This document shows, in pieces, positions 1 through 64,000 of a DNA stretch of 64,000 nucleotides; the first letter of the stretch is position 1, and each line of letters opens with the position of its first letter. Under the pieces are notes generated by a model. The model was given only the letters and a program-made list of their open reading frames with translations, had not been told where the DNA came from and did not search any database. Where the stretch lies: NCBI GenBank assembly GCA_048882485.1, contig JBHLRP010000002.1, forward strand, positions 102,527 to 166,526, given 5' to 3'. Source of the DNA: Candidatus Thorarchaeota archaeon. GTDB lineage: Archaea > Asgardarchaeota > Thorarchaeia > Thorarchaeales > Thorarchaeaceae. A program made the translations under genes and the position numbers.

Positions 1-2
1 GA

Positions 3-101
3 TTCTATGTTCCCGCATATTATGTGAAGGTCAAAGCAGGTGGAAAGGCTCAGACGATGCGTGTCAATGGCCTCAATGGCTCAGTATCCCTTGATGTCTA
101 G
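3..101 (+). CDS. 3' end of a gene entering from the left edge (partial, hypothetical protein)
   Basis: Open frame reads FYVPAYYVKVKAGGKAQTMRVNGLNGSVSLDV* and ends TAG at 99-101, overlapping the convergent hydantoinase B stop (CTAG 98-101). Too short for the ORF track. Confidence 0.6.
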   Translation, partial: FYVPAYYVKVKAGGKAQTMRVNGLNGSVSLDV

Positions 102-1675
102 TCCTCAGACTTGCCCCACCCTCCTCCACCTGGTGTTTCAATACGGATGATGGCTCCTTTCGGAGCAGTCACCGTGGTCTTGGCTTGCAGCTCATGTACC
201 TGACCTTCGTACTCTACGCTGTTTTTGCCGGAAACACCAGCCTCCCCTCCTTTGAGGCCCCAAGGTCTACTCTGCCGTCTCTCAGATTGTATTGACACCG
301 TGCAATCATCGCAGAGGAGTTCTATTTCCCTGACAATTCCATTTCCACCATGCCACTTGCCCGCTCCACCAGTTCTTTGCCTAATTATATATCGCCAGAT
401 TCGGAGTGGGTATGAGTCTTCTAGTGACTCAATAGGAGTGTTTAAGGTATTAGTCATGTGAGTATGAATCCCATTCTCTCCATGTATCCCCGGCATTGCA
501 CCAACTCCACCCCCTATGGTTTCATAGAATGAAAATGGAGTATTTGATCGCTTGTCAATGCCGCCGATTGCTACATTGTTCATGGTTCCTTGGCTGGCTG
601 CAGGAGTTTCTTCAGGAGCAATTGATGCCATTGCACCAAGTATGACATCAACGATCCTTTGCGTGGTTTCAACATTTCCAGCTGATACTGCCGCCGGATA
701 TTCGGGATTGAGAAGTGAGCCCTCTGGGACATTAACATTCAAAATACTCCAACAGCCCTCATTTGTAGGAATGTCACTACCGAATAGCACTACAAAGACG
801 TAGTAGACAGCAGAGAGAGTCGATGCGAGCGGACAGTTAATATTCCCTCTGACCTGGTCAGCTGTCCCTTCAAAATCGATTATGGCTCTTCGTTCTTTGA
901 TTGCTATTCTTGCGGAAATTGGTACTTCCCAAGTCCCAGCTCCATCGCTGTCCATGAAGTCTGTGAACTCGGATTGCAGCCCAATATAGTTGGTAAGCCT
1001 CTCCGTCATCATCTCTCTCGAATAGTCAATGAGCTCCCTGAAGGATTGAACCAGAGTGCTCCATCCGTGTTCACTTGCGACAGAATGAAGTCTAGCTATC
1101 CCTACATGATTAGCGGCGATCTGTGCATTCAAATCCCCTAACCGTTCATCAGGAGTCCGAGTTGCCTTAAGCAAATCTGATATTGCATCAGGTTCCAACT
1201 TGCCCTTTTGAACAGCAATTCTTGGCTTTATTATGACCCCTTCTTCTTGAATTGAAACAGAAAGTCCTGGCATAGAACCAGGACTCACCCCGCCGACATC
1301 GGCATGATGTGCTCGGTTGGCAACAAAACCTCCTAACATATCGCCATCAAAGACTGGTGCTACTAGTGTCAAGTCAGGCAAATGAGACCCTCCCGAAAAG
1401 GGGTCATTGTGCAACACCATTGTCCCCTCAACAAAGTCATCACCTATTTCATCTATGCATGCTCTCACAGAGAGAGGCATAGCACCCAGATGAACCGGGA
1501 TGTCCTTAGATTGCGCGACCAATTTGCCATCAGTATCAAATACAGCACAGCTGCAATCACGTCGTTCTTTGATATTGGGACTAAATGCAGTCTTTCTCAG
1601 AGCCACACTCATTTCTCTGGACACTGATACGAGGGCACTCTTGATTACTTCGAAAGCAATGGGGTCTTCTATCAT
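98..1675 (-). CDS. hyuB: Hydantoinase B / 5-oxoprolinase subunit
   Basis: Motifs SPNIKERRDCSCA, IPVHLGAM, NDPFSGGSHLPD, HHADVGG, YETIGGG, HMTNTLNTPIE, TPGGGGWG. Start moved to ATG 1675 (MIEDPIAF), which gives an ATGA overlap with the upstream stop. Confidence 0.9.
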   Translation of the reverse strand: MIEDPIAFEVIKSALVSVSREMSVALRKTAFSPNIKERRDCSCAVFDTDGKLVAQSKDIPVHLGAMPLSVRACIDEIGDDFVEGTMVLHNDPFSGGSHLPDLTLVAPVFDGDMLGGFVANRAHHADVGGVSPGSMPGLSVSIQEEGVIIKPRIAVQKGKLEPDAISDLLKATRTPDERLGDLNAQIAANHVGIARLHSVASEHGWSTLVQSFRELIDYSREMMTERLTNYIGLQSEFTDFMDSDGAGTWEVPISARIAIKERRAIIDFEGTADQVRGNINCPLASTLSAVYYVFVVLFGSDIPTNEGCWSILNVNVPEGSLLNPEYPAAVSAGNVETTQRIVDVILGAMASIAPEETPAASQGTMNNVAIGGIDKRSNTPFSFYETIGGGVGAMPGIHGENGIHTHMTNTLNTPIESLEDSYPLRIWRYIIRQRTGGAGKWHGGNGIVREIELLCDDCTVSIQSERRQSRPWGLKGGEAGVSGKNSVEYEGQVHELQAKTTVTAPKGAIIRIETPGGGGWGKSED

Positions 1676-3720
1676 CGTGTTGCCCTCCTCAGCCATAGGC
1701 TCCCGTTTCTCTGCTGCTTTCCTTCCCATTCCGGCGCAATGTATGTAGTAGTATCTAGTTGCTCAATGATTGCAGGACCCACTACCTTTTGGTCAAGAGC
1801 AAGCTTCTCACGCAGAAATATGTCGGTCTCCACTCTTTCAGAAACTCCAACAACCACTTCTCTGGAGTGAACCGGCTTCCCATCGCCATCAATTGATTGC
1901 TCTGAAGACTTCCATTTTGCTTGTGGAGATCTTGCTGTGACTCTTGCAGTAACCCACTGAACCTCTCGGTTCTTCATTCTGTAGCCATAGCTTCTTTCAT
2001 GAGCGCTTTCAAAGCCCTTTGCGGAAGCTCCGGCGAGGTCCTTGGCATCAAGCGACACTATAACATTGATTTCATGGGATTGGCCTTTATATCGCATATC
2101 GAGTGACCATTGAAGAGTAATGTCTTCCTGAACAGCTCCCTGCCCGAGAAGCTGAGCTTGGGCATCCTCAGACAGTCTCTCTAGAATCTCCCTGATGCCC
2201 TTCGAAGAAGCAACTTTGCCACTAATCATCACTGTCCTCATAACGTCAACACGAAGGTCTGCACAAATGAGACCCAAGGCAGAGGTGATACCAGGATTCG
2301 GGGGAACAAGAATCGTATCAATCTCTAGAGCAGATGCGATATCGACAGCCTGAGTTGGTCCAGCTCCTCCGAACGGGACAAGGACAAAGTCACGAGGATC
2401 TCTCCCTCTCTCAACAGTGACTTCTCGAATCGCTTGTACCATGTTGTTGGTTGAGATTCTTATGATTCCCAGAGCAGTTTCATCCAGTGACCTATCAAGG
2501 CTGTTGGCGATTTTCCCCACAGCCTCTGAAGCATTCTCTTTGCTGAGGCTGATTTTCCCTCCCACAAAGAAATCTGGATTTAGTCGACCCAATATCAAAT
2601 TGGCATCAGTTATAGTTGCATCTGTGCCTCCCTGTGAATAGGATGCAGGTCCTGGGTCCGCTCCTGCACTCTGTGGGCCGACATGCAACACCCCCGCACG
2701 GTCAATCCATGCGATGCTGCCTCCCCCAGCTCCTATTGTCTTAACATCCACCGATGGCATTCTAACAGGAAGTCCCGCGACCTCATTATCTGGTCTTACT
2801 ATCACACGATTCATGATGGCGCTAATATCGCAAGATGTGCCCCCCATGTCCAGAGTGATCGCTCGATTAACTCTTCCCTGCTTCGCAATCTCCCAACCTC
2901 CTATCACTCCTCCAGCAAGCCCTGAAATAGCCAGCCCTATAACTCCTCCATGAGTCTGTGAGCAGAGAACAGTACCTCCATTAGATTGCATCACTGTTAG
3001 CTTTGTCTTGGGGCAAACTGCTCTGATTGAGGTGTCTAATCGGCTAAGATAATCCAGAATTAGAGGACCCAAAAATGCCTCGAGCACTGTAGTGGATGTC
3101 CGTTCATACTCCCGAAACTCAGGAAGGACCTTTGATGAAGCAACTATGTAGGTATTTTGGACTCCGCGAAGCGCCTCCAATAGCGTTACTTCGTGCCTGG
3201 AGTTCAGGTATGAGAAGAGAAGAGATATTGCCACTGAGTCGGGCTTTCTGTCCTTTACAAGTGACTCTACTCTCTTAATCTCTGCATCTGCTAGATCAAT
3301 AATCGGGTTGCCTTGACTATCAAGACGTTCAGCTACACCAATGCGATTGTTGCTGTCAACAAGCGGTTTGGGCCTTGCCGCAGTGAAGTCATAGATTTCT
3401 TCTCTATTCTGTCTTCCAATCTCTAGAACATCTTCCAGTCCACGTGTAGTTAACAGAAGAACATCAGCGCCTTTTCTCTGCAGCATGGCATTCGTTGCCA
3501 CGGTTGTTCCATGCACTACAAGAGTCACATCTTTTGAGTCGATCCCATGATCAGACAGAATCTCCTCTACCCCAGTTAGGACCGCTAAATCCTGAGAGCT
3601 TGGAGTAGATGGTATTTTGTGAATATAACTCTGGCCTGTAGCTGTGTTGGAAACTATGATATCAGTGAATGTGCCGCCCACATCGACACCTATTACTATC
3701 ATCTTGCTGCTTGTGGTCAT
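1672..3720 (-). CDS. hyuA: Hydantoinase A / 5-oxoprolinase subunit
   Basis: GVDVGGTFTD, HGTTVATNA, EFREYERTSTT, DMGGTSCD, GAGGGSIAW, GPQSAGADPGPA, FGGAGP. Confidence 0.92.
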   Translation of the reverse strand: MTTSSKMIVIGVDVGGTFTDIIVSNTATGQSYIHKIPSTPSSQDLAVLTGVEEILSDHGIDSKDVTLVVHGTTVATNAMLQRKGADVLLLTTRGLEDVLEIGRQNREEIYDFTAARPKPLVDSNNRIGVAERLDSQGNPIIDLADAEIKRVESLVKDRKPDSVAISLLFSYLNSRHEVTLLEALRGVQNTYIVASSKVLPEFREYERTSTTVLEAFLGPLILDYLSRLDTSIRAVCPKTKLTVMQSNGGTVLCSQTHGGVIGLAISGLAGGVIGGWEIAKQGRVNRAITLDMGGTSCDISAIMNRVIVRPDNEVAGLPVRMPSVDVKTIGAGGGSIAWIDRAGVLHVGPQSAGADPGPASYSQGGTDATITDANLILGRLNPDFFVGGKISLSKENASEAVGKIANSLDRSLDETALGIIRISTNNMVQAIREVTVERGRDPRDFVLVPFGGAGPTQAVDIASALEIDTILVPPNPGITSALGLICADLRVDVMRTVMISGKVASSKGIREILERLSEDAQAQLLGQGAVQEDITLQWSLDMRYKGQSHEINVIVSLDAKDLAGASAKGFESAHERSYGYRMKNREVQWVTARVTARSPQAKWKSSEQSIDGDGKPVHSREVVVGVSERVETDIFLREKLALDQKVVGPAIIEQLDTTTYIAPEWEGKQQRNGSLWLRRATR

Positions 3721-3751
3721 TCATGAGATAAGAACGCTTGGGACTCTTTGG

Positions 3752-4708
3752 TCATTTGGCATTCCAGTAGTAGTAAACAGAATTGTGGATGGATTGGAAT
3801 CCAAATTGATTGTACAGATTCATTGCCGGAGTGTTCAAGATATCCATCTCCAAGGCGACTTTTTTGAACCCTTGTCGTCTTATGGAATCCATGCTTCTTG
3901 CAAGAAGATTGCGGGCAATGCCCTTGCCTCTATGCCTCGGATGGACCCCAATTGGCCCAATGTGCGCTTTCCCTTCCTCCTCTCTCACTACGATAAATCC
4001 AGTCACTCTATCATTATCCATCACGCACAGTGTGGCGTCGTCAACAAACTGTCTAGTTCTACTGAACCAATAATTGAAGGAATCTATTTGCTGGTCTTTT
4101 GTCAGAGAAAGAAAAAGACCATCTTTGCTGTCCAAGAATGAGTCGAAGAACGGTTCGAAGAGGTCTTCATTGCTGATCTCGGAAATTCGCTGGACTGTAA
4201 TGCCATCAGATTCCTCAAATTCAGGCATATTGCCAGTTATCGCGGCTTCCATATAGGTTTCTTCCGTTGCATATCGAAATCTTTCTTCCTTATACCAGCC
4301 CTCATATCTGTAGAGAAGCGGCCTGATTCTACTTGTGATTTTGTTGAACTGAACCTCCAGTCTCTCCTTCCCCATTCTCCTCGTTGCTTTCTTTGCCTCC
4401 CGAATCAGCTTCCTTGCCACAACTCCGTAGCTATCACTAGGCAAGACCTCAGGGTGCCACTCTCCAATGAAGACCATCCTCGCAAATCCTGTGTAGAGGC
4501 TGAGCCAACCCAACAAATCGTCTGGCCTATCGGACATGCAGAGAAGTACCTTCAGATTGTCATCGTCAGCAGCTGCATCAAGTGCCTCTATGAATTTCGC
4601 AACAGGAAGATCGGGGCTTCCTCTCTCTGAAGCCTGTCTTGCTTGGTATGCCACTTTTGCCAATGCTGCGGTATCAGCATCTCTCATTGAAGAGACCTTT
4701 ATGCGCAA
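3752..4708 (-). CDS. GNAT family acetyltransferase (tandem-domain type)
   Basis: C-terminal acetyl-CoA motif IGVHPRHRGKGIA and N..A.NLY..FGF; N-terminal half looks like a degenerate second GNAT fold. Confidence 0.8.
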   Translation of the reverse strand: MRIKVSSMRDADTAALAKVAYQARQASERGSPDLPVAKFIEALDAAADDDNLKVLLCMSDRPDDLLGWLSLYTGFARMVFIGEWHPEVLPSDSYGVVARKLIREAKKATRRMGKERLEVQFNKITSRIRPLLYRYEGWYKEERFRYATEETYMEAAITGNMPEFEESDGITVQRISEISNEDLFEPFFDSFLDSKDGLFLSLTKDQQIDSFNYWFSRTRQFVDDATLCVMDNDRVTGFIVVREEEGKAHIGPIGVHPRHRGKGIARNLLARSMDSIRRQGFKKVALEMDILNTPAMNLYNQFGFQSIHNSVYYYWNAK

Positions 4709-4838
4709 TGATTTCGCCCCGCCTGTTTGTCTTGATATATTGCATCAAGCTGATAAGGTTGTCCCCTTGTTCACTTCCCCTTGGCAATGATTTATTCGTG
4801 AACAACAAGTCAGATTGTCTGTCCTGAGGATTGTTGAT

Positions 4839-6023
4839 ATGAGCGCAGATTACTCCGAAGTTCTTGTCAGATATGGCGAAATTGGAATCAAATCCAAACA
4901 GACGAGAAAGCGCATGGAAGACCTATTAATCAGGCACATCAAGGCGGCACTGCGGGAGGCTGGTGTTGAGTTTAGCAGGATTCGCAGGGAGTACGGGCGC
5001 ATATTCATTGTAACCGAAATGACAGAAGAAGCCAGCACTATTGCCGCAAAGATATTTGGAGTTGTGTCCGTTTCGCCTGCAGTTGCAATTCAATCCGATC
5101 TAGATACTATTCTTGAAACTGGTCTTGGGATGGCTCGACGAATCTTTGTCAAGAACAAGTCCTTTGCAGTTGGTTCTAGAAGAGTTGGAACACACAATTA
5201 TTCTAGCCAAGATATCAGGGAGAAGCTTGGTGCTGCAATCCTATCAGGCCTACCGGAGTTGGAGCTCACTGTTAACTTAACATCCCCTGAGCAGTCAATC
5301 TATGTCGAAGTTCGAGATCATAGTGCCTATCTATTTACAGATACAATCGATGGAGTGGGCGGAATGCCTACTGGGTCTCAAGGAAAGGTGGTTTGTACTC
5401 TTTCAAGCGGTCTGGATTCTCCAATCGCCGCATTCAAAGTGATGAAACGAGGATGCATTCCTGTGTTTGTCAACTTCGACAACACACCCTATGCAAATGA
5501 TGACTGCAATGCCATTGTAACGGAGCAGGCGCAGCTACTGGCCAACTACATCCACAACTTCGAGGTCAAGCTATACATTGTCCCCCATGGCGAGGATCTC
5601 AGCGAGGCAGAAATCCATGGTCCTCCGAAAATGACCTGCATATTCTGCAAGAGGAATATGCTGAGAATGGCGAGAGCAATCGCCATCATGGAGGATGCAG
5701 ATGCGATTGTGACTGGCGAGATCATCGGAGAGCAGGCCTCGCAGACTACAATGAATCTCAGAGCTATCAATACCGCAGTGTGCGACTTTCCTATACTCCG
5801 ACCATGTGCTGGGGATGACAAATCAGACATTGAAGCTTTAGCTCAGAAGATTGGGACTTACAAGTTTGCAGAGGAAGGTCTATCTTGCTGCACACTTGCA
5901 CCGAAATATCCAGTGACTCGAGGAAGTTCTGACGAGGTCGAAAAGGCGGAAGAGAACATGACCCTGGATGTTTTGAAGAAGCAGGTTGACCAAGCACGCA
6001 TAATCACACTGAGAACAGGATAG
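4839..6023 (+). CDS. thiI: tRNA 4-thiouridine synthase ThiI
   Basis: VRYGEIGIKS, THUMP region, GVGGMPTG, PP-loop SSGLDSP, CKRNM, TGEIIGEQASQT. ATG 4839 chosen as start. Confidence 0.92.
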   Translation: MSADYSEVLVRYGEIGIKSKQTRKRMEDLLIRHIKAALREAGVEFSRIRREYGRIFIVTEMTEEASTIAAKIFGVVSVSPAVAIQSDLDTILETGLGMARRIFVKNKSFAVGSRRVGTHNYSSQDIREKLGAAILSGLPELELTVNLTSPEQSIYVEVRDHSAYLFTDTIDGVGGMPTGSQGKVVCTLSSGLDSPIAAFKVMKRGCIPVFVNFDNTPYANDDCNAIVTEQAQLLANYIHNFEVKLYIVPHGEDLSEAEIHGPPKMTCIFCKRNMLRMARAIAIMEDADAIVTGEIIGEQASQTTMNLRAINTAVCDFPILRPCAGDDKSDIEALAQKIGTYKFAEEGLSCCTLAPKYPVTRGSSDEVEKAEENMTLDVLKKQVDQARIITLRTG

Positions 6024-6113
6024 GCGCGCTTCACTTTGCTCTTCCTAGAAACCTCAAGAGCCTCAGGGGAGTCCTCTTAAGCCTCTAAAGCTATCATACG
6101 GAGATGTAAGAGG

Positions 6114-6123
6114 CTTTAAATAT
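6114..6123 (+). promoter_or_regulatory. Putative TATA box upstream of the histone gene
   Basis: CTTTAAATAT about 55 nt upstream of the likely TTG start at 6176. Confidence 0.4.
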
Positions 6124-6175
6124 CATCCAGCTACGAACAGCTCTAGTGTATGCGAAATACGCGGAGAGAGATGCG

Positions 6176-6412
6176 TTGCCAAGGTCAAGAAAGGACAGGA
6201 TTATCCCAGTGGCACCAGTTGATAGACTAATCAGAAAAGCAGGTGCCGGACGAGTCAGTGACAAGGGTGCAGAGCGACTGGCACAGATTCTTGAAGAGAT
6301 AGGCGAGAATCTGGCCAAGCGGGCGTATGAACTCACAGACCATGCTGGGCGCAAGACTATAACTGAAAAGGACATGGACCTTGCGTACAAACAATGGACA
6401 CGTGGGATCTAG
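6176..6412 (+). CDS. Archaeal histone (HMf-like fold) with short basic N-terminal extension
   Basis: IPVAPVDRLIRKAGAGRVS...HAGRKTITEKDMDLA histone-fold signature; TTG 6176 preceded by purine-rich GGAGAGAG. Confidence 0.92.
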   Translation: MPRSRKDRIIPVAPVDRLIRKAGAGRVSDKGAERLAQILEEIGENLAKRAYELTDHAGRKTITEKDMDLAYKQWTRGI

Positions 6413-6491
6413 TTGGAAATAGACGAGAGATGAGTTCAGAGAGGAGTGGTGTTCATCAAGCTACAAAGCGCCACTATATGGGGGGGGCTGA

Positions 6492-7181
6492 GTGAGTAAA
6501 GGAGCACGCTATGTGGAGGATGGAATAGCCCTTCTTTCATTACATGATGTGAGCCCTGCCTTTGAGGATGATGTTGTCGCGACATACGACATGTTGATTG
6601 ACCTTGGAATCTCAGATTTCACACTACTTGTGACTCCAATGTACGCACTCAAGAAATCTAACAGTCTTGAGAACAGCCCTCTTTTCTGCGAGTTTCTAGC
6701 GTCTTTGGATTTGGAAATCTCTCTGCATGGATACAGCCATTTCACAAAATCTGGCTCGATGGATGAGTTCCAGAAAATGGATAGAAACCGTGTACTACCA
6801 AGGATGAAATCTGGGAAGGCAATGATTTCTGACCATATCGGGAAGAACGCGGTAGGATTTGTGCCCCCCTTATGGAAAGCACCCCAACGGGTTGCTGGCG
6901 CGGCGCAAGATGCAAGAATGAGCTATTGTGCAATAGGCAACCGCATACATCTTTTATCTGTCTCGTCAGCCTTGACCACGGCCGACTTGCTTGTCAGTCA
7001 AGGTACAAAATCGACATCGTTCACTAATCAATTGCTGGAGATAGAATTGGGTGGCTCGGTTCAGGTAGGTGTTCATCCTCGTGACCATCGCGAGAATAGT
7101 GTTTTTGATTTGCTTGCCGACATGAAGGATCGGCTGGACTATCAATTTGTAGGCTACCACTCCTATCTGGTCAATGAGTAG
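6492..7181 (+). CDS. Polysaccharide deacetylase-like protein (DUF2334/NodB-like)
   Basis: LHDVSP, EISLHGYSH, GFVPPLW and HP.D motifs. Confidence 0.75.
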   Translation: MSKGARYVEDGIALLSLHDVSPAFEDDVVATYDMLIDLGISDFTLLVTPMYALKKSNSLENSPLFCEFLASLDLEISLHGYSHFTKSGSMDEFQKMDRNRVLPRMKSGKAMISDHIGKNAVGFVPPLWKAPQRVAGAAQDARMSYCAIGNRIHLLSVSSALTTADLLVSQGTKSTSFTNQLLEIELGGSVQVGVHPRDHRENSVFDLLADMKDRLDYQFVGYHSYLVNE

Positions 7182-7288
7182 GGCCACTTCTAGTAAAACC
7201 ATCCGCGAATTTCTTTGTAGTAAACTCATCAGCATAATTCGAATTGTCGAAAAAGCGACAAGGGCGATTGTCTGAAGAACCAGATTGG

Positions 7289-7310
7289 CACGCCATTGTT
7301 TATTATGTAC
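7289..7310 (+). promoter_or_regulatory. Putative promoter element of giant protein 1
   Basis: CACGCCATTGTTTATTATGTAC; a near-copy lies at a similar distance upstream of giant protein 2. Confidence 0.45.
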
Positions 7311-7398
7311 GATTGTAATCCTCCAACCTGCACAACACCACCAGCTGCACGCTAGTGACCATGTTGGAGTCATGAGAGAGGATTGGCAAAGGAGGTCT

Positions 7399-10300
7399 AT
7401 GCCTTTGAGGAAAGGTAGTTTCTTAGCAATATTCTTAGTCTTGCTGTTTGTAGCGCCTGCAAATAATGGACATTCACCGTTTGTCAATCCTGCATCGACC
7501 CACAGTCCATATGAGAGCGATGGGGACACGCCGTTTGGCTTCCTTGCTGGCGATAGCATGAGCGGCTCTGGAGATCCTTTGTCTACCTATGTATCTGGGA
7601 TTCTCGAAAACAGCAGTGAAACTCAAATTGATTCGTCGACTTCGGTAACCGGTTCATTATCTGTTCCAAGTGGCTATTCAGGCACCAGTTTGGATGTTGG
7701 TATCGATTCGTTATCAATGACGGTCACGGATAATCTTCGCAATCCATCCTTCACCACTTGGCATGATGAACGATGGCACGTAGGAAATAGTATCAACTTC
7801 TACGATGATAATATTGATGTGCCTGACTCTTGGACTTTGGTGAAGTCCGTTAATTATGATGATGCCCATCCTCTGCATGGTGATTGGGAACTCAATGACT
7901 ATTCCGGTGGCTATGGTGGAAGTCGGGCATGGCGATTTGAGGCAACAATTGGTGGTAGCGATTCACTCACCCCTGATGATGCAATCTACTTGAGTCAGTT
8001 TCTGCACGCTCCATGGCGCGACCTCTATGAGATTCGAATCAGTTTCTATTACTACGTTCTTTCCACTTCCAATATGCTCGACCAAGTTCACCTGTTTTTC
8101 AAGCTGGGCGATTTAGCCGAAGAGAAATTCCATGTCTTCCAGCCAGGTGATACGACCGACGCCTGGCTTCAGGAAACTGTCACATACACATCAGCGGACC
8201 TCTCATCTGTGACGGTTCCCGATTCTTTGCTTTTCAATATTGGACTCGCCACAGATGTTTCTGGCACATTGGGCACCTACCAAGCAGCCTTCGTATATGT
8301 AGACGAAGTTAAGATAGAAATGGATGTGCGCCCGTATCCTGAGCAAATAGGTCTTAACGCCAACAACACAGCAGTCGTGGGTTCCATTGCGGGCAACATC
8401 TCTACTTTTGTACCCGACAACGATGGGCGTGACTGCTGGGACTACTCTAATCTAGGTATCGATCTGGATGGGTACAATAATGACGGTCGACCTGAGTGGG
8501 GTCTCTGGGGGACCTTCTGGAATACTTCAGAGCCATACGAGCTGGGGTTGCAGTTCCCTTTGGATATTCCCAAGGGTGCTGTCATTGAGAATGCATATGT
8601 CGAGATTCAATCAGCAGGTGGGTCGGGAGTTGTTCATGGAAGAGTCCATTTATCCAGTGAAATGGCCGCGGGTGGAGCTATCGAGTCATTTGCTGACCAT
8701 GAACAGAACTATGAACACTTGGAGGACACCTACAGCTGGCTGGCTGCCAGTTACGATTGGCAATTGACTGCGTGGGGGAATGGAGTCAGATATGCTACTC
8801 CAGACATATCCCCTCTTCTGCAGAACGTGGTTTCATCAAGTGATTGGTCAAGTGGCCAATATATCGCTGTCATGGTCAGTTACATGTGGTCAAGTTACTA
8901 TCAATATTATAACAACATCAGAGGATCTCTCTATGATACCAACGACGCAGATGACAATGCTCGGCTTTATGTGTCATATCGAGTACCTTTGGCAGAAGAT
9001 GTTGTATTAGTGGACCGAGAGGAAGCTCGTCGGACTCTTAAGTACAAGAAGGGCATAACTGTTGACTACACAAAGGTTGCTGCTGATCTCACTGATTTCC
9101 CTCTATTGATTGATATCATCGATACAGACCTTCATACTGATGTCTTTCCGGGTGGAGATGACATTGCTTTCATGGTAGATGGTCAATTTGTGGAGCATGA
9201 GATCGAGTTCTTTGACCAGAATCATAGTCCAACCGAAGCACATCTCGTAGCGTGGGTAAAAGTTCCATTCCTATCAAGTTCAACAGACACAATCATCACT
9301 ATGTTGTACGGAGGATCTGATGCTCGGAGTCTAGAAACAAAAGGTGTCTTTGCTGATTACGAGATAGTCCATCACATGAATGAAGCGCCAAATGGGACGC
9401 TAGTTGATAGCTCAGGGAATTTGCATTACGGTTATTCAATTGGAGGCATGACTGATACACAAAGCGTAGCAGGAGCTATAGGAAGTTCAATCAACTTCGA
9501 TGGATCTGATGATGCAATCACGGTTGGTCAAATCGACACTGATGAGTGGCCTTCTTTCACTGTTACTGGATGGGTAAGCCAAGATGTAGTTGGGGATGAT
9601 CGTATCTTCTCCAAAGCGCCAAACACAGACGGAACTCAAGCCATAATTCATTTTGCAATTAATGGCGCCTCCGCGTTCAGGGTTCGTATGAACACTGATG
9701 GCACGGGAGGAGGTGCTTCAGGTTCAGTGGACTCAACTACATTGACGGTTCCAGGCAACTGGGTCTATTTGGCGTGGTCTTGGAGCGCAGCAACTGCGTC
9801 AATGCGTCTATATGTAAACGGGACATTTGACAGGTCTGTCGCCAGGGATGGAGATACGGTATTGGATTCAATCCTTCCATTCGTGATCGGTAACTGGCAG
9901 ACAGGTCCCTACGACAACCGTTTCTTCGACGGGAAGATAGACGAGATTCGGATGACACAGATGGTGTTGTCTGATGGCTGGATTGAAACGGAGTTCAATA
10001 ACCAACTTGATCCATCCACCTTCTATTCTATGGGCTCTGAACAATCCAACGCGGCAACTCCCGATGTGACCTATACTTCAGTTCAATTCACAACAGGCTC
10101 TTCAATCCCAGTAAATCTCGGATTTACACTCGCCCTAGACTTCGAGGGTTTTGGAAAATCTCTTGATGAGAACTTCAATGAGGGAACCACCTTCCATGCC
10201 GTCAATGATAGTAGCACTGTCACATGGATAGCCAAGGTTTTGGTGGCACCCCTTCCCAATGTGGCCAAGATGGAGGTCCAAATAAGCTATCCAATGACTG

Positions 10301-13300
10301 AGTGGCGGCCGACATCTGTCACCAATCCCATTGGCGTATCCAAGAGCTATCTGACTGATTGGACCTATACAGGTGGAGTATTGACTCTTCTACCTGCCGC
10401 AGTGGATGTATATGGAGTCTGGATCTTGGAGTTTGAGGGGCTCAACTATCTGAGTGATTTACAGCTTGGAGTATTTGGCGGATCCCTATCTTCGACTGCT
10501 GAATTCCAGACAAACCATACAATGCAATTTGAAGGCACTTCCCTATGGCATGCCGGGTCGGCAACCCAGCTCTATCTAACGGATCCAACAGGATCTGCCT
10601 GGAGTACACCCATCACTCATAACACGGCTGGGAGTGACACCCATGAGATTCCGTCATTTCAATACAGAAAAGTAATCACCATTGATAATGCGAAAGTATA
10701 CGATGATGTTGCCAACTTCCCATTTCTGCTGGATATCACAGATGCAAATGTAGATGATCGAGCTCAAGCTGATGGCGACGACATTCTCTTTGTTCAGAAT
10801 GGGGTTGTCATTCCCCACGATCTTGTGGAATATACTGTGGCGGCAGGTTCTGCTCACGTTCTAGCGTGGGTTCAAGGCAACTTGTCCAACTTGGTGGATA
10901 CGGACATCACAATGTACTACGGTAACTCAATCGTTGGACCACAGGAGCAGCCAGCAGCTGTGTGGGGTGAAGAGTATGTTGGTGTCTACCATCTAGAGGA
11001 GTCCCCCACTGGCGCCACTGGCGAAATAATCGATTCTACGACGTATGGAAATGATGGAACTACTGAGGGATCCATGAATTCAGCTGACTTGGTTGATGCG
11101 ATGTTTGGCAAGGGACTTGATTTCGATGAGATTGATGATATGATACGAATAAAGGACGACGCAAGTCTGGACACTGTCGCAACCGCGGGAACTATCCAAT
11201 TATGGATTTGGTGGGATAATGCATCTGACGGCCAATGGCAGAATATCATGGATTCGAGCAATCGATTCAATGGCAATCCGAATGATGGATTTGAATGGGC
11301 TCAACAAAATGATGGTGATCACTTCTTCTACCCATGGGCCGGAGTGGGTTCAGATTATAATCTGGGGACGAATCCCTTTACTAATCAGCAATGGCACCAT
11401 CTAGCAGTTACCCTCAATTACACCAGCAGCCCAAAGAGTGTGAAGATGTACGTGGATGGGAGTGCCATTCCGATTGTAATTCCAAATGTTCCGATATTCT
11501 GGACCCAAATCGCAAATCCAGGAGATTGGCAATGGGGCGGAGATCCTGATTATCCAGACAGGTACTTTGACGGGATGTTTGATGAGATTCGAATTGCTAA
11601 TGTGGAACGCTCGGCGGGCTGGTTATTCACTGAGTTTGTCAATCAAGACAATCCAACAGCCTTCTACAACAATATCGGGTTAGAGCAATCGCGCCAGACA
11701 TACAACTCTACATTCGTGAAGGCTCTCGATGATACAGCAGCCGCAGGAATCTGGACTGTAACAGCCCTTTTCAACGATTCTGGAAGCGCTGTCGACTACA
11801 GTGTAGGAATATACGAACGAGAGTTCATTGTGAAACATGATACATCTTTGATATTGCAGGAACCAAGTGATGCAGTTGGAGACCGTCTTACCGTTACCAC
11901 AGCAGGCGAGTGGATTTATGTCGAATATGAGCTGACTGACGATATCACGGCAGCAGGTGTGCCTGATGCGACAGTCACCTTGAATTGGACCGTATCAGGT
12001 GCTCCGACTCAAATCATATTGGATGACTTTGGTACTGGCACCTATGGCAAGATGTTGAACACAAACAACTTGGGGACAGCTCAGCGATGGCGTGTCAATC
12101 TTCAATCTACTCATCAGTTCTACAATGATGCAACCGAGTACATCAACGTGGATCTATACCATCAAACAAATCTAGATTACGGAGATGTGACGACGACTCC
12201 AGCTGATGTTGACTTCACTGCAACATTGACCTTTACAGACATATATGATGGTTCTCCAATTGTAGGTGCGGAAATAACATTGGATGGTAGTCCCGTGACT
12301 CACAATGACTTGGGTCAAGGGAGGTATAGTGTGTCCATTCCAACTGGGGCTCTCAGCCTTGGTCAACATTGGTACATCTTCAATGCGACTCTAACTGGTA
12401 GCTATCTCGAGATGGCCAGTGTGAACATTACATTTACTCTCAGGCAACATTTCACCTCTGTCAACATCCAAGGCGACTTGGTTCAGCCATACGGCTTTGA
12501 TACACAGTTCGATGTGATATTTCTCGATCTTGATACCGGAGGTGCAGTCCCGCTTAGTGCTGTAAGTCAATTCTCATTTGACCCTGCATCCTATGGTATC
12601 CAAACTAGACCGGGGACTAGCTATTCCATAACTTTGACTACAAACACCTGGGATGTGGCTACAGAATCTGTGACGCTCACACTCACTATGGCTGACACAA
12701 AGTACGCGATTCCTCAAGCCTATTTGTTTGATATCGCAATACGAGCGCGATTTACTTCCGTATCAGTTTCAGGGTCCTTTGTGCAACCTCATGGAAATAT
12801 GACACCATTGAGTGTCTACCTCTGGGACCATGATGCAGAAGAAGTTGTACCAATTGGCTTTGTGGACGGGCTGATATTTACGTGGCCAGGCGATTCACAG
12901 GCAATTCTAAGTCCTTCCAGCTACAATGTGGTCCTTGATACTTCCACATGGGATGTTGGCACAACCACGGTGACTCTCATTGCGAATCTACCCGGTGCCG
13001 AATATCTTAATCCAAGCAATTTCGTCTTTGATATCACAATTCGTAGTATGTCCACGGTGCTCTATCATGATCCATCCGACCTGGTTTTTGCTGAGGGAAG
13101 TGATTTCTGGATTGATTTGCGTGTCAATGTTAGTGAGGCTGGAGCGAGCTTTGGTGAACCTGTTACTGGACTCACCCAAGGAGAATTCTCACTTAGAGGT
13201 AATCCGTATCCCTTCACCATTGACACAACAGACAATCTCATCGGACGATACCGATTGACGATTTCCTACGCAAACCTAGGCCCAGGGGCATTCACGATTA

Positions 13301-16300
13301 CTGTAATTGTGACCCCATCCGATGCTAGCCATGGTAGAGCTCAAGTCACGATTCAATTCTTCTATGCAGAGGTCCAGACTTCTCTTACATCACCGACACA
13401 TCCTCAGGTGACCACTCCATTTGCCACTGATGTTCAGTTGACTCTAAACTATACTGACATTGAGAGTGGACTTGGGATTCCAGGCGCAACTATTACAAAC
13501 ACGAGTATCAACATTTATGGGCTTGTCGACCAGGGAGCTGGGATCTACACGCTATGGCTTGATGTTACCGGATTTGCAGAAGGCAGTCATGCCTTCACCC
13601 TGGGCGCAGACAAGGTTGGCTATGAATCCCGATCCCTTTCATTCACTGTTTTGATTCGAATTGCATACACCTATGCGATTCCTTCTGTCGGTGCTCTCGA
13701 CATACCCATTGGCAATTCGCCTATTTTCTACGTCGATTATTGGGATATTGACCATGATGCGCCGGTCGACAACTCCTCTGCACCATATACGCGAGTATTG
13801 TCTACTTGGCATAATTTCACAGTCGTCTACATCCCTGCTCAGGAACGGTATCAGATAACCTTCATGACCTCAGATTCAGATTCTCTTCAGACCAATATTG
13901 TCTACACTTTCAACTTCTCTAGAGGGTCGAATTATCAATTTGGCATCTTCAATATTACAGTTTCAATACGAACTCACAACACTGACTTCCGATTAGTAAG
14001 CGCTATTGAGCCTACAAGTAATGTGGGAATAATAAACATCTCAGTCTACTATGGAGATCTTGATAACAACTTCGGCGTTGATTCAGTCAATGTTGCATTC
14101 AGTGTGGAAAATGCCAGCGGTTCAGTGATTTCAAGCAGCCTATCATTAGGTGGAGGCTTCTACATAATTCAGATCGCAGCTAATCAGTTCGGTTTAGGCG
14201 TTCAGACATTCACCGTCTACGCGGATTGGATGGGTCCATTTGCAAAATACCAGAACAAGGACTTTACAACAACTGCAAGTGTAGTCGGACTCGAATCAGC
14301 TCTAACACTCCTGCAGGCATCTGCACCAACACCCTATCTTGATAACATGAGCTTCTTATTCTTCTATAGTGAGCTAAGCGGCGTCGGCATCGATAATCTG
14401 ACAAGCAATGTGTTTATTCATGTCAGTTTCCAAGGTGAATCTGTTGACCTCGATCAAGTAAGCATCTATGACTATTCCATAACGCAGCCTGGCAACTACT
14501 CCATTCAGCTTAACACTTCAATCTTTGATAGAACAGGTATCATCTACATGAATGTCTTTGTGAATTGGACAAAAGGAGTTGCGCCATTCTATCAAAACCG
14601 AACTGATGTGGTCACGCTGAGAATTCTGCCCCGAGACACATTGGTATCTGTGTCGCCTCCTTCACCCACAAGCTATCTTGAGAATGCCTCCTTTACATTT
14701 ACTTTCGAGGATATTGCTGGAGAACCCAGTACTCTGATATTTGACTCCCCTTCACTTACAATCTCATCGAATGTGACCTTCTCCTATACAGAAACAGGAG
14801 GAACATACACATTCGAGTTCAACACGACAGAGTTCGGATCCCTTGGCAAGAAGGCTGTATTGCTGCATGTGAATTGGGCTGGCACTCCATTCTATAAGAA
14901 CAGAACGAATATCATTGTATACATCACTATTATTGGACGGTTGACATTCCTCGAGTATCTTGCACCTGCTCCAACCCAGTATAATGACAATGTTCAGTTC
15001 AATGTTACATGGACTGACATCACGGGTGGTGCATCGGATGGCATTATAGGAGCGACACTTGCGCTGTATCAGGATGCGACTCCGATAAATCCCATTTACT
15101 ACAGCTGGTTGGATATTGGCGGAGGTATCTATTCTGTAGATCTAAGTGCTACCTATAATCCTCCAGGAGAATACAACCTAAGAGTCGAGATGTCAATAGG
15201 CTTATTCTATATTTCTGACGCAACAGTCAACCGTCAATTCACAATACGGCAGCGCATCACTCTACTATCTGCGGAACCTGTGAGAGATGTGCCTTATAGC
15301 TCAGATGTCGAGATCATCCTATATTACCAGGACCTGTTTACAATTAGCTCAATATCCAATGTCACTGGTGCTGTCACTTTTGAGATTCTGAATCCTGGTG
15401 GTTGGAATTTTGTGATTAGCTACAACTTCGTAAACCAATACTATGAACTAAGTGTTACTACATCCGACCATCCTGAGCTGCTCATTGGAGTGACATATAC
15501 ATTCAATCTTAGAATGATCTATGACTCCATCGCTCCATATTATGCCGGTGATGACCTTTCCGTAGACTATGAGCTACGTGTAAGGGACTCCACCATTGAG
15601 CTAGACGCAGCCCCGACTTCCACTGCCTATGATAATGACGCAAGCTTTGTAGTCTACTATGAAGACGCAGATGCATTAAGTGGCATAGCAGGTGCAGATA
15701 TTTCGGTATATCTCAATGGTACTCAGCTAATTGAGAATACTGACTATACAATGAGTGAAGGGGCTGCAGGACTTTATCTATTCGATGTGGATACAGGCTC
15801 ATTGGTAGGCCTTGGCCTTAATACTCTGGTAGTTTATGCGAATTGGCTGGGCACTCCCTATCATGAAAATCTGACAATCAGTGTTGGTATAGTTGTACGT
15901 GAACGATCTACAATAATTGAGTTTACTCAACCACCAGCTAGAACTGAATACCTTGATGATGTGGCTTTCAAATTTGTATACAAGGACCTAGACACAGGTG
16001 CTGCTGGTGGGAATCCTGTTCTTGGTCTGACAAAGACCGAAGTCAGACTCTACTACAAGAATGGCACAGAGATACCCTCTCCATATTTCTCATTGGCTCC
16101 TGATGGCAATGCGTATGAGATAGTCGTTAATTCGGCACTTCTTAGTGCGGTGCTTGATAATGCCTACTCTCTGAGGGTGGATGTCGATTGGAATATCGGA
16201 ATTGCCCCGTATTATGAGGATGATTCCACAACTCTTAGAGTCACAATAGTAGGCCGATCGATGTCTGTTGATCCCGCAACGATAGAAACCACTCCTCAAA

Positions 16301-19300
16301 CAGGCCCGCTTGGTACGGAGAACATGACTATTTTCTTCACAGTTTCTGATGCTAGTAATGGCAACCCCATTGAAGGAGCAACTATCATCCTTACATGCCA
16401 GGAGCAAGGAATCTTCACATCTTGGCTGATTCGAGGCACAGGTCCCGAAGCGGGTGAGTATACAATTGAAGTTGACACTCTCACGTTGACTACTGGAATC
16501 GGGCACGGCACGTTTCACTTTGAACTAGAAGTTCAGTGGAATCCATCAGATATTCCGTATTATCAAAATAGGTCTGCCATCGTATTGACTGGCGTTGTCG
16601 ACCTTGTATTAACGAATCTACAGGCTGATGCTCCTTCGCCTGCGGCGCCGTACATTGGCCAAAATGTTTCTCTGATTGTCACTTTCACTGACATAGACCA
16701 TAGTGTGGGAATTGATGGCGCTGGATTTACAATTGAATACGCTGTGGGTCCCGTTTTTGTGGAAACTCCTGGTTACAGTCTTACTGGAACTTCTGGTGAG
16801 TATAACATCACTTTTGGCACAGGAAATATTCCGCAACAGGATTCTTATGTTCTGAGGATTACTTTTTCCAAACCGGGGTACTCTCCACAAGTGGTATTGC
16901 CTACAATTACAGTTCAGAATAAACCTACAAGGATTGATGTGCATCAGGTTTCGTATGTGGTGAATTGGACTGAAACAGTTACAATTTACGTCAATTTCAC
17001 TGATACATTCAATGATGAACTCATTCCTCTTGCAAGTGTCACTTGGAGCTATCGTGACTATCAAGATCAAAGCTTCGCAATAGCAGGCAATGGAATATAC
17101 TCTGCAGATATTACTGCAGACCTATATGATTCAGGCACATGGGTGTTATCAATCAAGGCTGAAAAGGAACAATTTCAGCTTGCAACTGCGACTATTACTC
17201 TTGTTGTTCTGCCTCTCCCAAGTGAGATGGAAATCGTAAAGCCAGCGCAGGCTATTTATGATGTACCTCGTGGTGATCTGGTGAATATCACAGTCTTTCT
17301 GAATGATACAACCAACGTTCTGCCAATAGCAAGAGAGGAAGTAGTACGAGTCTATATCCTATTCCAAGGCATCCAATATCCAATGCAGGAAGACACCAGC
17401 TTTGGGAGTGGAGGCTATTGGTGGGGATACGTTCCCGGCTCTGTTACAGGAAACCTCGATCCCCGTGCATATGATGTCCGAGTAACGGCTGAATTTGTGA
17501 ACTACGAGCTTGCAGTCGGCCAATTTGGAATCTACATTCAACAGACAAGAACTGAGATTCGAATATGGGACGAAAAGACATCTCAATTCTCGAATGAAAC
17601 GGTGACATTTGAAGCCGTGTTCCTTGAAGAAGTGAATTTCACTCTGCAAATCATCGCACCTGCTCCTGCGTTCACCAATGCGAGCAATACATGGGAGATA
17701 AACAGCTCCTTGGTTTACTGGTTTGAATCTAGGTGGGTACTCAACTACACTTTCACCTTCAAGGGAAATGGTATCTTCGAGTTGCTGTTCAACACGTCGG
17801 AAGCATCTTACGGAACATGGGGTCTGACATTCACCTCAATTCCAACAAACACATTCTTTGCTGAAGACGCTCTTCTTGTCACCTTGGTTATCGCAAAAAT
17901 CCCTACGGATGTCACGCCGCCCATTGTGGGCGATTTCTATTGGGGCTGGAACGGAACCTTAAGTTTCGATTATTGGGACACCCATTATGACAAAGGGGTC
18001 ATTAATGCCACGGTGAAATATTCATACTACAACTTCAAGGATTTACCTGGCTATGACTGTCGAAACGGAACTTACCTAGTCTATATTGATACCGCATTCC
18101 TTTTCCCAAGCCCCACAATAGGGTATCCTATTATTGTCACATTCGAATACGAAGAAGGCGACTATGAGAGTCGAACTTCAGGCGTAATAATTAAGGTTCT
18201 CGAGGTGCCTACCGAAATACTTCTGAACACCACAGGAGCCCTCGGTGGTTTTACTCAGCTAGATGGAGAAATCAAGGTCTTCGAATATGATGTTGCTTTT
18301 GGCGGAATCATTGATTTTGAGTTTCTATACAATGATACAGATGATTCTGAAGGATATGTTGGAGGAATATCAGGCTCAGTGACGAATCGCACTAATCTAT
18401 ATCACACTATTAACATGAACAGTGATTCGCCGCTATTGGCAGAGGTTGGCAACGGTATGTATAGATTCCAGTTTAGTACCATGAATAGTCGGCTGTTTGA
18501 CAAGATAGGCGGGATCCCAGGAGCCAGTCCAGACATTCCTTATATTTTTGAAGTGACACTATGGCTCGCTAATCGGTCTGCTGGTACGGTTCGAATCCTA
18601 ATTACAGTCATCGAAGTTCCAACTGAAATCAGCCTTGTCGATTCTCATCTATTAATTGGCTATGGGCTGGAAGGCTATGTAACAGTGCTATATTGGGATG
18701 ATTGGAATAATCAGCCTATTACAGGAGCTAACATAACTGCAGATACTAATAATCGCTTTGTAATTGTAACAGATGCCTACGAAAACTCTACCCCAGGCTA
18801 CTATACGGTTCGTTTTATGGGCTATGCAGAAATCCTAGATATCTTTCGGGACGAACAAGATGCCTCTATTATTTTCAGTTTAACTAAGGAAAATTATCTG
18901 GCCAAAAGTCAGATTGATCTTGATGTTGTAATCCAAGCCCAGGTACTCCTTACGCCCATGGAAATAGTGATTCGAGATTATGGCCCTCTCCTTATACCAT
19001 TGAGTCTAGTCATGGTGCTTCTACTAGCTGGCTACGTAAGGGTGTGGAGCGTACCAAAGAGAATACGCCAGATAAATAGCCAAATCAAAGCAATTCGTAA
19101 GGGCAAAATGCCCAAGCCAATTTCTGACGTTATGAGCAGAAAGCAGCTTCTATCTGGTCTCTTCAACGATACCTATGCCCAGATGAAAATAACGCGAACA
19201 CCTGAGCAAATGCCTGAGGAGTCAATAGAAATAGCTGTGCCAGAAATGGGCGAATTGCTCATCCAGCTGGCAATACTCACCAATCTCAGTGCTGACGAAC

Positions 19301-19764
19301 TGGAGGAGTTCCAAGCTGACATCTCTAAAATGCGACTCAGTGAACAGGCCGCCTTTGTCAGAGAAGTCATCATGCAAGAGGCAGTTCGCGCCGCTCGACG
19401 AGATGGCAAAACACCCGAAGAAATAATTGAGCAGGTAAGAGTGGAAGCTCTCCGCAGGGTTAGTGGCGAAGAAGGTGTTATCGATGTGGGTCTGGCTGTC
19501 AAAGAAATGGAGGAAGAGTCCGTGCGAATAGTGGCTGAAGAGAAGCCTAAGAAGGAGGTCGAACCTGATGTTGCTCCCTCAGAAGAGGAACCCTCCGCTC
19601 CCGGCGAAAAACTCAGTCAATATGAACTAGAGGAACTTCGAAAGGAGCTGGAATCTCGAGGCGTTCCTCCACATGAAATCGACACGATCATGGAGCAGGC
19701 TCGAGTGCTTCCGCGCGAATTGGTCGAGGAGCTCGTGAAGAGCCTTGGCGACAGGAAGAAGTAG
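7399..19764 (+). CDS. Giant type-I membrane surface protein 1 (about 4121 aa; two DUF2341 + LamG modules, many Ig-like repeats, TM helix, cytoplasmic domain)
   Basis: Signal peptide after ATG 7399 (GGAGGT upstream). DUF2341-like segments (DLTDFPLLI..GDDIAF..HEIE..AWVKVP..TIITMLYG). LamG signatures (FDGKIDEIR, FDGMFDEIR). About 100-aa beta-rich repeats with many N-x-S/T sequons. TM at about 18990-19038. Confidence 0.88.
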   Translation: MPLRKGSFLAIFLVLLFVAPANNGHSPFVNPASTHSPYESDGDTPFGFLAGDSMSGSGDPLSTYVSGILENSSETQIDSSTSVTGSLSVPSGYSGTSLDVGIDSLSMTVTDNLRNPSFTTWHDERWHVGNSINFYDDNIDVPDSWTLVKSVNYDDAHPLHGDWELNDYSGGYGGSRAWRFEATIGGSDSLTPDDAIYLSQFLHAPWRDLYEIRISFYYYVLSTSNMLDQVHLFFKLGDLAEEKFHVFQPGDTTDAWLQETVTYTSADLSSVTVPDSLLFNIGLATDVSGTLGTYQAAFVYVDEVKIEMDVRPYPEQIGLNANNTAVVGSIAGNISTFVPDNDGRDCWDYSNLGIDLDGYNNDGRPEWGLWGTFWNTSEPYELGLQFPLDIPKGAVIENAYVEIQSAGGSGVVHGRVHLSSEMAAGGAIESFADHEQNYEHLEDTYSWLAASYDWQLTAWGNGVRYATPDISPLLQNVVSSSDWSSGQYIAVMVSYMWSSYYQYYNNIRGSLYDTNDADDNARLYVSYRVPLAEDVVLVDREEARRTLKYKKGITVDYTKVAADLTDFPLLIDIIDTDLHTDVFPGGDDIAFMVDGQFVEHEIEFFDQNHSPTEAHLVAWVKVPFLSSSTDTIITMLYGGSDARSLETKGVFADYEIVHHMNEAPNGTLVDSSGNLHYGYSIGGMTDTQSVAGAIGSSINFDGSDDAITVGQIDTDEWPSFTVTGWVSQDVVGDDRIFSKAPNTDGTQAIIHFAINGASAFRVRMNTDGTGGGASGSVDSTTLTVPGNWVYLAWSWSAATASMRLYVNGTFDRSVARDGDTVLDSILPFVIGNWQTGPYDNRFFDGKIDEIRMTQMVLSDGWIETEFNNQLDPSTFYSMGSEQSNAATPDVTYTSVQFTTGSSIPVNLGFTLALDFEGFGKSLDENFNEGTTFHAVNDSSTVTWIAKVLVAPLPNVAKMEVQISYPMTEWRPTSVTNPIGVSKSYLTDWTYTGGVLTLLPAAVDVYGVWILEFEGLNYLSDLQLGVFGGSLSSTAEFQTNHTMQFEGTSLWHAGSATQLYLTDPTGSAWSTPITHNTAGSDTHEIPSFQYRKVITIDNAKVYDDVANFPFLLDITDANVDDRAQADGDDILFVQNGVVIPHDLVEYTVAAGSAHVLAWVQGNLSNLVDTDITMYYGNSIVGPQEQPAAVWGEEYVGVYHLEESPTGATGEIIDSTTYGNDGTTEGSMNSADLVDAMFGKGLDFDEIDDMIRIKDDASLDTVATAGTIQLWIWWDNASDGQWQNIMDSSNRFNGNPNDGFEWAQQNDGDHFFYPWAGVGSDYNLGTNPFTNQQWHHLAVTLNYTSSPKSVKMYVDGSAIPIVIPNVPIFWTQIANPGDWQWGGDPDYPDRYFDGMFDEIRIANVERSAGWLFTEFVNQDNPTAFYNNIGLEQSRQTYNSTFVKALDDTAAAGIWTVTALFNDSGSAVDYSVGIYEREFIVKHDTSLILQEPSDAVGDRLTVTTAGEWIYVEYELTDDITAAGVPDATVTLNWTVSGAPTQIILDDFGTGTYGKMLNTNNLGTAQRWRVNLQSTHQFYNDATEYINVDLYHQTNLDYGDVTTTPADVDFTATLTFTDIYDGSPIVGAEITLDGSPVTHNDLGQGRYSVSIPTGALSLGQHWYIFNATLTGSYLEMASVNITFTLRQHFTSVNIQGDLVQPYGFDTQFDVIFLDLDTGGAVPLSAVSQFSFDPASYGIQTRPGTSYSITLTTNTWDVATESVTLTLTMADTKYAIPQAYLFDIAIRARFTSVSVSGSFVQPHGNMTPLSVYLWDHDAEEVVPIGFVDGLIFTWPGDSQAILSPSSYNVVLDTSTWDVGTTTVTLIANLPGAEYLNPSNFVFDITIRSMSTVLYHDPSDLVFAEGSDFWIDLRVNVSEAGASFGEPVTGLTQGEFSLRGNPYPFTIDTTDNLIGRYRLTISYANLGPGAFTITVIVTPSDASHGRAQVTIQFFYAEVQTSLTSPTHPQVTTPFATDVQLTLNYTDIESGLGIPGATITNTSINIYGLVDQGAGIYTLWLDVTGFAEGSHAFTLGADKVGYESRSLSFTVLIRIAYTYAIPSVGALDIPIGNSPIFYVDYWDIDHDAPVDNSSAPYTRVLSTWHNFTVVYIPAQERYQITFMTSDSDSLQTNIVYTFNFSRGSNYQFGIFNITVSIRTHNTDFRLVSAIEPTSNVGIINISVYYGDLDNNFGVDSVNVAFSVENASGSVISSSLSLGGGFYIIQIAANQFGLGVQTFTVYADWMGPFAKYQNKDFTTTASVVGLESALTLLQASAPTPYLDNMSFLFFYSELSGVGIDNLTSNVFIHVSFQGESVDLDQVSIYDYSITQPGNYSIQLNTSIFDRTGIIYMNVFVNWTKGVAPFYQNRTDVVTLRILPRDTLVSVSPPSPTSYLENASFTFTFEDIAGEPSTLIFDSPSLTISSNVTFSYTETGGTYTFEFNTTEFGSLGKKAVLLHVNWAGTPFYKNRTNIIVYITIIGRLTFLEYLAPAPTQYNDNVQFNVTWTDITGGASDGIIGATLALYQDATPINPIYYSWLDIGGGIYSVDLSATYNPPGEYNLRVEMSIGLFYISDATVNRQFTIRQRITLLSAEPVRDVPYSSDVEIILYYQDLFTISSISNVTGAVTFEILNPGGWNFVISYNFVNQYYELSVTTSDHPELLIGVTYTFNLRMIYDSIAPYYAGDDLSVDYELRVRDSTIELDAAPTSTAYDNDASFVVYYEDADALSGIAGADISVYLNGTQLIENTDYTMSEGAAGLYLFDVDTGSLVGLGLNTLVVYANWLGTPYHENLTISVGIVVRERSTIIEFTQPPARTEYLDDVAFKFVYKDLDTGAAGGNPVLGLTKTEVRLYYKNGTEIPSPYFSLAPDGNAYEIVVNSALLSAVLDNAYSLRVDVDWNIGIAPYYEDDSTTLRVTIVGRSMSVDPATIETTPQTGPLGTENMTIFFTVSDASNGNPIEGATIILTCQEQGIFTSWLIRGTGPEAGEYTIEVDTLTLTTGIGHGTFHFELEVQWNPSDIPYYQNRSAIVLTGVVDLVLTNLQADAPSPAAPYIGQNVSLIVTFTDIDHSVGIDGAGFTIEYAVGPVFVETPGYSLTGTSGEYNITFGTGNIPQQDSYVLRITFSKPGYSPQVVLPTITVQNKPTRIDVHQVSYVVNWTETVTIYVNFTDTFNDELIPLASVTWSYRDYQDQSFAIAGNGIYSADITADLYDSGTWVLSIKAEKEQFQLATATITLVVLPLPSEMEIVKPAQAIYDVPRGDLVNITVFLNDTTNVLPIAREEVVRVYILFQGIQYPMQEDTSFGSGGYWWGYVPGSVTGNLDPRAYDVRVTAEFVNYELAVGQFGIYIQQTRTEIRIWDEKTSQFSNETVTFEAVFLEEVNFTLQIIAPAPAFTNASNTWEINSSLVYWFESRWVLNYTFTFKGNGIFELLFNTSEASYGTWGLTFTSIPTNTFFAEDALLVTLVIAKIPTDVTPPIVGDFYWGWNGTLSFDYWDTHYDKGVINATVKYSYYNFKDLPGYDCRNGTYLVYIDTAFLFPSPTIGYPIIVTFEYEEGDYESRTSGVIIKVLEVPTEILLNTTGALGGFTQLDGEIKVFEYDVAFGGIIDFEFLYNDTDDSEGYVGGISGSVTNRTNLYHTINMNSDSPLLAEVGNGMYRFQFSTMNSRLFDKIGGIPGASPDIPYIFEVTLWLANRSAGTVRILITVIEVPTEISLVDSHLLIGYGLEGYVTVLYWDDWNNQPITGANITADTNNRFVIVTDAYENSTPGYYTVRFMGYAEILDIFRDEQDASIIFSLTKENYLAKSQIDLDVVIQAQVLLTPMEIVIRDYGPLLIPLSLVMVLLLAGYVRVWSVPKRIRQINSQIKAIRKGKMPKPISDVMSRKQLLSGLFNDTYAQMKITRTPEQMPEESIEIAVPEMGELLIQLAILTNLSADELEEFQADISKMRLSEQAAFVREVIMQEAVRAARRDGKTPEEIIEQVRVEALRRVSGEEGVIDVGLAVKEMEEESVRIVAEEKPKKEVEPDVAPSEEEPSAPGEKLSQYELEELRKELESRGVPPHEIDTIMEQARVLPRELVEELVKSLGDRKK

Positions 19765-19800
19765 CCCCTATGCTTCTTCCTTCCATCTTTCTTATCTTTC
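19765..19800 (+). terminator. Pyrimidine-rich archaeal-type terminator
   Basis: CCCCTATGCTTCTTCCTTCCATCTTTCTTATCTTTC immediately after the stop codon. Confidence 0.45.
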
Positions 19801-19840
19801 GAAAAATAGACAGCTCTGACTACAGGTTATTGAGAATCGA

Positions 19841-19860
19841 CACACCATTTGTTATTATAC
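19841..19860 (+). promoter_or_regulatory. Putative promoter element of giant protein 2
   Basis: CACACCATTTGTTATTATAC, similar to 7289-7310. Confidence 0.45.
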
Positions 19861-19957
19861 ATGTCTTGTCAGTCAGTACCCGCCACATGCTATTCCCTCG
19901 AATGTAATCCAAAAACTGGGAGTTCTGCAGGGAATGGACATACTGAGGTTGTCTGCA

Positions 19958-22900
19958 ATGAGGAAAGGTGCAATCATCAGTCTATCACTTGTAATCCTAT
20001 TCTTCCTACCATCTGTCATACCCATGGATGGTTCATCTGTGCCGGCTGCGGTGATACCAACTCCGTTTGATGGTCAAGGACTCTTAGCAGACAGCTCAGG
20101 GCCATATACAGGCAAGGGTGGAGCTCTGGATGTAACATATCAAGGCACATTCACAACAAACGCTTCTACCTGGAGTGCCAATGGACAAAGCTATGCGGCA
20201 GACTATAGTCTTGGGACATCCTTCTCAGTTCAGAATGCAAGTACAGTCACTTGGACTGCCTATGTTTCAGTTTCCCCGCCAGCAGAAGTGGAAGATGTCA
20301 GTTTCTCAGTGGACTATCCACGCTTAGAGTGGATTCCTACCGCAGTGACAGACCCACTTGGTGTGTCCAAGACTAATCCGGTAGATTGGACCTGCTCTCT
20401 GGGAGTACTAACAGTTTCGTCAACTGCTGTCGTGACCTACGGCTTATGGAAGATCGAGTTCCTAGGCGGCAACCATCTATATGATATGCAGTTCGATTTG
20501 GGAGGAGGAGTGGAGGCCACAACAGCCACTTACGACATAGGACAAGATATGGAGATTAAGGGCGTTTCATCCTTCATCAACGGTGGGACTTCCCAGCTTG
20601 TTTTGACTGACCCAACAGGAACGGTCTGGCAAACGATGACAGACACAACCTCAGGATTCAGCAGCCATGTCATACCCTCGTTCCAATACAAGAAGGACAT
20701 TACAATCAATCAAGCTGCGGTGGGTGCAGACTTAGATTACTTCCCAGTGATGGTTAGCCTAATCGATACGGGCTTGCATAATCATGCTCAGTCCAGTGGC
20801 AATGACATCGTGTTCGTTCAGAACGGGCTAGTTCTCGACCATGAAATAGAGATTTACAATCCAACCTATTCTCCTACCGAAGCCCAACTTATTGCGTGGG
20901 TAAAAGCGAATGTTTCGGGCAGTGTTGACACTGTCATTTCCATGTATTATGGCAACCCAATAGTGGGGCCGCTAGAGAATCCAACAGCGGTCTGGACTCA
21001 GAACTACGGTGCAGTGTATCATCTTGGAGAGAGTGCCACTGATGAAGGTACAAGCGCAGTTCATTATGACTCAACAAGCAATTCGTATTATGGAAATCAG
21101 ACTGGGAATGCGGGTGCTCCAGGATTGGTAAGCGGCAGCCAAGATTTCGATGGAATAGATGACAAGGTGGTAGTGGACTCATCTCTTGGCTTTGATCCCA
21201 CTGGCGACCTGACGATTTCGGGATGGTTCAATCTCGATAGCACATTCACTTCTAGTTCAGGAACATCGCAGGTGCTTATGGCCAAGTACTTGACAAATGA
21301 TGACGACATGCACATTGCACTTGCAGGAACTGATTATAGTCAAGCTACAATGACGAAAGGCTCATTGGTCTTTAAGATGGAGAACAATAATGCCCAGAAA
21401 TACAAATGTACACAGAGAATCACCTGGGGTAGCTCAAATTGGTTCTACTTCGCTGCTACAGTAGACGCGGATACACCAAACAACAACCAGATCTACATCA
21501 ACGGACTTCTAGACACAAACGCAACGAGTGTTGCAGGAGGCGCGTCATATGGCAATCTGACCTTCTCAGCAGACTGGGAGATTGGAGGAGGATTCACTGA
21601 TGGACAGATTCCGGGTGGGCAAGGTTTCTTCGATGGCGTAATGGATGAGGTTCGCATCTCGACAACACTTCGTTCAGGGGCATGGCTTCTGGCTGAGTAC
21701 TATAATCTGGCCTTGCCCGGGTCGTTCTATTCAATAGGTAGCGAAAGTGAGCGTTCAGTTGTTGCTCCCAAATTCACAAAAGCAATAGATGCGACAGCAA
21801 TAGCTGGTCTTTGGACAGCATACGTTCATTACAATGACAGCGGTGCTTCCGTGGACCACCGAGTTGGAGAATACCAGAGAGAGTTCATAGTTCAGCATAA
21901 CTCGACTCTTACTATTGATTCGCCCACCGGAATTGCCACAAAGGTTGTGGGAGATCTCCTATACATAGCTGTGAATCTGACAGACGATATCACGGCTGGT
22001 TTCGTCAGTGGCGCAACCGTGACTGCAAACTGGACAGATACGGGAACGCCAATAATAGTATCCTTAGAAGACTATGGGGATGGTAGATACGGCAAGGTTC
22101 TGAACACTTCTGATCTCCAGGATAACAGGCGCTGGCGAATCGACATTCAGTCTTCCCATCCTTATTACAATGATGCGTCCGCTTTCTTCAATCTTGACCT
22201 TATTCATGATACGACTCTAGCTTATGATTCTCTGACAACAACTCCAGTGGGATGGAGGCTCGAAGTGAGTCTGCTCTATAAGGACACGTTTGATGGGTCA
22301 CCAATCTCCGGAGCTACAATCAAGTTCTCAAATGGCACCTTAGCTAATGTTGTCTGGGCTGGTGGAGGGCGATATAATCTTTCCCTATCCTCATTCGGAC
22401 TTAGCAAAGGAAACCACATGTTCTCTTTCGTTGCTGAACCACCAAGCTCCTACCTTGCTGACGGAACTGTGGATGTGACTTTCACAATTCGAGCACACCA
22501 AACCGCAGTTTCAGTTTCTGGAGATTTATTGGTGCCATTCGGTGAGGATACCCCTCTAACAATACAATTGATAGACTTGGATAATCAGACCATAGTGCCT
22601 ATTGGGAGCGTTTCCGATTTCACATTCACAACCTCAAGCTATGGAGTCCAGACTGATAACTCACCTGCGGATTATCTCTTCACGCTCGTATCAAACGGCT
22701 GGTCAATAACACCTTCAGAGTCTGTCACGCTATCGGTGACATTATCGGACTCGAATTATATCGTTCCTGATGACCACGTTTTCAGCATTGAGATTCGAGC
22801 GCATTACACATCTGTTAGCGTGTCTGGAGACCTTGGCAAACCCTTGGGCAACAACACGCCAATAACCGTAGTCTTAACCGACTTGGATACTGGTTCTCAG

Positions 22901-25900
22901 ATAGCCATTGGGAACGTTGCCTCCTTTTCATTTGCCTCCAGCTACGGAACTCAGGATGAGAATTCGCTTTCTTCATTCGACGTCACATTGTCAACTTCTG
23001 GCTGGGCCGTCGGCAGCACAACGGTCACGCTAACTGTGGCTATGTCAAGTTCGAATTACTTTGCGCCTGCTGCTTATGATTTTGATGTAGTGATCGAGAG
23101 CCTTACTATCTACATGTATCATGAACCGAGTAATCTGAGGTTTTCAACTGGCCAGGACTTCCTCGTGTTCTTGAGAGTAAATGTCAGTGAACCAGGACCA
23201 AGCTACGGAAGTCCGGTCCAAAGTCTTATTCAAGGCGAGTTCTTAGTACCAGGATATTCCATCTCCATCGACACAACTGACCAATCGATTGGCAGATATG
23301 GTCTCACAATCTCAGCTGCGAGTTTCAGTGACGGCTATCACACCATCACGGTCTATCTTGATCCCTCCAGTGCTAACTATGCCAGCACGACTCTGGTGAT
23401 CACATTTAGATATGAACCAGGTCTGGCTGCTTTGTCATCACCAAGCTATCCTCAAATCACAACACCCTTCGGAACAGATGTCCAGATTTCACTCACCTAT
23501 GAGGACGCTGATAGCGGTACGCCTATCACCGGAGCTACAATCGGTGGTGATATTGCCACTTATACTCAGAATTACACTGCAGGTGTATATACAATTTGGA
23601 TTGATGTAGCAGGATATACTGAGGGTTCACATCAGTTCACATTGTGGGCTGATGAAGCGAATTACCAGAATAAGACCCTCACCTTCACATTGGTCATTCG
23701 AAACGCCTTCACCTATGCATTGCCTAGTGTAGGTGCCCTTGACATTCCTTTAGGTAATGATCCTATCTTCACAGTAGACTATCACGACATAGACAATGAC
23801 GTTCCAGTATCGAACGTATCAAGTGATGTTACAGTCGTTTCTAGCTGGGGTAGCTTCGATGTTGTTTACCTTTCTGGACCGGGGCTGTATGAAATCACAT
23901 TCAACACAGTTGACACGGACACTCTGGTTCAGAACCTAGTTGTCACTTTCACCTTCTCAAGACCAAACTATCAGGATGGAGCCTTCACAATTTCAGTTAC
24001 TATTCGTCCTCACAACACTGATTTCAGACTCGTAAGCGCAGTTGATCCGACAACTTTCAATGGAATCATCAATATTTCATTGTACTATGGCGACATCGAC
24101 AATGCCATTGGAATTGAGCCGCTTGGGAGTCTAACGATTACTGCAGTGAATGATTCAGGTCCTGTTTTGTTCAGCACTATCGATGAAGGGGGAGGGTTCT
24201 ACACAGTACAAATTGCTGCAAACCAATTCGATCAGGGACTCCATACCTTTAACATCACTTTCAGCTGGTCTGGCCCAATTCAGAAATATCAGACAAAATG
24301 GCTTGAAGTCACTGCAAATGTGATTGGTGAGGATTCCCGCCTTACAATCATGGCCGCCTCAGAGCCAACTGCCTATCTCGGCATGATGAGCTACATATTC
24401 TTCTACAGCGACCAAGGAGGAGTTGGCATTACGAACGACACATTCAATGTTCATATCTCGGTGTCCTTCCAAGGAATTTCTGTAGATCTAGGACAGGTGA
24501 GTATTCAGGAGATAAATAGCATATCTCAACCCGGCAACTACTCGATTGACTTCAATACCACCATCTTCCCTGGGACTGGGCTATATTACATGAATGTCTA
24601 CATTAATTGGACTGAGGGTGTAGCTCCATTCTACACCAACCGTTTCGATGTAATTTCTGTACGAGTACTACCTCGTGACACACTGGTGTCTGTAACGCCT
24701 CCATCACCTACATACTATGGCGAAACCGCATGGTTCATTTTCACCTTTGATGATGTGACTGGAGGAAGCAATGTTCCCATTGCGGATGATCCCGCATTAG
24801 ATATAACAATAAGTCTTCTAGGCTACAGTGTCAACTACTTGTCTGGAACGAAACAGTTCAATGTGAGCTTTGACACGAGTCTGCTTGGTGCACCCTTGGG
24901 ATCAAGGCCTTTCACTTTGGATGTCACGTGGGCTGGTGCACCATTCTATACAAACCGTACAGGTCGCACAATCTCTATTGTTCTCTTGGCACGCCTAACG
25001 GTTCTAGATTATCAAGCTCCAGCACCTACACCGTACCAAGACAACGTCACATTCACTGTGACTTGGACAGATGTAACGAATGTCGCATCAGGGATATCTA
25101 TTGATACACTTGTGCTGTATGATGTTGCAACTCCAATTCCCTATCCTACATTTTACTCTTGGACTTCACTAGGAAATGGTCAGTATGAAATCACGGTCAA
25201 TACGACCTACTATACTGATCCAGGGTTCTATAATCTGATAGTTGAACTCACATCCGCTGACTTCTTCATCTCAGATGTGAGTGCATCTCGGGTGTTCAAC
25301 GTTAGGCAACGAGTGACACTTCTATCTGCAGAACCCACTGATAGGTTACCATACAACTCTACACTACAATTTGTCCTGAACTATCAAGATCTATTGACCC
25401 TAGGAGTCATCGGCAACGGCTCGGGTCTGGTAACCTTCGAGATTCTGAATTCATCTACCTGGTACTACTCAATATCCTGGAATGCGGTCCTCAAGCAATA
25501 CGACTTCACGGTGGAAACATACAATCATCCCACTCTGGCCATTGATACTCCTTACGCATTGGAAGTCAGAATGACCTATGCAAACGTGGCTCCATTCTAT
25601 GGTGCCGATACTGCATACATCCTGTTTGAGTTGAGATCCAGGTCCTCAAAGCTTGTACTTCAAGATACTCCTGAATCAACTCCATATTTGGACTATGCAA
25701 ACTTTACAATCTTCTATAGAGACCTTGATGCTGCAGGTTCAGTTGGAATTGTCGCTGATAGCATTGAAGTATACAAAGGCGCGATACCACTTACCCAAGG
25801 CACAGACTATTTGGTATCGAACCTCGGCTTGGGAGTCTACTTGCTATCTGTAAACACGACTGCTCTAGATGGTCTTGGCGCAACGGTGCTAGATGTCTTT

Positions 25901-28900
25901 GCCAATTGGAATCCTCTGAATAGGCCATATCATGATGATGCTGATATTGGCGTTTCAGTGGTGACAACCGAGCGAGATGCCGACGTACAGATTCTAGTTC
26001 CTCCATCACAGACCCAATATTGGGACAATGTGACACTGACCTTTGCATACTTTGATCTTGGCAGAGGTGTAGAAATCACCGGCATAACAGCCTCAAACAT
26101 TGAAGTGTGGGCGGAGGGTGCGCTTCTTGCTACAGGAGACTTCATACTGACTCCTATCGGACCCAACTTCCAGCTGGAAGTCAACTCCTCTGTCTTGAGC
26201 CCGACTTTGGTTAGCGGCTTTAATCTGACAATTTTCGTTGACTGGAATAATCTCGCTGCACCGTATTATCTCGATGATTCAACACTAGTCAGAGTCACTC
26301 TTGTTGGAAGGAGAATGACGTTTTCAGCTGACCCCATTGGCGATGCTGACCTTGGAGGCCTCTTGAACATCACATTCCGTCTTTTTGATCAAGATCAAGG
26401 ATGGCTTATAGCAGGTGCTATAATCTCCTTTGATGGTCAGACTGTTTCTCTGACGCTTGGAGTGAATTATTGGGTAAATGACGTGGGCGGAGTATATACC
26501 ATAAGTGTCGACACGCTAGCATTAGGCAGTCCCGGTCCTTACAAGTTTGATTTGGATATTGCGTGGAATCCTGGCACAGCCCCATTCTATAGCGCCCTCG
26601 CAGCAATTGAATTGACCGGTGTCGTTCGAGAGATAGACACCGATTTGACATTGCTTAGTCCCGCCACGGGGATTGTTGAAGTCTATTGGCAAGACCAGGC
26701 GTACGTTGATGTTTCCTTCGATGACCTGTTCAATCTAGTTACTATACCCGGAGCAATAGTAAGGTATGATTCAGGAATAGCAAATGGTTTCTTTGATGAA
26801 TCCATTGTCACTCCTGGGACTTACAATGCCTTTATTTCGACAGAAAATGCCACCACTGGAACTCATGTTGTATCTATAACTGCGAGCCTAGCCAATTATG
26901 AAACTGCCATAACATATGTTACCATTATCGTAAAGGCACTGCCGTCAGAGATGATTCCAATTTCCCCAGTATCTGGACAGGATTTCATCAGTAGAGGGAG
27001 CGCCATAGAAATAACCATCTATCTGCGAGATGACTACATTACACTCGCACCTATAGTAGACTCCAGAGTGCTATCCGTATTGGCGAATTTTGAAGGAGTT
27101 GACTATCCAGTTGTCTACAACGGCACAGTAGGATATTACGAGCTTCTCATACCCGCAGATGGCCCAACCATTCTTGACATTGGGACTTACAATGTCCGGG
27201 TCACTGCGACCTTCAACTTCTATGACCCTGCAACGTATCTGTTCAGAGTTACACTGACTCAATCAGCTACCGAGCTTAGGTTCACAGGAACCACAGCAGA
27301 GGATATGTCACGTGTTTACACTCAAAGTGTCAATTTCTCAGTCATGCTGGTTCTACCTGATTTTGGAGATGCCCTATTCTATAATTCTACTATCACGTGG
27401 TCCGTTGTTGGTACTAGTTTGTCTGGAACATTAGCAAATCCACGAACAGGCTATTATTCAAAGATTGTCGATACCACCACTATTGGATACGGTATCTGGC
27501 CTATATCCATTAGAGCAAGAACATGGGCCAATGCATCAGAGTTTGCGGACACATCCATACAACTCACACTGACAATAACGAGGATCCCAACGACTGTGAT
27601 TCGTCCTGGGAATCTTGATGTCTATTGGGGATGGAGTGGAAATATAGAGTTTATCTACTCCGCGGGTTCGTTCGGCAATGTAACAGGTGCTAATGCACCA
27701 TTCACATGGGACGTAGTGAGTGGGAATGCAACTGGAGGGCCAAATGGTCGGTATTTTGTATTCGTTAACACTTCACTTGTTACCCCAGGATTCTATACCC
27801 TGAGTCTCACACTCAGCAAGGAGAACTACCAAGAGGGACCCGCATCAATATTGATTAGAGTCCTAGAAGTGCCCACATCAATCTTCGTAGACTCGGTCGT
27901 CTATACTCCAGCATATGCAGGAGAATTACTCTCCATGACTGATCTACAGATTCCTCTTGGCGAGTCAATGGTCATCGATTTATGGTATAATGACACTGAT
28001 GACTCCGAAGGGTATCTTGGAGGACTACCCGGAGCATTTGCTACAGCTAACAGCTTCCTTAGAGGCCCGACAATAGACACACCACTGAATGTTTCATTGG
28101 TTGATTTGGGGCTTGGACTGTATCGAATAACATTTGACACAACAGACCCGGATATCGCAGCTATTGTCACAGACGAGCCATACAGGTTCTACATCGAAAT
28201 GGACCTGGAGAATCGTAGAATTGCTGAGATACTGATTAGAATCGTCGTCATCGATATTCCAACTGAGCTGACTGTCATTGATGATGTACCTGACGAGATA
28301 ATCAATGGTGATACGATCGTCTTTGAGATATTTCTCAATGATACTTGGCATAATGTGGGGCTTGCAGGACAAGATATTGTGCTAACAAGTGAAGGCGGCC
28401 TGCAAGGTGCAGTAGGATTGAATTGGGAGGATATGGGCAATGGGTACTACCGTATCACTCTGAGTACTGGCGGATTTATGAATGCGGGCGCTGGCTTTGT
28501 CACAATTAATGTCGAAATTCCGGGTTATGCTCCTATGACTACAAATGTTTTGCTATCGATTTTGCCGAGTGAAACCGACAGAATGTTTCAATCGGTACTC
28601 CTCTATGGCCTCCCACTAAGTTTAATGCTATTCATTTTGCTTGGCGCTTACATTAGGGTATGGAGTGTGCCGAAGAAACTTAGGCAAATCAACGGCCAGA
28701 TCAAGAAGCTCCGGAAGGGGAAAGTGCCTGAACCAATAGCGGATGTGAAAAGCCGTCGAGAATTGATTGCAGATCTCTTCAATAACACCTTTGGCGAATT
28801 GCAACTCACACGAGTAGCATCTCAGATGCCAGAGGAGTCAGTTCCTATCGAGATACCAGAAATGGGTGACCTTCTCATTCAACTTGCTATACTGACAAAT

Positions 28901-29365
28901 CTTGATGCTGATGAGCTCGATGAGTTCAAGGCTGACATCTCAAAGATGAAAATCAGTGAGCAAGCGGCATTTGTGCGAGAGGTCATTGAACAGGAAGCAG
29001 TTAGAGCTGCTCGGCGTGAAGGAAAAACAGTTGAAGAGATTCTTGAGCAAATTGCTGATCAAGCTGCTCGCCAACTTGAAGGAGTCGAGGAAGAAATCCC
29101 TGCACCGCAGATCTTGGATGTGGAGCCAGAAGTGGCTGAAGAAGTGGCGGAGCCAATTGTCAGTAAGCCGGAGGAAGCCGAAGAGATGATTGAAGTCATT
29201 ATGGATGATCGACTCAGCTTATTTGAGATTGAGGACATTAAGTTGGAGCTTGTCCGTCGTGGTGTTCCTGCTCACGAAATCGATATTATCATTAAACAGG
29301 TCAAGGACCTGCCACGAGAATTGGTGGACGAGTTGATTGAGAGCGTAGATCGAAACGACAAGTAG
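19958..29365 (+). CDS. Giant type-I membrane surface protein 2 (about 3135 aa; paralog of protein 1 with one DUF2341 + LamG module)
   Basis: Signal peptide MRKGAIISLSLVILFFL; FDGVMDEVR LamG motif; collinear with protein 1 (AYTYAIPSVGALDIP vs AFTYALPSVGALDIP, HNTDFRLVSA in both); TM followed by RVWSVPK. Confidence 0.88.
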   Translation: MRKGAIISLSLVILFFLPSVIPMDGSSVPAAVIPTPFDGQGLLADSSGPYTGKGGALDVTYQGTFTTNASTWSANGQSYAADYSLGTSFSVQNASTVTWTAYVSVSPPAEVEDVSFSVDYPRLEWIPTAVTDPLGVSKTNPVDWTCSLGVLTVSSTAVVTYGLWKIEFLGGNHLYDMQFDLGGGVEATTATYDIGQDMEIKGVSSFINGGTSQLVLTDPTGTVWQTMTDTTSGFSSHVIPSFQYKKDITINQAAVGADLDYFPVMVSLIDTGLHNHAQSSGNDIVFVQNGLVLDHEIEIYNPTYSPTEAQLIAWVKANVSGSVDTVISMYYGNPIVGPLENPTAVWTQNYGAVYHLGESATDEGTSAVHYDSTSNSYYGNQTGNAGAPGLVSGSQDFDGIDDKVVVDSSLGFDPTGDLTISGWFNLDSTFTSSSGTSQVLMAKYLTNDDDMHIALAGTDYSQATMTKGSLVFKMENNNAQKYKCTQRITWGSSNWFYFAATVDADTPNNNQIYINGLLDTNATSVAGGASYGNLTFSADWEIGGGFTDGQIPGGQGFFDGVMDEVRISTTLRSGAWLLAEYYNLALPGSFYSIGSESERSVVAPKFTKAIDATAIAGLWTAYVHYNDSGASVDHRVGEYQREFIVQHNSTLTIDSPTGIATKVVGDLLYIAVNLTDDITAGFVSGATVTANWTDTGTPIIVSLEDYGDGRYGKVLNTSDLQDNRRWRIDIQSSHPYYNDASAFFNLDLIHDTTLAYDSLTTTPVGWRLEVSLLYKDTFDGSPISGATIKFSNGTLANVVWAGGGRYNLSLSSFGLSKGNHMFSFVAEPPSSYLADGTVDVTFTIRAHQTAVSVSGDLLVPFGEDTPLTIQLIDLDNQTIVPIGSVSDFTFTTSSYGVQTDNSPADYLFTLVSNGWSITPSESVTLSVTLSDSNYIVPDDHVFSIEIRAHYTSVSVSGDLGKPLGNNTPITVVLTDLDTGSQIAIGNVASFSFASSYGTQDENSLSSFDVTLSTSGWAVGSTTVTLTVAMSSSNYFAPAAYDFDVVIESLTIYMYHEPSNLRFSTGQDFLVFLRVNVSEPGPSYGSPVQSLIQGEFLVPGYSISIDTTDQSIGRYGLTISAASFSDGYHTITVYLDPSSANYASTTLVITFRYEPGLAALSSPSYPQITTPFGTDVQISLTYEDADSGTPITGATIGGDIATYTQNYTAGVYTIWIDVAGYTEGSHQFTLWADEANYQNKTLTFTLVIRNAFTYALPSVGALDIPLGNDPIFTVDYHDIDNDVPVSNVSSDVTVVSSWGSFDVVYLSGPGLYEITFNTVDTDTLVQNLVVTFTFSRPNYQDGAFTISVTIRPHNTDFRLVSAVDPTTFNGIINISLYYGDIDNAIGIEPLGSLTITAVNDSGPVLFSTIDEGGGFYTVQIAANQFDQGLHTFNITFSWSGPIQKYQTKWLEVTANVIGEDSRLTIMAASEPTAYLGMMSYIFFYSDQGGVGITNDTFNVHISVSFQGISVDLGQVSIQEINSISQPGNYSIDFNTTIFPGTGLYYMNVYINWTEGVAPFYTNRFDVISVRVLPRDTLVSVTPPSPTYYGETAWFIFTFDDVTGGSNVPIADDPALDITISLLGYSVNYLSGTKQFNVSFDTSLLGAPLGSRPFTLDVTWAGAPFYTNRTGRTISIVLLARLTVLDYQAPAPTPYQDNVTFTVTWTDVTNVASGISIDTLVLYDVATPIPYPTFYSWTSLGNGQYEITVNTTYYTDPGFYNLIVELTSADFFISDVSASRVFNVRQRVTLLSAEPTDRLPYNSTLQFVLNYQDLLTLGVIGNGSGLVTFEILNSSTWYYSISWNAVLKQYDFTVETYNHPTLAIDTPYALEVRMTYANVAPFYGADTAYILFELRSRSSKLVLQDTPESTPYLDYANFTIFYRDLDAAGSVGIVADSIEVYKGAIPLTQGTDYLVSNLGLGVYLLSVNTTALDGLGATVLDVFANWNPLNRPYHDDADIGVSVVTTERDADVQILVPPSQTQYWDNVTLTFAYFDLGRGVEITGITASNIEVWAEGALLATGDFILTPIGPNFQLEVNSSVLSPTLVSGFNLTIFVDWNNLAAPYYLDDSTLVRVTLVGRRMTFSADPIGDADLGGLLNITFRLFDQDQGWLIAGAIISFDGQTVSLTLGVNYWVNDVGGVYTISVDTLALGSPGPYKFDLDIAWNPGTAPFYSALAAIELTGVVREIDTDLTLLSPATGIVEVYWQDQAYVDVSFDDLFNLVTIPGAIVRYDSGIANGFFDESIVTPGTYNAFISTENATTGTHVVSITASLANYETAITYVTIIVKALPSEMIPISPVSGQDFISRGSAIEITIYLRDDYITLAPIVDSRVLSVLANFEGVDYPVVYNGTVGYYELLIPADGPTILDIGTYNVRVTATFNFYDPATYLFRVTLTQSATELRFTGTTAEDMSRVYTQSVNFSVMLVLPDFGDALFYNSTITWSVVGTSLSGTLANPRTGYYSKIVDTTTIGYGIWPISIRARTWANASEFADTSIQLTLTITRIPTTVIRPGNLDVYWGWSGNIEFIYSAGSFGNVTGANAPFTWDVVSGNATGGPNGRYFVFVNTSLVTPGFYTLSLTLSKENYQEGPASILIRVLEVPTSIFVDSVVYTPAYAGELLSMTDLQIPLGESMVIDLWYNDTDDSEGYLGGLPGAFATANSFLRGPTIDTPLNVSLVDLGLGLYRITFDTTDPDIAAIVTDEPYRFYIEMDLENRRIAEILIRIVVIDIPTELTVIDDVPDEIINGDTIVFEIFLNDTWHNVGLAGQDIVLTSEGGLQGAVGLNWEDMGNGYYRITLSTGGFMNAGAGFVTINVEIPGYAPMTTNVLLSILPSETDRMFQSVLLYGLPLSLMLFILLGAYIRVWSVPKKLRQINGQIKKLRKGKVPEPIADVKSRRELIADLFNNTFGELQLTRVASQMPEESVPIEIPEMGDLLIQLAILTNLDADELDEFKADISKMKISEQAAFVREVIEQEAVRAARREGKTVEEILEQIADQAARQLEGVEEEIPAPQILDVEPEVAEEVAEPIVSKPEEAEEMIEVIMDDRLSLFEIEDIKLELVRRGVPAHEIDIIIKQVKDLPRELVDELIESVDRNDK

Positions 29366-29369
29366 ACTA

Positions 29370-30146
29370 TCAATCCACTTTCCCGTTTTCCTCTGTGTTG
29401 AGGAAATGAGAGAGTGGGAGAGTGGTGCCAGATGCAACCGGCTTTGTCCTAGAGGCTCGTCTGACTGGATACTGTGGATGCTTTGACAAGGTGTACTTGA
29501 TATACATCTTGGACTCCTCTACATGCACATGCACCTGCGCGCAGCTGGCTAGCGCCTTGCCTCCTGCAGGAGTCCTAGCGCTTCTTGGTGATGATGGTGC
29601 TGAGATTACTGTGGCTATTCCCCTCTGTAGGGTGAATGTCATTAGATTGGTCGCCATGTGTGTGAGTTGTTGGAGTCCCTCCCCTGTTAGCCCTTCTGAG
29701 ATGTACAGGTCCGGAAGTCCAGTCACGATGAGAAGTCTCGCACGGACTCTATCGAAGAAAGACTTGAGCTGGTCCATCACAAGGTCGTACGTCTGAGACG
29801 CATTGAATGCTCGAGAGATATAGATTCTGTCCATTGCATCCTCTGGCTCAAGTCCGAGGTCGAACGCGTGGTCACTGATTCTCTCAATCTTAATCATATT
29901 GGCACTATCGATAATTATCGTTGGGCTGTCTGCACCGCCTCTGTCATTAGGGAGTTGAGCCTGAACTGCAAAACGGAGTAGGTCATCATGAAGACTACGT
30001 GAGCCGTAGAATAGGTGTGTGAGGCCCATCTCAATACCACCCCCGAGTAAGTTATCGATTGAAACGTAGCCACTGCTCATTCTTCGTCTCTCCACCTTGT
30101 CCGCAGTGAAAAACCCTGGTCTTATCTTGGATTCCGCGCCCTTCAT
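29370..30146 (-). CDS. RadA/Rad51-family paralog with degenerate ATPase motifs
   Basis: SSG...IDNLLGGGIEMG.TH.FYG, PEDAMDRIYISRAFN and PAGGKALA match the RadA core, but the Walker A GKT is absent. ATG 30146 chosen as start. Confidence 0.8.
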   Translation of the reverse strand: MKGAESKIRPGFFTADKVERRRMSSGYVSIDNLLGGGIEMGLTHLFYGSRSLHDDLLRFAVQAQLPNDRGGADSPTIIIDSANMIKIERISDHAFDLGLEPEDAMDRIYISRAFNASQTYDLVMDQLKSFFDRVRARLLIVTGLPDLYISEGLTGEGLQQLTHMATNLMTFTLQRGIATVISAPSSPRSARTPAGGKALASCAQVHVHVEESKMYIKYTLSKHPQYPVRRASRTKPVASGTTLPLSHFLNTEENGKVD

Positions 30147-30261
30147 CTCACACTCGTCCTCCGCTCGAGCGTTTTTATCCACCCCCAAAAAACGCGGGTG
30201 CAGTTGCCATTCACTTTAAATGTCATCCCCGCATATGTATGTTCTCAGGCCGGGAGGAATC

Positions 30262-30465
30262 ATGGATAAAACGCAGAAAATCAGAGTATGCCCCCGTTGT
30301 GGGAATTCCCAAATACGAGAGGCGAAGACCTCTGTAAGTGGCTGGCTGGTTCCAAAGACCTACTACTGTTCAAATGAGGAGTGCGGCTATTCCGGTTCCG
30401 TCTTTGTCGAAATAGAGGCGGATGAAGCCGACAAGTTCAGGCGTGCGATCAATGGCGACAAGTGA
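30262..30465 (+). CDS. Small zinc-ribbon protein
   Basis: CPRCG...CSNEECGY; ATG 30262 preceded by GGGAGG. Confidence 0.75.
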   Translation: MDKTQKIRVCPRCGNSQIREAKTSVSGWLVPKTYYCSNEECGYSGSVFVEIEADEADKFRRAINGDK

Positions 30466-30535
30466 GAAAATAGCTATCTGAACGAAGCAATAGACTCAAA
30501 AGTGGGCAAGGAACATCCTGCACCGGTGACTACTA

Positions 30536-30961
30536 TTGGTTACGTACGAAGGTTTTGAGTGGCCTGACGATCTGTTCTACACTGAAGACCAGATCTGGTT
30601 GAAGAAGGAGGACGGAAAGGTCCGCCTTGGATTTACCACTTTCGGCATGGACTTGGCTGGGAAGATCAAATTCGTACGCCTACGACCTGCTGGCAAAGCC
30701 ATCAAGGCTGGCCGCAGTATTGGCACTCTTGAGTCAGGGAAGTGGACCGGGCCTGTCAAGTCCCCAGTTACTGGGACCATCGCAGAGGTCAATGATGCGC
30801 TGAAAGACAATCCTGGACTGCTCAACGATGACCCATATGGTGCAGGTTGGGTGGCAGTGATTGAGCCAGAGGATCTAGACGGTGAGATTGGTACTCTTCA
30901 GGGAGGAGCCGGTCTCGAGGACTGGGTCAAGAAGGACTATGCCGAGAAGAAGGCTCAATAG
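30536..30961 (+). CDS. gcvH: Glycine cleavage H-like lipoyl-carrier protein
   Basis: LESGKW (lipoyl Lys), SPVTGTIAEVN, NDDPYGAGW. Confidence 0.88.
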   Translation: MVTYEGFEWPDDLFYTEDQIWLKKEDGKVRLGFTTFGMDLAGKIKFVRLRPAGKAIKAGRSIGTLESGKWTGPVKSPVTGTIAEVNDALKDNPGLLNDDPYGAGWVAVIEPEDLDGEIGTLQGGAGLEDWVKKDYAEKKAQ

Positions 30962-30975
30962 ATTAGGAACGAAAC

Positions 30976-31001
30976 TGTGGTGCCGGAATCCCCGGCCCAC
31001 A
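30976..31001. terminator. GC-rich hairpin between convergent gcvH and cdc6-like genes
   Basis: TGTGG-T-GCCGG AATCC CCGGC-CCACA, followed on + by a pyrimidine-rich stretch. Confidence 0.5.
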
Positions 31002-31007
31002 ATCACT

Positions 31008-32153
31008 TCATTTTCTTCTAGCTAACTCTCTACGCAGACTCAGTGAGGCATCATAGAGGATTTCTGGCGGCGCAATTAGATACAGAAGATTTCTTGAGTA
31101 CCCCGACTCAAAGACTATGCTCTGAAATATCAGTGTCTGAAGACTCTTCTCGATGTCCTCTGGAATGAACCTTATGCCTAATTCTTCACATTTGATCATT
31201 ACAAGTTCGTTGAGGGTCTGTCTGTCAATGTATGTCTCAGTCTTGTATGTCATCAGATGTTGAGAAAGACTCTCTAGAACTAAGAGCGTCATGAAATCAT
31301 TCATGCTGATAGCATCGATAGTGTCCATGTAGTCCAAGTCCTGTGCTGCAGTGGTTATGTTCGAGGTGGCCGCCCGAACGGCGTCTGACGTTATCTCCTG
31401 ACCACTCGATGCCATGGGCCACAATGCCTTGAGGGCTTCAACAGAAGTCCTCGGCTTGCCAGCATCGAATTCAATGACGCAGTCGGTGATGTATCTAACA
31501 ACTTCTTCAGTAAGGCCAAGTGGAAACGTGTCCTCCACTCTTTGTCTGACTATCTCATAGAGCTGTGACTGAGTATAGGTGTCAAGAGGAATCTCAAAGT
31601 CATAAGCGACCTTGGTTGCTGGACCCTTTGTGAGCAGTCTGTAATCGTGACTGTTCAACACCCCAATCGTGCTGGCTCCAATCTCCTTTGAAAGATGCGC
31701 GAGCTTCGAATAGACCTCCTCATTTGCTTCATCGATTCCATCGATGACAAAGACGGTCTTCTTTGTCGCAGAAGCTGCCATTCTCTTGAACTGCATCCAG
31801 AGCACATCAAGATCGAACGCCACGGTGATTGGAGAATTGGTTTCCTGGTGTATCTTGTCGTTCAGCTCTGCAACAACTTCTAGGGTGTCCTTCCTGCGCG
31901 CATCAACATAGACAGTATACGCATCAAAATGCTGTGGCGTGAGTTTGGTTAGGAAGTACCTGCTGAAAACAGTCATGCCGACGCCGGTTATTCCATGGAC
32001 AAGGCAATTGACACCATAGTCCTCTTCGTAGCTGTCGCGGTATATCCCCTTAATCGCGTCAAGTTCTCTGTCTCGATGAAGGAGTTTCTCCGGGACGTGG
32101 TAAGGATCAAACAAGCCCTTAGGGCTTCGATTCTGACGGACCATTCCTATCAT
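31008..32153 (-). CDS. Cdc6/Orc1-family AAA+ paralog with degenerate Walker motifs
   Basis: N-terminal DPYHVPEKLLHRDREL, Walker A position GITGVGMT, Walker B position FVIDGIDE, YTQSQLYEIVRQR lid, C-terminal WH-like region. Start probably 32153 or 32144, downstream of a TATA box. Confidence 0.8.
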   Translation of the reverse strand: MIGMVRQNRSPKGLFDPYHVPEKLLHRDRELDAIKGIYRDSYEEDYGVNCLVHGITGVGMTVFSRYFLTKLTPQHFDAYTVYVDARRKDTLEVVAELNDKIHQETNSPITVAFDLDVLWMQFKRMAASATKKTVFVIDGIDEANEEVYSKLAHLSKEIGASTIGVLNSHDYRLLTKGPATKVAYDFEIPLDTYTQSQLYEIVRQRVEDTFPLGLTEEVVRYITDCVIEFDAGKPRTSVEALKALWPMASSGQEITSDAVRAATSNITTAAQDLDYMDTIDAISMNDFMTLLVLESLSQHLMTYKTETYIDRQTLNELVMIKCEELGIRFIPEDIEKSLQTLIFQSIVFESGYSRNLLYLIAPPEILYDASLSLRRELARRK

Positions 32154-32172
32154 GGATTCGTCTTGGTTGAGG

Positions 32173-32180
32173 TATATAAA
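32173..32180 (-). promoter_or_regulatory. TATA box for the cdc6-like gene
   Basis: Minus strand reads GGGG-TTTATATA-CC, 20-30 nt before ATGs at 32153/32144; argues against the ORF-track start at 32195. Confidence 0.55.
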
Positions 32181-32222
32181 CCCCCTAAGAGACATCGCCG
32201 AAAGTATTCTCGCCTTTTCTAG

Positions 32223-33560
32223 CTACACCATTGAGCTCAGGACGTCGTTGCATGCTTCATCAAGGATGAAACTATTGAACCCGCCCCCAATGGTCTCTCG
32301 AAGCTCGTTTAGACGAGCTGACTTAGCCTTGTCATCAAAGGGCCACTTATGCTCTGGCTTAGGCGTCACCCCAAGAGAGTCGCATTTTTCGACTATGTCA
32401 AGAATGGTCTGCAACAGCTGATTTCCAGTCTTGCCTTCTGGCCGAATCTCTCTAGAATGCATGATGATGCCGTACGCTGCACTGTTGTCGCCCAAGTACC
32501 ACTTGCTAGGGGCGTGACCATATTTTCCAAATGGCACAAGATCATTGCTCCTCAGCAAGCCATCAATTTCATCCAAAGTGTGCTGCATATTCCTCAGACT
32601 ATCCTCATGAAAGCCATAGCCCTCAAACAACGCGAATTGGACACCTTCCTTTGGATTTCGCTTAGGCAGTTTGATTCTAATGTCCTTCATCCGTTCAAAC
32701 TCATCTTTTTCAAGCCGTTTGAAGTCAACAAACTGCTCTAACTCTGACTCATAGTCCTCTGGATATTGAAGGATGAGGAGTGGTGGATTGAAACCTTCGC
32801 GAACATCTGGATGGGCCATCACAATAGTTTCTCCATAGCGAATCGGACTCTTCCGCTTAATCATCCCATCTACTGCTTGACCAAGAGCGTCGTATCCAGG
32901 GAACTCGGCCAATGAACCAACTAGAGCCTCACTGACCAACGGTCGGATTACGAGCTTCAATTCAGTGATGAATCCTAGAGTGCCATGAGAGCTAGCGACA
33001 TCGTGAATGGTCATTCCTTTCTTGTTGAGTTCTCCTTCAAGCTCAGGGTCGTCTGATTTGACCCCCTCATGACTCACCGTGAGCTTTCGGCCATCATAAG
33101 TGACCATCTTCACCTTGATGGTATTATCCCTCATTGTGCCATTGACCCATGTATCATTGCCACCACCATCTGTAGAAAGGATTCCTCCCACAGTAGCTAT
33201 ATCTCTACTGCTGGGTGCCACAAACAGCTTCATTCCCATCGGTTCAAGAACTGCATTGATTTCATCAGGACTCAGTCCAGGCTGGACATCGACAAAACCC
33301 ATGTCCTTTGAGATAGCAAGCATCTCTGTCATCTGCAGGCTGCTCATCATGATGCGATCAGTATCCCCGCCTGTGCAAGCTCCACTGAGGCCGGACCCGC
33401 CACCCTTAGGTGTGACATCATACCCATTTTCACGGGCAAATGAAATGGCAGCCAGCACATCAGCTTCAGTCTTAGGATAGTAGACTCCCCTTATCTTCTT
33501 GAAGTTCAATCTATAGTACATCGACGCGTTAGCACCGATGGCAATATCCCTCAGCTTCAT
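32223..33560 (-). CDS. FAD-linked oxidoreductase (GlcD / D-lactate dehydrogenase-like)
   Basis: P.GGGSGLSG, PSSRDIATVGGILST, SSHGTLGFITE. ATG 33560 has GGAGG upstream and lies 1 nt after the upstream stop. Confidence 0.82.
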   Translation of the reverse strand: MKLRDIAIGANASMYYRLNFKKIRGVYYPKTEADVLAAISFARENGYDVTPKGGGSGLSGACTGGDTDRIMMSSLQMTEMLAISKDMGFVDVQPGLSPDEINAVLEPMGMKLFVAPSSRDIATVGGILSTDGGGNDTWVNGTMRDNTIKVKMVTYDGRKLTVSHEGVKSDDPELEGELNKKGMTIHDVASSHGTLGFITELKLVIRPLVSEALVGSLAEFPGYDALGQAVDGMIKRKSPIRYGETIVMAHPDVREGFNPPLLILQYPEDYESELEQFVDFKRLEKDEFERMKDIRIKLPKRNPKEGVQFALFEGYGFHEDSLRNMQHTLDEIDGLLRSNDLVPFGKYGHAPSKWYLGDNSAAYGIIMHSREIRPEGKTGNQLLQTILDIVEKCDSLGVTPKPEHKWPFDDKAKSARLNELRETIGGGFNSFILDEACNDVLSSMV

Positions 33561-33561
33561 C

Positions 33562-34674
33562 TTATTCGTCGCCTCCTTTGCTGGCATCCGCCATGAGTTC
33601 TATAATGTCCCTAGTTTTGTTGTCACTTGCAAGTAGCTGTTCACGACATGATGGACACGCGGTTACTACAACAGTATCCCTTAGCTTTTCCTTAGCTGCT
33701 CTGGCTTGAATGATAATCTCGCTTAATCCGGGATCCGTCATCCTGAGGAGTCCTCCACCTCCGCAGCAACTGGCTTCCATTTCACGATAATCCACGCCGA
33801 GTTTCTTTAAGAGTGACCTTGGCTCGGTCTTAATGCCAAGAATTCTATGGAGCTCGCAAGGATCGTGATACGCCAACTCCTCTGTTTGCTTGTACTTGGG
33901 TGTGGTTTCCATCTTCTGGTCAAAGAACTGGGTATGGTGAAGCGCCTCTACATTCTCAAGATTGTGATGCTCTCTCAGCTGGATTAGACAGCCTGGGCAA
34001 CATGTTACCACTCTCTTCGCCTGTGCATCTCGAATCACTGTCCTGTTGTGTTCTCGGAGATCCTCTGCACCTTTCTCATCGCCCATCAGATAGAGTGGAT
34101 GACCGCAGCAATTCTCCTCAGCTCCCATGATTAGGTAATCTTCACCAATATCCTCTAGCATCATAAATAGAGACCTTACTACATCCATCTGACTTCCACG
34201 AAACGACATGAGGCAGCCAAGGAAGACCATTGTATCAGCAGTCTTGCCCTTCTCATAGAGTCGATCTGCAAGTCCTGGGATGTCATCTTCCAGCTCATCA
34301 AGCCAGTAAATAGCTCTGTCCTCAGGGTCCAGCCCGTAAATGTTCGCTACATTGGCCAGAGCATCCTTCAGAGTGTCTAGATACTCAAATTCCTCGGGTG
34401 CGGTTTCGATAGCCTTTGCCCTCTGTTCATGCCAAACTCGAAGCAGATCCACGTCGGACGAGCAAATCTCTGAGCATCTGCCACACATGCTGCATTGAAA
34501 AAGCAATTGCCTGAACTCCTTTGCGAGTTCTTCGTCATCCTCGATTTGGTCCATTATCTGCAACATGTACGCCTTTCCACGAGGTGAGTACTGCTCTTCA
34601 CCTACTGCATCAAATAGGGGGCAGAACTTGACGCATGATCCACACCTTACACACTTATCGTATGATGATGACAT
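33562..34674 (-). CDS. Fe-S oxidoreductase with two 4Fe-4S motifs and two CCG domains (GlcF/HdrD-like)
   Basis: CVRCGSCVKFCP, CSMCGRCSEIC, NCCGHP, TCCPGC, YHDPC, CCGGGG, TACPSC. Confidence 0.88.
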   Translation of the reverse strand: MSSSYDKCVRCGSCVKFCPLFDAVGEEQYSPRGKAYMLQIMDQIEDDEELAKEFRQLLFQCSMCGRCSEICSSDVDLLRVWHEQRAKAIETAPEEFEYLDTLKDALANVANIYGLDPEDRAIYWLDELEDDIPGLADRLYEKGKTADTMVFLGCLMSFRGSQMDVVRSLFMMLEDIGEDYLIMGAEENCCGHPLYLMGDEKGAEDLREHNRTVIRDAQAKRVVTCCPGCLIQLREHHNLENVEALHHTQFFDQKMETTPKYKQTEELAYHDPCELHRILGIKTEPRSLLKKLGVDYREMEASCCGGGGLLRMTDPGLSEIIIQARAAKEKLRDTVVVTACPSCREQLLASDNKTRDIIELMADASKGGDE

Positions 34675-34751
34675 TGTAGATTCTCCATGACTGAGAGCTA
34701 TAGCATCGCCGAGCTGCAGCAATTTTAGTCTTGCTGATAGCTGCTTTTTTG

Positions 34752-34790
34752 ACTAGAAAAAGAGAGGGGTTGCGGCGGATTATCCGCCGC
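34752..34790 (-). terminator. Palindrome plus pyrimidine tract after the malic enzyme gene
   Basis: Perfect inverted repeat GCGGCGGAT-N-ATCCGCCGC (34772-34790), followed on the minus strand by AACCCCTCTCTTTTTC. Confidence 0.65.
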
Positions 34791-34799
34791 TTGAAATTC

Positions 34800-36161
34800 C
34801 TATGTTTTGGGTGCTTTGGGTATGTAGCCTTCTTTATACAGCATCTCGGATGCAGCACGTGCGGTCCGAATGATATTCTCTGCATGCTTGTACAGGTCCT
34901 TCTCTTCCCAATGCTTCCTTGCAATGCCCTGCTCTATAGCTTTCATACCGACCGCAGTAGCCTCTAGTGGATAGAGTTCCCATTGGTCCATGGTCGGAAT
35001 GACCTTTCTCTCATTGGCCTCCTTGGCACCGAGATCCGCCAATGCTTTGGCTGCGGCAATACACATCTCATCAGTGATTGTCGTAGCCATTACATCTAGA
35101 GTTCCTCTAAAGATACCCGGAAATCCTAGCGAGTTATTGATTTGGTTATCAAAGTCGCTTCTGCCTGTACCCACTATTCTTGCACCCGCTTCCTTTGCAT
35201 CCCAAGGCCAGATTTCAGGCAATGGATTTGCACAGGCGTACACGATAGCGTCGGATGTCATCTTGGAAACCCACTCTTTCTTTACCGAGCCAGGCGTGGG
35301 TGTGGATGCAGTAATCAGGATGTCCATTCCCTCGATGACATCACCGAGGTTTCCAGTCATTCTGTCGGGATTGGTCTTCTGCGCCAGGTCGTACTTGAAT
35401 GCATCATAGTCTTTCTTTTCAACTATGTCCTCTCGGTCTGCATATATCGCACCTGTCCTATCAACCATTATGATGTTCTTGGGATCAACACCAGCTGAAA
35501 TCATCAAGTAGGCTGTTCGCGTATTAGCTGCGCCAACTCCGAGAAACGCAACCTTGACATTCTCAATGTCCTTCTTGACTACATTCAGACCTCCAAATAC
35601 GCCTGCGAGTACAACAGTTGCAGTCCCCTGCGCATCATCGTGCCATACAGGGATCTTTACATCCGGGTCATTCCTAAGCTCCTCTAGCACTCTGTAGCAC
35701 TTTGGTTTAGAGATGTCCTCGAGGTTGATTCCACCAAACGATGGCTGCAGAAGCTTAACGGTTCTGATGATTTCGTCAGCGTCCTTTGTGTCTAGGCATA
35801 TTGGCCAAGCATCCACGCCACCCAGATATTTGAATAGAATTGACTTCCCCTCCATGACAGGACCAGCTGCGTAAGGGCCAATATCCCCAAGGCCCAGTAC
35901 CCTGGTTCCATCACTCACTACAGCGACCATGTTACCTCGGTTGAGCATGTCATAGGAGGTCTCTTCATTCTCCTTAATCGCTAGGCAGGCCTTAGCCACA
36001 CCAGGAGTGTACCAGATTGCAAAATCAGAAAAGTCACGGACTGGTGCCTTTCCGATGCTCTGAATCTTCCCCTTGTAGAAGGGATGCAGTATCATGGCGT
36101 CCTTTCCCGGCTTCTCAGCCTTCTTCTTCAGTTCTTCAACTGTAAGTTTCTCTTCAGGCAT
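34800..36161 (-). CDS. mae: NAD(P)-dependent malic enzyme
   Basis: WYTPGVA, VSDGTRVLGLGDIGP, PVMEGK, INLEDI..P.C, HDDAQGT, ANPLPEI, TGRSDF.NQINN.LGFPGIFRG. Confidence 0.93.
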   Translation of the reverse strand: MPEEKLTVEELKKKAEKPGKDAMILHPFYKGKIQSIGKAPVRDFSDFAIWYTPGVAKACLAIKENEETSYDMLNRGNMVAVVSDGTRVLGLGDIGPYAAGPVMEGKSILFKYLGGVDAWPICLDTKDADEIIRTVKLLQPSFGGINLEDISKPKCYRVLEELRNDPDVKIPVWHDDAQGTATVVLAGVFGGLNVVKKDIENVKVAFLGVGAANTRTAYLMISAGVDPKNIIMVDRTGAIYADREDIVEKKDYDAFKYDLAQKTNPDRMTGNLGDVIEGMDILITASTPTPGSVKKEWVSKMTSDAIVYACANPLPEIWPWDAKEAGARIVGTGRSDFDNQINNSLGFPGIFRGTLDVMATTITDEMCIAAAKALADLGAKEANERKVIPTMDQWELYPLEATAVGMKAIEQGIARKHWEEKDLYKHAENIIRTARAASEMLYKEGYIPKAPKT

Positions 36162-36317
36162 TATATGGAGCCCCTTCATTTCACTAGACGCACCTAAATC
36201 GGTCCGTCACACAGGTACCGGGGCACATGCAGCTTCGATTAAAGTCTATGCCTTCTGGACTGATAGTCGCAAGAGCTATTTCATAAGCCTCTGGCATGAT
36301 TTCGATCGTGATGAGAA

Positions 36318-37061
36318 ATGCCTGGCATTGGTGATGATTTCTATCGAAAGTCAAAGTACACAAGAGGTAATCTTCCCAGACATAGACTAGATTGGAGCAG
36401 CAAGCCGTCAACCTACAAGAGCTATGATTCCGCTCAGAGAATTCAGCTGCCAACTCCATCCGTTGAAGGTGGTGGTGGTCTGTGGGACGTCCTCAGAAGC
36501 AGACGAAGCAGACGTGCCTATACCGATGAATCTCTGACTCTGGAGGATTTATCGCAAATAGTCTGGGCAACTCAGGGAGTCACTGCGCAGGTAGGCGATT
36601 ATGATCTCAGAACTGCTCCATCTGCAGGAGCTCTCTACCCCATTGAGACCTACCTCTGTGTCAATAGGGTCTCCGGTTTGGAGTCGGGTCTGTATCACTA
36701 TTCGGTTCCTAAACATGAGCTAGAGTTCATTAAGCCCGGTAAATTCGGCGGAAACGTCAGTAGAGGGGCACTTGATCAGAAGATGACGGAACGGGCAGCT
36801 GTAGTATTCATTTGGTCTGCAGTGTTTCAACGGTCAAAGTGGAAGTATCTTCAGCGTGCTTATCGGTATGTGTTCCTTGATGCCGGACATATAGCGCAGA
36901 ATCTTGCGTTGGCTGCAGAAGCACTTGGCTACGGTACATGTCAGATCGGGGCAATCTACGACGATGAGCTGAACCAGCTTCTGGACCTTGATGGTGAGGA
37001 GGAAAGTGTCATTTACTTGAGCACAGTAGCCCGCCCACAGAGACAGCATAAGCGCCCTTAG
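36318..37061 (+). CDS. SagB/ThcOx-family FMN-dependent nitroreductase
   Basis: RRSRRAY, RTAPSAGALYPIE, GLYHY, WKY..RAYRY..LDAGHIAQN. Confidence 0.88.
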   Translation: MPGIGDDFYRKSKYTRGNLPRHRLDWSSKPSTYKSYDSAQRIQLPTPSVEGGGGLWDVLRSRRSRRAYTDESLTLEDLSQIVWATQGVTAQVGDYDLRTAPSAGALYPIETYLCVNRVSGLESGLYHYSVPKHELEFIKPGKFGGNVSRGALDQKMTERAAVVFIWSAVFQRSKWKYLQRAYRYVFLDAGHIAQNLALAAEALGYGTCQIGAIYDDELNQLLDLDGEEESVIYLSTVARPQRQHKRP

Positions 37062-37531
37062 AGCTTAAGCCCCCAATAGTTCACTATCTGTGATGCGTGT
37101 TCTGATGAGCGTACTTTATCCTGCCCCTCAGAACCTCCAAAGATGGCTTCAATCTTTCCCTCTTCATTAATCAAGTATGTTATGCGCCTAACGCCAACTC
37201 CAATGACGCTCAGTTTGCTGTAGGCTCCATAGAGCTTGGCTATCTCTAGATTCTCATCCATCAGAATACTGAAAGGAAGATTGTATTTCCCTCTGAATTT
37301 CTGGTGTAGATCTGCTGACCCACCAGAAATTCCGAATATTGGTATGCCCGACCCCTCAAAAATCTGATAGCTGTCTCGAAGAGAGCATGCCTCAGCTGTG
37401 CACCCAGGTGTGAAGTCTTTGGGATAGAAGTAGAGGACTATCTTCTTTCCCCGGTAATCGCTAAGCTTGAACTTGCTACCTGTGTCGTCTTCGGTTTCGA
37501 AATTTGGAGCGTCGTCGCCTACGCGTAACAT
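37058..37531 (-). CDS. bcp: Peroxiredoxin, Bcp/PrxQ type
   Basis: LYFYPKDFTPGCTAEAC. Confidence 0.92.
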   Translation of the reverse strand: MLRVGDDAPNFETEDDTGSKFKLSDYRGKKIVLYFYPKDFTPGCTAEACSLRDSYQIFEGSGIPIFGISGGSADLHQKFRGKYNLPFSILMDENLEIAKLYGAYSKLSVIGVGVRRITYLINEEGKIEAIFGGSEGQDKVRSSEHASQIVNYWGLKL

Positions 37532-37542
37532 AACACCCGCTC

Positions 37543-38034
37543 CTACAGCTTGAGACCCCAGAACTTGATGACTTGATCCGCATGTTCTTTGGTCTTGACC
37601 TTCTCGATACCCTCTGGGCCACCGAATATTCCCTCCACTTTGCCTTCCTCATTGATGAGGAAGGTTGTTCGAACAATTCCCAGGTATTCCTTGCCATACA
37701 TCTTTTTTGTCTGGTAGACATCATAGAGCTTTGCTATCTCGAAATCCTCGTCCATAAGAAGCGGAAATGGAAGGTTGTTTTTATCCTTGAAACTCTGGTG
37801 TGATTTTGCACTTCCTCCAGAAACACCAAAGACAGGAATGTCATTTCCCTCGAAGACATTGTAGGCATCTCTGATTGAACATGCTTCAGCTTTGCATCCT
37901 GTAGTATTGTCTTTGGGATAGAAGTAGAGGAATACTTTCCTTCCCTTGTACGCGCTGAGCTTGAATTCATCTCCACTCTCTGTCTTTGTCTTGAAATCTG
38001 GAGCTTTATCACCAATTTTAATCATAATTGTCAT
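37543..38034 (-). CDS. bcp: Peroxiredoxin, Bcp/PrxQ type (tandem paralog)
   Basis: LYFYPKDNTTGCKAEAC; shares the C-terminal IFGG.EG..KV...EHA.Q....WGLKL with its neighbour. Confidence 0.92.
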   Translation of the reverse strand: MTIMIKIGDKAPDFKTKTESGDEFKLSAYKGRKVFLYFYPKDNTTGCKAEACSIRDAYNVFEGNDIPVFGVSGGSAKSHQSFKDKNNLPFPLLMDEDFEIAKLYDVYQTKKMYGKEYLGIVRTTFLINEEGKVEGIFGGPEGIEKVKTKEHADQVIKFWGLKL

Positions 38035-38166
38035 CCCACAGGAAAATTAATTATTGTTAATATTGCTGGAATAATTATTGATAAAGCTTGCTCTCTGGCA
38101 ATCCTCTGTCCTGAATCAGCAATCCTTAAAGAGAACATCATCTCGAATGGATGAGTCGATTGAGAA

Positions 38167-39165
38167 ATGTCTGCTAGTCCAGTTGTGTATAAGTCGGATT
38201 GGGGATTCATCATTGCCTTCAATGTTGGAATCGTATTGAACTTGGTAGTGGGCATTATTCTTTCATCAATCTATTTGCCCCTCCCATTCGATTTGGTGCT
38301 AGTGCTTTCACTGTTTCTTGGGTTCCCAACGCTCTCGGCAATCTTCGCCTATTTCATCGGTTGGTACACCAAGAAACACATTGCAGAATATACGCCACCA
38401 GACTGGGAATTCCAGCCAATTCAAATGAAGCTTGAACAGGTTCCTGAAATGGTCAATGAATACCACCGTGACTATAGGAGACTTGAGGCTAGGAGCAACT
38501 ATTGGACATATCACATCCCTCTAATTGTGATCATGCTGATATTCAGTTTCCCATTCTATCTGTCCTTTATCGACTCCAGCTTTCTGCTGTTGACTCAATA
38601 CATAGTTCCCATAGGACTGATACTCAATCATTCCGTCGCCTCCATCGGAGCGTTTTTTGCCACATCCAATGAAGCTTCAGAAGACTTCGCGCTCCCGTTG
38701 ATCAGAGAGGCACTCTGGCTTGGAAATGTGCAGTCCAAGGTTCCTGGGATCAGTCAACTCCGCCTAGTCTTGGATAAGGCGGTTCATGAGGGATTTCGAA
38801 TATATCGAGAGCCCCGAATTGTCATGCATATATCTGGGTTTGAGCATGATGCTTACATCGAGTCTTGGTCCGAGGATCTTAGGGCAATAGCAAGAGTGCT
38901 GTGTCGACTGTATGAGAGTGAAGGGCATGGCCAAGTAGTTTGGTGGTGGATCTCAACCGATCGCCATTTTCGGAAGTACACAGATGTGGAAGATACTGGC
39001 TACTATGTGCGTCTTCCTGTGCCATCTCAGGTGAAGGAATTGGGAGTAAGAGATGTACGCCTCGTGACAGAGAATGCGGTGGCAATTGTGCTGCTAGAGC
39101 TCTCATGGCTTCGAGGCGAATCAAATGAAATTGCTTCTCTCTTGGCAAACCTTGGCGTTGTTTAG
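38167..39165 (+). CDS. Hypothetical membrane protein (4 TM + soluble C-terminal domain), paralog 1 of 3
   Basis: Two hydrophobic helix pairs separated by a W..Y...Y..L linker shared with the next two ORFs. Confidence 0.75.
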   Translation: MSASPVVYKSDWGFIIAFNVGIVLNLVVGIILSSIYLPLPFDLVLVLSLFLGFPTLSAIFAYFIGWYTKKHIAEYTPPDWEFQPIQMKLEQVPEMVNEYHRDYRRLEARSNYWTYHIPLIVIMLIFSFPFYLSFIDSSFLLLTQYIVPIGLILNHSVASIGAFFATSNEASEDFALPLIREALWLGNVQSKVPGISQLRLVLDKAVHEGFRIYREPRIVMHISGFEHDAYIESWSEDLRAIARVLCRLYESEGHGQVVWWWISTDRHFRKYTDVEDTGYYVRLPVPSQVKELGVRDVRLVTENAVAIVLLELSWLRGESNEIASLLANLGVV

Positions 39166-39214
39166 TTTACACCAATAATACTCAACAATAAGGACTTCAA
39201 ACTGATTTCGAGGA

Positions 39215-40171
39215 TTGACAGTGACAGAGGAGCCAGTGACATATTCATCACTAGTGCCATATTACATTCTGCTCCTGGCAGTCCTTGTCATTTGGTCCTT
39301 TGCTGGTGTTGATGTTTCATCGTATCTCGTAGTGGGCCTATACTCAAATCCACTCGTCTGGGTTGCTTACTCAATAACCATAATGATAGCAATGGCTCCA
39401 ATTCTTTGGCTTATTGCCAGAACAATGAAGCAGCGGATATCCCTTAATCCCGATGTTTCCTGGATATTCCAGAGTCAGGAGCTTCAATATGATGAATATG
39501 CGGCAATGATGGCGGACTACAGTTCGGGATATTCGCATCTGATTTCAAGGAGTGATCAGAAACTCCTGATTGCTTCCTTTATTATACTGATTGTGGCTGT
39601 GATAGGACCCGTAGCACTTGCAGTTGTTTCAGTCAGTCTTGTCTTCATTCTTCCTTTTACCTACGGCGGACTGCAGATAATCTATGGAATCTTATTAACA
39701 ACATACTTCTATCGTAGTATCTCTAATGAAGCGAGTGCGCACTTCCACTATGAGAATCCCGAGCACTTGAAATCTGCTTGCATGCTGTTGGAAAAAACGC
39801 CAGGATTTGCTATGGTTGGGGTAGTATTCTCCATTGGAGAAGCAGGGGGATACTACGCATTTCGAAGTCCAGTTGCCATAGGTCGAATAGCTGGAATTGA
39901 GGCCGTCGCAAAAGTCGAGGTCAGTGTTGAAGATATATTTCCTCCAATGACCGCCTTTGGTACCGTTTCTTCTGCTTTGGAGGGTGAAGCATCCAAAAGA
40001 ATGATGGAACTTCAGCCAGGAGATGAGTTAAAACAATTGGAAGGAATCGTACGATGGTGTATCTCAACCTACGTTGAAGAGAATGGGAGCAATGAGATTC
40101 TGGATGAATTGATGGAAGAACTTGGCATTAAAATTCCATCAAGCAATGATGCCCCTCCTTCAATCGATTAG
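39215..40171 (+). CDS. Hypothetical membrane protein, paralog 2 of 3
   Basis: Same hydropathy layout and motifs (SNEAS..F) as the neighbouring ORFs. Confidence 0.75.
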   Translation: MTVTEEPVTYSSLVPYYILLLAVLVIWSFAGVDVSSYLVVGLYSNPLVWVAYSITIMIAMAPILWLIARTMKQRISLNPDVSWIFQSQELQYDEYAAMMADYSSGYSHLISRSDQKLLIASFIILIVAVIGPVALAVVSVSLVFILPFTYGGLQIIYGILLTTYFYRSISNEASAHFHYENPEHLKSACMLLEKTPGFAMVGVVFSIGEAGGYYAFRSPVAIGRIAGIEAVAKVEVSVEDIFPPMTAFGTVSSALEGEASKRMMELQPGDELKQLEGIVRWCISTYVEENGSNEILDELMEELGIKIPSSNDAPPSID

Positions 40172-40210
40172 CTTATCTCGACAATTGACCCTCAAATCAA
40201 AGTAGCAGGG

Positions 40211-41191
40211 TTGATGATAATGGCTGAAGATGAGATAGTGAATTATCAGAGACAAGGTCCAGTGAACAGAGCTTTCGCAATTGTGATAACCGCCATTATT
40301 GTTGTCGCTGCGTTTTTGAAATTCTCAAATCCTACTGATGAAGAGATAGGCTACTGGCTGTTCATGCTTCTTCCAGTAGGTGTTCTTCTTGTTTCCACCG
40401 TATTTGGGGTGCTCTCAAAACGTGCTATCGACTATGTTCCAGGTGATTGGAATGAAACAAAGGTCTGGATGAGCTTCACAGATTATGAACAGACGGTCGA
40501 GGAATATGAGGATGCATACGGCCATCTTTATGGCAATCCTGAGGGATTCACCATCTTCTGCTGTCTACTCCCGATGGCCTTTGCCTTGGGTCTGCTGTCT
40601 GCTTATTTTCTGACTTTGTCGATACCTCTTTTTGATCCCTTGATTGACTCTTTCCTGCTACTCACTATTCTGTATGTAATTGTTGGAGTGGCAGGATTCG
40701 TCAACGGATTTAGAATCCCCGCTATTGATGCTGAGGAATTCTTCAAAGCTCCAGTGAAGGGAGATGTGTACGACTTCGCTAGCGAACTGCAAGGAGTGAA
40801 AGGATACCGAGCAGGACTCAATGTCAAATTTGGAGTAAGGTCTGGAGTACAGACAATACTGGATGCTGAAATCAAGACTTACCTCGAGGGACTCCCTGAT
40901 ACTGTTTCAGTGGGAGTGCAAGTATCGCACTCAGGCTTTGCCTATCCTTATCTTGTTGGGACTGTGTATAAAGGAAGTCCGGTTTCTGAGGGCAAGGAGC
41001 GCTACAACATCGGCACCAGATATCCTGCCATGGTCGAAACTTCGATGGATGACGATGTTTCTGTATTTGTGACAAGATTTGACATCCCCCGAAGGACAAG
41101 TGGTGTGCCAAGTATATCGAACCGCGACTTCAGGAAACTTGCCCTATTATTGGCAGCACAACTCAACGAGAATTACAACGCATCTGTATGA
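40211..41191 (+). CDS. Hypothetical membrane protein, paralog 3 of 3
   Basis: Same layout; K.AIDYVPGDW...EEYEDAYGHL. Confidence 0.75.
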   Translation: MMIMAEDEIVNYQRQGPVNRAFAIVITAIIVVAAFLKFSNPTDEEIGYWLFMLLPVGVLLVSTVFGVLSKRAIDYVPGDWNETKVWMSFTDYEQTVEEYEDAYGHLYGNPEGFTIFCCLLPMAFALGLLSAYFLTLSIPLFDPLIDSFLLLTILYVIVGVAGFVNGFRIPAIDAEEFFKAPVKGDVYDFASELQGVKGYRAGLNVKFGVRSGVQTILDAEIKTYLEGLPDTVSVGVQVSHSGFAYPYLVGTVYKGSPVSEGKERYNIGTRYPAMVETSMDDDVSVFVTRFDIPRRTSGVPSISNRDFRKLALLLAAQLNENYNASV

Positions 41192-41271
41192 TAGATGAAC
41201 GAAGTCATAGGCACCTTTAATTGTGGTTCAGTTTCGCAAAAACCCATCGCTTCTTGGAGATGAGAAATAGG

Positions 41272-41583
41272 ATGGCGTCATCAAACTGGACAAGCAAATG
41301 GATTGTTTCACTTATGATTGGAATTGTTCTCCAAGTTGTTACTTACAGCTACATCGCCTTTGCAAAGCCTGCTGGTTTCAATAGCCATCCCTTCTTCTAT
41401 GATGTAGCTCTGATTGGCCTCATATCTATAGCAATTCAGATTGGTGGCTTTGCTATAATAATGTTAAAGACAAAGGATGCTGATCCAAGCATCTACGGAC
41501 AAGGTAGACCTTTCCGCCACAAGCTTCGTGAAGAGGATGAAGAGGAAGCAACTCGCAAGCCAACATTTGAGGATCAATCCTAG
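41272..41583 (+). CDS. Small 2-TM hypothetical protein with charged C-terminus
   Basis: Two hydrophobic helices then a charged tail; ATG 41272 chosen. Confidence 0.65.
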   Translation: MASSNWTSKWIVSLMIGIVLQVVTYSYIAFAKPAGFNSHPFFYDVALIGLISIAIQIGGFAIIMLKTKDADPSIYGQGRPFRHKLREEDEEEATRKPTFEDQS

Positions 41584-41609
41584 TCTTCCTGTAGTTATCG
41601 CGGAAACCT

Positions 41610-42482
41610 CTACCATTCAAAAAGTGGTGGGAAGATCCTTGTAGGGTCGTGAGGTGGGATAAAGCCTGGTATCCACTGATTCAGTAGCGGTAGATATGGA
41701 GCTATAGCTATTGTGACTAGCACCAGCACAGCGAAGGTCAACGTGTGAACTGCTGTGACATAAGTATAGTATGGACGAATATAGCTATAGAAGGCAAAAG
41801 CTGGTATCGACAGTGCTGCCATTGCCATAATCTCGATAGGACTAAAGAAGAAGGGCAAGCATGCAGGGAATAGGAAGTAGAACACCCATGTTATCTTCTC
41901 ACTAGATGTTTCATGGTGCCCAATCTTGTGGATACCATCAATCCCCTGTGATAGGAAGAATACTGGAATGAACATCCACCATTGAAGTCCAACAAAAAAC
42001 ATTGCCCCGGCATAGAAGAATAGATCACCAAAGCTCTCAAACCTTTCCCAGAGCGGGTTTCGTGAGAAGTACTCGGTCGCCTCGGTAATATAGTAGCCTA
42101 TCATCTGAAATCCAACCAGAATTGGAAGGAAAATGAATGATACAAGAATCATGAGAACCGCAGCTCTGGGTAGGACTGGAATCTTTCCCTCGTGGTAGTT
42201 GTCGAGCGGATAAATCCCATGAAGAGTAAATGCTGTCAAGAAGGCTAGAATTCCGGAAGGGATGCCTGGTACAATTAGCTCTAGAGGTTGGCAAAGATAG
42301 ACCAAAGGACCTATAGCTGATTCCACAGCAGGAAGAAGATAGATGTTCATAGTGAGTGATTCTGGAAGCAAATACCAGACCCCAAAGACGACCAAGAGCT
42401 CAGGGATTAGCATCTTGAAACGATAGTCCTGGATGAATTTCATGAACGCGCCTGGCTCTCTCTGCTCTTCACTCATAGGCAA
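41610..42482 (-). CDS. Multi-pass hypothetical membrane protein
   Basis: 290-aa ORF with about 7 hydrophobic segments and no recognised motif. Confidence 0.7.
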   Translation of the reverse strand: MPMSEEQREPGAFMKFIQDYRFKMLIPELLVVFGVWYLLPESLTMNIYLLPAVESAIGPLVYLCQPLELIVPGIPSGILAFLTAFTLHGIYPLDNYHEGKIPVLPRAAVLMILVSFIFLPILVGFQMIGYYITEATEYFSRNPLWERFESFGDLFFYAGAMFFVGLQWWMFIPVFFLSQGIDGIHKIGHHETSSEKITWVFYFLFPACLPFFFSPIEIMAMAALSIPAFAFYSYIRPYYTYVTAVHTLTFAVLVLVTIAIAPYLPLLNQWIPGFIPPHDPTRIFPPLFEW

Positions 42483-42578
42483 TTCTCACCGCGTTGAAAC
42501 GGTGACCACATCATCCATCACTTAAGCCTATCTCATTGGGACAGTTATGTTGCTATCTCCAACGGCCGTATATTGCTT

Positions 42579-44297
42579 TCACGCACTCTTTTTCCCTTTT
42601 GCCTTTCTTCTAACCACTCTATTGCAGGATTGAATTGCTGGGCAGCCAAGACATGCTTCTGGCACATCAGTGACTGAATGGTCACCATAGAGTAGCACTT
42701 GCTCAGCTATTGCTGTGCCTGGAGTTATCTCAATTGGAGGAGCTTCTTTGCCAGCCATCCTAACATTGCATTTGTGTTCTCCCAAGTCTTCATCCAGCTG
42801 GTCCATATCGCCTGTGACGATCATAGCTGTTGGACCAACCCTTCTGACAACGTATTTCTTGAAATCATCTAGAAGTAGCAGATCCTCCATCTCTCTCTCA
42901 GTTTCAGTTTCAAAGAGCATGATATCAGAAAGTGTGGCAAATGTTGTCTGGGAGGTCCAGTCCTTAATTGATCTCTCTACATTCCTAGGAACCGGCTTAC
43001 TGCTTTCTTTCTTAAGGAAGTCAAGCATCGTGCTTTCTCTCAGCCCAATCTCAATTGCTTCGAATACTGACTTGTCAGTTATTTTGTATGTGCTTACGAT
43101 ATCGGTCTTGACCGGTTCTGTGAACAACATGAGTTGGTATACCTTGTAGTAGTCCATTTCAGACGTGAAAGCAGTGACCTCGAAATTGGGAACGACAAAG
43201 AATGTTTCATCAGCCTTCTCGTCCCCTTCCATAGATTCTGCTAGCACTTTTTCTCCAACTGTAGTTAGCTTGACTGCAACCAGATTCTTCCCCCTGTAGG
43301 CTCCCTCAACAAGACCAAGACGCAGAGGGGTCTCCAAGGCTAGCCTTACACGATCATCGTCGACTTGGACCCATTTTAGTGGTTGAGCGTCAATGAAGAG
43401 TTCAGAACGAATCCACTCTTTCATCTTCTCTATTGGTATCCATTCATCTTTGTCACTTTCTCGAAGTCTGCAGATTGCAAGGTTCATAGTATACTCAGTC
43501 GGCTGATCTGGAGTCGCCCATATTGCACGAGTTCGCCCAAGGGAAGATAGAAGAAATCTTCGTGAAACTGTTTCCTGTTTTCCTGAGAACAACGATTCAA
43601 TCTTGCCAGGAACTACTCTATCTTCCTCCACAATGACATATACCCCTGCTTTTCGTGCCATCTTCTGAACTAGTTCAAATCGCTCTTCAGTTGGCTTGGA
43701 CATAGCCACTCTGATCTGGTCTGCTTCTCTCTTTGGAAACTCCCAAGAGGTTGTCATTCTTACTTCATGTTTTGCAAGATAGGATGCAAGTAGCAGCATG
43801 TCAAGGAGAAGAGTATCACGGTCATCGGTAATATCCCGGGCTTTCTTGGGGAGCTCTCTGCTAGGTTCAGGTTTCTTTGAGAACATTTCTAATAGAAAAG
43901 GCATAAGATAGTCCAGGATTTTAAACTCCGCAACTTCTCTTCCAAAATCTGTTAGCCTCGACAATAATCTACGAATGATGATTCCTTTCTTCCTAAGGTC
44001 TCTCTCAGTCTGGTTGAGTTGTCCGTAGCTGTAAATCTTTCTGAATGGCTTGAGTCTGTCATAACTCATAGCACCCTTGTTGAGTGCAAGCATTCCAAGA
44101 AGGTCCTTTTCTCTGTCTGAGAATGTCCCGAAGACACGGTCTCTGGTTTCCTTGTTCTTCATCTTTTCGGCAAGCAGTGACACAAGCTTCGTGCCAGAGT
44201 CACTCCCACTGACATCGATGTCCCAGTACTGACATGCGAACATCAAATCCTCTCTCAGTATATGTTCTAATTCCTTCTGAAGCGATTCCTTAGGCAT
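42579..44297 (-). CDS. XPB-associated protein with XPB/Ssl2 N-terminal-like (Helicase_C_3) domain
   Basis: FFVVPNFEV...YKITDKSVFEAIEIGL....LDFL...S.KPVPRNV...IKDW resembles the N-terminal domain of the XPB in this window (LIVQSDKSV...YRVTPLSLWNS...PIPDNI); no helicase motifs. Confidence 0.75.
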   Translation of the reverse strand: MPKESLQKELEHILREDLMFACQYWDIDVSGSDSGTKLVSLLAEKMKNKETRDRVFGTFSDREKDLLGMLALNKGAMSYDRLKPFRKIYSYGQLNQTERDLRKKGIIIRRLLSRLTDFGREVAEFKILDYLMPFLLEMFSKKPEPSRELPKKARDITDDRDTLLLDMLLLASYLAKHEVRMTTSWEFPKREADQIRVAMSKPTEERFELVQKMARKAGVYVIVEEDRVVPGKIESLFSGKQETVSRRFLLSSLGRTRAIWATPDQPTEYTMNLAICRLRESDKDEWIPIEKMKEWIRSELFIDAQPLKWVQVDDDRVRLALETPLRLGLVEGAYRGKNLVAVKLTTVGEKVLAESMEGDEKADETFFVVPNFEVTAFTSEMDYYKVYQLMLFTEPVKTDIVSTYKITDKSVFEAIEIGLRESTMLDFLKKESSKPVPRNVERSIKDWTSQTTFATLSDIMLFETETEREMEDLLLLDDFKKYVVRRVGPTAMIVTGDMDQLDEDLGEHKCNVRMAGKEAPPIEITPGTAIAEQVLLYGDHSVTDVPEACLGCPAIQSCNRVVRRKAKGKKSA

Positions 44298-44456
44298 AGT
44301 ATTCTTCCCTGACTTGGTGGATATTTGTCAAAGCCATGTTGCGGCATCCAAGTGCCCTGAGTTTTTATCCATAAGACCATTGTGGTCTTGACTACCTTTG
44401 CAGCGCCGCTTAGCGGAGGGGCAACCTTATTTTGATATCATCTGACGGGACAGTGG

Positions 44457-45578
44457 GTGCATCGATTGGAGCCTCCTCTATGGAGCGTGAAGTACAGTCC
44501 AAAAGCATGGGATGACTTTGTTGGACAAGATAACGCTATTGCCAAGCTTCGAAATCTAGCTGAAGCAGGTTCATGTCCTAATATGATACTATACGGACCG
44601 TATGGAACTGGGAAGACAAGCGCCGCACAGGTCTTTGCCAGAGCGCTTCTTGGTGACTCCATCTCTGCAAATTACAAGATGCTGAATATCCGCGATGTTT
44701 CCGACTTTTCAGTTGCTAAAGCAAAGCGCGACATCAAAGACCTAGCCAAACTGGACCGCAGTAGGCGTACTGAACTGGACGAGTACATGTCCATAGTATT
44801 CAAAGAGGTCAAGGCTGACCTGAAGATAAAGGGCAGGACAAGAGATCCGAACAAGTCCCAGCTGCTACAGGGAGCTATCAGATTGTTTGCATCTACGGTC
44901 ACAGTTTCTGATGAACTGATCAAAGTCCTAATTCTTGATGAGGCAGACGCATTAACCAGCAGCATGCAACAAGCACTACGAAGGACTATGGAGATTTACA
45001 ACGAGGCATGTCGGTTCATCTTCACCACACCTACGCTAGCTGGTTGGAGCCCCGCTGTGATTTCCCGTTCGCTGGTCATCAATTTCCCGAGCCCACCTAA
45101 TAGTGTGATAGCATCATTAGTAAATAGAATCGCTGAGTCCGAAGGAGTTGAGATTGATTCAGCTGGTCTAAATGCCATAGCCCATGAGTCCAATGGTGAT
45201 ATGAGACGAGCCATCAACTTGCTCCAGATTTCGTCTGCAGAAGGCAAACCAGTTACCGAAGATGCAGTCTACGCTTGCTCTGAAACCACCCTTTCGAAAG
45301 GAGTACGCAATATGATTTCTGCAGCAATTGATGGTTCATTCGTCATTGCTAGAGAATCTCTCAGGGGACTCCTAGCTTTTGAGGGATACTCGCCAAGTGA
45401 GGTAATGCTCCAGGTCGAGAGGGAATTATTGAATCGTCCGTTTGAGCCTGATGTTCTCAGGACTCTACTGGATAGAGTGGCTGAGATAGACTACCGCCTG
45501 GTTCAGGCACGAAATCCATTCATACAAATCACCGCGCTTCTAGCCTCTATTGGAAAAATTGCATCTACCCCACTTTAG
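44457..45578 (+). CDS. rfcS: Replication factor C small-subunit paralog with internal insertion
   Basis: LWSVKYSP, GPYGTGKT, LILDEADALT...QQALRRTME, ISRS, GDMRRAINLLQ. Confidence 0.85.
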   Translation: MHRLEPPLWSVKYSPKAWDDFVGQDNAIAKLRNLAEAGSCPNMILYGPYGTGKTSAAQVFARALLGDSISANYKMLNIRDVSDFSVAKAKRDIKDLAKLDRSRRTELDEYMSIVFKEVKADLKIKGRTRDPNKSQLLQGAIRLFASTVTVSDELIKVLILDEADALTSSMQQALRRTMEIYNEACRFIFTTPTLAGWSPAVISRSLVINFPSPPNSVIASLVNRIAESEGVEIDSAGLNAIAHESNGDMRRAINLLQISSAEGKPVTEDAVYACSETTLSKGVRNMISAAIDGSFVIARESLRGLLAFEGYSPSEVMLQVERELLNRPFEPDVLRTLLDRVAEIDYRLVQARNPFIQITALLASIGKIASTPL

Positions 45579-45862
45579 ACCATTGGCTCAACAGAGTCTT
45601 TGAATCTGATTTTTCTACTGAATATGGGTGCCTGATTGGGCGAGAGCTTCTGAAGATCATACATAAACTCCGCAACAATCTGATTTCCATCTCTGGATAT
45701 CATCTCACTATTCAACGCAGCTGAGAGAAGACGTCTGATGTTGCTCGGCTTTCCATATCTACACTTGAACGAGAGGAACCTTATAGCTTCATCTATGGAT
45801 GTCTGATTGCCTCTGGATCTAAACAGATGCGTCAGAATAAGCAGGACCTCTCTTCCATTCAT
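45575..45862 (-). CDS. Small hypothetical protein, DUF2240-like winged-helix fragment
   Basis: F...G......E....LS......P....RL...A.....I.R.G..I.A.F pattern resembles the archaeal DUF2240 N-terminus (from recall). Confidence 0.55.
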   Translation of the reverse strand: MNGREVLLILTHLFRSRGNQTSIDEAIRFLSFKCRYGKPSNIRRLLSAALNSEMISRDGNQIVAEFMYDLQKLSPNQAPIFSRKIRFKDSVEPMV

Positions 45863-45922
45863 AGGCGATGCGGCTACTTAGACACTCTTTAAGTGCTTCG
45901 TGTCCCTGATATAATCACGCTG

Positions 45923-46885
45923 ATGACGGACAATATACTCAAAGCCTATGGGTATCTCAGGGAAAATCTAGAACTCTATTTCCGTGATGCTTTGGAAATC
46001 CCTGACCTCTCTATAGAACGCACTCTAGGTGGCATGTCCAATATCAATATGTTTGCTTATGGGGGACAAGAAGAACTAGTTCTGCGTATCCCCTCGCTAT
46101 TCATTGAGTATCCATCAAATCATTACGCGCAAGAGTTTCTTGTATTATATGAAGCAGCCCAAAGGGGATTGAGTCCTCGTCCCATGACATATGGGACTCT
46201 CTCTAATAAGAATCAGACTCCTTTCCTGGTCTATTTTTACGAACCAGGGATAGTTCATTCAAGTCTTAGTTCCATAGGTATTGACGAGTTTCGTAGATTG
46301 GAACAAAGTCTAGATCTACTTCAGAATCTTGAAGTTGCTGGAGTGCCAGCCTATTCATCCGTTGTAGAATACCTACATTATCTTCACTCGCGAGTTGACT
46401 CAGTCCTGCTTGATTCAGAGATTCAATCAGAAAGAATGAGACGTGCTAGGTTTTCGGTGGATACGCTATATGCGTCACTAGAACCCATCTTTAATGAAGT
46501 GCGTTGGTCTACGAGTGCCATGCACAGTGACCTTCGCCCAAGTAATATCATCTTTCAAGAAAATCGTGTTTTGTTTCTGGATTGGAGTGAGTTCTGCACA
46601 GGATTTGCAAACTATGACATAGCCTATCTCCTCTCAGAGCCAGTAGAGCCATTCGAATCTGATATTTTGGTGAGCTTTGGATCAAGAGATGTAACGGTAA
46701 CTGAAATGCTCCATTTACAGGGTCTTGCACTGTTTTCTTGCATCTCTTGGACTTTTGAACGGTTGATTCGATGTGAACTCGGACAGGTGCCTTCCACTCT
46801 CGCGAATGATGATATGGTGGAAGAGATGGAATCTTACATCAGGATACAGATTGACCAGCTTATTCAGGTCCTGAACCAACTTTAG
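45923..46885 (+). CDS. Aminoglycoside/choline-kinase-like phosphotransferase
   Basis: GGMSN..., VLR, HSDLRPSNI, FLDW, YDIA motifs. Confidence 0.8.
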   Translation: MTDNILKAYGYLRENLELYFRDALEIPDLSIERTLGGMSNINMFAYGGQEELVLRIPSLFIEYPSNHYAQEFLVLYEAAQRGLSPRPMTYGTLSNKNQTPFLVYFYEPGIVHSSLSSIGIDEFRRLEQSLDLLQNLEVAGVPAYSSVVEYLHYLHSRVDSVLLDSEIQSERMRRARFSVDTLYASLEPIFNEVRWSTSAMHSDLRPSNIIFQENRVLFLDWSEFCTGFANYDIAYLLSEPVEPFESDILVSFGSRDVTVTEMLHLQGLALFSCISWTFERLIRCELGQVPSTLANDDMVEEMESYIRIQIDQLIQVLNQL

Positions 46886-48585
46886 AAGAAGCTCTCTGGT
46901 GCCTTCTCCCATATATCCTCATCAACTGACGCAATCACATATTGATAGCCCTGTTCTGTCAGGAAAAGCTGACGTTTGGCAGCGAAGTCCATATCACGTG
47001 TGTCTTTCGTGATTAGTGAGTAGAACCTGGCGAAGCTCCCATCCGTCTTTGGTCTTAGAATTCTACCAAGTCTCTGCGCTTCTTCCTGTCTGGACCCAAA
47101 AGTGCCTGACACTTGGATGGCTACATTAGCGTCTGGAAGGTCAAGTGCGAAATTTGCGACTTTCGAAACCACGAGAATCTTTTGCTCGCCTTCTCTAAAT
47201 GCTTCGTATAATCTCTGCCGTTCTGAATTGGGTGTCTTTCCTGTAATCAGAGGCGCCTCTATTTCCTCAGCAATAATCTTGAGCTGGTCGAGATACATCC
47301 CAATAACCAGAACGTTATCATCCTCGTGATAATCTGCAAGTGTCTTGACGAGTTTGTTCTTCTCTGGATTCTCTGCGGCAATTCTATATTTCTTTCTGTC
47401 TTCAGCGAGGGCATACTTCCTTCTCATTGGGTCCGGCAACTCAAGGCGTATCTCATAGCATATAGCCGTAGCGATCCATCCCTGGTCCTCAAGGAGCTTC
47501 CAAGGCATGTCATATCGCTTCGGACCAATCAGACTGAATACATCTTCTTCTCGCCCGTCCTCCCTGACAAGAGTTGCGGTTAGTCCAAGCCGTCGAGTTG
47601 CCTGTATTGTTGCAGTCGCTCTGAAAACTGGAGCTGGAAGAAGATGGACCTCGTCGTAGATAATTAATCCCCAGTTCCTTGCCTCGAAGATGCCAAAGTG
47701 CTCAAAGGAGTCCTCTCGAGATTTTCGCCACGTGAGTATCTGATAGGTAGCAACAGTAATCGGTCGTACCTCTTTCATGTCGCCAGTGTACTCACCAATG
47801 TCCTCAGGCTTTAGGTCAGTCTTGTCAAGTAGCTCTTGAATCCACTGTCGGACTGCAATCACGTTGGGGCAGAGTATGAGGGTTGACGTCTGTAGCTTCT
47901 CTATGGCGCCCATGCCTACCATGGTCTTGCCTGCTCCACATGGCAGTACAACAACTCCCGAGCCTCCCTTGACACCTCCGCCAGCATAGAAGGTATCCAC
48001 AGCGTCACTCTGATATCTCCTCAATCCCCATTGCTTCCCTTCAAGGGTTATGTCCCGTATTTTTAGGGCAAGCGAATCTCCCTCTACGTAGCCTGCTAGG
48101 TCCTCTACTGGGTGACCCAACTCAAGCAATGCATGCTTCAGGAAACCCCTTTGACCTTCAACAACCAGAAATGACTTCTCATCAATTCGTTCTTCTAGAT
48201 ATTCCTCTAGTTTCGTCTGAGCGCCAAGCTCTTCCGCGAGGTCTTCTTCTTCGCATTCTAAGATGAGATCTGGACCCTCCATGTACAATGTGATCTGACC
48301 ATATCTGGACATGTACTCAATGATTTCGCGTTTGATGTTGTCAGGAATGGGATACTTGGCATATTTCTCCAAGGCATCAATAACTTCTCTAGAAGTCATG
48401 CCCATTGCAGCAGAATTCCAGAGACTCAAGGGAGTAACTCGGTACGTATGTACATATTCTGGACTCTTCACGAGCTCAGCAAATCTAGCCAGCGAATCCC
48501 GGGCTTCTTCATACTTGGGATTGTCCACTTCAAGAAGGACTGACTTGTCTGACTGCACTATCAGCGGATTCATTGGATTGGGCAT
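46882..48585 (-). CDS. xpb: XPB/Ssl2/Rad25 DNA helicase
   Basis: LPCGAGKT, DEVH, LGLTATLVREDG, SKVANFALDLP, GSRQEEAQRLGRILRPK, RQLFL.EQGY. Confidence 0.95.
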   Translation of the reverse strand: MPNPMNPLIVQSDKSVLLEVDNPKYEEARDSLARFAELVKSPEYVHTYRVTPLSLWNSAAMGMTSREVIDALEKYAKYPIPDNIKREIIEYMSRYGQITLYMEGPDLILECEEEDLAEELGAQTKLEEYLEERIDEKSFLVVEGQRGFLKHALLELGHPVEDLAGYVEGDSLALKIRDITLEGKQWGLRRYQSDAVDTFYAGGGVKGGSGVVVLPCGAGKTMVGMGAIEKLQTSTLILCPNVIAVRQWIQELLDKTDLKPEDIGEYTGDMKEVRPITVATYQILTWRKSREDSFEHFGIFEARNWGLIIYDEVHLLPAPVFRATATIQATRRLGLTATLVREDGREEDVFSLIGPKRYDMPWKLLEDQGWIATAICYEIRLELPDPMRRKYALAEDRKKYRIAAENPEKNKLVKTLADYHEDDNVLVIGMYLDQLKIIAEEIEAPLITGKTPNSERQRLYEAFREGEQKILVVSKVANFALDLPDANVAIQVSGTFGSRQEEAQRLGRILRPKTDGSFARFYSLITKDTRDMDFAAKRQLFLTEQGYQYVIASVDEDIWEKAPESFF

Positions 48586-48736
48586 TCGTATTCCTCATAC
48601 TGGATTAAATGGGTTACATTCCTTAACCTGGAATCATGGATTCGTGATTTGGAAACCGGAGGACGGCGAGATGACTTTAAGATAAATCCTTCCGTCTGGC
48701 ATCAAAATAAGTTCGCGTCACGCTGACCACAAATCC

Positions 48737-48742
48737 TTTATA
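48737..48742 (+). promoter_or_regulatory. Putative TATA box for the RIO kinase leader transcript
   Basis: TTTATA about 20 nt before the first hairpin of the leader. Confidence 0.4.
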
Positions 48743-48793
48743 GCTAATCTGAAGGGCTGAATCTGCATGACTCGAAAGGAGGTGCAGTTCCAT

Positions 48794-48856
48794 ATGATGG
48801 CTATAGCATTGGTTAATGCAGTGGACACTTGCACCCGCGATGAGGGTGTCACATAG
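48794..48856 (+). CDS. Putative 20-aa leader peptide (MMAIALVNAVDTCTRDEGVT)
   Basis: Preceded by a strong Shine-Dalgarno-like AAAGGAGGTG (48775-48784); lies in the 5' region of the RIO kinase pair. Confidence 0.45.
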   Translation: MMAIALVNAVDTCTRDEGVT

Positions 48857-49074
48857 AACGACATCCGCTGTTTCTCTGTGCTAGCATTCATTTCACGCAT
48901 CGTGTATGTACTGCTCATTGATGCGCATTGCGTGGGGCTGGCTGTCTGCTGATATTGGTTTGATGTGCTTAGAATGAAAGATGCGTACCAGCTCAGTCAA
49001 TGAGAGTGAAATCAGAAGTTGAAAAATAAAACGAAACAACGAATCCTGGGCTCAGATTGCAGTAGGTGTGAATC

Positions 49075-49911
49075 GTGAGCCGAGTCGAAAAGCATAATCC
49101 TCTGAAGAGTGGCGTAATCGCTCAGAAGCGTGCTGCACTGAAGGGAGAAACCTCTGGTAGGATGACAGAGATCAAAGAGCTGACCTTTGACACGGTTCGT
49201 GAAGATGCGATACAATTTGGTCTTGCGACTGATGTCATCTACCAGATCAACGCTGGAAAGGAAGCCTCAATCTTCCTTGCTCAATGGAGAGGACACCATA
49301 TAATCCTGAAAGCCTACCGGCTATGGCAATCCTCTCACAAGATGTCAAAGAAGAAGGGATACATTGCTCAGGGCACAGGCAAGAGGACATACTTCATCCT
49401 TGGAATGATGGAGGATTTAGCTGTCATGGAGTACGACTACCTCATGAACTGCTTCAGAGCAGGGGTTCACGTTCCCACTCCCATTGGTCGAGTTGGAAAC
49501 TACCTCACAATGAGATTCATCGGCGATGGGACTCAGCCTGCTCCCCAACTCAAAGACGTCCATCTTGAGAATCCTGAAACCGTTCTTAATCAGATACTGG
49601 ACGACTATCTCCTAATGTATAGTAAAGCCCACTATGTCCACGGAGACCTCAGCAAGTACAATATACTCTGGTGGCAAGACCGCCCTTGGATTATCGATGT
49701 TCCGCAAGCGGTCATCGTCAACAAGTGGTCTGATATGCTGATGGTTGAGAAGTTGCTCATGAGGGATATCAAGAATGTTCTAAGTCATTTCGAGAGCTAC
49801 GACATTCATCGAGATCCAGATCATATCCTCGAGGTCTTCCTATCGGAGTATGTTCCTGAGAATCTGAAGAACTACAGAGAACTCGAGTCTGAAGGTATTG
49901 AGTTGCTGTAG
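49075..49911 (+). CDS. RIO-family atypical protein kinase
   Basis: INAGKEASIF, KAYR, GVHVPTP, HGDLSKYNIL, IIDVPQA, RDIKN. Confidence 0.9.
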   Translation: MSRVEKHNPLKSGVIAQKRAALKGETSGRMTEIKELTFDTVREDAIQFGLATDVIYQINAGKEASIFLAQWRGHHIILKAYRLWQSSHKMSKKKGYIAQGTGKRTYFILGMMEDLAVMEYDYLMNCFRAGVHVPTPIGRVGNYLTMRFIGDGTQPAPQLKDVHLENPETVLNQILDDYLLMYSKAHYVHGDLSKYNILWWQDRPWIIDVPQAVIVNKWSDMLMVEKLLMRDIKNVLSHFESYDIHRDPDHILEVFLSEYVPENLKNYRELESEGIELL

Positions 49912-49928
49912 AGAGAGGAGGTGGCTGC

Positions 49929-50741
49929 TTGAGTCCTGGAGTGGTTGAGAAGTTCAATCCCAAGAAAACCAGCGCACTGACATCGCAGCGCAGCTTGGAG
50001 CGTGGTCATCGAAGAGGCAGGCATGTGCCTATTCATGAGATAACTCTAGAGGCGGTTCGAAAGAACGCCATCCAGTTTGGACTCGCCACTGATCTCCTCT
50101 ACCAGGTCAGTGCAGGAAAGGAGGCTTCAATTTTCCTTGCCCTGTGGAACGGGCACCCCCTTATTTTGAAGGCCTACAGGTATTGGACGTCAGCTCAAGC
50201 GCGGAAGAAGAAGGGGTACTTTGCACCAACACAGATGGAGGCATTGGCTGCAAAAGAGTTCGACATTCTAAGCCTTTGCTATAAAGCAGGGGTTCATGTC
50301 CCAACACCAGTTGGCAGGGTTGGTAACTATGTCACGATGCGATTCATTGGAGATGGCATAGATACAGCCCCACAACTTCGTGATGCTACACTTGAAGACC
50401 CCGAAGAAGCATTGGACCAGATTCTCGATGACTACTTCTTGATGTATACAAAAGTGCATTATATTCATGGAGACCTCAGCAAATACAACATTCTTTGGTG
50501 GCAGGGACGAGCCTGGATTATTGATGTTCCTCAGGCATATCGTGTCGATGCTTGGGCTAATATGGAACAGGTAGAAACGCTGCTTTCGAGAGACATTCGC
50601 AACGTTCTATCGTATTTCAAGAGATACGGCATACGAAGAGATGCCGATTATATTGCGGAGCAATTCATCTCAGAGTACACACCCCATAACCTACGGAATT
50701 TTCAAGAATCCGTCGGCACGCCTTTATGGCGTAGAAGGTGA
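49929..50741 (+). CDS. RIO-family atypical protein kinase (tandem paralog)
   Basis: VSAGKEASIF, HGDLSKYNIL, IIDVPQA, RDIRN. Confidence 0.9.
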   Translation: MSPGVVEKFNPKKTSALTSQRSLERGHRRGRHVPIHEITLEAVRKNAIQFGLATDLLYQVSAGKEASIFLALWNGHPLILKAYRYWTSAQARKKKGYFAPTQMEALAAKEFDILSLCYKAGVHVPTPVGRVGNYVTMRFIGDGIDTAPQLRDATLEDPEEALDQILDDYFLMYTKVHYIHGDLSKYNILWWQGRAWIIDVPQAYRVDAWANMEQVETLLSRDIRNVLSYFKRYGIRRDADYIAEQFISEYTPHNLRNFQESVGTPLWRRR

Positions 50742-50844
50742 ACCATTCCAGGCAATGAAAGTACAAGTTCTATACTCTCAGACTGTGCCCTATTGTCATT
50801 GTTTCACATCCCAAGGTTATTAGGAAACACCAATACATTACGAT

Positions 50845-51069
50845 ATGACAGACAGTGCTGACAAGTGGGTGGTCGTCAACGGACGAGTCTTCAGACTCGA
50901 GCGTGTTGTTGATGAGGTCAGCACCGCGCTCCTTCTTCAGAGGACTCTTTCCGTACAATGTGACGTCCATCTGAAGCGTACCGATGATGGAAGGTGGGCT
51001 ATTTATTGGAGATCCAAGAAGGATAGCATCGAGTGTACACCAAGAGTTATGGTAAGTCCTGTGGAATGA
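50845..51069 (+). CDS. Small hypothetical protein
   Basis: 74-aa ATG ORF filling the gap, with a plausible globular composition. Confidence 0.5.
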   Translation: MTDSADKWVVVNGRVFRLERVVDEVSTALLLQRTLSVQCDVHLKRTDDGRWAIYWRSKKDSIECTPRVMVSPVE

Positions 51070-51109
51070 AAAACAAAAAGAAAGTATGTTCGGAGTGGAG
51101 TCCACTCCG
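51069..51109 (-). terminator. Palindrome plus T-tract terminator
   Basis: CGGAGTGGA-N-TCCACTCCG (51091-51109), followed on the minus strand by AACATACTTTCTTTTTGTTTTT. Confidence 0.65.
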
Positions 51110-51175
51110 CGTTCATTTGGGTAGATAGCTTCTCTCCGGTCCAATGAAAGAGGGAAACAAATCTGGCGATCCTTA

Positions 51176-51592
51176 CTAGTCTACCTTGCGCAGCACAACC
51201 CTAGATACACCAGGTATCTTCCTGAGGCTCTCCTCAAGCTCCTTCAGTGTAACGACGAGCTGATCCGGTACAAAGTAACACTCGTAGTAGCATTTTTCGC
51301 CCCTGAGACAAACGCCAGTCGTGAATATGATGTCACTAAGCTTGGCATCGTTGAAAGCGAAGTTCAGCTGCTTCAAGAAGTTCCTTGATAGATCACTGAT
51401 TTCAATTCGAAGCAGGTAAATATCATCGCTAGAAACCGGAAAGATCTTCATAACCCTGTCCTTGTGATGCAACACAGTCAGAGCCGCTCGCTCCCCAATA
51501 TCGGCGACAAAATCTTGAGGAAATTCTACGGGCTTCCCCTCAGTGAAGTGAAGTATGATTGCGCTTGTTGCTCCCTCACGGTCTATAGTCAC
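51176..51592 (-). CDS. Hypothetical protein with probable C-terminal ACT-like domain
   Basis: beta-alpha-beta-beta-alpha-beta pattern ending LEESLRKIPGVSRV. Confidence 0.6.
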   Translation of the reverse strand: MTIDREGATSAIILHFTEGKPVEFPQDFVADIGERAALTVLHHKDRVMKIFPVSSDDIYLLRIEISDLSRNFLKQLNFAFNDAKLSDIIFTTGVCLRGEKCYYECYFVPDQLVVTLKELEESLRKIPGVSRVVLRKVD

Positions 51593-51782
51593 GGTCTTTT
51601 ACACGTCCTTTCAGGGTGTAGTACTCGGTGACATGACGTTCTCTCTTTATTAAAGATTCTGTCGTAAATGCCCGCGAATCAGGCCCGCTTTGTTTAGAGA
51701 AGTGATTGTCCATTTCGTCGAAAAATGGGACACAAATCTATAATTACAGGGGTGTTGAAGGCAAAATTGGAGTCTGCTTTCC

Positions 51783-52496
51783 GTGAATCCACGTTTATCT
51801 CAATTTCTAGGTATCATTTTTCTCGTCATATGTCTTGCAATGTCCTATATCGTATACCAATCTACCGTTCAGGTTGGTGGAGATTTGGAGACGCTTATTA
51901 CGTCGGGCATTATCGCATGGGGAATCCTTGGTTTGCCTGAATTGGCAATCGGACTTTGGCTCATCGTAAAGGGAACTCGAGATGCACGTGTAGGTGACAT
52001 CTCTGGGAAGATTATTCCTCTTATACAGAAAGAAGGTCGAATTGGTGTGGCTGAAGCTGCAAAAGCGCTAGATGTAGGCCCCGCAGATGTCGCGGATGCC
52101 GTAGAGAAGCTAGCACGTAGACGTCTACCTCTCGTCTATCTAGATAGAGGGAAGAATGAGATTGTCAGTCCGTCTGCAGTATCCCTCGAAGAGAGTCTAC
52201 TGCACCTGTTGCATGCACAGAGGCGAATGACTTTCGACCAAATCTCGAACGTTGCAAATGCAACCGATGATCAAATTGTTGAAGCTCTTGAACAGCTATC
52301 CAGTAAGGGCAGATTTAGGGGCACTATCGATAAGAATTCTCGAGTGGTCTATACATCGGAAGCAGTTGAGCAGCTGCCTAAGGCTGTTACTGCATGTCCA
52401 AATTGCGGTGGGCGACTTCCCGCTCCTATACTTCCTGGAGAAGAGGAATACTGCCCATTCTGCGGACATTCCATTGTCAACCGCTTGGAAACCTAA
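51783..52496 (+). CDS. Membrane-anchored protein with tandem winged-helix (PCI-like) domains and C-terminal zinc ribbon
   Basis: 2 TM; two WH-like repeats, the second ending GRFRGTID...RVV; CPNCGG...CPFCG. Confidence 0.72.
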   Translation: MNPRLSQFLGIIFLVICLAMSYIVYQSTVQVGGDLETLITSGIIAWGILGLPELAIGLWLIVKGTRDARVGDISGKIIPLIQKEGRIGVAEAAKALDVGPADVADAVEKLARRRLPLVYLDRGKNEIVSPSAVSLEESLLHLLHAQRRMTFDQISNVANATDDQIVEALEQLSSKGRFRGTIDKNSRVVYTSEAVEQLPKAVTACPNCGGRLPAPILPGEEEYCPFCGHSIVNRLET

Positions 52497-52506
52497 TGCC
52501 GTGGTC

Positions 52507-53637
52507 TTATCTGTCCATATATGTCTCCCAGATGTCTAGAATATCACCATCAGAGGTTGCATAAAACCTACTCGAGAGATTTGCTGCAAGGCATGAGTGG
52601 TTCGGCAGGATACTCACACGGTCTCCAGGAACGAGGCCTTTCAATGGAGACCCCTTGGCTATCTTCACTTTCCCATGTTCTTGAGAGAGTCCTGTTATGT
52701 CAGTGTTTTCTGCAAAGTCCCCTTCATGGTAATCGGAAATGACTTTCCCAAATCCACAATTCGGGAAGAGGTGCGTAGGTCCGGGATCCAATGAGAGTGC
52801 TGTTGCACCTGCATCGAGAATGATACGGTTTGGATATGCGCTTATGACACTCGAAAGGACTGACAGTGCGCAGTCGTAGGGCTTGCAAACACCTAGTGCC
52901 ACTTGTGTATAGTCGAAGAAGACATAGCTACCTGGACGAACTTCTGTTATACCCTTCTTGATGGAGTCAGTCAACATCATGGTGGGAGTTGAGCCGATGC
53001 TGACAATCTTTGGTGTAAGTGCTTTACTCCTTTTTCTCAAATCTCTGGCGAACTTGAGCATGACATTCTGTTCTTCCTCAGCGATAGCTTTGATTTCATC
53101 AATCGACCTGGCATAATAGGAATGGCCGCTATGGGTGAGGATTCCAGCGAAGTTCAGTCCTCGCGCCTTGTGGATTTTCTCAGCAAGAGCTAGGGAGCCC
53201 TTCCTCGTGGGATCTACACCACTTCGATGATAGCTGCAATCCACTTTGAGAAGTACATCTAGATCCTCCTTGGCTTTCCTGAATCTCGTCCTTAGTTCTT
53301 TGAGTGCAGCAGGATGGTCGATAATCACCCTAAATTTGACCTTGATGGCAAGTTTAGCGACGGAATTCATCTTGTCGGGGGCAAGGGGAACTGCCAACGT
53401 TATGTCATCAAATCCATTCTCTGCAAAGAACATTGCTTCGCCCATTGTTGATACTGTGATGCCCGACGCTCCATAGTTCCTTTGAATCTCCGCAATCTCA
53501 ACACATTTGTGTGTCTTGACATGCGGTCTCAGAGCTACTTGATGTTCGCGTGCCTTATTTGCCATATTCTTGATGTTTTGGACGAGTCTGTCATAGTCAA
53601 CCAAGGTCGCAGGCGTTATCAGATCATCAACGCGCAT
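52507..53637 (-). CDS. PLP-dependent D-threonine aldolase / D-serine dehydratase (alanine racemase fold)
   Basis: TPA.LVD, LRPHVKTHK, GSTPT, EVRPGSYVFFD, LSQEHG, ILPNHSC. Confidence 0.88.
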   Translation of the reverse strand: MRVDDLITPATLVDYDRLVQNIKNMANKAREHQVALRPHVKTHKCVEIAEIQRNYGASGITVSTMGEAMFFAENGFDDITLAVPLAPDKMNSVAKLAIKVKFRVIIDHPAALKELRTRFRKAKEDLDVLLKVDCSYHRSGVDPTRKGSLALAEKIHKARGLNFAGILTHSGHSYYARSIDEIKAIAEEEQNVMLKFARDLRKRSKALTPKIVSIGSTPTMMLTDSIKKGITEVRPGSYVFFDYTQVALGVCKPYDCALSVLSSVISAYPNRIILDAGATALSLDPGPTHLFPNCGFGKVISDYHEGDFAENTDITGLSQEHGKVKIAKGSPLKGLVPGDRVSILPNHSCLAANLSSRFYATSDGDILDIWETYMDR

Positions 53638-53684
53638 GTCTTTTCCGAAGCAAAGGACCCTCAAAACCGTTGCTGTGCTGTCCC

Positions 53685-55106
53685 CTAAGTTATGCCATGT
53701 TGGTCGCCGCGGATTCTTCTTCTCAAACCAAGCCTTGCCTCATCTACCTTTGAAGCAATGCGACTCTTCTTGGGCCAATACTCCTTGATCTCCTCATATC
53801 CTTGGACATCCCAATACAATGGACAAGCTCCCAAGCAATAATCGAAATGAATACAGACCTTGCAGCCCTCAGCCGCAAAGTCTTTGCTCCTCCAGAATCT
53901 AGAGGCTCGATTGTTCCACACTCTCTCAAAGGATTCTTCTAGGAGATTGCCAACGGGGTCGCTGAAGCTCGAGCAAGGAAGAAGCCCGCCCTCGGGATCA
54001 ACGGACAGTAAGCCATCACATGCGGCACAACTCTTTGCGCCCAGGCCCAGCGCAATAGGATTGAAAATGCATACTGGTGTAGGAGCATACCATACGAATT
54101 GCACTCCCTTCTTGTTTGCTCTCTTCTTCACTCCCTTCACAATCTCGCCAATGTCTTCATACTTGACCTGCAACTCGTCTCTCAACTTCGCGGCAGTGCC
54201 AGTATAGATGACCATGTTCATGCTGAAATAACTCAGTTCCAATTCATCGGCGATGAAATTAACCAGTTCTTCAAGTTTGTCAACATTAGGTCGACAGATT
54301 GTTGTATTGCAGTGAGTATAGATGTTCGTTTCTTTGAGGTTCTTGATTCCTTGAACTGTTTGCTCAAAGGATCCAGGCGCGCCTGCAATTTGGTCATGCG
54401 TCTTTGCATCAGGACCCTCGATTGATACCTGGGCACTGTTTAAATCCGCCTGGACTAGTCGTTCAACGAATTCTGGGTTTGCACATCGTCGGCCATTCGT
54501 GATGAGATTAACACGGAGTCCCTTTTCTCGGGCATAAGCTATCAGCTCAAATATGTCCTCGCGTAGAGTTGGCTCACCTCCGGTGAAAGAAAGACTTGGA
54601 ACGTGGGCCTTGTCAACAATGGTGTCAATAATTCGCTTCACTTCGTCTGTGGTCATCTCTTTGGTTTCTCGATGCGGGGAGAATGCATAGCAGAATTGAC
54701 ATTCATTGTTACATCGATAAGTTAGTGCTATCTCGCTTAATACAGGATATTTGATATCTCCTTCCCCAAAGGGCACAATTCTGGCGGTCTTGTATGAGTA
54801 GATGTTCTGATTTCCCATTACCATGCTCCGTAGGTCATCAACAAAGGCGGCTAGATCATTGAGCACTTGTTGTTCATCAGCTTCAAAGTTATTCACAAAG
54901 TAGTCTCTAACCTCTTTTGCTGTTGCACCATCAAGCAGCTTACGTAACATTGCAGTCCCAGTTTCGTTGAGGTGCATGACCTTGTTAGGACGCAATATCA
55001 AGAGGTTATCTTGTGGTCTTACGAAGAAGTAATCCTTGACCTCATGCATGAAATTGGCTATCCAGCTGAGCTCCTCCAATGTGTAGTCATACTGTGGCTG
55101 ATGCAT
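53685..55106 (-). CDS. Radical SAM enzyme with N-terminal PqqD/RRE domain and C-terminal SPASM domain (peptide maturase type)
   Basis: RRE-like N-terminus (three short strands, HLNETG..ML..L, helices ending DL..FV..L); CNNECQFC; FTGGEP; SPASM C..C...VDPEG.LLPC....VGNL and CKVC-x5-C-x3-C. Confidence 0.9.
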   Translation of the reverse strand: MHQPQYDYTLEELSWIANFMHEVKDYFFVRPQDNLLILRPNKVMHLNETGTAMLRKLLDGATAKEVRDYFVNNFEADEQQVLNDLAAFVDDLRSMVMGNQNIYSYKTARIVPFGEGDIKYPVLSEIALTYRCNNECQFCYAFSPHRETKEMTTDEVKRIIDTIVDKAHVPSLSFTGGEPTLREDIFELIAYAREKGLRVNLITNGRRCANPEFVERLVQADLNSAQVSIEGPDAKTHDQIAGAPGSFEQTVQGIKNLKETNIYTHCNTTICRPNVDKLEELVNFIADELELSYFSMNMVIYTGTAAKLRDELQVKYEDIGEIVKGVKKRANKKGVQFVWYAPTPVCIFNPIALGLGAKSCAACDGLLSVDPEGGLLPCSSFSDPVGNLLEESFERVWNNRASRFWRSKDFAAEGCKVCIHFDYCLGACPLYWDVQGYEEIKEYWPKKSRIASKVDEARLGLRRRIRGDQHGIT

Positions 55107-55215
55107 CGTTCGTGAGGGCTTAGCTGGAGGTGTCTTAAGGATTCGCCTACAACCTGAAAGGCTTATCAGCCTCCATATACGAGTACAGGCAAGACACGAT
55201 GAAGGAGTGTGTCAT

Positions 55216-55608
55216 ATGAGTTCCGAGATAAAATTGCCATATGGAACAATCAGCAAGAAGAAGCTGATTATGCATTTCAGCGCCTTTGATATCGATTTGC
55301 CAGTGATTGCTGCTGGAATCAGAGAGAGGATGGATGTTCTGCGAGAGCTTGAGGTTGCTTTCGCAGGATTTGGAACTGAGATACCAGCAGAGATGACTGA
55401 GCAGACACCAGCCACGGTAAAGGCATTCTTTGAGTATGTGGGAAAGGGGACCGACGCTGATGTCATCCTCAAGCGCGTGTACCATCTCGTTTGGGGCGGC
55501 ATGATTATGGAGTTTCCAGATCTTGACGAATGGGCGGCAGCCAAGGCGGACCTATCGAATTTAACGATTGCACAAGCAGATGTACTGCGTGCGCAGCGTG
55601 GTGAATAA
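55216..55608 (+). CDS. Hypothetical protein (about 130 aa)
   Basis: Clean ORF, divergent from the radical SAM gene across about 100 bp; no recognised motif. Confidence 0.7.
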   Translation: MSSEIKLPYGTISKKKLIMHFSAFDIDLPVIAAGIRERMDVLRELEVAFAGFGTEIPAEMTEQTPATVKAFFEYVGKGTDADVILKRVYHLVWGGMIMEFPDLDEWAAAKADLSNLTIAQADVLRAQRGE

Positions 55609-55691
55609 TGGAGAACCCTTTGTGATGTGTTTAGTTGGAATTTCTAGCCAAAATGAATTGAATATGGGGACCGCTTGGAGTTGTTAATCAA

Positions 55692-57851
55692 TTGAAGCGC
55701 AACTTAACCCTGATGTTTACAATGGGTTTCATCCTTCTAGTCTTTGCTCCTGTATCCGTCAGTGGGACGACAATTAGCCAAAGCCCTGTTATCAACCTCG
55801 ATAGCGTTTTCGTGGATGCGGTAGTTCTACCAAATGGCCGAATAAACGTCACATATTGGATAACCATATCCGTAATTGAGAATTCCCTGGGCGGATTCGA
55901 TTTAGCGGGGATTCAAGAAACCACAATCTATGATTCCGATCGCGCGTACGCTGAGGTGGACGGAAACCGCTACAATCTGGTCGTTGGACAGCTCTCAAAT
56001 GGCTACGCTCTAGACTGGACTCCCAGGACTCAAGCTGGAGAAACAGTCACAGTAGTATTTGGGTATTTCAGTACAAACAGGGTTCTAGAGATGACAACTG
56101 GAACATTTACTCTTGAGGGCTCTGGTCTGCAAGTTACCGGTGATTTGGCTGTTTTCAACTGGGCTCCAGTACAGTGGAGTGTGCCTCTTGATTATGAGAA
56201 TGTGAGAGTAATTTATCCTATTGAAATGCAGGCTTCATGGATTACCGGGGAAGGTGGAATCACCTCAGAGGGAGCAGATTATGCGGGCTATGTTGTGGAT
56301 AGCCGTCAGAGGCTTGAAGACAACTTTGGCAGCTTCTTTCCCTTCGATGAGGAGAACCTTCTTGCCTATCCCTCGTCGGCTTCCGCTGACCCTCGATACT
56401 TCAGCGTTAGTCTAGGACATTCTAATTTGGGCTCCTATGACCACTTCCGTGTATTTCATTATACCAATTGGAGCTTCTATGCTCCGTATCTCGAACCGGG
56501 CGCCCTAGACTATAACACTCCGGAGAATTTCAATGCAGATGCGAACACGGAATTCTCAATTGGTGTGGATGTATTCAATATCGGAGACGCCCCACTCAAC
56601 GATGTCACAGTAACACTCTCTGTGCCAGACAATCTCACTTTGACTTCTGGCCAGGTCTCTACTTATATTGGAACACTCGATGGCGGAGAGAACTCTCATT
56701 TGACTTACCATTTCATCCCCGATAACTTGCCAGAGATTCTTCCCCTCACGTTTCAAATCTCATCATCCAGTCTTAATACAAGTGACTGGGTAACATTTAC
56801 AGTCAACATCTATGTGCGGGAAGTTATTCCTCCCTTGATACCTCCGAATCTCCTGATTTGGGGATCTGCTGGAATAGCGGCCATAGCTGTTGTTTCTTTT
56901 GGCTATCGTCGAATAATGGGTGGATATGGAGCAACATGGGAGGTTGATGAAACAACAAAGGTGTATCAGAGCCCGGAGATTGCCATCCAGACTTTAGGCA
57001 CACCAGGAACTGTTGCAGATCTTGATCCTGTTGAGAGCGCATTCTTTGTCAATACAAATCGCAAGAAACTGGTGTCAATGATTCTCATGTCCTGTGTGAA
57101 AAAAGGTGCAGTAAGGGTGATTTCAACGGACCCCTTACGCCTATCAGATACGGGCCTGAGGTTCGAGGACCCTACTTACTATGAACAGATGTTTGTCGCC
57201 TCTATTAGCAACAATGAGCTTGACCCCGACAGGATTGATGACATGCTGGAAGAACTAGCTGAGAAGGTGCAAGAGAAGTCTTGGGATGCGGACTTCGAGG
57301 CTACTAAGACCCATCATGAGGAGATGGTCGATGGGGCCTGGGAAGACCTGGAAAGTGATCCAACACTTGATGGGCGTGTTGATTACTATTTCAATCGGAG
57401 GTATCACGACACTTGGGCTTGGTATTGGTTCTACATGCATCCTCATCATAACCGAAGAATCAGCCAAGTGTTCACACCTCCAGGGGGGACAATCGCTCCT
57501 CCAAGGGTACCTGATTGGTTTGGTCAGATTGCTGAGGCTGCTGGCCATTCAATTGGCGAAGTTGGACGTGTGGTTGGAGATGTAGCTTCAACCACGGGCC
57601 AAATCATGACGAATGTAACAAACACCATTGGAGATGTCCTTTCGGGAGTTGGTAACATCATCCGAGAACCGCTGAAACCTATCTTGGAGGAGACCAGTCG
57701 TTGCGTGTCTCATGATGCCTGCCACTCTGCATGCGTTTCGCACGATGCATGTCATAGTGCCTGTCACAGCGCATGCCATAGTGCTTGTGTATGCCATAGC
57801 GCCTGTCATAGTGCATGCCACAGTGCATGTGTTTCTGGAGGATTTAGATAA
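55692..57851 (+). CDS. Single-pass membrane protein (DUF2207-like ectodomain + Ig-like domain) with C-terminal Cys-His-Ser-Ala repeat tail; candidate radical SAM substrate
   Basis: Signal peptide, beta-rich ectodomain, Ig-like segment (VFNIGDAPLNDVTVTLSVP), TM at about 56850-56905 followed by RR, about 310-aa C-terminal domain ending in the Cys/His repeats. Confidence 0.85.
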   Translation: MKRNLTLMFTMGFILLVFAPVSVSGTTISQSPVINLDSVFVDAVVLPNGRINVTYWITISVIENSLGGFDLAGIQETTIYDSDRAYAEVDGNRYNLVVGQLSNGYALDWTPRTQAGETVTVVFGYFSTNRVLEMTTGTFTLEGSGLQVTGDLAVFNWAPVQWSVPLDYENVRVIYPIEMQASWITGEGGITSEGADYAGYVVDSRQRLEDNFGSFFPFDEENLLAYPSSASADPRYFSVSLGHSNLGSYDHFRVFHYTNWSFYAPYLEPGALDYNTPENFNADANTEFSIGVDVFNIGDAPLNDVTVTLSVPDNLTLTSGQVSTYIGTLDGGENSHLTYHFIPDNLPEILPLTFQISSSSLNTSDWVTFTVNIYVREVIPPLIPPNLLIWGSAGIAAIAVVSFGYRRIMGGYGATWEVDETTKVYQSPEIAIQTLGTPGTVADLDPVESAFFVNTNRKKLVSMILMSCVKKGAVRVISTDPLRLSDTGLRFEDPTYYEQMFVASISNNELDPDRIDDMLEELAEKVQEKSWDADFEATKTHHEEMVDGAWEDLESDPTLDGRVDYYFNRRYHDTWAWYWFYMHPHHNRRISQVFTPPGGTIAPPRVPDWFGQIAEAAGHSIGEVGRVVGDVASTTGQIMTNVTNTIGDVLSGVGNIIREPLKPILEETSRCVSHDACHSACVSHDACHSACHSACHSACVCHSACHSACHSACVSGGFR
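57702..57848 (+). repeat. In-frame Cys-rich peptide repeat: 7x CHSA and 2x CVSHDA, ending CVSGGFR
   Basis: CVSHDA CHSA CVSHDA CHSA CHSA CHSA CV CHSA CHSA CHSA CVSGGFR; 11 Cys and 9 His in 49 aa. Confidence 0.95.
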
Positions 57852-58618
57852 TGGGAGAAACCATCAAGACGATATTTCATTTGAGCGATATCCACATTGG
57901 AGAACAAGGAGTGTCTTTAGGCGATTTCCGCGAAGTAATTGAGAGTATTGAGAAGCGTGCTCCGCATATGACCTCGCCTCTCATTCTTATCACGGGCGAT
58001 CTTACAGGGGAGGGACTTAGAGAGGAGTATGAAGCATTCTCTAATGTTGTATCTGGCATAGAAACTCCTCTCATAATCGTGCCTGGAAACCATGACGAGC
58101 GCAATTACGGTGCTGCACACTTCGAGGAGATGTTTGGAGAGCGTTTTAAGACCTACGAGGACGAAGCTATTGCGTTGTATGCAGCTGACAGTGCAGAACC
58201 AGACAATGATGCAGGGCATGTTGGTCGGACTAAGTATAATGAGATACATGACTTTCTCGGAGGGGCGAAAGAGAAGGTGCGCATATTCGCGTTACATCAT
58301 CACCTGATACCGGTCCCAAACACTGGGAGGGAACACAATGTTGTGGAGGATTCTGGTGCTGTCTTGGGACTTTTGAATCGAACGCAATGCTCGTTGGTCC
58401 TAAATGGTCACCGTCATGTCCCTTGGATGTGGAATCTGAATGATATGATTATATACACGACAGGTACCCTGCTCTCCCGGCGTGTTCGTGGAGCTACGAC
58501 TCAAGTCTATACGCTTATTGAGCTTACCAAGGCCGATGTGACATTTACCTTGGTTGAGAAGTCAGGTTCTGCGAGCCTATTCTCTCGTGCCGAGCTTCGT
58601 CCTGCTGTCCTAGGCTAA
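57851..58618 (+). CDS. Calcineurin-like metallophosphoesterase
   Basis: HLSDIH, TGDL, PGNHD, HHH, GHRH; start overlaps the upstream stop (TAATG). Confidence 0.9.
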   Translation: MGETIKTIFHLSDIHIGEQGVSLGDFREVIESIEKRAPHMTSPLILITGDLTGEGLREEYEAFSNVVSGIETPLIIVPGNHDERNYGAAHFEEMFGERFKTYEDEAIALYAADSAEPDNDAGHVGRTKYNEIHDFLGGAKEKVRIFALHHHLIPVPNTGREHNVVEDSGAVLGLLNRTQCSLVLNGHRHVPWMWNLNDMIIYTTGTLLSRRVRGATTQVYTLIELTKADVTFTLVEKSGSASLFSRAELRPAVLG

Positions 58619-58627
58619 CCATAGCAA

Positions 58628-58987
58628 TCATTGGAAAATAAGGACTGCTCTCAATGAGGTGACATCTGATAGTGTGAGGAGAGATGACACTGTCCCTGTG
58701 ACCACCACAATTGAATGCTCAGGCGGAATCCAGCCATCCCACGTAAAGACTAGGCCTTGAAGGCCTCCTGAAGGAGGAATCACGATGAAGCTGTTTCCTA
58801 GCGCATAGATCAATTCTCCTTTCACTGTTACCACAGTGCCGTTTGATACATTTCCACCATTAATGTCCTCTATCGCTGTTGCACCAATCACGCCATCGTG
58901 CCACGCTATAACTATGATAGCTATGATGATAATTCCTAATATTAATCCAAAGACTTTTCCCTTCGAACCCTTCTTCTGCTTTGGCAT
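58628..58987 (-). CDS. Small membrane-anchored protein, probable OB-fold
   Basis: Basic N-terminus, one TM, then I.DI...G.VVTVKG...VVVTG.V pattern. Confidence 0.65.
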   Translation of the reverse strand: MPKQKKGSKGKVFGLILGIIIIAIIVIAWHDGVIGATAIEDINGGNVSNGTVVTVKGELIYALGNSFIVIPPSGGLQGLVFTWDGWIPPEHSIVVVTGTVSSLLTLSDVTSLRAVLIFQ

Positions 58988-59103
58988 GCTTCTACCCTCA
59001 TCATCATCTGAACAACTCCTCTAAAAGATGTTCTCATGAACAGATGGTCTGGCGCACTCCGGTACATTCTATAGCCCGTTGCATTTGAGTTTCCTTGATT
59101 CTA

Positions 59104-60318
59104 ATGGATGTTGGAAGAGAGTTCGTCCGGCTTTGTGGCGAGGTAGGAAATCTTTCAAAAAGCGTGACTGGTTTAAGCATTGTTGATGCCTATTATGGAC
59201 CGGATGAACTGGCACCAGACCGACAGGCAAAGGATCGCGAGCCAGAAATAATGATGCATGAGCTATCAGTTCTATCCGACAATATCAAGGATGAGATTGA
59301 ACAGCCGCTGCGCTCTAAGTATCTCACTACGGAAGTTCATTCGCTGCAATCTGTTGTCAGATGGATGGCAGGAGAGGAAATGTCCTATGCTGACATTGTG
59401 GAGAATGTCTTTGGTATCAAACCAACTAGATTCTCTGAGAAAGAAGTAGAAAAAGCAATGAAGAATGTTGAGGCTGCATTTTCAGACTGTCCTGGCAGTG
59501 ATACGAGAGAGCGTGTGGAGCAATTCAAACTTGATGGTCAGGTGCAAGGAGTGGAGGCAAAGAACTACATCGAAGGAGAATTGCAGCAGAGTGCAAAGGA
59601 TGTAGGGATGCTATTCCAGAAAAAAGTCTACGCTAGCATGGATGCCACTGTGATTGACAATGGCATTGAGCATAAGGCGGTGACAGACAAGCCCTGGGGA
59701 GGTTACAATTATTACCAAGGTGACTACAAATCAAAAAACGAGTTCAATGTTGACCGTCCATTTAGTAAACACGGACTAGCTGCTGTAATCTATCACGAAT
59801 ATGAGCATCATGTTTCAAATCTTTGGAGAGAAAAGGCGTATCGCGAAAACGATTTGACAGACCTCTCCATTGTTCCCCTTACTGGAAGATGCGTGATCTC
59901 TGAGGGAACTGCTGATACTGCGATGGACTTCCTTGAAGTTGGCGAAGGAACTGATGCGCTAAGAATGCGAGCTTTAACGAACCTATCTCGGATGTGCAGC
60001 ATGAACGCTGCACTAATGTTGAATCATAAGCGCGCATCTGATAATGAGGTTGTTGAATATCTGGTTGAACGGACATTCGGCAAGGAAGAGAGAATAAGAC
60101 CCTCCCTTGAATTTTCTCGACCCAAGACCAATGAAGGGAAACCAAATCTTTGGGCTCCCTACATCTTCAATTATCTCACAGGTAGAAAGGACTTTGTCTA
60201 TCCAACATTTCTCAAAGCCAAGGAAACTGACAAGCTTCCAGACTTCTTCAGAACAGTCTACCTCAATCCCTATTCAGGTTCAAGCAGAACTTGGAACGAA
60301 GCCTTCGATTGGCTTTAG
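59104..60318 (+). CDS. Putative gluzincin-type metallopeptidase (DUF885-like)
   Basis: HEYEHH followed about 30 aa later by ISEGTA; VDAYYGP N-terminal motif; YIFNY..G near the C-terminus. Confidence 0.65.
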   Translation: MDVGREFVRLCGEVGNLSKSVTGLSIVDAYYGPDELAPDRQAKDREPEIMMHELSVLSDNIKDEIEQPLRSKYLTTEVHSLQSVVRWMAGEEMSYADIVENVFGIKPTRFSEKEVEKAMKNVEAAFSDCPGSDTRERVEQFKLDGQVQGVEAKNYIEGELQQSAKDVGMLFQKKVYASMDATVIDNGIEHKAVTDKPWGGYNYYQGDYKSKNEFNVDRPFSKHGLAAVIYHEYEHHVSNLWREKAYRENDLTDLSIVPLTGRCVISEGTADTAMDFLEVGEGTDALRMRALTNLSRMCSMNAALMLNHKRASDNEVVEYLVERTFGKEERIRPSLEFSRPKTNEGKPNLWAPYIFNYLTGRKDFVYPTFLKAKETDKLPDFFRTVYLNPYSGSSRTWNEAFDWL

Positions 60319-60326
60319 TCCGCATC

Positions 60327-60581
60327 ATGAGGCCCTGGGATTTGCGAAGCAAGAAGAAGAAGTCAAGCAATACTAGAAGCCGTTGGTATGCCAATCTCTT
60401 CTTTCTGGTAAATATCTCATTTCTGATTGCCCTTTGGCTTCTTACACAGTACTATCCGATTCTGCCGCAGGATATTCTTCTATCTTGGCTATCTGTCACA
60501 ATTGTCATGATTGTGATTCTGTGGTTCGTTGACCGAAGGGCCGCGAAGATGGTTCTTGAAGATCTAAGCCGCAGTCCCTGA
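60327..60581 (+). CDS. Small 2-TM hypothetical protein
   Basis: Basic N-terminus and two hydrophobic helices; ATG 8 nt after the upstream stop. Confidence 0.6.
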   Translation: MRPWDLRSKKKKSSNTRSRWYANLFFLVNISFLIALWLLTQYYPILPQDILLSWLSVTIVMIVILWFVDRRAAKMVLEDLSRSP

Positions 60582-60652
60582 AATGAAAGCGTGGCGAGAA
60601 AAAGAATGAGAGGGTGATGATCGAAAGACCATCACACCATACTTGAGTTCCT

Positions 60653-62050
60653 CTATTCGTTAGTTTGAGCTCTTGAGTATGCACCCTCAAGTTCTCTTTC
60701 CATAGCCGATGGAATAACAGTCTTGGTGAAGTCGCCATCTTTCTTTCTGATGAAGACGTAGAGCAACGTGACATATACAATGTCAAACGTGCGCAATACT
60801 AGTGATACTGGAATTCCTGCTAGAACTGCAAAGACAACTCCTAGTACTATGGTTGCAATTAAGTCTCCAGCAAAGGCAACCCAGCCTACGACTGCTCCTC
60901 CAAGGGCAAAACCAAGGAAGAATATGACAGCCAGAACACCAAAGCCCCATCTTACTGCGGTTTCTTTAATCATGACATCTACGAAGTTGTCCTTAACGAG
61001 ACCTGCACTTCGCTTGATGCCGTCCCTCGCTCCAAGCTCTTCCGCCACCATCGCAGGGATTGTGAAGTAGTTTATCAGGAACCAAACATAGCTTATGATT
61101 CCACCTGCGACCCTGCCAACTGCTGCTCCTCCCACACCTCCGACTTCTCTGCCCAAACGCTCAAGAATCATCCTGATGATAACGATTAGCACACTCAATA
61201 AGCTCAAGACAATGATGCCAGTTATGACACCAAGAGATGACCTGACGCCATCGCCGAGGTCAGGATCTCTGCCACGCATATAGAGGTAGACCATAGCAGA
61301 TGATGTTCCATAAGCTAAATTGTAGAAGAATATTGTAGCAAAGAGATACAGGACAATCCCAATGCCCGCAACCCATCCAGTTTCAATGGTTAGGTCTTGA
61401 GCACCTGAGATTATCTGCATTGCATTTCCTCCAGACAAGACATCAATTGAATAGAATGCAATGCCTCCGAACATGACAGCTGAAATTAGGGTGAAGACCA
61501 TTACCAGCGTTGGCGGAACGAATACACCCTTTTCATCTAGACATACCTGCCCAGTCAGTTTGATGATCTCACCTGCACGGCGGATTCTATCTCGAAACAC
61601 CGTGAACAGTAGAAGTGTGAGGAACAGCGTAAAGAGACCTGGTATTAAGACTGGCCAAGCAAAGGGACCTCCAGTAACCAAAATCAGAATTGGAATGGCT
61701 AGTGTCATTAAGTTCATGAAGAACGCGCCAATGTAGATCAGTGTCCCTCCCAATCTCCTTGCGAGCCATGAGGCAGCATACGCCACAAAGAGACTCAGTA
61801 GGATGATCCCAAACACAATGGCTGCAATTGCTATCGCGGCATCAGTCGGTGATATCACTAGGCTCACGACTGAAAGGATGTCGTTGATGGCATTCATCAC
61901 CTGGGTTCCATAAGAAGCCCAGAGCCCCATCAATGAATAGATGCCTGCTGCGAAGAAAGCTCCAAGAACGATTACAACTCCAAGCACTGCTTTTCCGTGG
62001 CTTGGATAGTTTTGATTATCATGATATTCTATCACATCAGTACGTGCCAA
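60653..62050 (-). CDS. Multi-pass membrane protein, choline-transporter-like (CTL/SLC44-like) candidate
   Basis: About 10 TM; RDRIRRAGEIIK, SLL..LI.IIR.ILE and NYF.....A......DG.K.S..L patterns resemble CTL-type proteins. Confidence 0.6.
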   Translation of the reverse strand: MARTDVIEYHDNQNYPSHGKAVLGVVIVLGAFFAAGIYSLMGLWASYGTQVMNAINDILSVVSLVISPTDAAIAIAAIVFGIILLSLFVAYAASWLARRLGGTLIYIGAFFMNLMTLAIPILILVTGGPFAWPVLIPGLFTLFLTLLLFTVFRDRIRRAGEIIKLTGQVCLDEKGVFVPPTLVMVFTLISAVMFGGIAFYSIDVLSGGNAMQIISGAQDLTIETGWVAGIGIVLYLFATIFFYNLAYGTSSAMVYLYMRGRDPDLGDGVRSSLGVITGIIVLSLLSVLIVIIRMILERLGREVGGVGGAAVGRVAGGIISYVWFLINYFTIPAMVAEELGARDGIKRSAGLVKDNFVDVMIKETAVRWGFGVLAVIFFLGFALGGAVVGWVAFAGDLIATIVLGVVFAVLAGIPVSLVLRTFDIVYVTLLYVFIRKKDGDFTKTVIPSAMERELEGAYSRAQTNE

Positions 62051-62196
62051 CTAATCTCCTCCAATTAGTAGTAAACACTTGACTCAACTCCTCATCTGTT
62101 ACAGTTAAATCTTAGCAACGATAGGCATAGAGGAGTATAGTGGGCTGTAAATCACCTATGCCAATATATTTCAGATGGATAAAGGAACGTAATGCT

Positions 62197-62670
62197 ATGG
62201 AATCCATAACTTACTGCGAACCAGATCACATCTTCTGCAGGGCAAATAAAATCCTGTTTGCAGGTGATGGAAGTGAAAATGCAGCCAAGGCAATGAAGGT
62301 GGCAATTGAGCTTGCAGAGCTGACAAATTCCAAGCTCTTCATTGTCCATGTTGTACCCACACCAACAGTCAAGCAGATGGCAGTGATGACTAGTATGAGT
62401 CAAGAGGAAGTCATGGAGAAGTATGTTAGGAATGGAGAGATTCTCTTGAAAGGCTACAAAGATTCGGCATTGGAATACAATCTCAAAGTCGAAACAATTC
62501 TTGAGAGAAGCGCTCCTTCAGAAGGAGTACTTGCAGTAGCCAAGGCGAAAAAAGTGGACCTTATTGTGATTGGTTCAAGGGGCGCATCTGGCACAAGACG
62601 TGCTGGCATGGGCAGCAATACTGAACGAATCGTAATAAACTCAGAATGTCCGGTTTTGGTCGTGAAGTAG
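62197..62670 (+). CDS. Universal stress protein (UspA family)
   Basis: KILFAGDGSE.A..A, LFIVHV, DLIVIGSRG......MGS.TE.IV...CPVLVVK. Confidence 0.92.
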   Translation: MESITYCEPDHIFCRANKILFAGDGSENAAKAMKVAIELAELTNSKLFIVHVVPTPTVKQMAVMTSMSQEEVMEKYVRNGEILLKGYKDSALEYNLKVETILERSAPSEGVLAVAKAKKVDLIVIGSRGASGTRRAGMGSNTERIVINSECPVLVVK

Positions 62671-62701
62671 TGCTCAAAAATGATGTTGGACAGCAGCCGG
62701 A

Positions 62702-62977
62702 CTATTCCAGCTCCCTTATCTGCCCAATCATACTCACCATATTTCGAATGGAGAGAATATCCTGTCCTGCTGCTGCATAGGTGGCTGCAAGCTCCCTCGC
62801 ATAATCTTCAGGAAGGCCGTGCTTGACTAGGCTCTTGTGAAACGCCTTCTTTGACCGCCTGACATTCCACCTAGCATTGACATATGCACCTAACAATCCT
62901 GCTACAATCTTTACACTACCCGAGATTGCAGTCCAGACAATGGAGGCGACTTCTCTCGGAGACTCGTCATCACTCAA
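62702..62977 (-). CDS. Small hypothetical protein
   Basis: Likely TTG start at 62977 (MSDDESP...), overlapping the upstream stop; F...L...GLPE..A.EL...Y motif. Confidence 0.65.
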   Translation of the reverse strand: MSDDESPREVASIVWTAISGSVKIVAGLLGAYVNARWNVRRSKKAFHKSLVKHGLPEDYARELAATYAAAGQDILSIRNMVSMIGQIRELE

Positions 62978-63335
62978 GATCCTCTTCATCCTCAAAGTCG
63001 TCTATTTCGATGGACTTGGTCCTTTTCTTTCCCTTTTCTTCCTCCATTGCGATATTCATTAGCTTTGTAATGTTGAACATGTCAAGACCAGCGACATATT
63101 TCTTGGTCAATTCCATAGCCATCTCTTCTGGAATGCCTTGTTCTTTGAGTTTCGCATAGAAGCCACCTATGGCTGCAGCCATGTCCTCCGCTCTTTCAGC
63201 ACTATAGACGCTGCCAATAAGTCCGCCAATTAGCTTTGGAATCGAGTCACTAAGAGCTCCGAATATCTCTTTGATCTCTTCAGCCTCACTTTGTCCTTTG
63301 TGTTTTCTGTCATCTCTTGATTCATCATCACTCAT
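62970..63335 (-). CDS. Small hypothetical protein
   Basis: MSDDESR...; FYAKLKEQGIPEEMAMELTKKY motif. Confidence 0.72.
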   Translation of the reverse strand: MSDDESRDDRKHKGQSEAEEIKEIFGALSDSIPKLIGGLIGSVYSAERAEDMAAAIGGFYAKLKEQGIPEEMAMELTKKYVAGLDMFNITKLMNIAMEEEKGKKRTKSIEIDDFEDEEDLE

Positions 63336-63365
63336 GATTATTTATCACCAAGATTGAATATGTCT

Positions 63366-63427
63366 GGTCACTCATCTTAAGAAAAGTGGAGACAAGTGAC
63401 CACTTCCTATTCAAATTGCGGTCACTT
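63366..63427. promoter_or_regulatory. Three copies of GGTCACT in alternating orientation (candidate operator)
   Basis: GGTCACT at 63366-63372 (+), 63395-63401 (-) and 63420-63426 (+); the last two extend to an 8-bp inverted repeat AAGTGACC/GGTCACTT. Confidence 0.5.
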
Positions 63428-63442
63428 CACGTCATAGTGATG

Positions 63443-63931
63443 TCATGTTAACGCGAAATATCGTGCGCGATCATCATCTTCATCATCAATGACTTTGAGA
63501 ATACCCCGCTCAAGAAGGGACTGAATCCTTTCTCTTATTATGCGCCTAGAGGCTGTTCCACGTTCGGCTCTCACGGCAGCAGTAATTTGACTGATATTGA
63601 GAGGTCGAGATCCATCAAGGATTCTGATAATCTGCCAACTAATATTGTCCTTCCGAAGGTCACCATATCTAGATTCCAAGCGTTCCGCTCGAGTGAACTT
63701 GGACATTAGCTTGACCATTCCGTCATAGAACTCAAAGCCCTCACGTATGACCTTTGCAGACTCCCCGACTTCTTCAATACCCGGTCCAAGTCGTTCAATG
63801 AGGGTCTCAACTCGAGCAAGTCTTGATGAGATTTCATCCAATCGGTCTTGAACCTCTTCAATAGTGAGCTGTGATGAGTCATCCGGACTTTTTTTGTCCT
63901 TTGTGTCTGATGGCTCCTTCTTCTTGCTCAA
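63443..63931 (-). CDS. Coiled-coil plus winged-helix transcriptional regulator
   Basis: N-terminal heptad helix; IIRIL....PLNISQIT..VR..RGTASRRIIRERI..L.ERGIL wHTH. Confidence 0.75.
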   Translation of the reverse strand: MSKKKEPSDTKDKKSPDDSSQLTIEEVQDRLDEISSRLARVETLIERLGPGIEEVGESAKVIREGFEFYDGMVKLMSKFTRAERLESRYGDLRKDNISWQIIRILDGSRPLNISQITAAVRAERGTASRRIIRERIQSLLERGILKVIDDEDDDRARYFALT

Positions 63932-64000
63932 GGTTCAGCCTCAGGCTTGCTCACATATTGCTTGAGATAAGTTTGATGGCAAGCGAAATCCGTTTAATAG

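Follow-up and report, generated by a model that had tools for sequence, protein, structure and literature searches.

A putative protein-modification module in Asgard archaea and bacteria: an RRE-containing radical SAM/SPASM enzyme and a membrane protein with a Cys-His-Ser-Ala tail

Results

A radical SAM enzyme (R) carrying an N-terminal PqqD/RRE-like domain and a SPASM domain was found to be inherited together with a type-I membrane protein (T) which ends in a Cys-periodic repeat. The domain make-up of the two proteins, their topology, their co-inheritance and the selection exerted on the tail were established by the analyses reported here. In the absence of mass spectrometry and expression data, the tail is inferred, with good probability, to be the substrate of R.

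The R/T locus and the enzyme R

In the window (the whole stretch of 64,000 nucleotides of a Candidatus Thorarchaeota contig that was analysed), the gene of R (473 aa; 53685..55106, minus strand; Pfam PqqD, Radical_SAM and SPASM matches, each above cut-off) diverges from three plus-strand genes. These code, in this order, for a small protein (133 aa; 55207..55608, probable start ATG at 55216), for T (719 aa; 55692..57851) and for a metallophosphoesterase (57851..58618; PF00149, E 4.5e-15), the start of the latter gene overlapping the T stop as TAATG. T was present at full length with its tail in 61 of the 85 family genomes. No free-standing Cys-rich ORF was found near R and T in the ORF list of the window, in agreement with the original prediction, which had seen no convincing precursor of that kind; the reverse-strand Cys-rich ORFs at 57588-57828 were ruled out as precursors, being merely antisense readings of the T tail.

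R is composed of a PqqD/RRE-like peptide-recognition domain (aa 37-94; 54825..54998, minus strand; PF05402, 40.8 bits for a cut-off of 23.4), a radical SAM core with the CxxxCxxC motif (aa 128-285; 54252..54725, minus strand; PF04055, 101 bits, E 9e-29) and a SPASM domain with the auxiliary-cluster cysteines (aa 345-430; 53817..54074, minus strand; PF13186), the Pfam match of the latter covering aa 360-418 with 27.6 bits for a cut-off of 21.5. The PqqD/RRE domain, the CNNECQFC motif and the full SPASM cysteine set, all announced by the original prediction, were recovered in place by Pfam and by alignment. In 13 relatives, with identity down to 29%, C132, C136 and C139 of the CNNECQFC motif are invariant, as are the SPASM residues C360, C378, C415, C418, C424 and C428, and the spacing C415-x2-C-x5-C-x3-C428 is kept in all of them. 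With its cluster motif, its SPASM domain (the Cys-x2-Cys-x5-Cys-x3-Cys set and the upstream Cys/Gly-x4-Cys), its RRE and a Cys-rich genomic partner, R has the sequence and genomic features of the RRE-dependent radical SAM/SPASM maturase class. Its nearest solved relatives by sequence are the thioether synthase SkfB, PqqE and CteB, and hydropathy analysis revealed no hydrophobic signal.

When R was searched against the NCBIfam equivalogs, no curated cut-off was reached. The highest scores were those of the non-thioether SPASM enzymes AhbD (155.7 bits, cut-off 500), NirJ2 (146.8 bits, cut-off 500), PqqE (125.6 bits, cut-off 381) and MftC (118.3 bits, cut-off 265). StsB (NF045574; 110.7 bits, cut-off 625), the ACGX-repeat system (TIGR04340; 94.5 bits, cut-off 400), PapB (NF047865; 85.9 bits, cut-off 340), the CrpC family (TIGR04463; 68.2 bits, cut-off 525) and the CXXX-repeat maturase (TIGR04115; 28.3 bits, cut-off 350) were not reached either, and the QhpD model was absent from the top NCBIfam matches. 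No model covering the R/T system was found in Pfam or NCBIfam. A grouping of R with the AhbC/D or NirJ-type cofactor enzymes would have refuted the original prediction; none was observed, R remaining below every curated cut-off of these families. Genes of the heme, PQQ or mycofactocin pathways were never neighbours of R, these being T, the bacterial third gene C, the component Z (both described below) or lineage-specific unknowns.

Architecture and fold of T

The N-terminus of T contains a hydrophobic signal or anchor (aa 5-23, hydropathy). A single transmembrane helix (aa 385-405; 56844..56906, plus strand; AF2 helix 385-409) is followed by YRR, and no hydrophobic segment was detected by hydropathy downstream of aa 405. 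The layout proposed originally (signal, ectodomain, one transmembrane helix and a 49-aa tail with 11 Cys) is borne out by hydropathy and by the AF2 model, which also favour the proposed cytoplasmic position of the tail over the extracellular alternative. According to these predictions, the tail and R both face the cytoplasm.

The extracellular part (aa ~30-262 and ~270-380; 55782..56843, plus strand) was modelled with AF2 pLDDT values of 83-95. Structural alignment of the model with VIA-align identified aa ~30-262 as a ribophorin-I/Ost1-like beta-sandwich, with yeast Ost1 at a Z-score of 16.3 (rmsd 3.0, 188 residues). On the membrane-proximal lumenal domain of Ost1/RPN1, this segment gave Z-scores of 14.4-16.3 (rmsd 3.0-3.3, 183-189 residues), and the next fold group followed at 12.4, about 2-4 units below. 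The second domain (aa ~270-380) is Ig/MG/TRAP-beta-like, with Z-scores of ~12 to MG domains and TRAP-beta. Pfam Ribophorin_I (PF04597) matched neither T nor any protein of the genome, a genome search which matched none of 14 control genomes either. Sharing a fold with Ost1 is not evidence of a shared function.

The juxtamembrane motif Y-x-x-P-E-I-x-I-x-T ... L-D-P-V-E-S-A-F-F (aa 425-452; 56964..57047, plus strand) emerged from the alignments as the sole segment of T, the tail aside, that is kept across archaeal, bacterial, type-1 and type-2 proteins (the two types are described below). Residues 410-435 are predicted by AF2 to be disordered. By inference only, and without binding data, this motif is a candidate docking site for the RRE. 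Prediction of a complex between R and T 596-719 gave no answer (score 0.00) and is evidence neither way; the construct did not include the juxtamembrane motif.

A T profile searched against 1.84 billion proteins retrieved 866 representatives at 50% clustering. Among the matches listed, a Cys-periodic tail terminates 62 of the 73 with at least 480 aa. In all cases, T is large, conserved and composed of several domains. The T of the window did not match DUF2207 (PF09972) or TIGR04222 at E 0.01 or better, and its bacterial orthologues remained sub-threshold (TIGR04222, 29 bits for a cut-off of 43; DUF2207, 18.2 for 24.4). A remote kinship with these families, whose layout is alike, is plausible without having been shown.

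The Cys-His-Ser-Ala tail

The last 49 residues of T (aa 671-719; 57702..57848, plus strand), the presumed substrate or core, consist of 11 Cys, 9 His, 10 Ser, 9 Ala and others, in a (CHSA)n pattern. Of 21 Thorarchaeial loci, 17 have the identical tail and four a tail with a single-residue difference; the irregular units VSHDA and CVC are also kept. Between genera, the 52 terminal codons carry 27-34 synonymous differences, with zero amino-acid change in 7 of 9 pairs; the synonymous sites of the tail are saturated at this distance. Of the 27 columns that are invariant in a 48-sequence alignment of archaeal and bacterial T, 22 fall within the tail. Judged by these alignments, no other part of T is as constrained. 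Archaea and bacteria share the tail residue for residue, which speaks for a precise structure of a housekeeping type and not for an antibiotic.

An origin of the tail as a recent slippage microsatellite was dropped because each repeat unit uses different codons and TRF matched the units at only 64-85%. Overlapping CX3CH heme-c sites were also discarded: the tail faces the cytoplasm, neighbouring sites would have to share every Cys, and no His is present in the CACACA tails. One locus (L002) was uninformative, its contig ending in sequencing-adaptor sequence within the gene.

Type-2 sister system and companion genes

A sister (type-2) system was recognized in which T ends in CACACA...GGGR and the enzyme, 30-36% identical, is followed in the operon by a class I methyltransferase. 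Its co-occurrence is equally tight, each tail type tracks its own enzyme clade, and the RRE-region residues R30, D33, L36, L46 and N47 are conserved across both enzyme types. The presence of a methyltransferase agrees with chemical processing of the tail. What the CHSA, CACACA and hybrid tails have in common is Cys and Ala and not His. The original prediction had mentioned, as a mere possibility, Cys-Ala-rich tails with a Gly-Gly-x-Arg end beside similar bacterial enzymes; they do exist, as attested by locus L137, the profile matches and the Anaerolineae counts given below. In family f14, a related enzyme and a methyltransferase were found, T being absent from the surrounding 5 kb.

The small ORF and the metallophosphoesterase gene noted originally beside T are present; they proved to be Thorarchaeial extras and not core parts of the system. 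The small protein, 71-97% identical and syntenic in every Thorarchaeial locus covering the position, is a companion specific to Thorarchaeia. It has no Pfam or NCBIfam match, an Atlas search gave nothing usable, and a profile comparison did not reveal any homology with the bacterial third gene C (probability 5%). AF2 predicted an alpha/beta sandwich, one of five models being confident, and the structure search returned no clear match (best Z-score 7.7, weak chaperone-like rows only). The metallophosphoesterase is a lineage-specific neighbour: roughly every second Thorarchaeial locus has it next to T, the other lineages never; its membership in the system is not shown.

Comparison of the loci indicates that the module also includes a Zn-ribbon membrane protein, absent from the original prediction. 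This component Z (237 aa; 51783..52496, plus strand) contains two transmembrane segments, winged-helix domains and a Zn ribbon. It aligns with the ~165-aa protein ending the bacterial T-R-C-Z operon (hhalign probability 97.1%, E 6e-11) and shows conserved synteny with R in 12 of the 16 Thorarchaeial loci extracted from contigs. Third genes vary between lineages: the C profile had no match in the genome of the window (90.5% complete), and no similarity to C was detected for those of other Asgard lineages (L023, L026).

Co-inheritance of R and T

In the Thorarchaeial family of the window, R and T occurred together in 57 genomes, T alone in 4, R alone in 5 and neither in 16. The nine genomes with a single partner were all fragmentary, and 7 of the 16 genomes devoid of both are at least 91% complete. 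A class-wide sample of 201 Anaerolineae genomes contained type-1 R and T together in 30 cases, T only in 3, R only in 4 and neither in 164; for type 2, both were present in 26 genomes, T only in none and R only in 2. The presence and absence of the two genes co-vary in Thorarchaeia and in Anaerolineae, as expected from the association proposed originally. T is found in about 70% of the genomes of one Thorarchaeial family and, for each type, in about 15% of the sampled Anaerolineae. The neighbourhoods of homologs, in which the frequent lack of a Cys-tailed membrane protein would have spoken against the proposal, led to the same result: for the best 80 R relatives among 185,579 species, a tailed T was found in the fetched locus in 70 cases and elsewhere in the genome in 5, the 5 others lying at a contig end. 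On the strength of the Thorarchaeial and Anaerolineae co-occurrence, of this 80-locus survey and of the retention of the tail despite saturated synonymous sites, the R-T pairing is not due to chance.

The pair was detected in three archaeal lineages and in seven or more bacterial phyla; with bacteria and Thermoproteota among its carriers, the system is not Asgard-specific. In Thorarchaeia, R diverges from the small ORF and T; other Asgard families present the order T-x-R or T-R-x, locus L025 has overlapping R-T, and bacteria and Thermoproteota possess T-R-C-Z operons. In Asgard family f23, T and R stand on separate contigs. As more than 10 kb around the pair are syntenic in Thorarchaeia, unrelated genes included, the adjacency of R and T could be regarded as a by-product of conserved gene order devoid of any functional link. 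The occurrence of the pair in four arrangements over these phyla and lineages, and the joint gain and loss of R and T within genera, already contradict this reading at the level of comparative data, and virtually nothing is left in its favour.

Discussion

We propose that R and T form the core of a two-gene protein-modification module. T would be a type-I membrane protein, exposing a ribophorin-I/DUF2207-like part to the exterior, crossing the membrane by one helix and carrying, on the cytoplasmic side, a winged-helix-like domain followed by a disordered stretch and the (CHSA)n tail. Cytoplasmic R would bind T via its N-terminal RRE, the likely docking point being the conserved juxtamembrane motif or the amphipathic stretch preceding the tail, and would use a 5'-deoxyadenosyl radical and two SPASM clusters on the repeated Cys units. 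By analogy with ranthipeptides, sactipeptides and CrpA, each unit would most likely receive one thioether ring, in which the Cys sulfur is bonded to a carbon atom of a neighbour 1-3 residues distant. T is inferred to keep its modified tail, which would be rigid, studded with His and probably able to bind metals. Taken as a whole, the explanation in which R installs thioether rings on a tail retained by T has, in our estimate, an even chance of being correct; thioether formation considered by itself is inferred, the modification not having been shown, and overall could go either way. Against this explanation, the conserved-core pattern resembles that of cofactor precursors or of a metal site: RiPP cores usually vary while leaders stay conserved, and the T tail shows the reverse. 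A tail of 11 Cys and 9 His would moreover bind metals unmodified, and R reaches no curated thioether-synthase model (PapB, StsB, TIGR04463, TIGR04115). Also counting against the explanation are families f23, with its separate contigs for T and R, and f14, with no nearby T, as well as the variation of the third genes.

That R modifies the tail by another chemistry is unlikely without being negligible. The candidates are a periodic L-to-D epimerisation, a Cys oxidation to formylglycine or dehydro-residues, and His-centred C-C or C-S crosslinks of the three-residue cyclophane type on H-S-A. Period-4 and period-2 tails would suit a regular epimerisation; to our knowledge, the known proteusin epimerases are devoid of a full SPASM domain. 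All nine tail His stand in H-x-A-C, which is also compatible with a non-thioether reaction, and R belongs to no curated thioether family, its top NCBIfam scores being those of non-thioether SPASM enzymes. However, His is not common to the different tail types, so that a His-centred chemistry cannot be their shared reaction, and the characterised RRE-SPASM enzymes with Cys-periodic substrates make thioethers, as generally known (see also PMC13692751).

The two remaining alternatives concern the fate and the nature of the tail. It could be cut off after modification and released as a RiPP or a peptide-derived cofactor, T being then a mere membrane-bound scaffold. An extremely conserved core characterises precursors of cofactors, PqqA and MftA for example, and the tail would follow the same logic as in PQQ and mycofactocin. 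Release would also agree with one Thorarchaeial MAG, in which an in-frame TAG stands 69 codons upstream of the T stop with the later frame still conserved, and with an InhA-like/MA-clan peptidase encoded downstream in 21 of 80 loci. Yet this peptidase is of a secreted type and missing from about three quarters of the loci, the R/T loci compared have neither a protease nor an exporter in common across lineages, and a separate tail peptide was dropped as the norm because the in-frame stop occurs in 1 of about 62 genomes. The extracellular and cytoplasmic domains of T are themselves under selection, which is unexpected for a disposable scaffold, and release is held to be quite improbable. It is also very doubtful that the tail is a metal- or Fe-S-binding appendage and no substrate, R having a different target, such as a lipid, a small molecule or some other stretch of protein. 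In support of such a role, 11 Cys and 9 His in 49 residues are ideal soft-metal ligands, and R has a distant match to the lipid-modifying GDGT/MAS enzyme 7tol (E 2.8e-15). Low-complexity C-terminal tails are known in TIGR04222/DUF2207 membrane proteins, related to T by sub-threshold matches only, and crp gene expression goes up on pyrite, suggesting a metal role (PMC13692751). Appendages of this kind normally drift in length and order, whereas the T tail is fixed to the residue across genera; furthermore, the tail types follow their own enzyme clades, R has a peptide-binding RRE, and no other candidate substrate is conserved across the lineages.

In a more far-reaching reading, R would turn the invariant Cys-His tail into a polycyclic, His-studded structure retained by T and serving as a peptide-derived metal or redox cofactor, with a sensing, metal-storing or electron-conducting task at the inner membrane face. 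This remains a speculative possibility. If true, Asgard archaea and many anaerobic bacteria would share a new class of functional group, built post-translationally by two sister chemistries, the CHSA type and the CACACA type with methylation.

No paper on the R/T system was found in the literature, and nothing relevant was obtained on the tail strings, on DUF2207 with radical SAM or on Asgard radical SAM RiPPs. The original statement that no characterised example is known holds for the system itself; it no longer holds for analogues, CrpC/CrpA being now described on a large protein. Very probably, R acts on a whole protein by modifying its tail, in a manner not described so far; the chemistry is inferred and not shown. 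Radical-SAM 'RiPP' enzymes have been mined almost only beside short peptides, and R/T offers a widespread case in which a large integral membrane protein carries what looks like the core peptide at its C-terminal end. The RiPP and radical SAM field gains a defined, testable enzyme-substrate pair and a second type with a methyltransferase, the DUF2207/TIGR04222-like unknown group gains a function-linked feature, and an Asgard protein with a ribophorin-I-like ectodomain is seen to belong to a prokaryote-wide module.

Comparison with known systems

T resembles ribophorin I/Ost1 by its lumenal or extracellular beta-sandwiches, its single transmembrane helix and its cytosolic helical domain; it differs by the lack of a sequence-level Pfam match, by OST genes not being adjacent and by a family as common in bacteria as in Asgard archaea. 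With the DUF2207/TIGR04222 proteins, whose function is unknown, it shares a signal, an extracellular beta-rich N-domain, a transmembrane segment, a cytoplasmic part and a low-complexity C-terminal tail, but its own tail is fixed, Cys-periodic and coupled to a radical SAM enzyme. The CXXX-repeat (TIGR04115) and ACGX-repeat (TIGR04340) systems, themselves uncharacterised, also associate a fixed short Cys period with a radical SAM/SPASM enzyme; unlike T, their substrates are short free-standing peptides. PapB, CteB/SCIFF, SkfB and AlbA have the same RRE-radical SAM-SPASM architecture as R. The tail unit CVSHD is a C-x3-D, a motif which PapB reportedly crosslinks. Ranthipeptide and sactipeptide maturases act on short leader-core substrates, later cleaved and exported, whereas R/T has no conserved leader peptidase or exporter.

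The known enzyme QhpD, also cited in PMC13692751, is a SPASM radical SAM protein which crosslinks Cys to other residues of a subunit that retains the modification for its function; retention is also proposed for T. This subunit, QhpC (quinohemoprotein amine dehydrogenase gamma subunit), is unlike T in being small and periplasmic, with Cys-Asp/Glu thioether links and a quinone cofactor, and no amine dehydrogenase genes were found near the R/T pair.

The nearest characterised case is CrpC/CrpA, which belongs to a different enzyme family. In Methanococcus voltae, the RRE-radical SAM-SPASM enzyme CrpC (TIGR04463) installs ranthionine thioethers, in C-x-x-x-type motifs, on CrpA, a soluble, Cys-rich protein of 28.8 kDa with a leader-like N-terminus of 47 aa and 17-residue repeats containing C-x-x-Q/D (Dieter et al. 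2026, PMC13692751). In both systems, the gene of an RRE, radical SAM and SPASM enzyme neighbours that of a large protein whose C-terminal region is repetitive and rich in Cys, and thioethers, demonstrated for CrpA, would be carried by a protein and not by a short peptide. The Cys precedes its acceptor within about four residues, and a metal-related role is suspected. In contrast to CrpA, T is a type-I membrane protein of ~600-900 aa with a period of 4 or 2 residues at the extreme C-terminus, so that any recognition site must be internal. R/T is also spread much more widely than CrpC/CrpA, through Asgard archaea, Thermoproteota and many bacterial phyla.

Domain architecture of R

The gene located at 53685-55106 (- strand) codes for R, a protein of 473 aa without signal peptide. 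PqqD (aa 37-94), Radical_SAM (aa 128-285) and SPASM (aa 360-418) domains were each detected by Pfam above their own gathering score. Neither the CNNECQFC motif nor the SPASM cysteines vary among 13 relatives, with identity down to 29%. R is built like the enzymes that use an RRE to bind their peptide and radical chemistry to modify it. In the NCBIfam search, R remained below every equivalog cut-off (AhbD, 155.7 vs 500; NirJ2, 146.8 vs 500; PqqE, 125.6 vs 381; MftC, 118.3 vs 265; PapB, 85.9 vs 340), the top scores being generic SPASM matches. It is neither a member of TIGR04463 (68.2 vs 525 bits) nor a CXXX-repeat maturase (28.3 vs 350), and it falls outside all the other curated rSAM families of this database.

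Topology and predicted structure of T

T (55692-57851, + strand; 719 aa) is encoded divergently from R. Its hydrophobic N-terminus is a signal or an anchor, and one more hydrophobic span (aa 385-405) is followed by YRR. No hydrophobic segment was found C-terminal to this span, so the last 310 residues are assigned to the cytoplasm, on the same side as R. This is in agreement with the original prediction of a tail facing the cytoplasm; the features it had described for both proteins (coordinates, PqqD/RRE-like domain, CNNECQFC, SPASM cysteines, 11 Cys in the tail) were confirmed in every detail.

In the AF2 model of T (mean pLDDT 72.8; below 50 in the tail), two beta domains lie outside the cell, followed by a TM helix and, in the cytoplasm, by a domain of helical and winged-helix-like character. 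The first beta domain (residues 30-262) can be superposed on the membrane-proximal lumenal domain found in yeast Ost1 and in human ribophorin I (Z 14.4-16.3, rmsd 3.0-3.3 over 183-189 residues), the next fold group being the M1 aminopeptidase N-domains (Z 12.4), and residues 270-380 are similar to MG/Ig domains and TRAP-beta (Z about 12). Residues 30-380 correspond to 55782-56843 of the window. The whole protein repeats the plan of ribophorin I: beta-sandwiches, then a single TM, then a helical domain in the cytosol. The T family is equally bacterial. No sequence-level match to Pfam Ribophorin_I was obtained, and the likeness is taken as a fold resemblance, without functional claim. T matched no curated family; bacterial T proteins gave sub-threshold matches to DUF2207 and TIGR04222. 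Outside the tail, conservation of T across both types of the system is highest in a juxtamembrane motif, Y-x-x-P-x-I-x-I-E-T ... L-D-P-x-E-A-A-F, whose first part is disordered according to AF2 and which is followed by the winged-helix-like fold. It is a candidate docking site for the RRE by inference only.

Conservation of the Cys-periodic tail

The final 49 residues of T contain 11 Cys, 9 His, 10 Ser and 9 Ala; CVSHDA and CHSA units flank a central C-V-C, and VSGGFR forms the terminus. Whole T proteins are about 63-95% identical across 21 Thorarchaeial loci from at least 10 genera. Of these loci, 17 share the same last 52 residues and the remaining four differ by one residue, irregular units being kept as well. 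Over these 52 codons, 27-34 synonymous positions differ, so that synonymous sites are saturated, and no amino-acid change occurs in seven of nine comparisons. The tail is under very strong selection. A slippage repeat was considered as its origin and rejected.

When 48 archaeal and bacterial T proteins (23-31% identical overall) were aligned, 22 of the 27 invariant columns fell in the tail. The T profile matched 866 representatives among 1.84 billion proteins, 173 of them at E 1e-30 or better. Among the matches listed, 62 of the 73 with at least 480 aa end in a Cys-periodic tail, which makes the tail the defining feature of the family; most of the others seem to be incomplete or have one or two CHSA units at their end.

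Two irregular T genes were observed. In a Thorarchaeota MAG (GCA_048882945.1, locus L001), an in-frame TAG replaces a TCG Ser codon at 4371-4373, 69 codons before the end of T, and the downstream frame, including the whole tail, is still conserved at the protein level. The same single TAG was recorded in one genome (G358) of the phylum search. Possible explanations are an error in the sequence, a nonsense mutation that arose recently, read-through or a separately made tail. In the other case, a metagenome contig (L002) terminates in a Nextera adaptor at 2490-2544, read as ...LSLIHI within the T gene; the C-terminus of the deposited 661-aa protein is thus an assembly artefact.

Pairing of T and R across genomes

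The R alignment was used to scan 185,579 species, each represented by a single genome, and the best 80 loci were retained. They come from archaea (Thorarchaeota/Promethearchaeota, Thermoproteota/Nitrososphaerota) and bacteria (Chloroflexota, mostly Anaerolineae; Armatimonadota; Spirochaetota, including Leptospirales; Thermoanaerobaculia; Myxococcota; Caldisericales; Sumerlaeota). The co-occurrence of the two genes, put forward as a check with the original prediction, was borne out: a 540-940-aa protein with a (CHSA)n tail is present in 70 of these 80 loci, usually directly upstream on the same strand, and of the ten others five are cut by contig ends and five belong to genomes carrying a full-length tailed T elsewhere. 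The T-R pair is conserved far beyond Asgard archaea. Gene order varies, from divergent R / small ORF-T in Thorarchaeia to T-x-R or T-R-x in other Asgard families, overlapping R-T in one locus (L025) and T-R-C-Z in bacteria and Thermoproteota.

Within the family of the window, 57 genomes carry both genes, 4 T alone, 5 R alone and 16 neither; all single-gene cases are incomplete genomes or contig-end matches, and 7 of the 16 lacking both are at least 91% complete. The distribution splits even within genera (1/7 in g9, 1/3 in g6), each time with both genes in the same genome. In an independent sample of 201 Anaerolineae-class genomes, type 1, i.e. the (CHSA)n tail with an R-type enzyme, is represented by both genes in 30, T only in 3, R only in 4 (all on short contigs) and neither in 164. 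No statistic is given because related genomes are not independent. A distribution so patchy and yet matching in two domains is hard to explain without a functional link.

The pair can also be unlinked: in Asgard family f14 (L123, L124), no tailed protein lies within about 5 kb of a related rSAM and methyltransferase pair, and in family f23 T and the enzyme are on separate contigs.

A sister system with a methyltransferase

More distant T proteins bear tails like CACACACAGCACACAGGGR; the next genes encode an enzyme 30-36% identical to R and, after it, a class I methyltransferase. In this type-2 operon, the order is a small TM/Zn-ribbon protein (often present), T with a CACACA...GGGR tail, the rSAM/SPASM enzyme, whose gene often overlaps the tail end, and the SAM methyltransferase (Methyltransf_11). 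It occurs in other Asgard families (L030, L031, L120-L122, L125-L127) and in Anaerolineae (L137), in a genome also carrying type 1. Bacterial Cys-Ala-rich tails near similar enzymes, which had been suggested, were thus found, in L137 and in 26 Anaerolineae genomes with a type-2 T; in the sample of 201, all 26 possess the type-2 enzyme, and two genomes have the enzyme only. Hybrid tails (CHSA units, then CACACAGGGW) also exist. The tail types have in common a Cys beside Ala at a fixed short period.

Neighbouring genes

Bacterial C (~390-420 aa, coiled-coil-like) was not found in the genome of the window, and bacterial Z is a protein of ~165 aa with 2 TM, a winged helix and a Zn ribbon. The product of 51783-52496 (+ strand; 2 TM, winged helices, Zn ribbon) is homologous to Z over its last ~80 residues (hhalign probability 97.1%, E 6e-11). 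Since 12 of 16 Thorarchaeial loci also have such a gene close to R, it is counted in the module; the homology to Z makes it more likely a component of the module than a UFMylation-type adaptor, as a DDRGK/PCI-like reading would have it. An Ala_racemase_N and D-Ser-dehydratase-like gene (52507-53664) separates R from Z in most Thorarchaeial loci, not in all: it is missing in L048, where Z directly adjoins R. This gene and the metallophosphoesterase (57851-58618, + strand), whose start overlaps the T stop, are neighbours in Thorarchaeia only, where synteny extends over more than 10 kb anyway; they are not counted as shown parts. The small ORF at 55207-55608 (+ strand) encodes a highly conserved 133-aa protein found in Thorarchaeia only (71-97% identity). 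It falls in no Pfam or NCBIfam family, resembles no known fold clearly and has no link to C.

Two possible proteases were noticed. A 407-aa protein (59095-60318) with a HEYEHH motif and no Pfam match is a possible metalloprotease; in 9 of 16 Thorarchaeial loci it occurs in synteny downstream of T, and the L001 protein is 47% identical. In 21 bacterial loci among the best 80 (including L056:3186-4220), the T-R-C-Z operon is followed by an InhA-like MAM / Peptidase_MA_2 protein, which may be a protease for processing or just a neighbour without relation to the system.

Proposed role of R

The only partner of R conserved across lineages is T, most constrained in its cytoplasmic Cys-periodic tail. 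Together with the RRE-rSAM architecture and the type-2 methyltransferase, this makes post-translational modification of the tail by R the simplest reading, and the tail is probably the substrate, the chemistry being inferred. A tail rich in Cys and His could also be purely metal-binding, with R acting elsewhere; we consider this improbable.

As to the product, analogy with characterised RRE-SPASM enzymes acting on Cys-periodic substrates makes thioether rings the most likely outcome, whether closed inside a four-residue unit or between two of them. The modified tail would stay on T as a rigid, His-rich, probably metal-binding element. For such thioethers on a retained tail, the chances seem about even. 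Another chemistry on the tail is rather unlikely. Release of the tail as a peptide or a cofactor, for which the InhA-like protein might provide a protease if it is not a mere neighbour, receives little credit from us.

Comparison with known systems

No paper on the tail or on the T-R pair was found in our literature search. What is new here is an integral membrane protein as presumed substrate, a presumed core at the C-terminus with an inferred internal recognition site, a tail conserved to the residue level across domains, the existence of two sister types, and accessory components (Z and C, or the methyltransferase). The idea that a large Cys-rich protein can be crosslinked by an rSAM/SPASM enzyme is already known since QhpD and, more directly, CrpC (2026). 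CrpC introduces ranthionine links into the 28.8-kDa CrpA, with Cys up to about three residues before the acceptor, and the CrpC/CrpA couple is the closest analogy for an action of R on the T tail (PMC13692751).
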